From NCBI GenBank assembly GCA_021613535.1, contig CP075495.1, positions 13,888,001 to 13,952,000 of the forward strand: a stretch of 64,000 nucleotides of DNA, read 5' to 3'. A program made the position numbers and the translations under genes. The notes beneath the pieces are model-generated. The model did no database searches. It saw nothing but the letters and a program-made list of their open reading frames with translations, and was not told where the DNA came from. This document shows, piece after piece, positions 1 through 64,000 of this stretch (within the stretch, counting starts at the first letter, position 1; each line of letters starts with the position of its first letter). Source of the stretch: Adineta vaga (lineage: Eukaryota > Animalia > Rotifera).

Positions 1-781
1 GATTTCGATTTTTATCCTAAATTTAACGGATAACTATTCATCTGGATACAATATTTTGATTGTTTTTTTCTTATTTATCTTGGACTTCTAGCTTTTTTTA
101 TCTTATTAGATATATTGAAGAAGAATAGAAGCACTGTTTCAATAATATTTCCTGTTGAGCTTTCACTCACACACACACACACCAATAATTTCCCTATATA
201 CATACGACGAGGCGGGTTGCTACACATACAAGAAACTGAATTGGCGACAAATGTTCTTTTAGAATAGTAAATGAGCGATCCTATGGGAAATACACATACA
301 TTATTCACCAATTCGCCTTCAGCGTTCATATTGAAAATATCCGTATATGTGTTCTACGTCTATACTATGAACGTTTGTCGAAAAATCAAAGAAAAAAAAT
401 CAATTAAAGAAAATAAAAAGATTGAAGTACTTATATTACCCTGGATTTCCGGACGAGTAACCTATATCCTCATTAAATTTCAATATATTCTACTATCTCT
501 TTATCTATGCACAATGTCATATTGTTTTAACATTAGATTAAATTCTCTGTAAAATTTACATTTGAATTTATGTGAAAATTATTTCTGATTGACTACAAGA
601 ATATATATTTGAAATGTTTGATGAATATGTAAAGAATACAGGTGTGATACTGAATAATTGAGTGAAGTTAGAATCGTACGAGATCGAAAGATGTCAATTG
701 GTTATCGTTTTATTTGTATATGTTTATTCTTAAGTTTGACTTTTTTTTAATAAGCATTTCATTGAAATTTTCGTTATTTAG

Positions 782-3700
782 ACACGGCGTTCATTTTATC
801 CAATGCTCAAATCGTTGAGTATCCGATTGTGTATTCGAATGATGGTTTTACAAAAATCTCGGGATATTTACGAGCTGATCTAATGAATAAAAGTTCCACG
901 TGTAATTTCATGTACGGCGATTTAACAAGTGCCGATACACAATCAAAAATTCGTGATGCATTGGAAAATTGTCATATTGAACAAGTTGAAGTTCTTTTAT
1001 ATAAAAAGAATAGTATGTGTTATTGATATTTGTTTGAAATAAAATTTTGTTTTTAAAATCGAATCTTTCTATCTCATAGAAACTCCAATATGGGTATTTA
1101 TGCAAATAGCTCCGATAACCAATGAACGCGATACTGTGGTGCTTTATCTATGTACATTTACGGATATTACTGCACTTAAACAACCCATTGAAACCGAAGA
1201 TACAAAAGGTTGTCATTTCAATCTTTTTTATGTCATTTTTCAAAATTAAATTCATTGTCGTTTTTTTCTTTGTTTAGGTGGTTTGAGTAAATTTGCACGT
1301 ATAGCAAAATCTGTCACAAGAAATCGATCGATTTTAATGAATTTTGCAACACCAACTGCAAAATCAATTCAAATTGATCCGACAAAACCATCACAATTAC
1401 CAAATGTATGTTGATGATCAATGCAAAGAGTAGAAAAGATTTATTCAGTTTTTTTTTCTTTTATTCTAGTTACTCAATTTAAGTGCAGAAGTATTACCGG
1501 TATGTAATCACGATTTTTTTTTCAATAACCTAATCAAATCGCTTCTTTACCTTCATAGAGCTATCGACAAGAAGCACCAAGTACTCCACCACATATAATT
1601 CTACATTATTGTACATTCAAAACCGTCTGGGATTGGGTGATTCTATTATTGACATTTTATACATCATTATTAGTACCTTATCATGCAGCATTTCGAAGTA
1701 AATCATTAGATGATGTGCCATTACTTGTTGTTGATAGTATTGTCGATGTTATTTTCTTTATTGATATTATTTTAAATTTTCACACAACATATGTACACAC
1801 AAGTAATGATGAATCTGTATTCTTGGCTATTTTCTATTGAGTTTTTCATTGTTTTCTATTCAGAATCTGGAGAAGTTATATCTGATCCAAAACGTATTAG
1901 GAAAACATATTTAAAAAGTTGGTTTGTTATTGATCTATTAGCTTGTTTACCATACGATGTATTTAATGCATTTCAAGAAGCTGAAGAAGTAAAGATTTGT
2001 TGTTCAACATGACAAAAAAAACAAACAAATATGTCATTTTATTTTTAAGATTGATATCTTTCAACGTTATGGAAGTATTTTTTCAGCATTAAAAGTCTTA
2101 CGTCTATTACGACTTGGTCGTGTCTTTAGAAAACTAGACAATTATTTAGAATATGGTGCCGCTGTTCTTTTATTACTTATTTGTGTTTTTGTTCTCGTTG
2201 CTCATTGGTAATTTTACGAAAAACAAAAATGTTCGTGTTAAGTACATTTTTTTTCGTTGTATAAATAGGTTTGCTTGTGTCTGGTATACAATCGGATTTC
2301 GTGAAGGGCGTGGAGGACCAGGTAAACGAGTAAGTATCGATTGATTCTATTCTTCTTAAGAACTTAAACCGCTTAGAATTGCATGAAAATTAAATCAATT
2401 TTCTAACTAACGAGACAAATCCGATGTTATTTTTTAAATCTTTAAATCGTTTTTAATATCGCGGAACTTTGAAAAGGAATGAGATAATTTTTTTACTAGT
2501 TTTTAAAGGATTTTTGTTCGATTGAAAAATCCATGAATTAATAATAAAATTCTTCTTTCGTATGTTAATATTTTGATGAATTGAAGTCATTAATCAGTCA
2601 CTTTACATTACGGATATTATGAATCAAAAATCTAAAGACTTCTTTCGATTAGATTTGATACTAAAATAATGAAGAGAATACTTCGATCGTTTAGTTTGAA
2701 CAAATTTTATTCGAATTTTGCAAGATATCATTGAAACATTTCACATTAATCTCATTCTTTCAAACTAGATGGAATATAGTTGGTTAGTTAAAATGGATAG
2801 GGAATTGCATTATGCATGTATTGATTCTTACGGTAATCTAACGGCTTATGAATCGAATGGTACATGTCGAAAAGCAGCTTATGTAACTGCACTTTATTAT
2901 ACAATGAGTTCATTGACAAGTATCGGCTTTGGTAATGTTGCTGCAAATAGTGATAATGAAAAGATTTTTACGTGTGTAATGATGCTCATTGGTTCATTAC
3001 TTTACGCAACTATTTTTGGTAATGTTACCACTATATTTACTCAGATGTATTCAGCAACTGCTCGATATCATGAAATGTTGAGTAGGTATGTATAACTAAT
3101 TGATCAAAGAATTTTTTTCGAATGAAAATCATAATGTTTTCTTTTCTTCTCAACAATTAGTATTCGAGAATTTATGCGATTACATGGTATGCCTAATCAA
3201 TTAAATGAACGTATTATGGATTATGTTGTATCAACATGGGCAATGACCAAAGGTATTGATGCAACCAAAGTATTAAATTATTGCCCGAAAGATATGCGTG
3301 CTGATATATGTGTACATATGAATCGTAGTGTATTTAATGAACATCCAGCATTTCGTTTAGCAAGTGATGGATGTTTACGTGCATTAGCTGTACATTTTCA
3401 TATAAATCATTCAGCACCTGGAGATATGTTATATCATTGTGGAGAAAGTCTTGATATGCTTTGTTTTATCGTATCTGGATCATTAGAAGTTATACAAGAC
3501 GATGAAGTCTTAGCCATACTTAGTATGTTGAATTGTTTCGAATGAATAGAAAGTAGACTTTGAAGTGTTTATATTTAGGTACAAATGATGTATTTGGTGA
3601 TGATTTTTGGAGTAAAAATCGCGATACTGTTGGTCAATCAGCAGCGAATGTTCGTGCATTGACTTATTGTAATTTACATCAAATTCGACGAGAACGTTTA

Positions 3701-5788
3701 CTTGAAGTCTTAGATTTTTATCATCCATTTAGTGTTTCATTTGCTCGCAATATGGTGCTTACTTATAATTTAAGACATCGCGTAGATATTTACTTTTTAA
3801 ATAAAAATAAAATTCATGTTTTTATACTTTTTCTTTTCTCTTTCCACTTACTTAGGTTGTCTTTCGGAAAATAGCAGATGTTAAACGCGAACGTGAATTA
3901 GCTGAAACAAGAAAAAATGAAGGCCTAGATCAGATTAGTTCCGATCATCCAGTACGAAAATTAATATCAAAATTTCGTAAAATATCTCAAGAAAATCGTG
4001 CTGCTTCCCAAAATAATCCAAATACATCTGTTTCTTCAACAACATCCACTAGTTCATCTCAGCCACCGCAATCCCAACAACAACAATCAACAGCAGGTGC
4101 AATGTTACCTTCTATACCCGAAACAACTATTCAGCCACCAAGTGCAGAACCACTTGATTCATCGTCAACATCAACAAGTACAATTGGTTCATCATCATCA
4201 GCACTTCAACTTCTACAATTACCTTTCTCATCTACAAACAAACAACGAGATAAATTAGAAACTATTTCAGAACGCATTGAAACACAAGTTTCAGAAATCT
4301 CACAAATAACATCTTTGAATCAAAGTCCACCATTACAACGACATCCGAAATCAAGTAAATGGAAATGGTTAAAAGCTGGTTCAACTGAACCAGAAAACGA
4401 TATAACTAAACCTTTAGTTCCAACTCTCAAACCAGCACCGGTTCAATCACAAAGTACGAATCCATTTGATCCAAATTTATCCGATGATGATGCACTCTCA
4501 AAATCAACAGATGGGAGAAGAGCATCGATTCCACTTAGTTTATTTGTACCAAGAGAAGCTCGTGGTATGAATTTAAAAGCATCTGAAGAAGAAAATGATG
4601 AACAAGTAAAAATAAATGAGGTTTTTCATTTAAATAATTTCTAAAAGCTAATCTTTTCTGTAAAAATAGAAACTATTGGATGAATCTCATTCCGATATAA
4701 ATACATCATTTGGTCCACATCGTAGTGTATCATCACAATATGTTGAACATCAATTATTATCTTCATTAATTGAAATTAAAAATGATTTGAGTAATGAAGT
4801 GCGTACATTAACTAAGCGCATGTCGCATATTGATGAACAGATTAGTCAGATTTTTCATTTTCTTTCTCCATTAAATACATCAGTTAAAAATAATTTTACT
4901 CCCATTGTAAGACCAGTTCCATCCTCACCACCACGAAAGCGATCTTCGCCTCAAGCTATGCCATTATCACCCTTAGCAACATCATTATCACCTGAAACTA
5001 ATGTGACATCCGTAGCAATATCTCCATTATTTGAAACACCATCATTTTACTCAGATTTAACGTCAAAAACGATGAATTTCGATGCAAATCAATCATCACA
5101 ACCAACCACAGAAATGCAAAATATTCCTCGAAAATCAAAAACAACAAGCGATCATACTCTTATAACACCACCATTACGTCATATAAGTGATTTTGATGCA
5201 GGTGCTCTTTCGATTCCTCCACCACCATCCATTTATAATCGTACAACTAGTTCTACCATTGCTAGTTTAACCGCTTCGCCTGCATCTCGAGGTTCCATAT
5301 CCAATAAAATTGCACCAGCACCTATCACCTCATCATCATCATCTGTTAGTCCAAAACATACATTCAGTACTGCATTTCAACCGATATCCAATACACGTTT
5401 AAATCCAGGTCGTTCACCTAAACCAAAAACTCGTTTACAACATACTCGAAGTAGTACTAGATCTCAAACAAAGTATCCTGAAAAATCAACAATTATTGAA
5501 CTTGAATCACCAACACAAATAGATGTATTAAATAAAACTGAACCACTTCTGCCGGTTTCAAATAAACCTATTTCAACAAGTAAATCAAGTAGTAGTGTAT
5601 TTCGTCGTTTAATAGCCAATACTAGTGGTAGTACAGAAAAACCTACGATGAGTTCATCATCAACTCTTCTCTATCCACCAACAAGTGATGATGAACATCC
5701 AATGAGTCCTGCTAGTTCTGGTAATGACGATGATGATTATCGACCATTAACATCTTCATCGAGTAAACATCATCAAACACCATTATAA
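782..5788 (+). CDS. eag: Ether-a-go-go (Kv10/KCNH1-like) voltage-gated K+ channel, multi-exon; first coding exon not found and probably upstream of the window
   Basis: Spliced exons give the PAS domain ([23 protein letters not shown]), [17 protein letters not shown]4 [11 protein letters not shown], pore [15 protein letters not shown] ([16 protein letters not shown]...[12 protein letters not shown]), [13 protein letters not shown] and a C-terminal coiled coil. Introns are GT-AG. Confidence 0.95.
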
Positions 5789-6099
5789 TGAATTTTAAAA
5801 AATTAGCAGTTTCAACTATTTTTTTCCATATTTTACTTCTTCAAATTCTCATGGTTTAGTTTTCTACAGGTGAATTGATGAATTTTATTTGCAATTTTGT
5901 GATAAAAAATCAAACAAACATTTTCTTTATCATGTCTATTTCTCTCTCTCTCTTTCCCTTTTCTATCTTGACTTTGTACACATTCACCGGTGCATATTTT
6001 TTGTTTCATTAAGTTTCCTCTCTCTTTATATCTGTGTATGTATTGATTAGTCAGTCGGTTATGGACTTGTTTTCTTTTCTCCATATTTCTCCCTCTCCT

Positions 6100-6124
6100 T
6101 TATATATATATATATATATATATA
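6100..6124. repeat. (TA)n microsatellite
   Basis: Direct reading of the sequence. Confidence 0.9.
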
Positions 6125-6526
6125 CACGTCTCAGATTTTTTTGCTATATTTGCTGATGCTTTTTCGATTACATTAGTTTTGTTGTTTTTTTTGGGAATAA
6201 AAACTAACAGCATAAATATCTCTCTATTAAAGATCAATAAAAATATTTTTCCGAAGATAATATACAATCAAAAATAACTTTCATAAACAATTGTTATCAA
6301 ATTATTATTCAGAGATATGTATGACCTATATCCATTTTTTAACATCTTTCGATCATATTTATTTGAATAAAATAAATGCGTACATATATATATAAATAAA
6401 TAAATATTGATTTCATAATAAAAAGAATTTCACGCGAATAAAGGCAAAATGACTGAACAGACAAAAAGCAGTGATGATTATCTTTTATCAAAAGAAAATG
6501 TTCAATCGACATTATATTTGATCATT

Positions 6527-9500
6527 TCACTCTTGAAATGATTCGTTTTCCATGTCATCAGTTGTCTAAAAGAAAATTTCGAGAAAAATCAAAAGAAAAA
6601 CTCTATATTATCTTACATTTTTTGAATCTGATTGACGACTTTTTTTGTTTGTCTTACTCTTTGGTTTTTCATACGCATCTAATTTCGAAGCAACATTATC
6701 AATCTAAAAGTAAAATCTCTTTCACACATTTCTTCATTGCTTATTCTTTTTTCTACTTTAGTTAAAACAAATCCAACTGATGATTCCATTGTATCAAGTC
6801 GTTTAGCCAATTCATTATATTCTTCAACAGATACTTCATGTGCTTGTAAACGTTGTGATGTTGCACTTGCACTACGATCATTACCTTCTTCATCAACATT
6901 ATCAACAGGCATACTAAAATAATCGAAAAACAAACACATATATTCCTTTGTTTCATCCTCTTACTTATTCTTCTTTGACAAATTTAATTCATCCATTTCT
7001 CGAAGAATAGCATCATTTTGTCGTAATAAATCATTACTTAATGCGCGTTGTTCATTTTCATCTAAGACACGATCACCATTTAAATCATATTTAGAAAATA
7101 TTGTTTCAATTTCTTCTTCCGCATAACCACGTGATTTCATTTCTGTACGCCATTCATCAAATTCAAGACGTTTATCACGATTAAGATCAGCTAAGGCTAA
7201 TGCACGACGAATATCAGCAATTCGATCACGTTTAACTGTTAAACGTTCACGCATTTTTGTATAACCTTGTTTAACAAAATCACTGATTTCAAATTCATTT
7301 TTCTTATTACGTAATTCAGCTTTCACTTCAACATATGTGTCATTGATAATAGCCAAAAACATATTCAATAAAACGAAGAAAACAAAGAAAACATATGTTA
7401 AGAAGAATAATGGACCTAAAACGAAACATCCATCAAAATAGAAATCGTTTTCTTTTTTATCATTGAATATTTCCTTACCAAGGACACGATGTGCTTGTTG
7501 AAGTGATTGAAAATCAAAAATACCCAAAATAATTAAAAATAATGTATATCTAAAGAAAACAACAAATGAATCTACTTTCGCAAAAGAACAACAACAACAA
7601 GAGTATTCAACTTACACCGAATATTGAAATGCTCGAAAACTTTCGACTTGAATACCGAATGTTAAATAACCAAGTTGTGCATAAGCAAAAAAGATAATAA
7701 AGAACATAATAGCAAAACCCGATATATCACGTGCACATTTTGCTAATGTTTCACTTAGTTGTGTCATTGTTTTATTGAAACTAATATATTTAAAGACTTT
7801 GATCCAAGCTAAGAAGATTGTTATACTAATGATAATATTGAATTGATATTGCCAATAACATAGAAATGAAAAATCATTGTATTCACGTTTATCACTTTGT
7901 ATTAATGTATCAAGTAATGAATCCACTTGAATTTGTCGATAAATATTAAAGATAATGCAAACATATGAAAGAAGAATAATGATGATATCCAAACAATTCA
8001 TAAGTGATTTGAAATACGAGAATTTACAATTACGAATCTATAGAAAGAAAAGAATGAATATTAGCCTAGTTTTTCTTTCTCAAAGCTTACTTCCAAAATT
8101 TCTTCAATGGTGTAATAAAGAATGAAAATAACGAAGAGAATTTCACAACCTAAGACAAAATAATCGAATGTTTGAACATAACGAATCAATTTCACGGCAC
8201 GAAATGTTGATGAAGTGAGTAAACCACCAACAGCTGGAAATTCGAAAATTAATCTAAATTAAAATATAATTCAAATCAATTTCATTAAGAAACAAACAAA
8301 TCACTTACTGTACTTGACAGAATAGATTCAAATTTGCATTATAAACTGTAAAATCAACAAGAATAGCTCGAGTACCACGTGTAATCCAAAGTCTAAATAC
8401 GCATCAATCACACAAAAATCAAAAACAATAAGATCTCTAAACTAACCCTTGTTTTAAATCTTCAATTTCGGCTGTAAATTCTGCTGCGGTTGCTGCAAAT
8501 GTTTTTGTATAACCACCTTGATCATAAACACTTACACGACCAGTTGTGCTTAATCCAAACCATGATGTTGATGGTGTATATTTAAAGCTAAATACAAATG
8601 TCAATAATTTATTGATTACATATCAACAATTCATACGCTTCATTGGTACAATTGTCATTTTCAAGATTTTCACACGGTCCAAATGTTGTCGTATCTTCAT
8701 AAGTAGGTGCATACGAATTGTAACAAAACTTGATTTCTTGTTTAAAATCTTCAGCAACAAGACAAGAATTATTTTTCACTTTCTTCTGACGCATTTGAAT
8801 AGCACCCAAAAGACGATTTTCAAACAAAAGATAACCATATTCACTAACATTTCGGTCATTATACCAATTTTCCGTGAAAAAACCTTCAGTAGCAATATCG
8901 GTCATATACTATTCGATAGAGAGAAGAAGAAGAAGAATCTTAGAACAAAAGGCACACCGATTCTTTCTATTTGTTTTTCTTACTTGCCAAAAATCTTCCA
9001 TACGATCAAGATCTACAAATGATGGACCTGTTTTATTGTTTGATAAATCAGTTAATTGAGGATCGGTAATGGCGCTTTTCAATGCTTGAGTTAATAAAAA
9101 CATATTACTGCTTACCATGCCAAACACCACTAAGATGACAAATTTTCAAAACAAATTATAAACGAAAATGATTATTATTTACCAATTGATAAAATTGTAA
9201 GAAAAATCAAATAAATAATCAGTTCACGAATGGTTGTACGAACATATTTATCTTTATGTTGTTGACGATCAATTTGTTCGGTTTGTTGTGTTGCCCAAAG
9301 TTCTATGATTAACGGAAAATGTTAAATTTCAAAAGAAAATATAACAATTACTTCGTAACAATGAAAGAGCTTTTTCACATGGATTATTTCGATTTTGATT
9401 ATTTCGACGTGAACGTCCTTGTTGATCACCTCGAGTAACTGGTATACCATCGACATACAATGTACCATCAACGTACATTTCATTATCCATGCCACCAGCA

Positions 9501-9559
9501 GCCGTTTCACTGTAGGCTGGTGGTGGTGAAGATCGATGTTGCTGATGCTCAAAGGCCAT
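6527..9559 (-). CDS. PKD2: Polycystin-2 (TRPP) channel, multi-exon
   Basis: [87 protein letters not shown], two EF-hand-like loops and a coiled coil. The last exon ends NESFQE*. Confidence 0.93.
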
Positions 9560-10090
9560 GATGCGTTTACTAATGCAAACCTTCACTCACCTTTTCCAAA
9601 TAAGAAATGACTTGAAAACTAGAAAAGTATGTGTACTTTTCTCGGTAAGAGGAATAGAGAGAGAGACAGAGAGACAGAGAGACAAAAAAAAAGTAAAAAT
9701 TTAATTTTCTATCTACGTCAGAACTTCTATTATTTTTCTGTATACTTTGTCTGTTTTTAGTATACTTAGACGAGAAGAGAAAAAGTTTAGGAAATGAAAT
9801 GGGAAAAAAAACCTACAAGCACGTCTGTAAAAACATTGATGAAGTGATATTTTTTTCTTTTTAAGTAAATATATGATTTTCTTTTTGTTTTAAATGAAAA
9901 AAAAAGAAGAAAAATAATTAACAAATCTATGTGTATGTTGAGAGACACGGCAACAGTGAAAACAATTGCGCCGTTGTATTTTTTTAGTTCCCGGAAATAA
10001 CTAATAAAAAAGCGTCAAGATGCAAGAGAGAGAGAAAATAGTAAAATGTTTTATTTGAATTGAATTACAAAATTTTGATGAAAATAAACT

Positions 10091-11662
10091 TTAAAAAATA
10101 ATTCCAAGTCGATCTATAGATGGAGACCAACGAATAATTAGATATTCATAAGGTTCTAATCGTATTGATTCAGTCATATCAATCAATGCATTTGTTTCAT
10201 ATTTTAAACCAGGATTTTCTTTATTAGTGAGAAGAACTTCAATAGCACTAGTTATACCTTCATTTAATTCAATTCTATCTTCTTGAATTGTATTACTAAA
10301 ATTAATTATAATCATATGATGTCGTGAACCACGTCTTCCACGTTGAATAGTTAAGATTTGTGAATTTGAAAGAATGTTTTGTTGAATTTGTCCAACACGA
10401 AAAACATCGAGTGTTCGAACAAATGTCGAAATTTGACGAAGACGAGAAAGTTGTTCATCTGTAAATTGTTGTCCTTGTCGATCGATATCAATTGAAATAA
10501 CACCAAGATGAAAGAAACATGCAGCAAAAAAAGCTTCATTTAATTTCGAATTTAACGATAATGAAGACCAAATAAATGGCCGATTTTCTTCGAAGTAGGT
10601 CGAATGATAATATCGATGAAATATACTTGTTACATTCGATGATTTCATATCATTCAAAATAAAATCTTCAATTGACGCGATATCTATTCCACCTAAAGAA
10701 TTCTTCTTATCACCATAATAACGTAGTAAAAGTTGATCATTCGATGTTGATAAAGAATCAATTGAATCAAGAAGAAGAATTCTCTTTGAATCAATTTCAG
10801 ATCGTATACGAGCAAGTAATAGGTAATCTTCATCAAGATGTCGAGTTCGTTTTGCATTGATACTTTCATTTCTATATTCAAAATCTTCATATGCATAACT
10901 AACACCTTGTAAATTAAAACCATCGAATTGAAATTTATTTTCCCAGATTGAGAAAGAATCAATTATATCATGAAAAACCCGATTATTTCGATAATTTATA
11001 TCAATAGCATCACCATTTTTAGAAAATTGATGCAAATAAAAAGAATTCTTTGCATTATGATAAGTCCATGCTGATTGTTGTTGATTATCAATTGTTATCC
11101 AATTACTTTGATTTCCTTGATTATTCCATACGAAATATAAATCATCTGATGGAAATCGTGATGATTGAATTGATAAATGATTTAATGGATAATCAACAAG
11201 AATTCGAAGATTATTTTCATGAGATTTATTAATTAAATTTACTAAGGCATTTTCTCCACCAAGATTTATATCCACATCTGTCCAAGTTAGTGGATTCAAT
11301 TCAGTTGATAATGGCATAACAGGACTAAGCCAAAGTGCTTGACCACTAAATTTATTTTGATAATCATTTAATTTTTGATTGATATCATTGAATGTCATTG
11401 TTCGATTTGAAAAACGTAAAAATATACTATTCAACCACCATGGTGTACTCGGAGCTTGTTCACACGATGGATAACGTACAATACAAATGATAATAAAGAT
11501 TAAATAGCCTATTAAAAGAAGAATATAGACTAGAGCACTAATTAATCGTGCTCGATTTAACCATGACGGTGTTGAAGAAGAATTTACTTCATTAGGAACT
11601 TCAGTTGTATGACTTGCTTGTGACATGTTATCAGTTTGTTTTTTTATTGTCGATTCATTCAT
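10091..11662 (-). CDS. SLC3A/rBAT-like type II membrane protein with a degenerate GH13 (alpha-glucosidase-like) ectodomain; intronless CDS
   Basis: 523-aa ORF with a single N-terminal TM helix followed by a Cys, a PWW motif, LWLSP, SAWTYH...FYLHQF, DINYRN and FDGFNLQGV. Confidence 0.8.
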   Translation of the reverse strand: MNESTIKKQTDNMSQASHTTEVPNEVNSSSTPSWLNRARLISALVYILLLIGYLIFIIICIVRYPSCEQAPSTPWWLNSIFLRFSNRTMTFNDINQKLNDYQNKFSGQALWLSPVMPLSTELNPLTWTDVDINLGGENALVNLINKSHENNLRILVDYPLNHLSIQSSRFPSDDLYFVWNNQGNQSNWITIDNQQQSAWTYHNAKNSFYLHQFSKNGDAIDINYRNNRVFHDIIDSFSIWENKFQFDGFNLQGVSYAYEDFEYRNESINAKRTRHLDEDYLLLARIRSEIDSKRILLLDSIDSLSTSNDQLLLRYYGDKKNSLGGIDIASIEDFILNDMKSSNVTSIFHRYYHSTYFEENRPFIWSSLSLNSKLNEAFFAACFFHLGVISIDIDRQGQQFTDEQLSRLRQISTFVRTLDVFRVGQIQQNILSNSQILTIQRGRRGSRHHMIIINFSNTIQEDRIELNEGITSAIEVLLTNKENPGLKYETNALIDMTESIRLEPYEYLIIRWSPSIDRLGIIF

Positions 11663-12074
11663 TCTTTGAAGACATTAAATATATATATATATATATATTC
11701 TCAAGCGAAGACAATGCAAATATCACAATTACAATCGTTAAGACTTGAATATAAAACAAAGATATGTTGAGAGATTTTCATTGATGATAAGAATCTGACA
11801 TTCAAAAAGAAGAAAAACAACATTTTTTATTAGATAATAATAAATCATTCGTTCGAGATGTATTGTACATACATTTGAACAACTCTTTTAGAAAAGAATG
11901 AATCAAATGAAGTATTGGATATCAACATAAGACTAGTCCACTCTGTCTTTGACAAATTTCCGTCATTATTTTCTTTATTGAGAAATATTCAATTGATTAC
12001 CTATCATGTAGCGTCATCTTCATTCCCATGAACCTTCATCATGCCCGTTTGTATTACTACCTGAAAGTAAATGA

Positions 12075-12136
12075 TGACTCAGAGTATGAGATAGAACAAT
12101 CATAAGCCAATCGTATTTCATTTAATTGACGCGTCA
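12075..12136. promoter_or_regulatory. Putative bidirectional promoter between the SLC3A-like gene and Rab11
   Basis: TGACTCA (AP-1-like), CCAAT and a perfect palindrome TGACGCGTCA lie between the divergent genes. Motif match only. Confidence 0.3.
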
Positions 12137-12221
12137 TAACTAACGAGATATTATATATGTGAGTTTGAAATCTTTAATATTCCTTTTCTCTTTTTAAATA
12201 TTCTTATTAGAAACTTTTCTA

Positions 12222-13412
<1,191 letters not shown>

Positions 13413-14131
13413 ATTTCTTTTTTTCTCTACGAGTTCTATTAATTCTAATCTTTCTTTCATTATTTGCAAACATTATCAAGATTTTTCTTAGTTTTCTTTT
13501 GTTCAACTGTAATCGAAATCTGTTTTTACAACATTAATTGTCATACACACATTTATATTCTCTTTCTTTCTTTTCTACCTATTTATCAAATCGATCAATT
13601 ACAATAACCATGCGATGCTCGAACAGAATTCTTGATCAAATGTGTAATGCTATTTATTTTCTTGGTCTTTAGAACAAATATGACTGTGAATCCTTGTTCA
13701 ACGTGATTGATTTCGGTTTCCTATTAGTATACGTCTTTTTTTTGCAAATTTTTTTCATAATTCTTCTGATTAAAGAAACAAACACATTGATGAAATCTGC
13801 CTTTTCTTCTCATGTGATGATATTTTCGAGATAAATTACTGATAGGAGTTAATCACGAGATTTTTAGATTGATGAAACTTGTTCCCAAGAGACAACTGCA
13901 TTAAAGCGTTTCTACCATTCAGATGTCGCTGCTAATAAATATTAATAGAATAAAAAAAATAGACAATTAATTCTCTTGAGTTCAATTGATTTTCTTAAAT
14001 AAATCATTTTATTATCAATTGAATCGATGGAAAATTTTCTCGATGTTTATAAATAAACAAAAAATATACTTGACATCTCTATCCATAGTTACTGTATAGT
14101 CTAAGGAAACAGATTCAAAGACATTTTACTA

Positions 14132-14858
14132 ATGGCGACGATAAATGAAGAGACGACCGATGTCGGTGTTGTGCCTGAACCAGCACTTCGAACAACTTTA
14201 CGAGATCCAATTCGGGAAAGTGAAGGTTAGTTTATTTGTTTCAATAGATTTGATATATATAATTATCAAAATTTAGAACGAGCTAATCAAGCACGTTTAA
14301 AACGTTTAACAGAAGCATTTACAATATTTGATCAAGAAGCAAATAATACAATTCCATCAACTGAATTAGGTACTGTTGTTCGTTCACTCGGTCTTGTACC
14401 TACCGAAGGTGAACTTCAAGATATTCTAAGTGAAGTAAGATTGTTATATTTTTTTAGGATAATTTTGTTTCAAATCAAGAATTTCTCTTTAGATGTCTGA
14501 TGATTCCAATCCTGAATCCATTCATTTAGATCGCTTTTTAAGTGTTATGAATATTATCTTAAAAGATCGTCGTTATCAAGGTGAACCCGAAAGTAAAATT
14601 CTTCGTGCATTTCAAGTTCTTGATCCTGATAATAATGGTTTCATTCGCGAAGAAGATTTACAAAATTATCTATGTAAAGAAGGTAAAAATTTCTTTCGAA
14701 CATTTATTTTCAATATCTTTATCTATCATTTCTAAGGTGAACCATTTAATGATGAAGAGTTTCAAGATTTCATGACTATTGCACTTGATGACGAATCAGA
14801 TCGTATATGTACTTATAAAGATTTCATACAAAATCTTGTTGTCGAAGATAATGATTAA
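14132..14858 (+). CDS. EFCAB2: Calmodulin-like EF-hand protein, dynein regulatory complex subunit 8-like, 4 exons
   Basis: EAFTIFDQEANNTI..ELGTVVRSLGLVPTEGELQDIL, ILRAFQVLDPDNNGFI and EGEPFNDEE match my recollection of EFCAB2/DRC8. Confidence 0.8.
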
Positions 14859-14905
14859 AAAATAAACAAACAAACAAAAAATACACCGTCCTTTTTCTTT
14901 CTCAT

Positions 14906-15454
14906 TCAAGTCGAATTTGTTGATAGATGATCTAACCAATTTGTACATTTATCTTGATAAGTATTTGATGTTAATTGACGAGAATGATTAACAACTAATA
15001 GCGGATGACCATCGATCGTTAAGTACTTATTATCCGATGGTGGATAGTAACCACTTTCGGAAAGATCAAATATACTTCCATATAAAGAATAACGTGATGA
15101 TGCACCGCCAGGTGTTAATGCTCCATGATTTGGATCAAGAAAATTTACATTAAAAGACATTGATGGTGATTGTGAGCGAAGAAATGTTTCATGCAATTTT
15201 GAATATAAGAATAGATAATTATTCGGATAGGATCGTGAACGTTTTAGAAGATTGTTCAATCGATTTGAAAAGGATTGATGGATAGCACCATGTAAATCTT
15301 TATATGTTTCATTACAATTGGGTAAACTCCATGAACGCGAAGGAATAATTGATGATTGTATAGGTGTTTTCGATGATTGTGGTGGATCATCGGATGGACA
15401 TGTATCAATAACAAACAGAGGCGTTGGATGAATTGAACGCGAACTGTTTATCAT
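14906..15454 (-). CDS. Uncharacterised Ser/Pro-rich 182-aa protein, single coding exon
   Basis: Clean ORF with coding-like composition. The ATG is preceded by the acceptor ttcttcttag, with a likely 5'UTR intron from a donor near 15948. Confidence 0.7.
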   Translation of the reverse strand: MINSSRSIHPTPLFVIDTCPSDDPPQSSKTPIQSSIIPSRSWSLPNCNETYKDLHGAIHQSFSNRLNNLLKRSRSYPNNYLFLYSKLHETFLRSQSPSMSFNVNFLDPNHGALTPGGASSRYSLYGSIFDLSESGYYPPSDNKYLTIDGHPLLVVNHSRQLTSNTYQDKCTNWLDHLSTNST

Positions 15455-16371
15455 GTTCTAAGAAGAAAAAAAAACATCAGGAAAGAAAATATTTGAGATC
15501 ATTCTGATAGCTTAATGTGTATATTTACGATCAAAATGACGTTTTTCCGTTTTCTCGTCTTCTACTTATATCATGACATATATTATGTATTTATGAAAAG
15601 AAATAAACGTTATTCAACGTATTCTGTCGTCAAAGAAGAATTTTAATAATACTCCTTGATGTGTTCCTAAACGATTGTCTAGTATACTCAAGAATCCCGA
15701 ATATCTTTTAAGGAAGTTTCTTTCTTTTTATTTTTATAAAGAATAAAAGGAAAGGAACATGAAAGTATTCTTTCAATAATGTTTTGACAAGCAAAGAAAT
15801 GTTTATTAACGTAGGAAAACAACTGAAATAAATGTCTTGGCATTTCTGTCAAGAATAAAAGAAAGCAAAATTCTAAGTTGAAGACTTCTCTAGTTTTTTT
15901 CTCTCTTCTTCTTCTTCTTCTTCTCTTTATTTATTAATAATTTCATACTTATCCAAATGATTGTTCGGTAAATTCAATAGTCGTTTTTATATGAACTCAA
16001 TTCAATCAAGAACAATCATTACTAATAATGGAGAGTATTTGATTTTATTTCAGATACGATGTCGTTCTGTTGATTCTACGTTTTCCTTCTCTCATGTCGA
16101 AAGAGAAAGAAAAGGATGGAATCTCTTCGTCTTCTTTATTGACGTCGACAAATCTATTAGTATATTCAAAATCTCTAGAAGAAGAAGAAAAGAAAAAACA
16201 TTCTTTTCTTCCGACGTATCAGGAAAAGAAGTGCACATTCATTTTGTGTAACTACATTGAAAATCTCTTTCTTCTTCTTCTTCTTCTTCTCCATCGATTA
16301 ACCATCATGTTTATTGTGAAAATCAACAAACAAAAATAGAAACATAACAATGCATCGTTCATCAAATTCAA

Positions 16372-19300
16372 TTAACTTTTAAGTAACGTATCAGTTAATT
16401 GAGAAAGTGATTGTTCGAGTTGATGAATATGTTCAGTCATAATTTCATTTGTTGTTAGTAATGATGAATCATATTTCTGTTTCAATCGAGTAAGAACAGA
16501 ATTTAAAGCCAGACGAATCGAATGACATAATTGTTTAAACGATTCATTTCCATGATGTTCGGAAAGTTTGTCATTTGAAACTAAAATGTATAAAAAGACG
16601 TTTTCGTAAAGAATTGAAAATCTAATCAATCGTTTTACCATTCGCAAGTTTAATAGATAATTTGAGAATATCATTGATTGTACTAACTTCATTTTCCCAA
16701 CCAGTTGTTTGACTAACAGCACAACGGTGAGCTCGTTGTAAATTTTGTAAAATCTATTTGAATAGAAACGAAGAATTTCTATACTTATTTTGTTAATTGA
16801 AAAATATAAAACTAATTCAATCAATCATTAGTCAATCTTTCAGTTCAATGAATAAATACAATAAACATTCTCATTCATATATGCTAGTTTTATTCTTTTG
16901 TAACTTTAAGAATAAATTAACAAAGGTACGTATCAAAAATTTCCACTAATCGAAGTTTTCCAAAATAATTAGTTTTCAACAATGTACAATCTATCAACAT
17001 TCTAAGAAAAACCATATGACACAATTTTCTATAATCTCGAAAGATTTACATATTAAATCCTTTTTTATCTATCTATTCTTAAAAGATATTTCTCAATGCA
17101 TACTTTCATCTGCCAATCAACTGAATTATCATCTTTTTTCAATTGACATAAATCACTGTATAATTCCCAAATATCTGCATCATTAGTAACCTAAAGAAAG
17201 ATCTGAATCTATGCAATCATTTTTCTCGCTGAACAGATACCTGAGAAGATAATCTTCCGAATAATTCTAAAGATTTTTGATAAATTTTCGTCCAAACTTC
17301 ATTATGATCGTTTTCAGCTAATAAATGTACCAATCGTTGTAGAACCTCAAATGAAAAGAACATGTTCATTAATCTAATAGGAGAAGAAAAAGAACACTCC
17401 TACATCTTTATCAATATATTTTGTTTTTAAATCAATTAAACGATGATAAGCTTGAATTACATCTTCAATTTCTCCACAATCAGCACTTGTCTTTAATAAA
17501 AACAAAAATAAAATTCTATTCTATTACTATTTCGTCAGTACATACCCAAAGAAAATTCTCCCAAACTTTCCAATTATCATAATTACATTTGATTGCTTCA
17601 ATAAAAACTTTATGAGCTTTATCTCTGTAAAAAGAAATCGTGTAACAGATAAAATAATATAAAAAAATCATTAAATTCTTCATTACTTTTGTTTGAGTTT
17701 TATATGACAAGCAGCTAAATTATTCCATGCTTCAAAATTCTATTCATAGAAACAAGAAAATTAAACAAATCATGCCATTTTAGTATTCTCTTCTTCAACA
17801 ACTGAAAATTTTCTTATTGATATAATCAATGTTAAGTAGACAAGTCATCGATGTCATGTTTAGAAAACTCGGAAATATTTGTTCGATATTTTGACTTGAA
17901 AAATTAATTAAAATCTCACGAGATATGAACTTTCTATTGACAATAAGATGACAGTTAATGATATTAAAGTAGAAATTTAGATATTCAACCTACATCAGGT
18001 TCAATGTTAATACACCGACTGTAAGCTCGTACACCTAATTCCCATTTTTCTGTTCGAAATGCAGAACTACCTAACCAAAACCATGTATCATGCTAAATAA
18101 AGAGAATGACAATCTAGTTTTTAAGAATACGTTTATTATTACTTGTAAGGAATTGATTTCAACTGCTTTACATAAATGTTCACAAGCTTTTTCATACTAA
18201 ATAAATTGAAATTATTGAAAAGAAAAATATAATAATATAATTCCTACATTTCCTCGATTGAAATAATATTTTCCCATTAAACGTTGTGCACGTCCATTTC
18301 GTTCTTTACTTAAAATCCAAGCACGTTCAAAATATTCGAATTCATCTGTAACTTCTCCTAATGAACATAATAAATCAGGTGTTTCTTTTATTTTCAATTG
18401 TTCACGAATAATATGTTCTGCCTAAAGACAAAATCGACTTCATTTCATGTTTATTAACAAAAAGAAATCTTTACTAATGAAAGTTTTTTCAATGATTGAT
18501 AACATGAAATAACATCGGACCATTTTTTCAAATGTAAATATAAATCAAGTGCATTATTAAGAAGACCAAGTTTGGCATAAATATTCGCTACATCATTCTA
18601 AAGACAAATGAATTCCAATGAAATCTTTCGTGTTTCTTATTTACTTTTAATTTCCATGTAGAATAAATAGGTGTAGAATAAAAGTATTGTAAACGGAAGA
18701 CACTTGATGGTTCTTTATGATCAAATTGATCGACTAATTCCTAAAGAAATCCGAAAGCGCAATCATTTCTGTTTATTAAGAATTCATATTTACTTGTAAT
18801 TGTAATAATGTTCGTTCAATTCTACGTGTACTTTCAGTTTCATGTTGACAACGTGATGTAAGTGAACATGTTTGAACACACCAATTGATTGGACGAGCTA
18901 ATATATACTATGATTATAGAAGAAATAGATTTCATTTTATTATAAAGTCTTTTTTTTCTCCATGTCAATTTACTTGTAAGAAAGCTAGTTGTTCTTCGGT
19001 TGTAATTTCATGTTTTGGACTATTTACTTGACGATCATATCTAATTATAGAATAGATTGATTATTAACTCGAGAGAAAAACACATTCTTTTTTACATTAT
19101 TAATAATAATGTTAACTGTTCGAAAATATTTAATTGAATAGTTAAATTTTGGAAATCATTTCCATTTTCAAATTGAATTTGATTCAAAACAACATCATCA
19201 TTCAATGCTAAATTCTATAGAAACAAATGTTAAATTATTTACTCAATCATCTAGGTTTACTTTCGGTAATATTAATGGTTCTTCATCGATTTTGTTAGTT

Positions 19301-20532
19301 TCAGTTGGGATTTGTTGTAAGTCTTTTCGTGTTATATCAACAAGTAATTGTGATGTATTATTTACTTGATATCGTGTTCGTTTACCCAATTGACCTTTTG
19401 AAATTGATTGAATATAATTATAACAAAGAAAAAGTATTCTCTTACCAGTTAAATGAACTTCTAAAGCAGACAATTCAATAGCTGCAGTTCGCGCATGATC
19501 AACTTGTTTCCAATTGTAATAATATTGAGAGATGTATGATATCTCAATAAAGAATAATAACTGTTGTGTTCTAAGTGAATGATAGAAACAAGAAAAGATA
19601 GGGTTTTTTTTTCTTTCTAATTTCTATTATTTTACTTATTCATTTCAGATTGGTGAGTAAGAACTAAAATACAAATGAAAGAAAATGATTTAAATATGTC
19701 AAAATATTACGTTTATCAATGCATTGTTGAATATGATCACATAAAGTCATTGAACGATCTGATAATATCTTTTGATGAATAACTAATGTTCGCATTGTCC
19801 ACCAAGAATCTGTCTAAAATAAAATGATAGAAAATAATTAATTTAATTTAGTTTCTAAATCAAATCTTCGACATACCCAATGAGTATTTCTATTCACATG
19901 AAATACTTTTATTGCTTGATACAAATAATCTAAACTTTCAATCGTTGCCACCGGTGTTTCACCATCACATATTAACAATTCATTGATTGTTGACTAAAAA
20001 AGTACAAATTTTCTTCGAACAAAATATCAAGGTCATCATTACTTCGGACATCGACTGTTCAAGTTTACTAAGTTCAGTTTTGGGTCCAAGAAAATTATTA
20101 ATCACAAACAATTGAAGATATGCAATACCAATAAGAGAATGTAATAAGTCTATCAATCTTTTAAATAAAATAAACAAAAACGAATCTCAAAATAATAGAA
20201 ATTTTTATATGTGTAACTAACTCTTGATCATGATTTAATTTCATCATAATTTCATTCCATTGAGAATCATTCTGATTTTTCAAAAGAATATCTTGTAAGA
20301 TCGAATTTTCACTAAATAATTTCTCATATGAACCATGAACAACAAATTGAATTAATTCATTCAACCATTCTAAATAATATAGATAGATATTTCAAATTTT
20401 TTCATATTCATTTCAACATAGACAAGTGTAAACACACACACACACACCATTATCAGTATATTTGATTTGTGTGACACCTAAAACATTTGGTGTCATCAAT
20501 AGATCATTCCATGTTTGTTCAGATATCGTCAT
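16372..20532 (-). CDS. TTC27: Tetratricopeptide repeat protein 27, many short exons
   Basis: LQLFVINNFLGP, HLTGQLGKRTRYQ, RCQHETESTRRIERTLLQLQ, TPRs (WFWLGSSAF, NFEAWNNLAA, YDNWKVWENFL). Confidence 0.9.
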
Positions 20533-20643
20533 AATTTATCTAAAAATGTTTCAGGTCTCATTTATGAATAGACAAAGAAAAACAAAAACATTCATTCTAA
20601 TATAGTATAGATATATATATAAATAACATAGTATGAAAGTAGT

Positions 20644-22571
20644 TTAAATTCGAGCATGTCCATCAGCAACAGCAGCTGTTCGTTGTTGAACGAAATTGTT
20701 ATTACTGCTTAGTATTCGAACACCATGTTGTTGTTGACCTTGATATGGATAGTTTGTTGATTGTTGATAATAAACCGGTCTTTGATTAGAATTCATTGGT
20801 GGTGCATTAGGTATTTGTTGTTGAGGCAAAAATTGTGCAGCACTTTGAAATGTTTCATGATTTTGTTGTTGCGGTTGTTGTTGATTTATACGTTGATTCG
20901 ATGCTTGTTGATATCGAGGTGTACTCGAAGGATGAACAGGTTGTTCACGATAACTTTGTTGTTGTTGTTGTTGTTGTTGTTGTTGCTGTTGATTTTGTGA
21001 TTGATAAGAGCCTTGATTCAGTGCACCATATGAAGCTGAACGATATAGATTAGGTTGCATTTGTTGATATGTCATATTTGTTTGAGTAGGATATTGTTGA
21101 TTGTCAGAACCGAGACGTGGTCGTTGCGTTACATCAACTACAGGTTGCCATGGTTTAGGTGGATTATGGTGCATTTGCTGTTGATACTGTAGTTGATGTT
21201 GTTGTTGTTGCTGTTGTTGTGCAAATGAATTCGGTACTGATGGAGATGACATCGGCAGTAGACGAGCATTGATTGCATTCGATAATTCACGAACTTCACC
21301 ATCTCCTATTGCCTGTCCATTAGAATTATCAAAATTTGTGATTATAAATTGAACACGTCGACCACCTGTTGTTAAATATTCATATCTTCGTTGTGGTTCA
21401 AGAACATGAATTTGTTGAATATTATTTGGAAGATTCTCATTCATGGATGATCCACCTTGACGCAATAGAACTGGTGGTCGTATAGGCATACGTGGCGGTG
21501 GTGGTGGAACATCTTCATGAATATTTCTTTGTTGATATTGTGTATATGATGTCGTTGGTGGATGTTGTGGTTGATCAGGACGAAATTTTGATAACAATTG
21601 AGGATCATCAATGACATATTCTTTAAGAATAGATCCATCTGGTTGAGGAACTTCTCGTGCCCGTACACCTGACATTTTAATTAAATCTTGTACACCATCA
21701 ATAGCCATTGGATTTCCATCTTCATCAACAATTTCGTATTGTACACGTGTTTGTGTTGGCATTTCTTTAACCGATGAAACTGGTGTAGAATCATGATTAT
21801 GTCGACGTAATTCTTCACCTTAATTTCAGAACAGGAATGAAATAGATTTCAACAGAAAAAAAAATATTCTACCTTGTCGATGAATACGTCGAACTTCTTC
21901 ATCAGCTTCATCAACCGAATCAAATCGTCTGTAGGTACTGAGTTTTGATTGATCACTTACCATCGATTGTGAACGATGATATGTATTTTGTGATTCAACA
22001 GATCGATTTGAAGAACTTCTTGAATCAATTGTTTCATTATTTGGCATAGAATCATTCGATGAACGTCGATGTCGAGCATATAAATCATCGATTTGTTGTC
22101 GAGAATTTTGACGTGATGCTGTACTTCCACTATTAGCTGATGACGTTGATGGTGATGCCATAACTTGAGGGATATTTTTCTGTTCAAATTTTGCTTTGAT
22201 TTGTGCAAATTTATTTCTAGTTGGTTGTTGTTGTTGTTCATCATCAGAAATAGTTGTTGATGAATTCGAATCGAATGTTTGTGGTGACGGTTTGATTTCT
22301 TCAAGTACACTTGGATCATCAATAATATATTCTAGAAAAAGAATAATTTAAGTTCAACTGAAAGAAAGACGTTCACAATACCTTTAACAATACTTCCATC
22401 TGGTTGTGTTATTTCACGTACATTGGATACAAAATTCTTCCAATTATTACCATAACGATTTTTAATAGTATCAGCATCGTAACGTTGAATTTGTGCATCA
22501 TAAAACAGGCTATCATCTTGATTTCGCATTGTTGGATAATATTGTTGTGTATTGGGTGTTGTTGTTGTCAT
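20644..22571 (-). CDS. Uncharacterised Gln-rich protein with a duplicated 'REVxQPDGSIxKEYxIDDP' motif, 3 exons (22571-22382, about 22332-21872, about 21819-20644)
   Basis: Three ORF segments joined by GT-AG introns, with polyQ tracts. Confidence 0.8.
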
Positions 22572-23941
22572 TGAATATATGTATTTATATGTATTTAATG
22601 TGTGAGTTGAGTTTGTCAGATTGATGAATAAATGTGTGGGAAGAGAAGAGAAAAAGAAAAATAGATATTAGTGTGCATTAATGCGTGACGAATCACCTAT
22701 TTGGATGAATATGGACAGTAAGAGAAGCGTCAAGTCGTCTTTTCGTTCTCTTTTTGTTACTCATTCTAAGTATTATTCGTCGTGAATAGTACAAAGAAGA
22801 TAGAAAAAGAACGACGCATATGTCCATCAATATGACACTTAACGGATCTATTTGTTTTATTAATTTTACATTTTGATTGAACAATGATAAGTAAAACAAA
22901 TTGATTCGAATGTTTGATGATTTTTCTTTCAATTTTATATCATAAACAATGAAGAGTAAATCATAGTTGATTTCATTTAAACATCAGTTCGATTGATTAC
23001 AACTATGTCTGTGACATTTACGCCATTGATTTCATTTTTTTTTTCATTTAATTTCGTATCGATGTATCATAGTGAAAAAATTTATTCAAAAGATTGTTCG
23101 AACGATCTGAAGAATGAAGAAAAAAAAGACATGAGAGAAATCTTGAATGTTTCAATTTACTCTTTTTGTTTATATTTTTCTTGTGTTTTAAATACCAACA
23201 AGATCGAATAACGCTTATATTGACAAAGAAACAAAAAAGAAGAAAACATCAAATCAAGAACGAAACATAGGAAGAGAGATTTTAAAACAAAAAAAACAGA
23301 GGACAGAAAAAAAATATATCAAACGATCTATTTTGTTTTTTTTCCGAATTATATATATATATATATCGCGTGAAGTTTTTTCTTGTTTAAATTTGATAGG
23401 GATTTGTTTCTCTTTCTCTTCTTGAAAATTGCCATACATATACATACACACATACACATACATAAACACAAAAACATTTACATAGAAACACATAATAGAA
23501 TTAATAAAGTGGGATTTTAAATATCTCAAGATATTTCTTCGTTTTGGCTATATTTCATCATCATCATCGTTATGATCTTTGTTTGGTTGATATTTAGATA
23601 GATAGATATATATATACATACAATGAATCAAACACAGAAATCTGCTGAAATATAAAGAGAGAGAGAGAAACAAAAAAGGACAAAGAGAACTTATGTGACT
23701 TTGTTTTGACAAATGAGCGGCAGCAGAAAAAGAAGAAGAAGAAGAAGAAAAATCAATAGAGACAACAAAAGAAAAAGAAATGAAGATTTAGTTTTTGTTG
23801 GTTTGTTTCTTTTTTTTTCCTTCAAAGATATACATTTCGAGAAGACGAAAAGAGAAAAAAAACGGATGATAATACTAATAAACAAACGAGATGATTGTCC
23901 CGAAATGAATGAAAACAACAAACGGGATTATTATTAATTCA

Positions 23942-25672
23942 TCAGAAGCGTCGTTGATTTCGACATTCATATAACATAGGATAGAAATCATTGATTGCTG
24001 TATTTAGACGGTCAACACACGGTGCTAGAAGAGAAAACAAATCATATGTATTAAAAAACAGAAATCAATTTGAAGATTTTTCTAACCTGTTATTGTTATA
24101 CTACCAGTCGTGAATACTTTTAAAACAGCTTTCTCTGGCAATCTGACTGTAGCACCCGGATGCATTTCGGGTTCATAACTAGATGAAAGAAAATTTAATT
24201 TGAGAAAAGACAGGTTTTATCACTTACCTGACAGATTTTGGATCCAATCGACTTAATTTGACTATATCAATTGGCCATGGCATCAAACACGATGCAAGGC
24301 AATTGACAACTCGATAGTGTCGGAATTTGATTTTCAAGCCAAGTCGTTGCAATGATCGTGCGATTCGTCGTGCGCCGCGTCGTGCATCATCGTCACTGGA
24401 AGTAATAAGTAGCAGTGTACACGTTAATGTGATACTACTACTGATATTCCTCCTACACACACCTCGTCGTTCCCGTAATTGTTACTTTACCCGATGACCA
24501 AATATTGGCTGAACAATTGGGATGTCTCATCTTCATCAAAACCATCTAGAAAATTTTGAAAAAAAATCCTAGAATAAACAGATATTCTGGTTGATATACA
24601 TTGATCTCTTACCGATTGTTCACGTTTATAAATCACATTTGATGCTTCCATCGCTATCTTACGTAGATTTAATTTGCAACCAAGTGCAAATGTAGCAACA
24701 ACATTATTAACAATGATTTCGATTTCTTCATCTTGAGAATTATTTAGTACACTATTATTATCATTACTTACTATACATGAAGATGATGAATGTTCCTAAT
24801 TGATGAAAAGAATGCAATAAAAAGAAGAAAACAAATAAATTTGTTTTCTTTTTTTTCCATAAAAAGAATGTGTATTTTATATTTCACCTGTTCGTCAATC
24901 GTTTCAGTCGTTTTACTTGATATAACTGGAGTCAATGAACGGGTTTGTTGTACAAGAGATAAATTCGTATCTAAATAAACAAGAATAGATGAAGAAATTT
25001 GAATAAAAAAGAATTCTACTTTGTTGCTGAATTGGAATTTGTGCTAATCGTCCAAGAGCACCTGTTTCAATACAAAAACCTGGTTTGGAATTAGTGGATA
25101 TCGAAGAAACTAGACATATTCATTTAGAACTGATAAGAAGAAGAAAAAGAAGTAAAAGAAAATACGATACTTGACGATGTAATAATTTGTCGTGTATTGT
25201 TGATTATAGTCGGAGTTTTGTTATTATTATTTAAAATAGTTAACGTTGGAGTAGATATTGATGTATGTAATGGTGATGGAATAATACGAATTGTTTGAGG
25301 AGTTTGAAGAATACGTGTTCCACTAGGAATTGAATTAAGTGGAGATGAATTCGTTGTTGTTGTTGCTATATAAATTTTATTTCCCATCGTTGGCATTGTT
25401 ACACCGGTGGAATTCATAGGTAAAGTTGTTGTTGATACAACATTCATATTTCCATTAACAATTGAAACCATAGATGGTTGTTTGATATATGTTGTAGAAG
25501 ATGTGGGAGTTAATCGCCAAGCGGCTGTAGTTGTTGATGATGATGCTGAGGATGATGAACCAGTAATTGGTACACTATTTAATTGAAATGTTTGTGGAAT
25601 AACAGCAGTAATAGGACCGCCGCCACCACCAGCTGATGCTGTTGTAGCAGCCACATTAGTTGTTGTAAACAT
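23942..25672 (-). CDS. TBPL1: TBP-like factor (TRF2/TLF) with a long low-complexity N-terminal extension
   Basis: IIVNNVVATFALGCKLNLRKIA, ANIWSSGKVTITGTTSDDDARRGARRIARSLQRLG, YRVVNCLASC, SYEPEMHPGAT, LKVFTTGSITITAP. Confidence 0.93.
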
Positions 25673-26240
25673 TCTTTCGCTTTCTCTCTCTTTCTGTTTT
25701 ATTATTTTCCTATTATTTATTTATTTATTCTTTAAATTTGTTTTAATGAGATGAAGAAGAAACAAATAGAATAGATTTCTTTTCGATTTTATCTGACAAA
25801 AAACGCATCAAGTGGTAAGAACGTTGTTAAGATTTGCACTTTGTCGGTACATGTGCTATTTGATTGACTTGCTGCTGTCTTGTCTCGCAGCTGATCATTG
25901 CGAACATTCTTATATTTATATTCATTGGATACCATTCGAAACATTTCCGTGCCCTCACTTCATCAACTGCATAGATGTTTTAGAATTCATCTGATATCCA
26001 TAGTTTACCGAAAAGAATCCATTTGAATGTATGCAAAGCGAAACCAATATGTTGATTGAATGGCATCGAAAAAAAACTGAAATTTAGTCGATTTTAAAAA
26101 ATAAACTATTAAAAAATTGATTGAGAATGAGAAGAGAAATATTATTTTGTTGTTGTTATTCATAGAAACTACTAAGATTTCAAGAAGAATAGATTTTGTT
26201 ATGTAATCAAAATTTTCATAAAAAATAAAACAAAGATAAA

Positions 26241-27702
26241 TTAAAATGAAACTTCAGTTAATGATAAACGTTCAATATTTTGATTTTCTTGATCAGAATA
26301 CATAAATTGACTTCGAAGATCTTGGTTATTATAATTTCGATCGGCTGATTCATCATTATATAATTGTGTTGAATTCATATCATTGGATAGATAGCCAGAA
26401 TGGGTATCTTCTAATGGAATGTATTCATGGGATTCATTTGGTAACTGATTCATATTTTTTTCATGAGATGTTTGAGAATATCTCGGTAGTGGATTATTTG
26501 GTTGTAGAACGTCGGACGACGGTTGTTCTCTAGTTTTCATTGTGTCGAAAGATGGTAGAGATTTTTTTAAATTATCTTCTTTGCGTGATTGAAAATAGGA
26601 AATAATTGCTTTTTCAAGAGAATTCAAACGTTTCGTTTCATCGGCTGATTCATTACGACGACGTTCATTGAAACGAAGTAAACCGTTATAACTATTATTT
26701 TCAAGATCTCTCAATGGTGAATATTGATGATCTTGAAGAATAGACCTAAAGACATTAATAATAACATTTTAATATTCAACTAAAAAATCAATCACATACA
26801 ATCGTTGAAAATACCCGCGATCATCACGATTTCCATGCCAATAATGCCGAATATGAACAGGTACGTAACCAACAGAAGCCCCATTACCCGCTAATTGAGC
26901 AACACGTTGTCCCCAAATTTTTGCTGCTGTTTTATAATCATTATGCATACCAGGAGGTATTGTTTCATCGATACGATTGATTAAAGCATAAGCAAAATGA
27001 AGATCACCTGATCCAAGTATAGAAAATTCTAAAAGGCCACCCATTTTTTCAAATACATTTCGACGCATTGCCCAAGCATAACCAGGATGAAAATTACATT
27101 TCGATGATCGCTGAGCATCAAGTTGTAAATCATGACGAATAGCATAAGCAAAGGAATAATCTTCACGTAGAATTTCTTTTTTACCAGCTGGACCAAGAAA
27201 AAATGATAAATCAAAAAGTTGAACAATTGAATAATGTTGCAATTGATGAATTGTTATACGAGGCCAATCTAAACGCTAGATAACAAATAAACAAAAATAG
27301 AATCAAATTTAGATTTATTTATTCTACCTCAAATTCAATATCAGCATCTAGCCAAGCAACATATTCAATCTGAGATGGAAGACGACTAATTGCGATATTA
27401 ATTAAATTTTCTTTTAACCATAAAACAGATGGTGCACGAATTTGTAAATGTCGCGGATCATTTTGACGTGTTATTTCAAATTTTTGTTGTGGTAAATCGA
27501 AATCATTTGCACAATCAAAAATACATTCAACTGTTAATAATGTAACACGTGAACATGTCATATGTTCGTCAAATTTATGATATAATTCATAACGTGATTT
27601 ATATTTGATTGGATTGAATAAAACTGTAATGACAGCTAAACGAGTTAGATCATATTTTGGTATACGAGAAAATGGAATATTTTTTGATGAATGTGAACCC
27701 AT
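26241..27702 (-). CDS. GT-A fold glycosyltransferase-like protein of probable non-metazoan origin, 3 exons
   Basis: LWLKENLINIAISRLP, YVAWLDADIEF (DxD), VQLF, HPGYAWAMRR, GGLLEFSILGSGDLHFA, VGYVPVHIRHYWHG. Two GT-AG introns and an N-terminal MGSHSSK. Confidence 0.8.
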
Positions 27703-27909
27703 TATAAATGGAATCGGACGAAAATTTTTTCGTTTTCTTTCTCCACAATCAATGTATACAAATATTCAAGTATTACCAACGATCGAATGACACTTGATTG
27801 ATTTTGACATAAAAATGAAATGAAATGCAAGAAAGACAGGAGAACATTTTCGACACTCACCTTGTACATTAAATACTTTCAGAATGTTTATGTATAGTTT
27901 TCTTTTTTT

Positions 27910-27940
<31 letters not shown>
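27910..27940. repeat. (CGT)n microsatellite upstream of the glycosyltransferase-like gene
   Basis: Direct reading of the sequence. Confidence 0.85.
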
Positions 27941-28499
27941 TGTTTCGTTTTTACATGATTTATTTTATGATCTTGAAAAACGAAGATTAATATATGACGA
28001 TACAGACAGAACATACTAATAATCATATTTTATCGATCTTTAAGATTTAAATAAAGATGATTAAACGAGAGAAAGAAAGGAAAATGATCTCAAGGTTAAC
28101 TTATTTTGATTTCTTCGCATTTCTCTTTTCAATTGTATGAATACATAAAATGTGGAAACAAAAATCTACTCAGAATTTTTCGAGTTTAGATATCGAATAT
28201 AAAACAAAATCAATAGATCCGATTGCAAAGTAGCATGATACAATTGTAAGTTGTTATGCTCAAATGAAACATGAATGTGAGAAATCAACCGAAATATTTT
28301 AGTTATAACCACAAACTGAATTTTGTTTTTTTTATTAATATAAGACTTCATAGAAAAATATGTATTGTAACAATTCTATTGAATTTGTACTGAATCATAG
28401 TACTATTTTGTTCTTTTGTGGATCAATTCATATGGAAAATATTGTCATAAATGAGACATGATCTGTGCTAGTTAGAAGATAGATTTTTAATCTATATGT

Positions 28500-29820
28500 T
28501 TCATTGAATGTTTACAATAAATGATTCTATTCATACGGCATAACAGATTGTCAAGCAAACGGAAGAAGAAACTGTTTTATTGTGTATCTAGAAAAATAAC
28601 CATCAGAACATCGGAAATAATATCGTTTTAGAAGAGAACTGTTGCATCAATGATGTTATCGACAATAAGAAATAATAACTTCGGGTAAAAACAATAGACA
28701 AAGAAAAAAAACTTGCAACAAATCATACTGAAGACATCGAAAATGGTTGATAATTCTTATTTTGCAGAATAATAATAACAAAATATGTATTTAGAATCGA
28801 CAATAGTATTGAAGATAAAATTTTACAGTATACGAAAAAAGTGTATGTTATCTTGTCAGATATCCTGTCTTAAATTTTAAATAATCGATGCATAGAAGGA
28901 GAATCTTTGGATTTTGCACTATTCTTTTCTATGGGAAAACTATTTGTCCATGATAAGAAAGTCTGACCATTGTTATTTCGTACCGTTTTCTTTCTGAAAT
29001 TAAAAATTGATTACCGTCATGTTTTCTCGCTAGAAAATAAGACATAAAAAATACCCATGGCGACGTAATGACTGTTTATTTTTATAGATCGAGGTGAACA
29101 TCTGTGATATATTCGATTTGTTCTCAACATAGAAAGAGAGATAAACATAAAGTTTGTTCATATTTTTCTACAGTAAATGATAAAATAACTGATCATGGAA
29201 ATGATCTGTGTTTGTAGATATTGATCATTGATAGACAAAAGATATCGCGTATGAATATGATATGTTTTAAGATTAATGTATAGCACCATTATAACGAATG
29301 GATTTTGACAAATTTCAAATTGTAAGATTGAGACTCTGAAACGAGATGCATTGGATGTACCGAAGTGTATTCGTAATGGTGATCTTTAGACTATACTGAC
29401 TGTATAACAAAAATCCTTTTTATTTTGTTTCCAAGGAGAAATTTCTGGCTCTAGTAAAAGTACTTTTCAATTAAAGTCTCTCAAATTCCCAGGTCAAAAC
29501 AGAACAGTCGTATACTATCGTTTACAAATGGATACGGACTTTATAATCACCGGATCTTAGAAGGAAAACAAATCTAAATTATCAATGATTTTTAATCATG
29601 CTTTCAATGTGAACATCATAAATGAATTGGCAAATGATCAATTTATTGGTATGCAAGACAAAACGCAAATGCATATCTCATGGAATCACTGGCACTGTTT
29701 CAGATGAATATGTTTACCATGGTAATGAGTACAATATAGAAGAAATTTGAAAATGAGTTGAATTACATCATACCCATGCGACTTCAAATTTTCTTTATTT
29801 ATACACATGATTAATTTATT
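28500..29820 (+). pseudogene. Decayed multi-exon gene remnant of unknown identity
   Basis: Several long coding-like frames follow acceptor-like sites and are broken by isolated stops, e.g. IITKYVFRIDNSIEDKILQYTKKVYVILSDILS*ILNNRCIEGESLDFALFFSMGKLFVH and GEISGSSKSTFQLKSLKFPGQNRTVVYYRLQMDTDFIITGS*KENKSK. Confidence 0.4.
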
Positions 29821-30129
29821 GGTAAATAAATCAAAATCTTCTTTCTTATTTTTTTTCTTTCAAATAAAACAAGTCCTAACCAATTATTGAATTTTCGTTC
29901 TGAATTGACCATATTCATCCTAAAATAACTTAAACTTTCTCGGTGTTAATCATGTTTAATTAATCGTACAGAAATATTTTATGTATACCGTTATCTACTC
30001 TTGTATCAGAGTACTGTCAACAAACAAAAATAGTCGTGTAGAAATTAGACCCTCGAATTGTATCGAGGGTTCATCTATTTTTGAAGGGTACACGTAAATA
30101 GAAACCTGCTTGTAATATATATATTAAAC

Positions 30130-31145
30130 TTACACCTTTACTAACATTCTATACGAAACGTGATTGACCTTTGATAGAATAAATCTCATCGATAAAATCA
30201 TCGTAAACAAGACTATTAACAGAATACCAATGATGTCTATAATAATATTGTATACAAATGAAACATGAAACAATTGATAATAATCCCAGACAGTAAACAA
30301 AATTAACAAATACCCTTGACTGTACATCTCGAAAATAGTCAACAGTACTTTTATCCGTCTTTTGATTACTAGATCAAGACATACAAAAAAGAAAACCCAT
30401 AATTATTTTAAAGAAATTACTAAACTTCTTCGTAATTGAACTTTTCTTAATTTAATTACCTAAAAATAAAATCATCGCTTGATGCAACGGACAAAAACAA
30501 TATTCAAGTACATTACTTTCGAACGATGAATAATAGTAATATAATTGACTCAATCTATTGACGACATTATATTATCGAACGATTTTCGAAAACAAAAATA
30601 ATGATTGTATATTATTAAATTATCCAACGATCGTCGAAAATCTTTTTTTTTCGAACCTTCCGTTATTATAAAGAATATTGTGTTTATTGTTATCTATTAT
30701 TACGAAATTTATTTTTTAAACAACAACTGATAATAGAATTGGTTAGGCAAACAAATCATCGTAATAGATTGTCTGAATATAATTGCCAAAGAAATGTATA
30801 TATTGTTGGATAATATGAACAGTATATTGCTGATAGTCAGAAGAACAGCTAGAAGAAGTAATTGAATGGCTTCTTCTTCTTTTTTTTTCTTTTTCTCGTT
30901 TCTTTCATACATTTTTTATTCTATCTGATGACAGAATCGACCTGTCAATACGATGCCCACATAGCAATAAGATTGACAAAATCGAATTCTATCATCAACG
31001 TCCAAGTGATTAACTTAACACATATCTTCCATCTGGCAGCAATGATGTTCTTTTATGAATGCCGTATGACCTACTATGTATATCTCACTTGTAATCATAT
31101 CCCCAATAGCAAGGACAACAAGAGAAGAAGAGCAAAAACTAATCT
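30130..31145 (-). pseudogene. Possible decayed class A GPCR-like gene
   Basis: Interrupted hydrophobic segments: SSSLVVLAIGDMI (TM2-like), YVGIVLTGRF (TM3-end-like) and QLLLLAVLLTISNILFILS (TM6-like), with stops and frameshifts. Confidence 0.25.
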
Positions 31146-31347
31146 AAAGACATGATTAATAAAATACTAGGCAAGGAATTATCCAGGTTATTATTACTCA
31201 TTTGTATAGAGTGAACAATGAATAAATGTCGTCTCACTGTGAATATTCTATCAAACCAAAATATTACTAATGCATAGTCATTTGAATGGCAAGTATATGG
31301 AAAAGTTCATGGCATATATTAATAAAAGATGAATAAATTGTAAATAG

Positions 31348-31372
31348 GATGATGATGATGATGATGATGATG
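31348..31372. repeat. (GAT)n microsatellite
   Basis: Direct reading of the sequence. Confidence 0.9.
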
Positions 31373-32146
31373 TCGACAACGAAAGACAGTATATAGTCTA
31401 TAAAAAACGAAGAAATTCAACATATTGAGATAATTACACATCGATGTTTTTAATGGTACTTAAAGCATTGTAAAATATTCAATCAGATATTAATCTATTG
31501 AATAGACGTCCTTGAGAAAATAATCTTTTGCAGATTTATTTGTCGACTTTATTTCTTTTTTCGTTCGAATCGATTAATGAAGATTTTCTTGAGAATAAAA
31601 TATTATAGTTTGAGATTCGATACTAAGAAGATCTGTATAATGTTAATATTGTTTTGCCGTTAGCTATACAACAAAAAATTGTCGACATTGATTAGTTAAA
31701 CAGAAACTTTGTTATAGATATCAAGATCTACATATATATATATAGATTAATTAATCAAAAAGCCAAGGTCAAATATTCTATAGATACCAATCATTGATGA
31801 ATTGCGAATCATCATCTTCGGCAAACAAACAAAAAAGAGAGAGAGAGAGAGAGCTTCCTAACTGAACTAATCAAAATTCTAATTATCTTTTCACGACTTC
31901 TAACAATTTAGATAATTTCTTAGTTGGAACTTGAACTCTACTTGACAGAAAAAAAGAGAAAAAGACCGGAAGAATTTCCTACACAAAAACTAATCGTTAT
32001 CGTTCAAAAATAAAGACAAGTCACAAATCATAAATATTTTCTTAACTAATTTATTCGTTACAGACGAAGAAAAAAACAAAAAGGACAATAAAAAATAAAT
32101 TCTTATCTCGTGTCGATGTTTTTTTGTTATTGAATAGACGAATAGA

Positions 32147-35100
32147 TCAAAACCACATAAACAAAATACTTGGCGTACACTTATAAGATAATTTTCTAAG
32201 TATATTCGATCGAATCCAATTTGCAATTATATCAGGCTCATCGAAATCACATTTGATTGTGAGTGATCGTAATTGTTCGACTGTTTTCTTTTGACTACCA
32301 ATGAATAATAATGTCAAGAATCGATAACAATCTTCCGTTGATGATACACTAACGGAAAGGATTTCTAATCGATGAACTAATTGATGGATAGGATGATACC
32401 GATCAAAATCATGAAAGATTTCATAAACAGTCAACGAACAAAGATTGTTTTTGATAACTTGAGATGATAAAGAAATGATTTTTGACCAACTATGATATGT
32501 TGAAAGTGTAATTGAATAAAGTTGAGTATATCTTTCAATGAGACTGAGAAGAAAGAATCGCGAACAATCATCTAATTGTACTGTTAAATAGCGAAGATGT
32601 TTGTGATCAATTATTGAATAAAGATAAAGAAGAAATGATTGTTCATGAAATGATTTATTTGATATGAGTGTTAATGATGTGACATTTGGATAGAGAAATT
32701 GAGAGAGATTTTTTGGAAGATCATTTGGAATTGTATCGATCAATATTCGAAGATCACGTACACAGGAATAAATATTATTATTAACGACAAATGCTTTCGA
32801 GGGTCTAATAGAAAAAGAACAAAACAAAGTACACATATACATACTTATCTATATAGACAGAGAAAATTGAAGGGAAACAAGAAATAGCACTTACACGATA
32901 TCAAGACGTTGTTTAAGATATGGTTTGGTATGTAAACGTAGAATAGTGTTAAATGAATATGTATAGATTTGAGATGTGAATAACCAATTTCGTTTGAGAA
33001 AAAATTCATTTGTTATAAATGTATTTGTATAGATTTGAGATTGAATAGGTAATTCAATCGAACAATGAAAATGTTCTAATGATACGAACGATTGCAATAA
33101 AGATTGCCATCGTTGATCATCAATATAATCAAGAGATGATTGACTTTGTGCATCTGTTTTAAAAAAGAATTTCAATGTATCTAAATGAATGAATTGATTT
33201 GTAAAGAATTCTTCAATTTGATGAAATGGTATATTATTAATTGTTGAAATTTTCAAATGACGAATTGATGAATGAATTGTAGGAAATTGTTTTATTGATA
33301 TTTGTTTCGAAAAATTTTGAAAATCTGTATAGATTCGAACTGTCAATGATTGAACATTGGGTATATAATTTAATAATCGATCTATATGAAAAGAAATGAA
33401 TATTAATATGACTCGATTTTGTTCATATTTTCTAAGTATTATAAGAATTCTTTCCGACAATGAATATAATAAAGAAAGATTATGCGTGCTTTTTGTTTTA
33501 TTAATAGGATATGAAACATAATGACACAAGGGAATTCTTTATTCTTGGGGTTTTTTCCGTTTTTATTTCAGATGGACATCAATCAAGATATGTTATCAAA
33601 AGTAGCTTAACTAATGTTTAGTATTGTCAATTATCAAAAGACAAAAGAAGAAGAAGAAAAAAAAAGAGAAAGATCCTGTCTAAGTAAACGATGTATGACA
33701 TTGAATTTTGACATTCATTAGAAGCTCCAGGAATCTGTGAAAAAAAGGTCTTTGAAGAGATGTCACATTCATTTTTCTTCGCAGTGTGATTTCAGTTAAT
33801 TAACACATTATCACTTTTCTTTTCGACTTGGATAAATGTCTGTTGTCTTAGCATCATTCCAATGATCTTTTGACAAACTGTAACAAAAGAACACATGTTC
33901 TATTCGAAACCCTATTATAAATTCAGAATATATATGTATACAGATCTGATCATTTGCATAACGTCAGAATTACAAAACAATAAAATCGAGTGTATACTAT
34001 CGTGACATTAAATTTCTGTCTTTTTTTTTGTTCGCTTTTAATAAAAGTATAAGAAAACAAATATATATATTGCTCGTTTGTATGCTATTCTACTAATCTC
34101 TCTCTCTCTCTATGGATGTATGTAAGTGTTTACTACTAGTCGACAATGTTCAAGGTCATTTCACGTACAAAATGGTTTCAATTTCCATTAGTGTGTCAAC
34201 ATTATATTAGACATCAGAAAAAGACATGACAGTCGGCGGTTTTTTTTTCTTCTGCTATTGAGAGAATATTTCAGTAAGACAAACAAATCGATTTCTAGTC
34301 AGTCTCTAACTAAATAGTTTCTTTCCTGCATTTTCTATATTTCTCCTTTCTTTTTTCTCTTTCTTCTTCTTCTTCTCCTCTCCTCTCCTCTTCTCTTCCT
34401 CTCCTTTTTCCTTTGATTCTTCTTATTCGCTGTTGATTATCGTTGCAAAATAGAGTTATTCAATAAAAAAAGAAAAAGAAATTGTTTTTTTCGAAAGATT
34501 ATTTTTAGTCTCTTTGATCCTTCTACCATTATGTATACATCTGATTATTCCTTGTTTTTTTTCATTTTAGAAATCCTTGCCATTGAGTGATTTTTCCGAC
34601 GCTAATATTGCACTGTCTGTATACTCGTCAAGAAGATACAACTACACCTAAAAGGTCGTTAAAGAACGGGAACTGGTCTGTGTACGCGCGTGTGTTTGTA
34701 TGTGTATGTGTGTGTGTGCGCGCGCTATTTTTCTTCTTCTTCCGCTCTTTCTTCATCCGATGGGGATGCAGACTTAGTTTCGTCAAGTGAGAAGATAGAC
34801 TATACACGCATACATCCCTTTCCATCATTCATTTCTTGATCGATGGCGATCATTGTGCGGTTCTTTTTCCATCTAATCTTATTGTCATGCATCTTTGTGC
34901 AATATTCATCAACAATGAATGATACGAACTATATTCTTTGTACATCACGATGTTCACAAGTTAACGTTTACTTTAATGATTTATTAAATTTACCCCCATA
35001 TTGTCGTGAAGAAAGTTCTTATGATTATGCATTATCCTGTGGTGTTACTTATGATATTCATTTCGATCGACAATATGTATCCATAGATTTTATCGCTAGT

Positions 35101-36436
35101 AATGATACAAATGATTTGGATAAACAAAGCTTGAAAGAAATTCTTACGCAAACGACTGAATTAAAATTTGAAACTTATACCGGATATGATTCCTATGCAA
35201 TAACGCGAAAGTTTACTTGCAATACAAACAAAGATTGTGCACGTGACTTCTATGAAAATACAATTTCGAAATTAGTTCATGATGGTAAAGTTACATTACA
35301 TACAATTAAAGATAAATTATATAATTCAACAGCATTAATTGGACCGGGATCACGACGACGTTGTACGGATAGTAATAAAAAAGGAAATAAAACCTCAGTC
35401 AAATGTGGTCATGGTTTATGTTATACACGTCTTGAAACTTACGAATTTGATTCCGGAAAAAATACAAAAAAACAAAAATGCCAGGAATCTGAAGGATCTT
35501 ATCTTCGTAGTGAGATCGAACGTCATTCACGAAAATCAACACGAGGAAAAGAAATATTGGAATATGTTTGTAATAAAAATGTTTGTAATCGAAATGATTT
35601 AATTCCAAAAATTCAACAACTTATTAATGATTATATTCAATGGAATCCTGTTCAAGAAGAAGCAAAAGAAACACCTTCATCATCACGAACTGTAGCAGAA
35701 AAAACTGGTAAAAATTTCTCAATAAAACAAACTATATTCTCGCCTATTTTAGTTTCATTTGTCATTCTTTTACAATTTTTCATTTGATTTTCTCACTCTT
35801 ATCTTTTTCTTTTCTTCATTCTTGTTTAGATCTAGTTTTCAAATAAAAATCTTATTTACCTAAACAATTCATTGTACAATAATCCAAGACAAGTGTTTCT
35901 AAACTTGTTGATGGATTTAAATCATCAAAATCATTGACATCGAGTAATGGAAGTTGACACAAACGTAATTTCGGCATTTGAGTAAATATTTTTTGCAAAA
36001 CAAATAATCGTTCTCGATCGAGGCCATTAAAATTTGTTGATTGAATTTTGAAAGTATTCATTTGTTGGATTATTAAAAAGAAATCTTTTAAATCAAATAA
36101 ACGTCGTAATTCATGTGAATTGACATGAGCTAAAGTTAATATTCGAAGATTAGTCATGGATTTAAATGAAATCCTTGAAAAGATATTAATAGTCCATTTA
36201 TTTGATATTTTAAGTGCATAAATTTGATTCGTTGATATTGTTTGAATAAGTTCTTCATATTGAAATTTTGATAAATGTGATAGATCAAGTTGGAATAAAC
36301 GTTGACAAAGCAATAGAGAAAAACGTTTATTTAAATTTTCAAAACTTTTTATTAAATTCTTTGCTGATAAATAATCAAAAATTTCATAGAAAAGTTCATT
36401 AGCTAAGAATTCAAATTGATTCTTACGTATACTCAT
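32147..36436 (-). CDS. F-box-like / leucine-rich (RNI-like) protein, 3 exons (36436-35860, 33381-about 32895, about 32804-32147)
   Basis: N-terminal F-box-like FEFLANELFYEIFDYLS..LIKSFENLNKRF. A phase-1 splice TTAG|gtaaat...catatag|AT joins to DRLLNYIPNVQSLTV, and a phase-2 splice GT|gtaagt...tattag|A joins to PSKAF. All three ORF-track fragments join in frame. Confidence 0.85.
34340..34415. repeat. Polypyrimidine (TTC/CTC)n tract
   Basis: Direct reading of the sequence. Confidence 0.85.
34843..35787 (+). CDS. Secreted, probably GPI-anchored Cys-rich protein (Ly6/three-finger-like CN motif), intronless, nested in the F-box gene intron
   Basis: Signal peptide, two Cys-rich halves ending CNTNKDC and CNKNVCN, a hydrophobic C-terminal tail with no cytoplasmic segment, and AATAAA near 35842. 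Confidence 0.85.
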   Translation: MAIIVRFFFHLILLSCIFVQYSSTMNDTNYILCTSRCSQVNVYFNDLLNLPPYCREESSYDYALSCGVTYDIHFDRQYVSIDFIASNDTNDLDKQSLKEILTQTTELKFETYTGYDSYAITRKFTCNTNKDCARDFYENTISKLVHDGKVTLHTIKDKLYNSTALIGPGSRRRCTDSNKKGNKTSVKCGHGLCYTRLETYEFDSGKNTKKQKCQESEGSYLRSEIERHSRKSTRGKEILEYVCNKNVCNRNDLIPKIQQLINDYIQWNPVQEEAKETPSSSRTVAEKTGKNFSIKQTIFSPILVSFVILLQFFI

Positions 36437-36474
36437 ATCTATAAGAAGAAAGAAAAGTATAACAGATTTTTTAT

Positions 36475-38805
36475 TTACAATTCTTTTTCAAAATCATCTT
36501 TCGTATAAACAGAAGAAATATCAATTAAACGTCGTGGTTGAATATAGTCAAGAAATATGAAGATTATATAAGAAAGTATAGCTACAAAACTCATGATAAA
36601 ACCACTAACAAATCCACATTGTTTATATCTAAATAGAATTTTAATTTCAATATAAATCTTTGTTTTTTATTTTTGTTCGGGGGGTTGTTAACAAACCTTT
36701 GAATACGTTCTTTTAAATTTATTTTCTCTTTTGTCATTATATGTTTATAAACAACTTCCGTATTTTCCGTTACATAACGCCATGAATACCAATTTTGAAT
36801 TTTTTCATGCCATTGATTTGCATCAGGTATTTGTCCAAGTTGAATTCGATCGATTGCATTACATAGACCATGAAAAACATCTATTAGATCAATTAGACAA
36901 TAATAAAAAACAAACAAACAAAAAAAACCCGACCATCTATGGTTGCTTCACAGAGAACCATTATATCTGATTGTGTATTTTCCGATGGAAGGACTTCAGG
37001 AATTCCACCAACTTTCGTTGAAACAACAAGTAAACTTGAAAATAAAAAGAAGCAAAACAAAAGACTTTAATCAAGTCATATTTTTCTATTTTGTCGATTC
37101 CTCGAGGATAAAGATAAGTTAATTAGAGCAGTTGGGAATCGATAACTTCTTCTCAAGGTTCTTCAGTCATTATTTTATGATATCTTTTCTATAGAAAGAT
37201 GTTTTCTTCCTACCCACAAGCAGCCGCTTCAACAATTGCCATACAAAATGCTTCAGTTAATGATGTATTCAAAAAAATATGACCACTGTTGAGAAAATCT
37301 CTCATTTTATCATGATTAACTGGACCCTCTGAAGAAGAAAAGAACAAAAAAAAGGAATATTGTTCAATAGATTGTTTATCATATCAACATTTACCTAATG
37401 CAACACGATCTTCAGTGCCTTCACGTTCAATTACTTCTCGAATATCAATTTCTTTTGGTCCATTACCAGCTAAAACATCAACAATATATATCTTCTATTG
37501 ATATAATTAGTTAAACCAACCAATTCTGAACTTAACAGTTGGATATTTTTGAAGTATTTTTGGCAAAATACCAATTAATAAATCAATTCCTTTTCGATAA
37601 ACAAGTCGACTAGCCACAATAATAACAACTAGAAAATCAAGAATCATCCATGTTTATTTATTTTTCTTCTTCTTCTTCTTCTTCTCTCTTCTTTTACTTT
37701 CATCAGCTAACGATGATGATGGACGAAGAGATATATCAGGTAGAAATGCGGACGCATCGACAGCATTCGGAATTACTGATACTTGCGATGATTTTAAATT
37801 AGCACGTAACATTGTGTTTTCTTTACTAAAAGAAAAAACAAAGCACAATAACAATAAAAGATCAAAGAACTCAATTTATGGAATTTCTTCCGGAATAGTT
37901 AATTATTCCTCTAAGTATTTGTTTTTCTCTACATATTTCCGGTTTTTATTAAATAAATCAAAAAGAAAAACGTCTTTTTAACTAATGGAAATGCTGTAGG
38001 TCATCAATCATAACGGGAATTCATTGTTGCTCTTTATTTTCTCACTAGGTAACCTTGAGGAATAAGATCGATGATTATCAAAAATGTCAAAAATTTTCAT
38101 TTTTTCACAAGAGAAATTCGAGAAAAATAAAGATATTAGTATCACTTACCAAGTATGTGATACACATATAACATGATGACAATCAACTAATGAAACTTGA
38201 AGAATTTTATTTGTTAATACTGAACTTAAATCAGCAAAACCAAATAATGAATGATCAGTAAAAACCGTATGAATACCAAGTGTTTTCGCATGATGCATAG
38301 TTTCATGAGCTAATGTTGAAAATGACTAAATCATCAAAGGAAAATCGATCAGATTTCAATAAAATCCTCATTTTTCTACCGAATGTCCATGAACAATAGT
38401 TATTTGTTCTCGAAGTAGAACCGAACGAATTAATGGTATTGTACTGAAAACAGTTGGTAAAATTGTATTATTATAAAAAGGTTTGTAAGGTAAATAATAG
38501 ACCTAATTAGAAAAATAATCGAAATTTTAAATAGAATCTTTGCTTGATGTTTACTTTAAGTCCATTGGTCATATAGCGAACACCTACACGATCATTATAA
38601 GCATGTGTAACAACGATCACTTTGTGATTACGGTCAATTAAACATTGTGATAATTGAAAGATGTGATTTTCTACTCCACCAATTAATGGATAGAAAAAAT
38701 CGGAAACCATACTAAAGGAAAAAGGAACTGAATTTTGAAGAAATAGTTTCTCTTTTTTTTCCTGACAGATATATACCATATATGATGTTTAATGAATGGA
38801 TTCAT
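36475..38805 (-). CDS. PIGA: Phosphatidylinositol N-acetylglucosaminyltransferase subunit A, multi-exon
   Basis: [100 protein letters not shown] and a C-terminal TM helix. Confidence 0.96.
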
Positions 38806-39750
38806 TTGATCTAGAACTATCAAATATATTTAATTGTCTTCATTGAGATAAGATCTACTATTCATCGTCTTTTTTCTTCTACTTCTGATAAAAAGATCGA
38901 TAAGCGTGTTCTTCGGTTCAATTCGAAATGCAAATATTGAATATTAATAGCCGAAACAACATGAAATAAAAAACAATGTATTTCTTTTCTCAGTGAAGCA
39001 TAACTAATAAATCAATTTGATGTCTTGTAAAGATCAAATAGTCTCATGAGAATCGCAATTGATTTATTTCCATCTAATATATTATTTATTATAATGATAT
39101 ACAATAACTTATGCTTCAATATTAATCTAAAATAAGAAAGAATTCGAATAGATATGTATTTATTCTTTGTAACCTATGACCATCATTTTCTTTTATCATA
39201 TGATTTCTAATAGTTCATTAATCGAATCCAAAGGAGAAAATCTTTTGATCAAATATTCATCCGTTTTCTTGTATGCATATCTTTTGTTTAATGATTAAAA
39301 CAAAAAAGAATGAGAGAAAAACGATAGACTAAAAGATAGTTGACAATGATCAATCAATTTTCTCATTTGACATTTAAGAAAACAAAAAAGAAAGGATTCA
39401 TCACACCGAAGAAAAATACTGCACATAAAAAATAAAAAGATCGAGGGTTTTTTCAATTGAATAGAAAAAGAAAAACGAGATAAACAATGTCACATCACGA
39501 TAGAAGAGAAACGAAATACAATTATATAGATAGTTTTTTTTAGAAAAAAAAAACAACAAAAAAGAGGAAAAATCATCTAAGATTCAGATCGGAATGATAA
39601 TAATATTGAAATGTTTTCTTTTTTGAAACATACAACATAGAAATGAGATACTTTCTCTTCGTTTAAGATACGACGAACAAACATCAAAGGAAAGCATTAA
39701 ATTGGAAAGAAAATGATTTTTTTCGGTTTGCTTGTTTGAGAACAATGAAT

Positions 39751-41045
39751 TTAACATTGACATTGATTTCCTTTTGCTGGAGAATCAGTAGCGCGAAGTT
39801 TTGTTGTATCTTTGGAATATTTACCAGCTGTATTACTATATGGACTTCCATTAGCATTATTATCATTGCTATCTTCAGATGCATCCGACATTTTCTCTAA
39901 GATAATATCCACTAGTCTGAAAAATTCCATCATTATTCATTTGAATCAAATCAAATCAAATCATTTCTTACCTTTCAAAAACAGCTTTGACATTAACATT
40001 CTCTTTTGCTGAAGTTTCAAAAAATTCCAAACCTAAAATAATAAAAATCAATCAATAGGATTTATCAAGAACTATTGTAAAGCAACACAAAGAAGGTCAT
40101 TAAAAAATTTCTATTCTCAAATGTTAGTACCGAGTTCGTTGGTAAATCTTTTTGCATTTTCTGTCTGAATAACTCTTTCATCTGCCATATCACATTTATT
40201 TCCAACAAGTATCACTGGAGTTTTCTCCCATGAGTGAATCTTTATTTGTAAAACCCTTGAAAATATAATATATATAATACAACACGAAAGCATAATAATC
40301 CCAAATAGATTATATAAAAACAAATATTTAAAGCGTACATCCACAAGAGATTTAAATAAAACTTTACCCAATTGATCAGCAAGACGTTGACCACGTTCTA
40401 GTGTTACAGCTCGATCTTGTTCCAAATCACATTTATTTCCAACAAGAACAACTTGTGCATTATCCCATGAATACATTTTTATTTGTGTACACCTGAAAAT
40501 AAGATTTGCTTGGATGTACGCTTTTCGTTCTTTTTTTTTCTTCTCCTCATTTATTCATCTACAAATTTGATCAATATCATTCATTTCAACTTACCAATCT
40601 TGTACAGCATTGAATGATTCTTCATTTGTAATGTCATACATTAAGATAAAACCCATTGCACCACGATAATATGCAGCTAAAAAGACATAAGATTTATTTG
40701 TGAAGAATGTAATGAATAAATAATCGTTACTTGTAATTGTACGATAACGTTCTTGACCAGCAGTATCCCATATTTGTAGTTTAACACGTTTATCTTGTCG
40801 AAATACGGTTTTAACCTTAAAATCAATTCCAACTGTACTAACAAATGCTGATGTAAATGAATCATCTGCATATCGAAAAAGCTAGAAGAAAACAAAAAAT
40901 AGTTTTCTTTCGATGCTAATTATCTTCATACAAATGATGTTTTTCCAACAGATGAATTTCCAATAATTAGTAATTTGAACATATAATCAAAATTTTGATC
41001 GGCTGCATCTTTTGCATTACCACCAGCAGTATTAGTTTGTGTCAT
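39751..41045 (-). CDS. Rab3: Rab3 small GTPase with a duplicated (mutually exclusive) fourth coding exon
   Basis: [83 protein letters not shown]-terminal CQC*. Confidence 0.97.
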
Positions 41046-41947
41046 CTAAAAGAAATTGTAAGATTTATTTATAATTATTCAAAAAAAGGAAAACATAATA
41101 CTACTCATATTAAATGAGCAAATTCAAGGGCAATCAATCGAGTTTAAGACAAGATGATGATTGTTGTCGACGATGACGTCGCTACTTGTGTCGTGTTGTC
41201 GTTTTTCTTTTCTTTTTTTTCTCTTTTTTTCTTTTCGAAATTTGATTGGATGTGGTTTTTTTTTACTCTTCGAGCTATAAGATACTAATGCATTTTGACA
41301 AGTCAAATGAACATTCATTCTCTAGAAAAAAACCTAAACAATCCGAACAATCGAAATCACTGTCAACAGAATTGAAAGATTTCGCTCAAACGAACAACAA
41401 AGATATTCATATCGGAAAAAACAAAAAACAATTTTTTTGTCTCTCGCTTTTTTGCTAAACGTGTCACAGCTAGTATAAACAAACTAAGTATTATCAACCG
41501 CGAGGTTATGACATACATTCACACAGTAAACCAATCTATCCGATTGATTACGATGATTAGTTAGTGTTGATAGCTATACAAAAACATATCATATATGAAA
41601 GGCATATGTAGAAGCACTATTATAATTCAATCAAATGATCAATCGACTTGAATTTATTGTTTTATTCGGCATTCACTCAAAAAAGTTCTATTTGTACATA
41701 CGCAAAGATGAACATAAACAAAAAGAGAAGAAGAAGAAGAAAAGATTCACAAGCAAAAAAAAGAAAGCGAAGATTGATTTTGTTTATACAATCAACAAAA
41801 GCACAAGCTCAATCAAACATATGAGAATAGTTCTATATGTAAAGATAATAATAGATAGATGATAACAGAATTTGACATATTTATAAAAACACACATGATA
41901 TCAAGCAGAGGGAAAAAAATGGAAAGAAAAGATTCCTATTTTTTGTG

Positions 41948-44900
41948 TTATAATTCTGTTGTTACTGGATGATATGTTGCAGGAAGACCAACAGATGGCG
42001 AAGAACGCTGAGATGTTCGAGGATGAAGATGTGGAATTTGATTAGAAGACGAAAGTTGAATATTTGTTGGTGTCGATTGAACTATCGTTGAAGAAGCATT
42101 TCGAACATTTGATGTGCTTAATGTACGTGTGACAATAACAGGTGCAGGAGAATTTGAAGAATCTAAATAATGTCAAATCGATACACAAATAAATTCAATT
42201 GAATCTTATGTACTTTGATTATTGCTTGAATTTACTGTTGTTGATTCTGTGTAGAAGAAAGTTTCCTGAAAAAAAATAGAAGGACAAATTCAATTATTTC
42301 ATAGACAGGAAAAAAAGAATCGAATTCATGCGTTTCAATAGGTATAAATCTTTCTGTCATGCCACAGCAGAATATGACTCACTTATGAGAATGAATAGAA
42401 TGATTTTTACATGAAGAAACTTTTCTCTTTTTCGCAATTTTTTTTGTTAAATATGATAAATTATCATAATTTGAACAATGATTTTCTTTCGAATTCGAAC
42501 GATAATTCATAATATTATCGTATGATGAATGAGAAATCAAATCAAGGACAAGAGGAAATTTTTCATGTAATGATACTCTATTACTTTGCTATTGAAAAGA
42601 AATTCATATATAAAGTGAAACCTTTTCTATTTCAATCAATCTTAATCATACCTTGACAACATAGGGTGATTGACTATTTGCTAATGTATATCGTGTAGGT
42701 GGACTGTTCACTTTGCCATTTAATGGTGATATAGATGTAGTTAGAGATCTAAAATCGATGAATGAAATTCGATGAAGAGAAAATATAAAATGAATTTTTA
42801 CCCAGTGGATATCGGTTTTTGTGGGGAGATTTGAATTAATAATGGTTGATCATTATTTTCATTGGAGATATCTAAAAAATATGAAATGTTCAAAATATAA
42901 TTCAATCGATAGAAAAAAGTGATTAAAACCTTTGGTAATATTATTATTATTGCTTTCATTCGGAGAGGAAATTGTTTGTTTATGTGAAACTAATGCCGAT
43001 GGTGGTGGTGGTGGTGGTGATGTGTTTTTTTCATCAGCTTTGACTTGTCGAGGAGGAATCGGTGGAGGACGAGGAGGATTAATTCCATTCTTTTTTGATT
43101 CAATATCTAGAGTTCATAAGCAAATATTATTCTTTTTCTGCAAGAGGAAATTTAGAATAATCAATCTCTTCATTATTCAAATACAATAAATGCTGTCAAT
43201 TGCTTTTAATACCATTCTATTGAAAATATTTCGAAAGTTGAGAAGTCCTTTTTTTCTCATAAAATGATTAATGTACCGATTATATTCATAAATCTTTTGA
43301 AAGACAATTGTCATATTTCTTAATCATACAAAGTATTTCCTCGATAAAAATAAGATAAGATCATTTTCAAATAATGAATATATATATATACATATTCATG
43401 AATAGTTGATCGTCAAATCACTAATGGGATTGATATTCTCAAGATACTCATCTAATTTCTGTATTATGATCAATGATAAGATCAAGTTTATCTTGACATA
43501 ACGAAATGATTCTTATAAATAGTTTATTGAATGCAAGATTTCTAAGTACCTTCCGATGTGACATCATTCGTTGAAGCTTGAATAAGATTTTCCAATCGTT
43601 GTGTTGGTGATAGATTTAAAGTTTTCTGTGATGATGAACGTTTATGATTCGTTGTTGATTCAGCATTTTTTCTATTGAAAATAAAAAATAATCAAGTATA
43701 GAACTATAATAAAACGAAAGAAAATTGTTCTTACTCAGGTGATTTTTTTGTTTCATCTAATTTTGTTTCTTGTTCAAATTTCAATTTCTTTAAACGTTCA
43801 TCTTCTTGTTCACGTAGAAGTTCTTGTTCTTGAATTTTCTTTCGTATCGCATATGATGCACGACGAGAAAAACGTTGCGAAGCTTTACGTTCAAAATTCA
43901 TACTTCGACGATTCATATTTCCTAATGTTGCTGCTTGACATTCTGTTCGACCACTGATTATAGACAAAAGAGAGAGAAAAAAATGGTCGTCTTTGTTTTC
44001 TGAAAGATATTTCAAACAAAAAAATATTTACCTAAATCGAAATCTTGAACCTGTACGTGCAAAATTCGATCGTGTACCTTGTTTAACTTTCGCTGCTGAT
44101 GTTGTTCGAAAGAAGATATGATATTCCATAGCACATTTCCAGAAATGTTTACATTGTTTTTCATCATAACAACGAAATAAAAAGACAAAATCACGTTGTA
44201 AAGTTGGATCATTATCATCATCTTCAACAACTACAATTGTTAATTTATTTCGATTGAATTCAATTCGTGTCACTTTAGCCCTGAAGAAAATTGAAAAAGA
44301 AATAGAAATAAAAACATTTACTTGTCTTTTCTTCTTACCAAACAAATAAACCGATTTTGATTTTATTTTCAAAAACAAGAATACCTGTTGGTGTTAAACC
44401 AAGTTTATATTCTAAACCATCTTTACCCATAACTGTATGTAAATCAACACCATACATTTCTAGCCATCGTGCTTTGTTTAAATATTGAACTTCACTATCA
44501 GCTGGTGTTAAACCTCTATTAAAATAAGATACAAAAAGATTTATTATAGAACCAGATATGAAAGATTATATCATACTTGTAGCTTGACCATTTTTTTAAA
44601 AGTTGTTCTTCGAAATCTTCTGTTTGTCTATCACCCGGCAAAAAACGAAATTCCGATATCGTTTCAATTGTATGTTCACTTGGTGTGTAATCACCTAATT
44701 CAGCTAGAACGAAAAAATACAAAAAAAAACGACAATATGATGCATTCTCATTTACATATGTTAATGAATAAATCATTCATTCATTTAAAATCTATGCAAT
44801 TACGTTACCTTGCATAGATAATGCAGCTAATTCAACATCTGGTCCAGATGGACAATCTAATTTGCCTGTTCTAATATCATCTTTAAGTTGTAGTACAAAT

Positions 44901-45800
44901 AAATATCTAAATATAAACAATACAACGATAAATATCAAAGATTTTCATACAATTCTCTTTTGTTCTTCTACCTTGTCAATTCATCGTGAAGATTTTGTGG
45001 ATCGGATGTATAAAATTTGACACGAAATCGAAATGTATACGGTGGTCCGACTGAAAAATCAATATGAAATAAATAAAAAAAAAGTCGATCTTTCTTAAAC
45101 TTACTCTTGGATTGTTTCTTAATAGATTTTGTTGGATCAAGCCATTGCTAAAATATCATGAATAAAAATTACAAAACAAAGTCAAGATTTGTTTCATACT
45201 TTAACATTATGTGTATCGGTAAATTGTAAACCAAAATAATCAGGTTCAATTAATTTTGCATGTGTAATAACTTTATCATATAAACATTTTCCAAGTGCTT
45301 TACGCTAAAAATAAATCCATCAGTATATAATCAAGATTGATGAGATTTCATCTATGGAATATTTAGCATCTACCCACGCCTATATCTTGGAATTCTTTTT
45401 AATCGATTCATTATCACCTAATGATAATGAAGAACAAAATCTTTTCTAAGAGATTCAATAATATCAATGTAAAAATAGACGAATGAAAACAGCTGATATA
45501 TCAATTAAATATGTCTGGTCAGGTCAATTTATTTCAATCTTATCAATTTTAATAGACATTACTTACATCTACTTCGAAATTGACATCTTCACCATCGAGA
45601 AAAACAATCGTACAAACGAGACCATTTTTAATTGGAATTGACTGTTGATGTTTTCCAATTGAATGAATTTTACCATTGGAATTCAATAAATTCGGACGAA
45701 ATTTAGAATTATTGGGATAGATTGTTTCATCATTTAATGTTGTTGCATGATTTTTGGTTTGACGACGGCTGAAAAAACGTATAAATCTAGCCGCTGCCAT
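41948..45800 (-). CDS. EPB41L5: Band 4.1-like FERM protein (yurt / EPB41L5-EPB41L4B group), multi-exon
   Basis: [60 protein letters not shown] domain GSRFRFSGRTE and C-terminal PDZ ligand TTEL*. Confidence 0.9.
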
Positions 45801-46933
45801 AAAATATGTGCCATGTACAGACAGACAGACACGCACAATAGAAATAATGATCTACAATTGAAAAAAAAATGAAAAGTATAAAACAATAGGATGATCAGAG
45901 AGAAAAGTTTCGTAGACGAAGTTCAACGACGCGCGCAACAATGTAAACTAACACATTGTTCATCGGTCAATCATACATGAAGAGAAGAAAAAAGAAATGC
46001 GAGACATTTGTTGTACAGTTAGAAAGAAAGAAAGTGACGACAGAAGAAGACGAAGAAGAAGAAGAAGAAAAATGAGGGAAAGGTGGAGAGAGACAGATGC
46101 CAAGTTAACGAGCCCGAACATATCTTATCAGTAATAAGAAGCTCATTTGATGAAAGAGTATCTGTCATTCTTTTCGTAGAAATATGAATTCATTTTTTTT
46201 CCTCAAGTGTTCAATCAATCGTTTACAATGTCCTTGTTTTAAATAAACTTACGATTATATCGTTGTAAAGTTTATGTCATCGAAAGACAAAACCTTATAC
46301 ACTCGGCTATATACTATTAGACGAGAGTATCTAACTTAATGTGCTAAGCAACCAGAAATGAAGAGAGAAAGAGAATAAGAGAAAGAGAACAACTGCTCTG
46401 GCAAATATCAATCGATCGTTTTCATTTTATTTACCTAAGGAGAAGAGATAAAAGATATATGCAGAAAAAAAAAGAATCAAGATGAATATTCAAACTATGT
46501 TTGTATGATCCACTGTTGATAGATATAGAATAGAATGAAATGAATAACAAAGACTTAAAGAGGACACAAGGGGGAAAAAGTATATGTATACATATATCGA
46601 AATGAACGAACGAACGAACGAACGATGTCGCATTTATTTTTGTCATCTCTTTATTCTTAATGGTCATTCAACTGGTCAAATGATCATTTAGTATTCAGCG
46701 ACATCATTTCAATTTAAAATGTTATTTTTTTAAAAATCTCCTAGTTGTTTTTTATTGATCTTGAAATAAATGAATTCGTCATTACGACGTGTTTTATAAA
46801 CAAAAAAAGCGAGAAACGTACAATAAAAAAAGAGATTAGATAATTAAAAATTATGCTAAGATATCTATACGATGGTAAAAAAACAGATATAGGAAAAAAG
46901 AATATCATTTCATCGCTATGATCATATTGGAAT

Positions 46934-47944
46934 TTAGACTAATGCACGATTAAGATGTGGTTTGTAGTCATCAGATGTTGTGACATATTCAACAAATTTT
47001 TCTTGTGGAACACTAAAAGAGAAAAGAGAATTTATTGCTAAGATTAAAACTTCAGTTAACATACCGGCCACTTCCATCATCGAGTTTGGTCCAGTGTTGT
47101 TCCCATGTTGTTGTAATGGGTTTGGTTGCACCAACTGGAGTTGTTGTTGTTGCTGTTGTTTTTGTTGTATCTTCCCAACTGAAAGAAATATCGTTTTAGA
47201 AAATAATCAGTTAAAAGTTTAAATATGTCATACTTATAAAATCGGTTAAGACGGTTGAAGACTTGTTCACCTTGTTCACGGGTAACATAACCTGAATGGG
47301 AAACGAATATTCTTAATTCTATTCAAATTAGATGTTCTGGTTCATACCTGGTGTTGGATTGTTATGATCCATAACATAGGTTAATCGATCGCGAGGTGTA
47401 ACTGTTGTTGATGTTGATGTTGATGAACCATTTTGATTGATCAATACGTAAGCATTGACGAATTCTATTTGGAATCAAATTATACTAATATGAAAACAAA
47501 ATCAATTTGTTTATTTCTATTTCTTACCTTCGAATGTCAATTTGCCTAAATAAAGAAGACAAAAATTGAGAATTAAAATATTCATTTGAATATAAAACTT
47601 GTCATTTTACCTGAGTTATCACCATCAAAAGCTTTGAAGACACGATCGGAGATTTTTTCCAAATCATGTTCGCTGATGACAGCGGGAACACTGGTACCTG
47701 TTCGTCCACTTGTGTATAATTCTTTGTATAAACGACGGAATTCTTTTTTGTCCATACGGTTATCTTTACCAGTTGTAGCAATAAATTCTTGGTAAAGTTT
47801 TTCAACTGTAGCTCTTGGAATACCTATTTTAATGCGAAAACATCAATAATTCATCAAAAGATGAATTCATCTCTTACCAGTTACATTGCTGAAACGGTCT
47901 AAATCCCATTGGGTGAAGGTTTCTTTTGAATGTGTTTTACCCAT
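46934..47944 (-). CDS. Divergent neuronal-calcium-sensor-like myristoylated EF-hand protein, 7 exons
   Basis: MGKTHSK myristoylation motif, MDKKEFRRLYKEL and EF-hand RVFKAFDGDNSGKLTFEEFV assembled across GT-AG introns. Confidence 0.8.
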
Positions 47945-48015
47945 TGTAAGAAATGTAAATAAATAGAAGATAATTTGAAAATAGCGAAATGTATTCGATG
48001 AATAAAAAACATCAG

Positions 48016-48023
48016 TTTATATA
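48016..48023 (-). promoter_or_regulatory. TATA box candidate for the NCS-like gene
   Basis: TATATAAA on the minus strand about 75 nt upstream of the ATG at 47944. Confidence 0.35.
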
Positions 48024-49474
48024 GGCGTGGAATAAAAGGCAACAGAGGTAACTCGGTGTGTTTTTGTTCCTCCATATTCTAGAATGAAGTAGTCATAGGT
48101 TAGCTGCAAAAGAAAGAAAAAAAGAAATGTGAAATAAGTTAACTAAGTACGAAATCATTTCTTTGTTCGTATAAGTATATTCAGTATTTCGATTCGTTTG
48201 TTATCTAGTCCTTTCACCTCGGCAGATACAGATTCGATATCATCATCGTCCTTATTGTAAAAGACGTAATGGCCACATACATGAAATTCATAACGATAAC
48301 CCTCGAGAAAGTACTATACATATTCGATAAGTAACAGAGGCAAAATTTATTAGATGAAAGTTCTTTTTTCACAATGAATTTCATTTTGTTTTTGAACAAA
48401 TTAATTATCTTCATCAAAATTCAAGAAGTAAAAGAGTTTGATTGACTAATGTTACTTCTAGAAAAAAGTATCGTCGATAAATATTGACCAAAGATAAAAA
48501 AAAAGCGTTAGCAATTCTATGCTCTCATATATGATTAGAAGGGCATTCAGTGAAGAAAACATTTGAAACATACTTGAAAACTATAATCGAAAAAAGAAGT
48601 TTAAAGTACAATATAAGATACAATATAGTCACGTGTTTTTACTACTCGTACCTTAAGTTCTTGTTCTTTCTTTTCGTTTTGTCAGTATAGAATATATTCA
48701 GAATTGATACATTGAATTTAACATTATTCATTTATTTTGGTTTAAAATAGCGTCATATGTTGTTTATATAATCATTGAAAATATAGTGCCTGGATTTTTT
48801 TAAAGAAACAAAAATTTTGTCGATATGTTACAATTGACATTCAACTTGAAAAGTTCATTATTAATATTAGAATTATAATCATCGATGAATAAAATGTCCT
48901 TGACATACAAACTGAGAATTTCGATCGTTTCTTTTCTATTCTTCGTGTGAAAAAACAAAATTGTCCGCGCAATTCATGATTCATCAATAAATCGACATCG
49001 AAAACTTATCAACTGATTTAGGAGTCGATCATCTTAGTCCTTTCAACAAAAAAAAGGTTCAAATAGAAATGCTTTTTTTTCTTTGAATGATTAACATTGA
49101 TAACTAAAGAAAGAAGATTTGACTATTATTATCGATGACTAGACGATCTGATCTCTCACATCAGTTAGTGATTTTTCTTTTTTGTCTAATGTTATATGAA
49201 AATGATAATGTCTCGTTTCTATTTTATTGATCTTCGATGATGATGACGACGTTTTACTTGTACAATCAAAGATGAACTTTGTTCAAGTATATGTCGATAG
49301 ACCTTGAAAATAAGATTAACCACCTGGTAAAAGTAAAAAACTTCGACAGACATGAATATGAACTTGAATTTCAAGGTTTTGAATTTGGATGTATCACCGA
49401 TACTCGAAGAAAGAAAAAATTCGAATGATCTCTATTTTATCTAACTACATGCAAACAGTATTCAAGTTTGAATT

Positions 49475-51058
49475 ATGTGGCTAGTCGTATTATTGATTAT
49501 TCAATATGTTCATGCAATAGCAATTGACAATGAGAATATTTTTCATTATTCCTGTGAAACAGATTTAAATTGTACTTATCTTTTACCTAATTCCATATGT
49601 TTAAATAAGAAATGTGTTCACAAACATGATGAAGTACGTTCCCGTCGAGATTTGAATTATGGTAAAAACAACATAGATGTAGTTCGGTTTCTATTGATTA
49701 AGATTTGAAGAATATTTAGGAATGAAAATGTTAGGTGAAGAATGTGATTGGGCAAAGCAGTGTCAACGAACATCGAATGATGGAACAAAAGTATGTACAG
49801 CACGGAAATGTCAATGCGCAACTGGTTATATACCAATTGATGCTTATCGTTGTATCGCAGATTTTGGTTTGTTTGATTTCTTTTTTCGTTTGTTGTATTG
49901 ATCAAAATTTTCAATTATTCTTTTCCTATATAGCATTATTATTACCACTACCACCACCACCACCATCATCACAAACACAAGTAACAAAATCCTATGAAAA
50001 TGAACCATTAGGATATGGATCAGTATGTTCAATCAGTCGTGATTGTCAACGAATGACTACTTATATGGAATGTATACGTAATACATGTGCTTGTAAAGAA
50101 GGTCATGTACCATTAGGAAAATATTTATGTTTTAATATTCGTGGACAAAGTAAAAAATAAATTTTGATTAATTGAAATTTGTTTTCATTGTTTTTCAAGG
50201 TTCAACGATCATTGAAACTTCATCGATTATACCAATTCAATTGAGTACAACAACAACACCACTACCAACATCATTTTATCCAATAAAGAATGAAGTAATC
50301 AAATCATTAGGTAAACTTGGTAATTCATGTACAAATGATTATTTTTGTCGACGAACTGTTTCACAATCACATTGTTATAATGGTCAATGTACATGTATCG
50401 AAGGTTTTATATCGATTGATCAATATACTTGTATGCAACGTATGAATGATAAATATTTTCTTTTGATTTTTCTCTATAAATATTTTCAATATTAAAACTA
50501 GATTTAGAAGACGAAACAACGACTAAATCAACGCCCATTCTAGTTGATTATAAAAGTTTATTAGGAGGCAAATGTTCAATAAAACGTAATTGTCATACAT
50601 ATAATGCAATTTGTTTAAATTCAATTTGTACATGTCCACAAGGTTATTTTCCTGTGGATGATTGGACATGTTTAGAAGTACCAGGTATGATTCTCGATGA
50701 AAAAATAATTTATGTTTTGTTTCTTTCTTTCTCTTGTTTTCCTATTTTAGAATCATCCGATGAAGAATTAATTGAAACAACATCGATAATTACAAAAATA
50801 ACATCAACTTCAACGATTCCAACAACGACAACTATATTTCGCTGGTGGCCATGGTCACCCACACCTACGACAAATCTTCCATTAAAAAATACATTTCGTG
50901 TTCGTTGTTTACTCAATCGACAATGTGCTAGTATGGATAAAAATTCACTTTGTACATTATTTGGTCGATGTATATGTAAACGAGGTTATCAATTAGAAAC
51001 AACACATAGAGGACAACATTGTATTCCACAGATAATAAATGAACATGATTGTGACTAA
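49475..51058 (+). CDS. Secreted Cys-rich protein with about 6 EB-module-like repeats and Thr/Pro-rich spacers, multi-exon
   Basis: Signal peptide, RSRR furin-like site and repeats LG..C....C......C....C.C..G(F/Y)......C. Confidence 0.85.
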
Positions 51059-51168
51059 GCAAACAAAACATCTCTCTCTTCTTTTCTCTTAACACAACAA
51101 AAAAAATGCAATGTTTATCCTTTTTCTCCCGGTGTATTCATTTATCAGTCTTTTATAGTACACATGAA

Positions 51169-51690
51169 TTATAAACCTTGATATTCGAGTTCAGTTTCAA
51201 TTTGAATTAATAAGCAACATGGACAACACATTGCAGCCATAAAATCCTTGAACAGAGATCCCTTTAAAAGAAAAAGAAAAAAATTCTTTCGATCAATATT
51301 GTTTGTTTTGTTGTATCTTTACTTGTAAACGAAATCCTGTACGAATTTTTGTCCGAAGTCCTAATAAAGAATCCGGCCAACAACACACAAACGGTGTACA
51401 GATCCATTCGCCAGCTCGATTGAATACTTTGTAACAGTAACATGGACAACAGAAATATGCACATAAGCCTTAATTTCGAAGAAAGTCTAAGTTAGTTTTT
51501 CGATGTTTATATCCTCATTACTTACATCCACTTATATTATGAAAACATCCGCAAATATCTCGTTGCCATTCTCCTTCGAAACCCCAGATTTTGTCTCGTA
51601 ATTTTTGTGGTGCTTGTAGTCCAAAACTAGAATAGAATTCATCAAACAAAAAAGAATCTTTTAATCTTAATCTTCTTACCCGTAACTCAT
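51169..51690 (-). CDS. PLAC8/cornifelin family Cys-rich protein, 4 exons; not represented in the ORF track
   Basis: Hand-spliced: MSYGFGLQAPQKLRDKIWGFEGEWQRDICGCFHNISGCLCAYFCCPCYCYKVFNRAGEWICTPFVCCWPDSLLGLRTKIRTGFRLQGSLFKDFMAAMCCPCCLLIQIETELEYQGL*. Confidence 0.92.
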
Positions 51691-52393
51691 GTTTAGTATT
51701 CCTTTACAGATGAAAATGAAAAAGAATAAGTTAACTGTTTTATTTGGAGATGAAATAAAGAAAAATAAAACTTTTCGTTTTCTTTTTCTCTTTTAAAATT
51801 GTAACGTTTTAGAAGACAGAATGAAAACATCCACCCTATTATGTCAACAACAGTAACAACAGTAAACATTTATAAAACATTCGATTGTCAGACATACATG
51901 ACTTTCTCTCTACCAATTTTTCGAATAGTTTATTGAATTAACACACATTTATATATATGTATATTCGATAGTGGGAAATCAACAAAAAGAAAAAGAAAGA
52001 AACAGCTATGACAAAAATGATCAAGATAGAAAAACAGCTATATTATGTAACTTAGATACTTGATAGGTAAAAAATGAAAGAGTCAAACAAAATAGTGTGT
52101 ATTGTATTCTTTTTTTGTTTGTTTGTTTGAACAAAATTTACATGATTCAACGAAAAAAGAAAACGGGTTCGAAAACAATACTAAAATGATTCTTCTTTTA
52201 ATTATTGATAAGATTTGTTGGTATAAAACACCATGTGTTCATTAATATTGATTGAATACAGAAAGATCGATTTCGTGAGAAGAAGGGAGAGAGAGAGACA
52301 AACAAACAGACAGACAAAACAAATAACCACGTGACACAACTGAGCAGACTGTAGAAAGCACTATTGCACACGTACACAAAGAAGAAGAAGAAT

Positions 52394-54009
52394 TTACTTA
52401 AATTTTGGTTCCATCCATTTTTCTTGAACATGTTCAACTTGATATTCTGTATGATAAGGACGTCGTTGTTGTTCAGGTGGGACTTCTTCTGGTGGTTTAA
52501 CACTACGGAAACCAGTTGGTTGCTGCTGCTGTTGCTGCTGCTGGCGACGTTGTTCAAAAATTGATTTTGGCATTTGTGATGTACCTTGAACAGATCCAAG
52601 ATCTTGTTCAAGTATTCGAAACGACCGAGAAATTTTTGCTTCGGATGATTGAGGAATCGATTGCTGCTGAGTATTCATAACAGCTTGATAAGTAGGGGAT
52701 TTTTGATTGTGTTGTTCAGAGTTATACATATTTGATGGTTGAGATGAATTCGGGTTTGCATTTCTATTAAAGAGAAAGTTAATTTAAAAAGAAAAGAATG
52801 AATAAACAATAGGAAATCAAATACCCTTTGATATCATCGATTAAACTGCCTGTTTGTGATTTAAATGCTTCTAAAACTTTATCATCGCTATAAAGTCCAA
52901 TTGGAGAATTATACTGAGCATGATATACAGCTGTACCAACATTACGAGCGGCTCCTTGAGGATTATCGCGATATCCCTTCGGTCGCCAAGTTTCCCGTTC
53001 TAATATGAAAATAGTTTTTCTTTATAAACAAAACTAATCGAATAATTTTCCTATATTTACGAAGTGGATCTTTATTAAAAGCTGTTGATGTTTCAAAACT
53101 GCCTAAAACAAAAAATGACATTCTATAAAAAAAACAGGCCAATACGAAACAAACTTACAAAGTTTTGGACGTAAATGTTCAGGTTCTTCTTGTGTATAAT
53201 CTCCTAAAATAAATAACGAATAAAGTTGTTGCCTTTTCTGTTCAGATTATTTTACCTGGCTGCCAGTTCGTAGGTTTTGCTGCTTGATACGTCATTTCAT
53301 TACCCACTCGAGCATCGAATGGCATTGCTGCTCGATTATGACTACTACCGATATGCATCTGAGACTAAGTGAAAAGAAAAGAGAAGATAGAGATGAAAAT
53401 TAATTCATTAAAATAATTTTACTTGATTTGGTAGAGTAAAATTGGGTTTAACAACTTGTGGTGTTGGCATTTGATGTACAGGGCCTGTTCTTAGTTGAGA
53501 TATGGGTTGTGGATTTGGTATTGATTGGTGATTAACAGCTCCTCTAGAAGTGTAAATATATAAATATGTGAAAGTCGATTTATCTTAATGATTTATGATT
53601 TATACTTGATGACAGTTAAGTCTAGTTCATTTCCTGCTCGAGTTATTTCCATTTTTGCTTCTTGATGACTCAAATGAGTTACATCTCGACCATTAATTGA
53701 GATAACTTGATCACCAGCGTTTAAACCATATGCATGAGCAGGCGTATCCGGATTAACCTTGGTTAGAAAAACAACTCAGTAATAAGAAAAAAAGGTCAAA
53801 ATCATCTCGATGTCTTTTCGATATATATATATACATACCAGCTGGATCGACAATGGGATAGAAAAATCACTACCACCTAAAAAGAAAAGTAATCGATTGA
53901 TTTCAAAATTCAAACATATGGTTTTTTTTCGACTCAAACCTTGAAGACGAAAACCCCATGGTCGATCTGTTGCTTCGCGTTCAAGATGAATTGTCATAGG
54001 TGAATTCAT
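52394..54009 (-). CDS. Zasp/ALP-family PDZ + ZM-motif protein with no LIM domain detected, multi-exon
   Basis: PWGFRLQGGSDFSIPLSI PDZ domain, HAQYNSPIGLYSDD ZM motif and SRSFRILEQ motif. Confidence 0.88.
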
Positions 54010-54648
54010 ATTCAATGAAAAAGAACAAAATACGCTGTGCGATGAAGTGTATAGATATTTATGTGTATATAACTAAGTATCTATCTAAAAATGTTGGTAT
54101 TCAATGTCGTTGACGTTACTTCTTGCTTTAGCAAACAAGCACAAGAATATAAACAACGATGAGGTTTGACATAGATAGACAACGAGCAAACCGAACTAAC
54201 TTTCTGTTAATCCAGCCGATCGACAAAAGAACGGACGAGTTATGTAAAAAGGATTGTGTATATCTTTTCTTTTTTTCTTCTTCGTCTTCTTCTTTTTTTC
54301 CCTTCCGTATCCTTTCACATATAACGAATAATATCAAAAAAAAGAAGAAGAAGAAGAAGAGAAAGCATAGAACAGAAAGAAATAGTAGAAACATATCCTC
54401 TAACCTCCGTCCTATCCATACATATCTGTATATACAAAACAAAGATGAGTGAGTCGATGCTTGAGGAATATGAGAAAAAACATGGACGATAGATCTTGAT
54501 ATCAATTGCTTTTATCCAATCAATTGACAATAAGCAAGAGTTCTTTTCTTTTTCTTTCTTTTCTACCCGATATCGAGTGGCATCTCTATTTATCTCATGA
54601 CATTTATGTTTTGTTGAGAAAAAAAATCATTTATAGTTTAGCATGATA

Positions 54649-55416
54649 TCAATTATCATTGAAATCTTTTATTTCAAAACGAATTAAATCAACTTCAATA
54701 GCTTTTAATGGTGCATTCGTTGCTGTTGAATTCGGACGATTTGAACGTTTCTTTTCTAATTTTGGTATATCAAATTGTAAAACAGCTAGAACATCCATTT
54801 TCATATTCCAATCATTTGCTTTCTTATAAATATGATCACGTGTACTTGTCTTATGTAAACTATAAATAGAATGTCTTGCCAATCGACTTGCATGATGTAA
54901 GAAATGCATATCAATTCCAATTGAACAAAATTCATCTTGTTCTGTTGACGATATTGAAAATGTTTTCGTACCAAATGGTGGATTCATAATGATTGTATCT
55001 GCTTGAATTCGATGTAAATCAACAGGTAAACGAATACGTCGTAAATCTGTTTGAATTAAATCAATTGTTGATTCTAATTCAAATTCTTCGATGTTTGATT
55101 GACATAATTTTAATGCATCCGGATCACAATCGAATCCAAAAATATGTTCAGCATTGAGAAGACAGGAAGCAATTGAAAGCATACCTGTACCAATGCCTAA
55201 ATCGATCAAATGATTACTTTCAATATCTTCATATTGAGTTTGAGCGGTGTAAATCATTCGAGCAGCTAGAATAGAAAAATCAACGAAAGATGTAGAATAA
55301 GTGAATTAGATGTATTTACCAAGATGTGGTGTAGTCATATATTGTTCGAGATGTTCTTTTGCATTGGCAAAATTTGTTACATTACTTAAATGAGACTCTA
55401 ATTCTTTGAGCTTCAT
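54649..55416 (-). CDS. METTL5: 18S rRNA m6A methyltransferase METTL5, 2 exons
   Basis: MKLKELESHL, LEQYMTTPHLAA, DLGIGTGML, IMNPPFGTK, IYSLHKTSTRDHI, IEVDLIRF. Confidence 0.93.
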
Positions 55417-55501
55417 TTTTCTATGAAATAGAAAAGAAAAATATTTGAAATTCTTGGCCATATTCTCACATGCGGAGATTGTAACATTTATTTATTAGAA
55501 C

Positions 55502-55532
55502 AGAAAAGAAAAGAAAAGAAAAGAAAAGAAAA
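55502..55532. repeat. (GAAAA)n pentamer repeat between REV1 and METTL5 (U-rich on the transcribed strand)
   Basis: Direct reading of the sequence. Confidence 0.9.
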
Positions 55533-55548
55533 CTATAGTTTATTTAAT

Positions 55549-58500
55549 TTATGAAAGATCCATGGTTGCACCACCATACATTTGTTGAAAACGAGTTTGT
55601 ACAGTATCGATTAGATTTTGAAAATGTTCCATCCATTGAATTTTATTTGTTAATGGTTTGAATTGTAATAATCCATAGATTAATAGTTGATGAACCATTT
55701 CAGCATTGTAAGAAGTTAATAAATCAAGAAGATAATTTTGAAAGAGATCAAGATCAATTTGATTAGGTTCATCACTTGATTCAATCCATTCACGTAACAT
55801 TAATTTTACATCATTCAATGATGTACAACCAGCAATACTTGGATGTTGTTTTTGTTGTTGTTCTCGATAATCTGTTTGAAGTTTAGACTCCGTTCGAATG
55901 ATCGGAACGATAGGTTCTTCATTTAAAATGGTTTCTGTACGCCATTTTTTAATAGGAATAGAAGTTTTCTTTGATACAGGTTGTTTTTGAGGAGAATTCA
56001 TCAAAACATTAAAAGCATTATTATTTTCTTTTGTTACTGAATTTGAAGGAATAGAAACAGGTATTAATCGTTTTCCACCAATTGGCGGATATCTTGATTC
56101 CATTTTGCGTAATTTTTGAGCCATGACTATTTCTCGACGCATTTCTGGTGGAAGTTCATTGAGTACAGCTTCATCGAGATGATCCATTACTTGTGTAAAA
56201 GATTTTTCAATAATTTCAGTTTGATTCGAATCAACATTTTGTTCATCGATCGGACGAGGACTTTTTAGATATTCTTCTAGTTCTTGACGAATTAGTTCAG
56301 GTAATTCATTCATTACATGAGGATCAATTTGTCCAGGAGTATAACAATCAAGTCGTGTCACTCTAAATGAAGGCAAAAAAAACAATAAAGATAATGTTGT
56401 TTATGGAAAAGAAAATAGAGGTATTTGAATTCTTACTTTTTTGGAATGACCGTTATTGTTGTTGATTCTTGCTGCATCGGTCGTTTTCTTGTTACAGAAC
56501 TTTCACTTGGTTCATCGTCATTATTTCGTTGATTCTCTGTTGTAGTGACTGGTTTTGGTATTCGAAATTGATTACATTCAAATAGAGTTCGATGTCCATT
56601 CATATCTTTTCCATTTGTAGTCTTCAATGTTGATTGTAATTGTGTCATACTAATTCCAATCTAAAGAGAAAGATCATCATCTCCTTCACAAAATCTCTTT
56701 ATGTTTCTTACACCACGGAGGTCTGCAACAATAAGATTCATCTGTTTCAATAATTTTATTGTTTCTAATTCAATATTTGTTGGATCATCGGTAACTGAAT
56801 GGAGATTAATTGATCGACTTGAATCATCCGTTCTTCCACAACCCATAAATTTCTCGGGTTCAATTGGAGCATTCGATGCTCGAACACGTATTTTCACTGT
56901 TAATTGTTTTCCCTTTTGTGTCGCTTGTTTCATACGTTTATGTAATTCCATTACTAATTGTTTAATAAATATTGTTAATTCATCAAATGTTTGAAAACGA
57001 ATACCATAATTAATATCAACTGAAATAGATTTCGGTGAATAATCTTTTGTTAAAATTCGTGCATCAATACCACGTGACATATCATAGATAGTTTGTCCTT
57101 GTTTTTTACCCAAAATCGTTTTTAATTGTTCAAGTGAACATAAATCTTGAATATGTTTACAAGTATCAATTGTAATTTGTGGAAATGTTTGCTGTAATTT
57201 ATCTAATATAGATGAACCAATTCCAGGTAGATCGATTAATTTTTGTTTAGAAATAAATTCTTGTTCATACCCTTTTTTAACATAAAATTCTCCATTAGGT
57301 TTGGCTTGTCGTGTTGCTAAACGAGCTAATAACATATTGGCACCTAAACCAGCTGAACAAGGACATTTTGTATTGATTTGTATTTCTTCACGTAATAATG
57401 AAACAAATGTTAATGGATGAAGTGGTTTTAGATATAAAAGTAAATCAGTAAGATCAACATATAATTCATCACAAGAAACAGCTTCAACTTCAAGTGTATA
57501 ACTTAATACCGTATCATAAAACTGATCAGATACTTCATGAAAACCTTCATAATCATACGGTAAACATAATAATTTTGCTTGATGTTGTCGACATAGTTCT
57601 TGAGCTCTACCTAAAATGAACTATTTCTTAACAATCGAAATGATATTATTCTCATACCTAAATACATTCCATTCTTAACTCCATATTGCCGTGCAGCATA
57701 ATTACAAGAAGCTAATTCTGATCGTGAATAAAATTGATGTTCATTCTATTGAAATAACAAACAAAAGAATTTTCTTTTTCTCATTGGTTTTCAACAAAAT
57801 ACGTACAGTTGTTGTTGACTTTTTTCCTTTGGAATGTGTAATAGCAATAGGTTGATCTCGCAATTCCGGTTGATGTCTTGTTGCAACTGATACAAAGAAA
57901 CAATCCATATCGATATGCATATAGATTTTATCTTTGTTCTCATCAGAAAATTGAAATAAATAATCACGTTCCGTTCGTTGAATTGTATTTTTTAATTCTT
58001 CACGTCGTTGTTCAATTCGACGGCGATGTTCAGGTTTTTGACGTAATTCTTGTACATAAACTTTCTTTGCCACAGCTGTAGATGATAAATAATGTAAACG
58101 AGAATGTTTAAGATATGTTTCTAGAAATTTCGGATGTTTTGCATCAAGTGCCGATAAATGATCATCATCTTCTGTACCAATTTCTTCCGTTTCTGATGAT
58201 GATGATGATGAATGATTTTCTTCATCATCACTATTCGGTACATTAAAATCTGATGTGATCAGTTTCATTGGCTCAACACGTTTAAAATTAAGTTCAGTTT
58301 GACCACGAGATCGTGTCATATCTTTGTACATTTCATAATCATGTGTAGACAAAAGTTTATTTTGTTTAATACTAAAAATTTCGACGAAAGAAATCAAAGA
58401 TTTTATGCAATCACTTTTTCTTTACCAATCAATAATCCATTGTGAATTAACAACTTTATCATTGGGTTTAAGTTTACGAATCTTTGCATATGGTAGATTA

Positions 58501-58900
58501 TTCGATATGAAATATGTTACTTTATCTTTGGAATAATAAGCATGATAAACACCACCATGTTCCATCATTAGTTTTTTTAATTCATCAGCTGGCGGTTCTA
58601 AAAACATTTCAAAAGAAATTATAAGAACGAAAGAATGAAATAGATATATCTTTTGTACCAGTATGTCCATCGACAAAGATAGAAATTCCATGAAAAATAT
58701 TACTTTTTCGTTCAAGTTGTTTAGCATTATTCGAACTATCTTTATCAAATTGTTCTTCTAATTTACGTTTTTTTGCCTGAATATTTATAATAAAACTTGA
58801 TTTTCAGATTGAAAATTTATAGAGATTAACTTACAGCCATATAACCACCAAATTCACCCCAACCATTATCACCACGATTACTATTACCTCGTCCAGTCAT
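55549..58900 (-). CDS. REV1: Y-family deoxycytidyl transferase REV1, multi-exon
   Basis: GWGEFGGYMAAKKRKLEEQF, BRCT domain, N-digit SRLH, MHIDMDCFFVSV, ASCNYAARQYGVKNGM, EAVSCDE, KSISVDINYGIRF, two UBM-like motifs and a C-terminal domain. Confidence 0.96.
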
Positions 58901-61900
58901 TCTTAAAACTAGTCTATTAACTTTAACTTCATCAAAACAATTGTGAAATACATTTTTGACAATCGTTATATTCATTCGAGTTTTTGAATAGATCAATCGA
59001 CAAGTAGTTTAGATAGATATCGCTAGAGAACATGACACACACACATATATATATATATATCCTATTAATTATCTTGTAAGTTTGAAAAACAGATTATTTT
59101 TATGTTTCATAATGAAACACTAACGATTTCATAGATCGTCAGTTAGCTAATAATGTTGTACTATTGTTTTCTTTCATATTAACAAATCCTAAGGGAATAT
59201 AATCAAAAATCAAAAATCAATTTGGTTTTTGTTATTGATTAATGAATAATCGAAATATTTATTGAAAATAAATCATTATAACTACGCAAGAAAAAAAGAA
59301 ATGGTTTTGTTTTTGTTATTGAAATTTCATTGGATTCTTATCTAATTAAATGAATCGATAATATTTATCTTAGATTAATTTTCATGATTATGACATTTAT
59401 ATCAATCCAAAAGAAAACCATAGCAGATGGAAGAACAAGAAAGTCTATGGACATATTTTTTGACATTGACATATCTACAAATATGAATGTAGTTTTTTTT
59501 TCTTCTCTTACCATTAATGATATATGTATGTATGTAGAAATAGATTTTCAATATCAATTGTCTCATTAGAGAAAGAGTTATGAATGTAATGAAAAGATTT
59601 GATTTGAGTATTCTCAAAGATTATTAAACAGATTTTATTATTCATCAAAATCATCATCAATGAATAGTTCATTTAACTAAATCTGATTATACTTGAATTT
59701 CTATGGAAACTTAAATAAAAATCAAGATAGAAGAGGAAAATATCATGAAAAATATTGCTTAAGAATCTTGAAAAGACAATCTGCTTTGTCATTTTACAAT
59801 GTACTTAAAGCATAATGAAGAACTTTGATGTTTCTTTTTGAGGATGTGTGAATGAAGTGCGTGAGACTATTTAGTTTTTTCAACATAAATATTTGACACA
59901 TTTCTTTTTTTTTCTATAAGAAAAAGAAGAAGAAAAAAGAATAACGTTCACATAAGAAAACTTGTCAGCATAGTGTGAACGGGATTAACGGTTTGCACGC
60001 ATCGTATCACATTACTAACGATTGAAATATTAACACATGCACATGCATCTGCTCTCTCTCTCTCTTTACTCACTATTCTCTCTGTTCGTTTCTCATTTAC
60101 TAACTTCCTAGAATTCTAACTATGAGAGAACACGCAGAAACGCTTTGCATTTCATCATTCTGAGAGAGAGGTAATCAGAGGACGGAGAGAAAGACATGCA
60201 CAGAATATTCTCCATGTCGTTCTCGACGACGAGTAGACAATGAATTTGGAGATGACGGTTAAAAGAGAAAGAAGATCGCAAAGAAATATCCGTATAGAAT
60301 AATAAATATTTGTATTTCCAATTCTTCTAGTTCTCTCTCTCTTTTGCATTCTTTTTTCATACTACAACACTCGACAACATCGTTCTTTCTTAACTCGGTC
60401 GCATGGCACTCCGATTCTGCATTTCTCGCCTTCAATATATTTTTCTCCTAGATCTATCTATCAGTTATTCTCGATAATAACAACATCAACAACAATACTA
60501 ACAACGACGACGAACGATTCGCTTTCTTTCTTTATTCCAAACAGAAGAATACACCTGTTCTTTCAACGGATTAATATGGTATGTAACAGAGTGACTTTTC
60601 TTTCGAAAGAAAGATTTATTTATGAGGAAAAAGAACGTCTAATATGTTTACATTAGAATAAACTAGTTGCTGACGAATGTTATACTAATTACATTGTATT
60701 TACATAGAGAACAAGAAAAATCTTATATTCTGATGAAAGATTTCTTTATCTTTTTCTATAATTGATAAATGAAGAGATTAATAAGAGTTCTTTATTTTTT
60801 GTTAGAAATAAAACGTAATTAACTGTAGACAATAAAGTTCTCGTTTTATACACCGGAAATTGAGCTTTGACGAACGAAAAATTTAAATAACAGAAAAGTT
60901 TCTTGTTGTCCTGACCAACTTTATCTATTATATGATCTTTACAGAAAATAACTCAAGATTGACATTTAGTTCCAATTCCCATATCGATCATATTGACGAC
61001 AAACAAATGTACATGATATTTTTGTATAATTCGAATCCTTTCAATCCGATGGTTAAGATATTCATTAATCCCAATTGTCTTGATGACCTTGTTTATTCTT
61101 TGACTGTTCTTAGAAATCGATTCGTTCGATTGTTATATCTATATATATTTGAAGTACATGATCGTAAACAAATAGAATTAAGACGATTTTTAGTTATCTT
61201 CAAAGTTTTGATCGATCCGTCTATAATTTCATTTTCTGGGTTGTTCTTTATGCTTTTTGCCTTATAACGTTGTCTTTTAATTCAAACGACCATAGATAAT
61301 CAGAAGTGTTTCTCAAGGATGAATCGATATGACTAACGGAAGAAGAAAAAGAGAGAGAGAGAGAGAAAGAAAGAGATAAGTAAATGTGCCCAGAAGCTTT
61401 GCGCATATGATCGATGAAAACGAACGAAAAGAATATTTTCCAAGATAGATACGTGTTAGAATATGATTTAATAAAACAAACTGACAAAAAACATCAAAAA
61501 GATATTTTCATGTCTTGACTAATTTATCTTTAATTAACTAACTGATTTTACTTTGACATGCAAGAATAACCTATTAATTGTTGATTTTTATCTACTTTTT
61601 TCGACGTTCTTCTCACACTTACATTTGATAATCAGTTGACGTGCAGAAGAAATATAGTAATATGATCAGAGAGAAGAAAAAAGAAAACAAATTTGTTTTC
61701 TGTTTTAGTGTAGATATAATTATCTTGAAATAGAGTGTGATGTGTGTGTGTTAATATGCGTGCACATTGAAATCACGCATTAGTAGTGATTACTTAGAGA
61801 GAGGAAAAAAACTAAACGGCAATTTATTGAAGAGTAGGAGGAGAAGAAGTAGGAACAGAATGTGTTTTATTCTTATTCTTAGACGTCATTTTATTTTAGT

Positions 61901-62205
61901 TTTTTGATAAATAGTCTAATGGATGTATAAAACAAAAAGAATTCTTAGTAAGTTCGAGAATAACTAAATATTTTCTTCTTCTATGCTTGATTGATTAACA
62001 AAAAAAACAAACAATGTATTTGTTGTCAATCAATTGAGTTCTATTTTGCCGAGAAAGAAAAGAAAAAGGACAAGGGAGAAATATATCGAATCTCATTTCT
62101 ATCAAAACAATCATCGAACGACTTATTTGATACAATTTCTTTGTTATTTCTTTTCTTTAGTTAATAAAACTATTAATTCAATGTTTGTAATCAAAAAATA
62201 TTCAA

Positions 62206-64000
62206 ATGGATTATGAAAAACTTGGTAACGGTGAACTTTATAAGACAACATTACTATCTGATGCTGTTCCATCTTTATCATCATCAACAGCAATTGGAAA
62301 TGTGATTAGTAATCCAATTGATGAATGCCAGATTTCTCCATTCTTCTCCTCAACAACTCGTGATAGTGGTTGTTATTCAAGTACTCCAGCAGAAGAATGG
62401 CATTTAATGCAACCACACCTGTCAATGGCAAACCATCATCAAAACAAACAAAAAGAGCAACAACAACAACAACAACAACAGGAAGGGCAATCATTATCAC
62501 ATTCGACTTATCCAACGTTAAGTCGTCGTTCATCAGAAAGTGAACCTTTTGATAAAGTGATTATCAATATAAGTGGTTTACGTTTTGAAGCACGTGCATC
62601 AACTTTACAACGTTTTCCGTGTACATTATTAGGTGATAAACAACGTCGTGCAGAGTTTTTCGATTATATGAATAATGAATATTTCTTTGAACGACATCGT
62701 TCATCCTTTGAAGCTATTCTTTATTTCTATCAAAGTGGTGGACGTTTAACGCGACCTGAAAATATTTCAGCGGAAATCTTCTTAGAAGAAATCAAATTTT
62801 TCGATCTTGGTATGTCAATTCATGTTTCGATAGAGTTGTCAAATTTTTCTAATCGAATTTGAGTCTTTCGTTAGATATGATCTTAATCGAATATACATAT
62901 TGATTAGAAGGAATTGTTTTCGTTCGTCAATGAAATGTACTTGAAGTTCAAAGAAGTTTTGTATTCAACAGAGAGAAGATCAAATTGAATTATGTTAAAA
63001 TTCGAAGAGAAAAAATTCACTTCTTGAAAATAATGAGTTTTGCTTGACAGATTTTCTCTTGATTATTAAAGAATATAGATTGTAAGGAAGTTTGATTTTA
63101 TTCTCTTGAAAACTAATGATGTTTCCCGTTCTTTCTTTGAAGAATAAATATAATCGGAAATAAAATTATGTAAGATATTTAGTTCTCTCTCTCTCTCTCT
63201 CTTCATCGGATATGAATAAATCTCCATAATTTATTGAAATGAATAATTACAAAATACTTCTTTTCTGTTTCTAGGTGATGAAATTCTTAAACGATATCGC
63301 AAACAAGAAGGTTATGTTGAAGAAATTCCTATTGAAAGACCAGCGAATACTTTTCAACGCAAAGTTTGGGAAGCATTTGAATGTCCGGAATCATCGAATA
63401 TTGCACGAGTAATTGCAATTGTATCAATCGTCATGATTGTTGTATCAATCGCCTCATTTATCATTGAAACACTTCCATCCATACGGAATGAAATGACAGC
63501 ACCAACAATCCTTGTACCTAGTAATACAAGTGAAACTGGACATGAAATTCGACATGGAGGAGAAACGAAATGTTTTTGGCTATTTTTTGCTATTGAAACA
63601 GTTTGTGTTACATGGTTCTGTTTCGAATTAGTCTGTCGATTTCTTGTTGCACCATCGAAATTTGCTTTTATCAAAAATGGACCAAATGTTATCGATGTGG
63701 TTTCAATTATTCCATATTTCTTACAATTAATCGGTCTGATTTATCAAAAGAAAGATAGTGGTGTATCAGGATTTTCATCGACATTAACTGTACTACGAAT
63801 TGTGCGACTTGTTCGTGTCTTTCGAATATTTAAATTATCACGACATTTCAAAGTAAGATACTATAAATAGAATCAATTATACATATATTTTCTAAGCATT
63901 ACTTGACAAATAAATTTGTTTTTTCTTCTAGGGTTTACAAGTCTTAGCATTGACCTTTCTAGCATCATGGAAAGAATTACTTCTTCTAATGTTTTTTCTC
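62206..64000 (+). CDS. Sh: Shaker (Kv1) voltage-gated K+ channel, 3' truncated by the window edge
   Basis: T1 domain [11 protein letters not shown]...TLLGD...[24 protein letters not shown] and S4 [23 protein letters not shown]. Confidence 0.93.

What the first reader, a model, noticed from the sequence alone, without database searches (positions are those of the whole stretch)
36434..36477. Operon-like junction: PIGA stop to F-box ATG is only 38 nt, with an unpaired splice acceptor (candidate SL trans-spliced polycistron)
Seen: the minus strand reads TAA-ATAAAAAATCTGTTATACTTTTCTTTCTTCTTATAG-AT-ATG. That is the PIGA stop with an overlapping AATAAA (36475-36470), a pyrimidine tract and an AG at 36440-36439, two bases before the next gene's ATG. 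The spacer has no room for a promoter or a cis intron, and using this AG from the last PIGA donor is out of frame with the F-box ORF, so it is not a fusion exon. Established: bdelloid rotifers have spliced-leader trans-splicing, and nematodes use it to resolve operons. Inference: this is a dicistronic transcript in which PIGA 3'-end formation and trans-splicing of the F-box gene occur almost at the same site, as in nematode SL1-type operons. I am not aware of such operons being characterised in this lineage.
Basis: partly seen in the sequence, partly recalled or inferred. Interest (0 to 1): 0.8.

Follow-up and report, generated by a model that had tools for sequence, protein, structure and literature searches.

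The report
Conserved PIGA–F-box operon-like junction, rotifer
In a bdelloid rotifer, an F-box gene starts 38 bases after the stop of the GPI-anchor gene PIGA, directly behind a splice acceptor. Thirteen bdelloid lineages keep this layout, so it is a good candidate for a spliced-leader operon junction, but the RNA data I could reach showed neither the leader nor a two-gene transcript.

Summary
On the minus strand the PIGA stop is at 36477-36475, with AATAAA overlapping it at 36475-36470. A pyrimidine tract follows, then AG at 36440-36439 and the next gene's ATG at 36436. The gap between the two coding regions is 38 nt.

RNA contigs from four runs (three studies) confirm a 439-codon, 10-coding-exon PIGA. 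The "F-box ORF" is only exon 1 of a 573-codon, 3-exon gene. Its 2,478-nt first intron holds an expressed antisense gene.

The order PIGA, F-box exon 1, antisense gene is kept in 13 bdelloid lineages, including Adineta and Rotaria. The acceptor always lies 22-47 nt after the PIGA stop. The genome carries 42 spliced-leader (SL) genes.

Direct proof is missing. No contig crosses 36441-36497 and no SL was seen. One contig leaves the genome exactly at the AG, but only 3 letters lie beyond it.

One caveat: PIGA's own AG just before its ATG is a cis acceptor, so the motif alone does not prove trans-splicing.

My estimates are about 0.8 that this AG takes the SL and about 0.5 that the two genes are co-transcribed. 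The papers I searched report no rotifer operons. This scan has already noted at least 36 similar candidates elsewhere in this genome, and follow-up notes on some of them report RNA support.

The parts
36475..38810 (-). PIGA gene (GPI GlcNAc-transferase catalytic subunit). It has a 5'UTR exon reaching at least 38806 down to 38777, then coding exons 38711-38553 (ATG at 38710), 38500-38380, 38325-38150, 37825-37698, 37628-37521, 37469-37395, 37328-37214, 37034-36935, 36881-36697 and 36628-36475. This makes 439 codons.
   Evidence: Splice joints with GT..AG ends appear in four RNA contig runs. The 37697-37629 intron is read from the sequence, because its joint lies in a skipped repeat. The exon lengths sum to 1317 nt, in frame. 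Pfam Glyco_transf_4 and PIGA hit the exon-1 ORF. Rotaria orthologues of 434-445 aa carry PF08288 and PF00534.
36475..36477 (-). PIGA stop codon TAA
   Evidence: The C-terminal peptide is conserved up to this stop in other lineages.
36470..36475 (-). AATAAA poly(A) signal overlapping the stop codon
   Evidence: AATAAA or AATAAT overlaps or abuts the PIGA stop in 10 of 13 lineages. Its use is inferred, not shown.
36437..36474 (-). The 38-nt spacer between the two coding regions. I predict it serves as the PIGA 3'UTR and also as the branch site, pyrimidine tract and acceptor of the next gene.
   Evidence: Its sequence does not align between lineages, but the stop-to-AG distance is held at 22-47 nt, median 36.
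36439..36440 (-). 3' splice acceptor AG, the candidate spliced-leader (SL) trans-splice site. The exon would start at 36438.
   Evidence: An AG behind a pyrimidine tract is present in 13 of 13 lineages, and the first two exon bases are AT in 12 of 13. No cis joint into it appears in four RNA runs. X1 record 4 follows the genome from 36265 to 36440 and then has 3 letters unlike it. The SL ends in AG.
35860..36436 (-). Coding part of exon 1 of the F-box-like gene (ATG at 36436, 192 codons plus 1 nt)
   Evidence: The 35860|33381 joint is seen in all four RNA runs. Orthologues are 52-71% identical, and conservation stops exactly at the donor ('...CLG'). Pfam F-box hits are below threshold at residues 8-47 in 4 of 4 orthologues.
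33382..35859 (-). The 2,478-nt first intron of the F-box-like gene
   Evidence: A joint skipping 2478 nt with GT..AG ends (read as CT..AC on the + strand) appears in X1, X2, X13 and X15.
34843..35787 (+). Antisense gene nested in that intron: an intronless 314-codon ORF with a hydrophobic N-terminus and no Pfam family
   Evidence: Contigs cover 34465-35431 and beyond at the highest depths in the stretch. A 289-314 aa ORF sits in the same antisense position in all loci that reach that far.
32147..33381 (-). Exon 2 (33381 to about 32895) and exon 3 (32804-32147, including the stop) of the F-box-like gene. The total is 573 codons.
   Evidence: Contigs cover 32897-33381, and their loose end matches the window from 32804 down. 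The frame arithmetic gives 577+487+655 = 1719 nt.

Best explanation
This is an operon-type junction without a true intercistronic region, as in Ciona operons and the SL1-type operons of C. elegans.

Proposed mechanism:
- RNA polymerase II starts at the PIGA promoter, in the roughly 0.9-kb gap below Rab3, and reads through PIGA into the F-box-like gene.
- The 36 nt after the PIGA stop do two jobs. They act as the PIGA 3'UTR, with AATAAA on the stop codon and a U-rich downstream element. They also act as branch site, pyrimidine tract and AG for adding the 23-nt rotifer spliced leader (SL) at 36438.
- That would give the F-box mRNA a 25-nt capped leader.
- Because the predicted cleavage window (10-30 nt after AATAAA) lies on the acceptor, a given precursor probably yields either a PIGA mRNA or an F-box mRNA, not both.

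Shown: the anatomy, expression and splicing of both genes, the SL genes in the genome, and deep conservation of the junction.

Inferred: SL addition at this AG, the position of the PIGA poly(A) site, and co-transcription.
For: - Sequence anatomy.
- The SL machinery is present: 42 genomic copies of the SL followed by GT, and the SL sequence is in PMC3795323.
- No cis donor joins this AG in four RNA runs, although every PIGA intron and the 2.5-kb F-box intron are recovered.
- X1 record 4 departs from the genome exactly above the AG. This is what an SL ending in AG would give.
- Thirteen lineages with F-box identity of 52-71% keep the acceptor 22-47 nt after the PIGA stop. The spacer sequence is otherwise free to change, and the ATG can move 11-22 nt away (loci).
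- A poly(A) hexamer sits on or next to the stop in 10 of 13 lineages.
- The neighbouring same-strand gap, Rab3 to PIGA, is about 940 nt in this window. No gene is called in the roughly 1 kb upstream of PIGA in the Rotaria loci. The 38-nt gap is therefore exceptional locally.
- The layout meets the genomic criterion used for Ciona operons (PMC1488885).
Against: - No contig in any of four runs covers 36441-36497, so there is neither a dicistronic RNA nor a PIGA 3' end. The PIGA contigs stop at 36498-36548, before the stop codon.
- The SL itself was not seen. Only 3 unaligned letters lie beyond the AG, and a cis exon ending in AG would look the same.
- PIGA's own AG|T ATG is a cis acceptor, so the motif is ambiguous.
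- A search for SL joined to the F-box start in JGI metagenome contigs gave only chance hits.
- Conserved tight spacing is also compatible with a downstream promoter embedded in PIGA.
Confidence: 0.5

Rival explanations
1. The AG is trans-spliced, but there is no operon. The F-box-like gene has its own promoter inside the last exons or introns of PIGA. Its primary transcript starts there, and the spliced leader (SL) replaces this overlapping outron at 36438. PIGA transcripts terminate independently.
For: Most SL-accepting genes in nematodes and Ciona are monocistronic with their own promoters (PMC1488885). No dicistronic contig was found. PIGA has two unusually long introns, 324 and 179 nt, that could hold regulatory DNA. 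The contig depths of the two genes are not equal, though this is weak evidence.
Against: A promoter would have to sit inside conserved coding sequence in 13 lineages. Nothing in this model explains why the acceptor must stay within 22-47 nt of the PIGA stop while the spacer sequence itself drifts. No contig starts or ends point to an internal start, although contigs cannot show starts.
Confidence: 0.3
2. The AG is an ordinary cis acceptor. An unannotated 5'UTR exon of the F-box-like gene lies further upstream, within or above PIGA, and is spliced to 36438, just as PIGA's own 5'UTR exon is spliced to the AG one base before its ATG.
For: PIGA shows exactly this design: donor at 38776, acceptor AG at 38713-38712 and ATG at 38710, seen as a joint or a matching loose end in X1, X2 and X15. 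X1 record 4 would look the same if the upstream exon ended in AG.
Against: No joint into 36438 from any donor appears in four runs, although all other introns of the stretch were recovered. Such an intron would have to span part of PIGA on the same strand, far longer than the 51-69 nt typical here. The acceptor tracks the PIGA stop, not any conserved upstream exon.
Confidence: 0.12
3. The closeness has no functional meaning. Transcription of the F-box-like gene starts in or next to the spacer, the AG is unused, and the pyrimidine tract is just AT/T-rich filler in a compact genome.
For: The genome is AT-rich and compact, and the first 170 nt of the F-box mRNA are poorly covered in three of four runs.
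Against: The AG and pyrimidine tract are kept in 13 of 13 lineages, including a GC-rich one (L007), while the rest of the spacer is not alignable. Such sites are rare in the window. A contig reaches the AG and then diverges instead of ending inside the spacer.
Confidence: 0.05

Closest known systems
Ciona intestinalis SL-resolved operons without intercistronic DNA (Satou et al. 2006, PMC1488885)
   Same: The genes lie on the same strand less than 100 nt apart. A single spliced leader (SL) serves both monocistronic and operonic genes. The downstream acceptor lies where the upstream mRNA is expected to end, and the two genes have unrelated functions.
   Different: In Ciona the upstream poly(A) site was mapped onto the acceptor AG, and both SL-ESTs and dicistronic cDNAs were obtained. 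None of the three was obtained here. This junction has a canonical AATAAA, which most Ciona operons lack according to that paper.
C. elegans SL1-type operons (Williams et al. 1999, as described in PMC1488885)
   Same: There is little or no intercistronic sequence. The upstream gene has AATAAA, and the downstream gene would be spliced to the general leader rather than an operon-specific one. The upstream 3' end and the downstream 5' end are expected to compete.
   Different: It is a different phylum with an unrelated SL. In nematodes these operons are a minor class alongside SL2 operons. No second leader is known in rotifers, and I searched for only one leader sequence.
Oikopleura dioica operons (23-30 nt intercistronic regions, cited in PMC1488885)
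   Same: The spacer size range is similar (22-47 nt from stop to AG), the genome is compact with short introns, and there is a single SL.
   Different: The Oikopleura figures are distances from poly(A) site to acceptor. Here only the distance from stop codon to acceptor is known.
Operon candidates noted earlier by this scan in the same genome (for example s1-489416, s1-498426, s1-484553, s1-484586)
   Same: They share the same architecture: same-strand genes tens of bases apart, with an acceptor just before the downstream ATG, kept across bdelloids. Follow-up notes on some report the SL or a poly(A) tail at the acceptor.
   Different: Those are other loci, and I did not check them. This one is a two-gene case with a lineage-specific F-box-like downstream gene and no direct RNA proof.

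Membership tests
SL-resolved operon, type without intercistronic region (Ciona / C. elegans SL1-type) | Adjacent genes on the same strand, less than about 100 nt apart | tested here: met
   38 nt from stop to ATG and 36 nt from stop to the end of the AG. Both genes are expressed and spliced on the minus strand.
SL-resolved operon, type without intercistronic region (Ciona / C. elegans SL1-type) | The organism performs spliced-leader (SL) trans-splicing | tested here: met
   The window's genome holds 42 copies of the published rotifer SL followed by a GT donor, against 0 for the reversed control. The SL sequence is in PMC3795323 Table 1.
SL-resolved operon, type without intercistronic region (Ciona / C. 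elegans SL1-type) | The downstream mRNA carries the SL at the acceptor on the boundary | tested here: inconclusive
   One contig (X1 record 4) leaves the genome exactly above the AG, with only 3 extra letters. No SL loose end is listed. Three runs do not cover the first 170 nt of the gene. The metagenome scan for SL joined to the F-box start gave only chance hits.
SL-resolved operon, type without intercistronic region (Ciona / C. elegans SL1-type) | An unresolved polycistronic precursor exists | tested here: inconclusive
   No contig spans 36441-36497 in four runs. Assembled contigs drop rare precursors, so this does not show absence.
SL-resolved operon, type without intercistronic region (Ciona / C. 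elegans SL1-type) | The upstream mRNA 3' end lies at or next to the trans-splice acceptor | tested here: inconclusive
   AATAAA lies 29 nt before the AG, so cleavage is predicted on the acceptor. However, the PIGA contigs end at 36498-36548 and no poly(A) tail was seen.
SL-resolved operon, type without intercistronic region (Ciona / C. elegans SL1-type) | The downstream gene has no promoter of its own | not testable with these tools
   This needs cap-selected 5' ends or nascent RNA.
C. elegans SL2-type operon | An intercistronic region of about 100 nt with a U-rich element, and a dedicated second leader | tested here: not met
   The spacer is 22-47 nt in all lineages. All 42 SL-gene matches carry one and the same leader sequence. 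I did not search for other leaders.
PIGA (GT4 glycosyltransferase, GPI anchor synthesis), upstream gene | Glyco_transf_4, PIGA and Glycos_transf_1 domains in a protein of about 440 aa with a C-terminal membrane segment | tested here: met
   PF13439 and PF08288 hit the exon-1 ORF. The Rotaria orthologues in the same position carry PF13439, PF08288 and PF00534. The model is 439 codons, taken from the RNA joints. I searched exon by exon only and did not search a joined protein.
F-box protein, downstream gene | An F-box domain of about 40-50 residues above the Pfam threshold | tested here: inconclusive
   PF00646 and PF12937 match residues 8-47 in 4 of 4 orthologues, but below the gathering score (E from 0.0014 to 0.19). 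UniRef calls the Rotaria orthologues 'F-box domain-containing protein'.

The most novel reading that the evidence does not exclude
PIGA and the F-box-like gene form a true dicistronic unit that has existed since the common ancestor of the sampled bdelloids. The PIGA poly(A) site and the spliced-leader acceptor overlap, so each precursor makes one mRNA or the other. Together with the scan's other candidates, this would make Rotifera a further animal phylum with spliced-leader operons of the Ciona type. The papers I could search do not report this.
Probability: 0.45. Interest if true: 0.7.

Novelty: new member of a known kind. Interest (0 to 1): 0.55.

Why it matters
Spliced-leader operons are documented in nematodes, tunicates, flatworms and chaetognaths. 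[quoted passage not shown]

A junction kept within 22-47 nt across deeply diverged bdelloid lineages is a ready-made, easily tested case. One SL-primed RT-PCR and one PCR across the junction would settle it.

If it is confirmed, it bears on whether intercistron-less operons arise repeatedly wherever a single spliced leader exists. It also bears on gene annotation in bdelloids. Public models at this locus split the F-box gene in Rotaria and fuse it to PIGA in A. ricciae.

On its own, this locus adds one unproven example to a pattern the scan has already flagged many times in this genome.

Tried and rejected
1. Read laying on four RNA contig runs. It gave good gene models but nothing across 36441-36497 and no spliced leader (SL). 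The loose ends at 36312, 36369 and 36400 are paralogous F-box genes that share 30-50 nt, not alternative 5' exons; I translated them by eye from the consensus.
2. Scan of JGI metagenome contigs for the SL 3' end, an ATG and the conserved F-box motif. All 7 hits are chance matches inside unrelated, mostly GC-richer contigs.
3. Word search with the first 57 residues, hoping for partial products of short RNA contigs carrying an SL-derived N-terminal extension. There were no candidates.
4. Fetching contigs of JGI and ENA orthologues in the hope that they were metatranscriptomic. All are genomic DNA with PIGA introns still present.
5. Search for an ohnologous copy of the locus in the window's genome. 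There is none, only distant intronless paralogues at 32-41% identity.
6. Fusion-exon reading (PIGA donor to this AG). I rejected it on frame, and no such joint exists.
Protein lengths come from coordinate arithmetic.
Full report
**What is in the sequence**

Read on the minus strand:
- The PIGA reading frame ends with TAA at 36477-36475.
- AATAAA occupies 36475-36470.
- A tract with 14 pyrimidines in 15 bases follows.
- The AG lies at 36440-36439, then 'AT', then ATG at 36436-36434.

The last PIGA exon holds 151 coding bases (clean translation), so the last donor (36697) is phase 2. Joining it to 36438 would read a different frame from the F-box ORF and stop at 36425-36423.

In the whole 64-kb window, only five sites combine a strong pyrimidine tract, AG, 0-2 bases and ATG, against 1.6 expected from shuffles. 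Only two of them precede a long ORF: this site and PIGA's own start.

**Which genome**

The window is C2:13888001-13952000 of a 100.8-Mb, six-contig assembly. Earlier notes of this scan name it Adineta vaga. From memory, the size and contig number fit the published chromosome-level assembly.

The 23-nt rotifer spliced leader (SL) listed in PMC3795323 occurs 42 times in this genome with a GT donor behind it. The reversed control occurs 0 times. The leader ends in ...AAGAG.

**Gene models from RNA**

I laid four runs from three studies. All proved to be RNA, because their contigs skip introns with GT..AG ends on the minus strand.

PIGA:
- It has a 5'UTR exon reaching at least 38806.
- A 65-nt 5'UTR intron (38776-38712) follows. 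Its acceptor AG lies one base before the ATG at 38710.
- Ten coding exons sum to 1317 nt, or 439 codons.
- One intron (37697-37629) is read from the sequence, because its joint falls in a repeat that the tool skips.
- Pfam finds Glyco_transf_4 and PIGA in the first coding ORF. The Rotaria orthologues carry the full domain set.

The "F-box ORF":
- It is not a whole gene. In all four runs, 35860 is spliced to 33381, skipping 2,478 nt.
- Together with a third exon (32804-32147), the gene has 573 codons.
- That matches the 590-615-codon open frames of its distant intronless paralogues in the same genome.
- The long intron contains an antisense, intronless 314-codon ORF (34843-35787). This ORF has the highest contig depths in the stretch.
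- F-box identity rests on sub-threshold Pfam matches at residues 8-47 in four of four orthologues and on UniRef names.

The lengths are arithmetic on coordinates.

**What the RNA says about the junction**

It says little.
- PIGA contigs end at 36498-36500 (X1, X15) or at 36548 (X2, X13, next to a heterozygous site at 36547).
- F-box contigs end at 36221-36270, next to a heterozygous site at 36264.
- Only X1 has a contig (record 4, 179 nt, depth 4.4) over the first 170 nt of the gene. It follows the genome from 36265 up to 36440 and then has three letters that do not fit.
- Depth accounting shows that nothing else lies on 36441-36497 in X1 or X15.
- So there is no dicistronic contig, no visible poly(A) end for PIGA and no readable SL.

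The break exactly above the AG is what an SL-joined mRNA would give, because the SL also ends in AG. A cis exon ending in AG would look the same.

No joint from any upstream donor into 36438 was reported, although every other intron in the stretch was.

The loose ends at 36312, 36369 and 36400 belong to paralogous F-box genes that share the conserved motif.

Contigs cannot show ends and they drop rare forms, so none of this counts as absence.

PIGA's own start has the same look: pyrimidine tract, AG, one base, ATG. That AG is a cis acceptor (joint 38711|38777 in X1, with matching loose ends in X2 and X15). An AG just before an ATG is therefore not by itself a mark of trans-splicing in this genome.

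**Comparative evidence**

This is the strongest result. The word search with exon 1 found orthologues at 52-71% identity. I fetched their contigs. They come from three Rotaria species, Adineta ricciae, and several unnamed bdelloids from Logan, ENA and JGI assemblies, one of them GC-rich (L007). All are genomic DNA, because the PIGA introns are still present.

In each of the 13 lineages:
- PIGA is followed on the same strand by F-box exon 1. In every locus that reaches far enough, the antisense gene comes next.
- The distance from the PIGA stop to the end of the acceptor AG is 22-47 nt, median 36.
- The AG sits behind a pyrimidine tract.

Further details:
- The first two exon bases are AT in 12 of 13 lineages.
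- The spacer sequence itself is otherwise not conserved.
- In the two most distant lineages the ATG lies 14 and 22 nt behind the AG. In R. socialis the ancestral ATG has become ATA and the start has moved 9 nt.
- So the conserved element is the acceptor and its closeness to the PIGA stop, not a start-codon context.
- AATAAA or AATAAT overlaps or abuts the stop codon in 10 of 13 lineages.

For comparison, the next same-strand gap upstream (Rab3 stop near 39751 to PIGA) is about 940 nt here. The Rotaria loci have no called gene in the roughly 1 kb above PIGA.

Protein conservation of exon 1 stops exactly at the donor, so the large intron is old too.

**Most likely mechanism**

The 36 nt behind the PIGA stop must hold both the PIGA 3'-end signals and the branch site, pyrimidine tract and AG of the next gene.

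With the hexamer on the stop codon, cleavage 10-30 nt downstream falls on or just before the AG. This is the arrangement described for Ciona operons and for C. elegans SL1-type operons. In those, the upstream poly(A) site and the downstream trans-splice site coincide, and one precursor can probably make only one of the two mRNAs (PMC1488885).

My estimates:
- About 0.8 that this AG receives the SL. This covers the operon model and the internal-promoter model together.
- About 0.5 that the F-box mRNA is made from a PIGA-promoted precursor.
- 0.3 for the main rival: a promoter for the F-box gene embedded in the 3' part of PIGA, with an outron overlapping PIGA.
- 0.12 for a cis 5'UTR exon.
- 0.05 for an unused AG.

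**Comparison with what is known**

By the three criteria used for Ciona (dicistronic cDNA, SL-bearing 5' ends, and no intercistronic DNA), only the third is met here.

It is not an SL2-type operon. The spacer is too short, and all 42 SL-gene matches carry a single leader sequence.

Literature:
- A 2025 paper lists rotifers among lineages with "trans-splicing and operonic transcription", but it cites only older trans-splicing papers.
- My searches for bdelloid operons found nothing else.

This scan has already noted at least 36 operon-type candidates elsewhere in this genome. Several follow-up notes report the SL or a poly(A) tail at the acceptor. I did not check them, and they are leads only.

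**Verdict**

I file it as a new member of a known kind (an intercistron-less SL operon junction) in a phylum where the papers I searched do not document that kind. Interest is 0.55.

Noticed in passing
window 33382-35859 (intron) and 34843-35787 (+): The F-box-like gene has a 2,478-nt intron, against the usual 51-69 nt. It hosts an antisense, intronless 314-codon gene with a hydrophobic N-terminus, many cysteines and no Pfam family. This gene has the highest RNA contig depths in the stretch. The nested arrangement is kept in all bdelloid loci that reach that far.
   Followed up: partly
window 38712-38810: PIGA has a 65-nt 5'UTR intron whose acceptor lies one base before the ATG at 38710. The spliced leader exon carries a short out-of-frame upstream ORF (ATG at 38805). 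The intron-retaining form (X13) opens an in-frame upstream ATG at 38779. A further acceptor-like 'TTCTAG|AT' sits at 38812-38811, 4 nt above the end of the longest contig, so PIGA itself may be trans-spliced.
   Followed up: partly
L013-L017 (Rotaria) and L018 (A. ricciae, protein P0023): Public gene models disagree with the RNA-based model. The Rotaria annotations split the F-box-like gene into a 191-194 aa protein and a roughly 400 aa protein on either side of the antisense gene. The A. ricciae model P0023 fuses the PIGA C-terminus to the middle of F-box exon 1.
   Followed up: partly
L015/L016 near 3990-4003: In Rotaria socialis the ancestral start codon behind the acceptor has become ATA. 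Translation must start 3 codons downstream, while the acceptor is unchanged.
   Followed up: no
G000, for example C1:2551158-2551338, C1:7347777-7347958, and the C5:9884354-9925971 cluster: Many of the 42 spliced-leader (SL) RNA genes lie in divergent head-to-head pairs with about 131 nt between the two SL starts, and they cluster on C5. Each pair may share a promoter region.
   Followed up: no
window 36264, 36547 and 32896: Sites where the RNA runs carry another base or both bases (A/G at 36264, G>A at 36547, G>A at 32896). The first two coincide with contig breaks and probably explain part of the poor coverage near the junction.
   Followed up: no
window 39751-41045 (-): Rab3 lies upstream of PIGA on the same strand, about 940 nt away. 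A Ras-family exon also lies upstream of PIGA in the distant lineage L030, so the order Rab3, PIGA, F-box is probably old.
   Followed up: no
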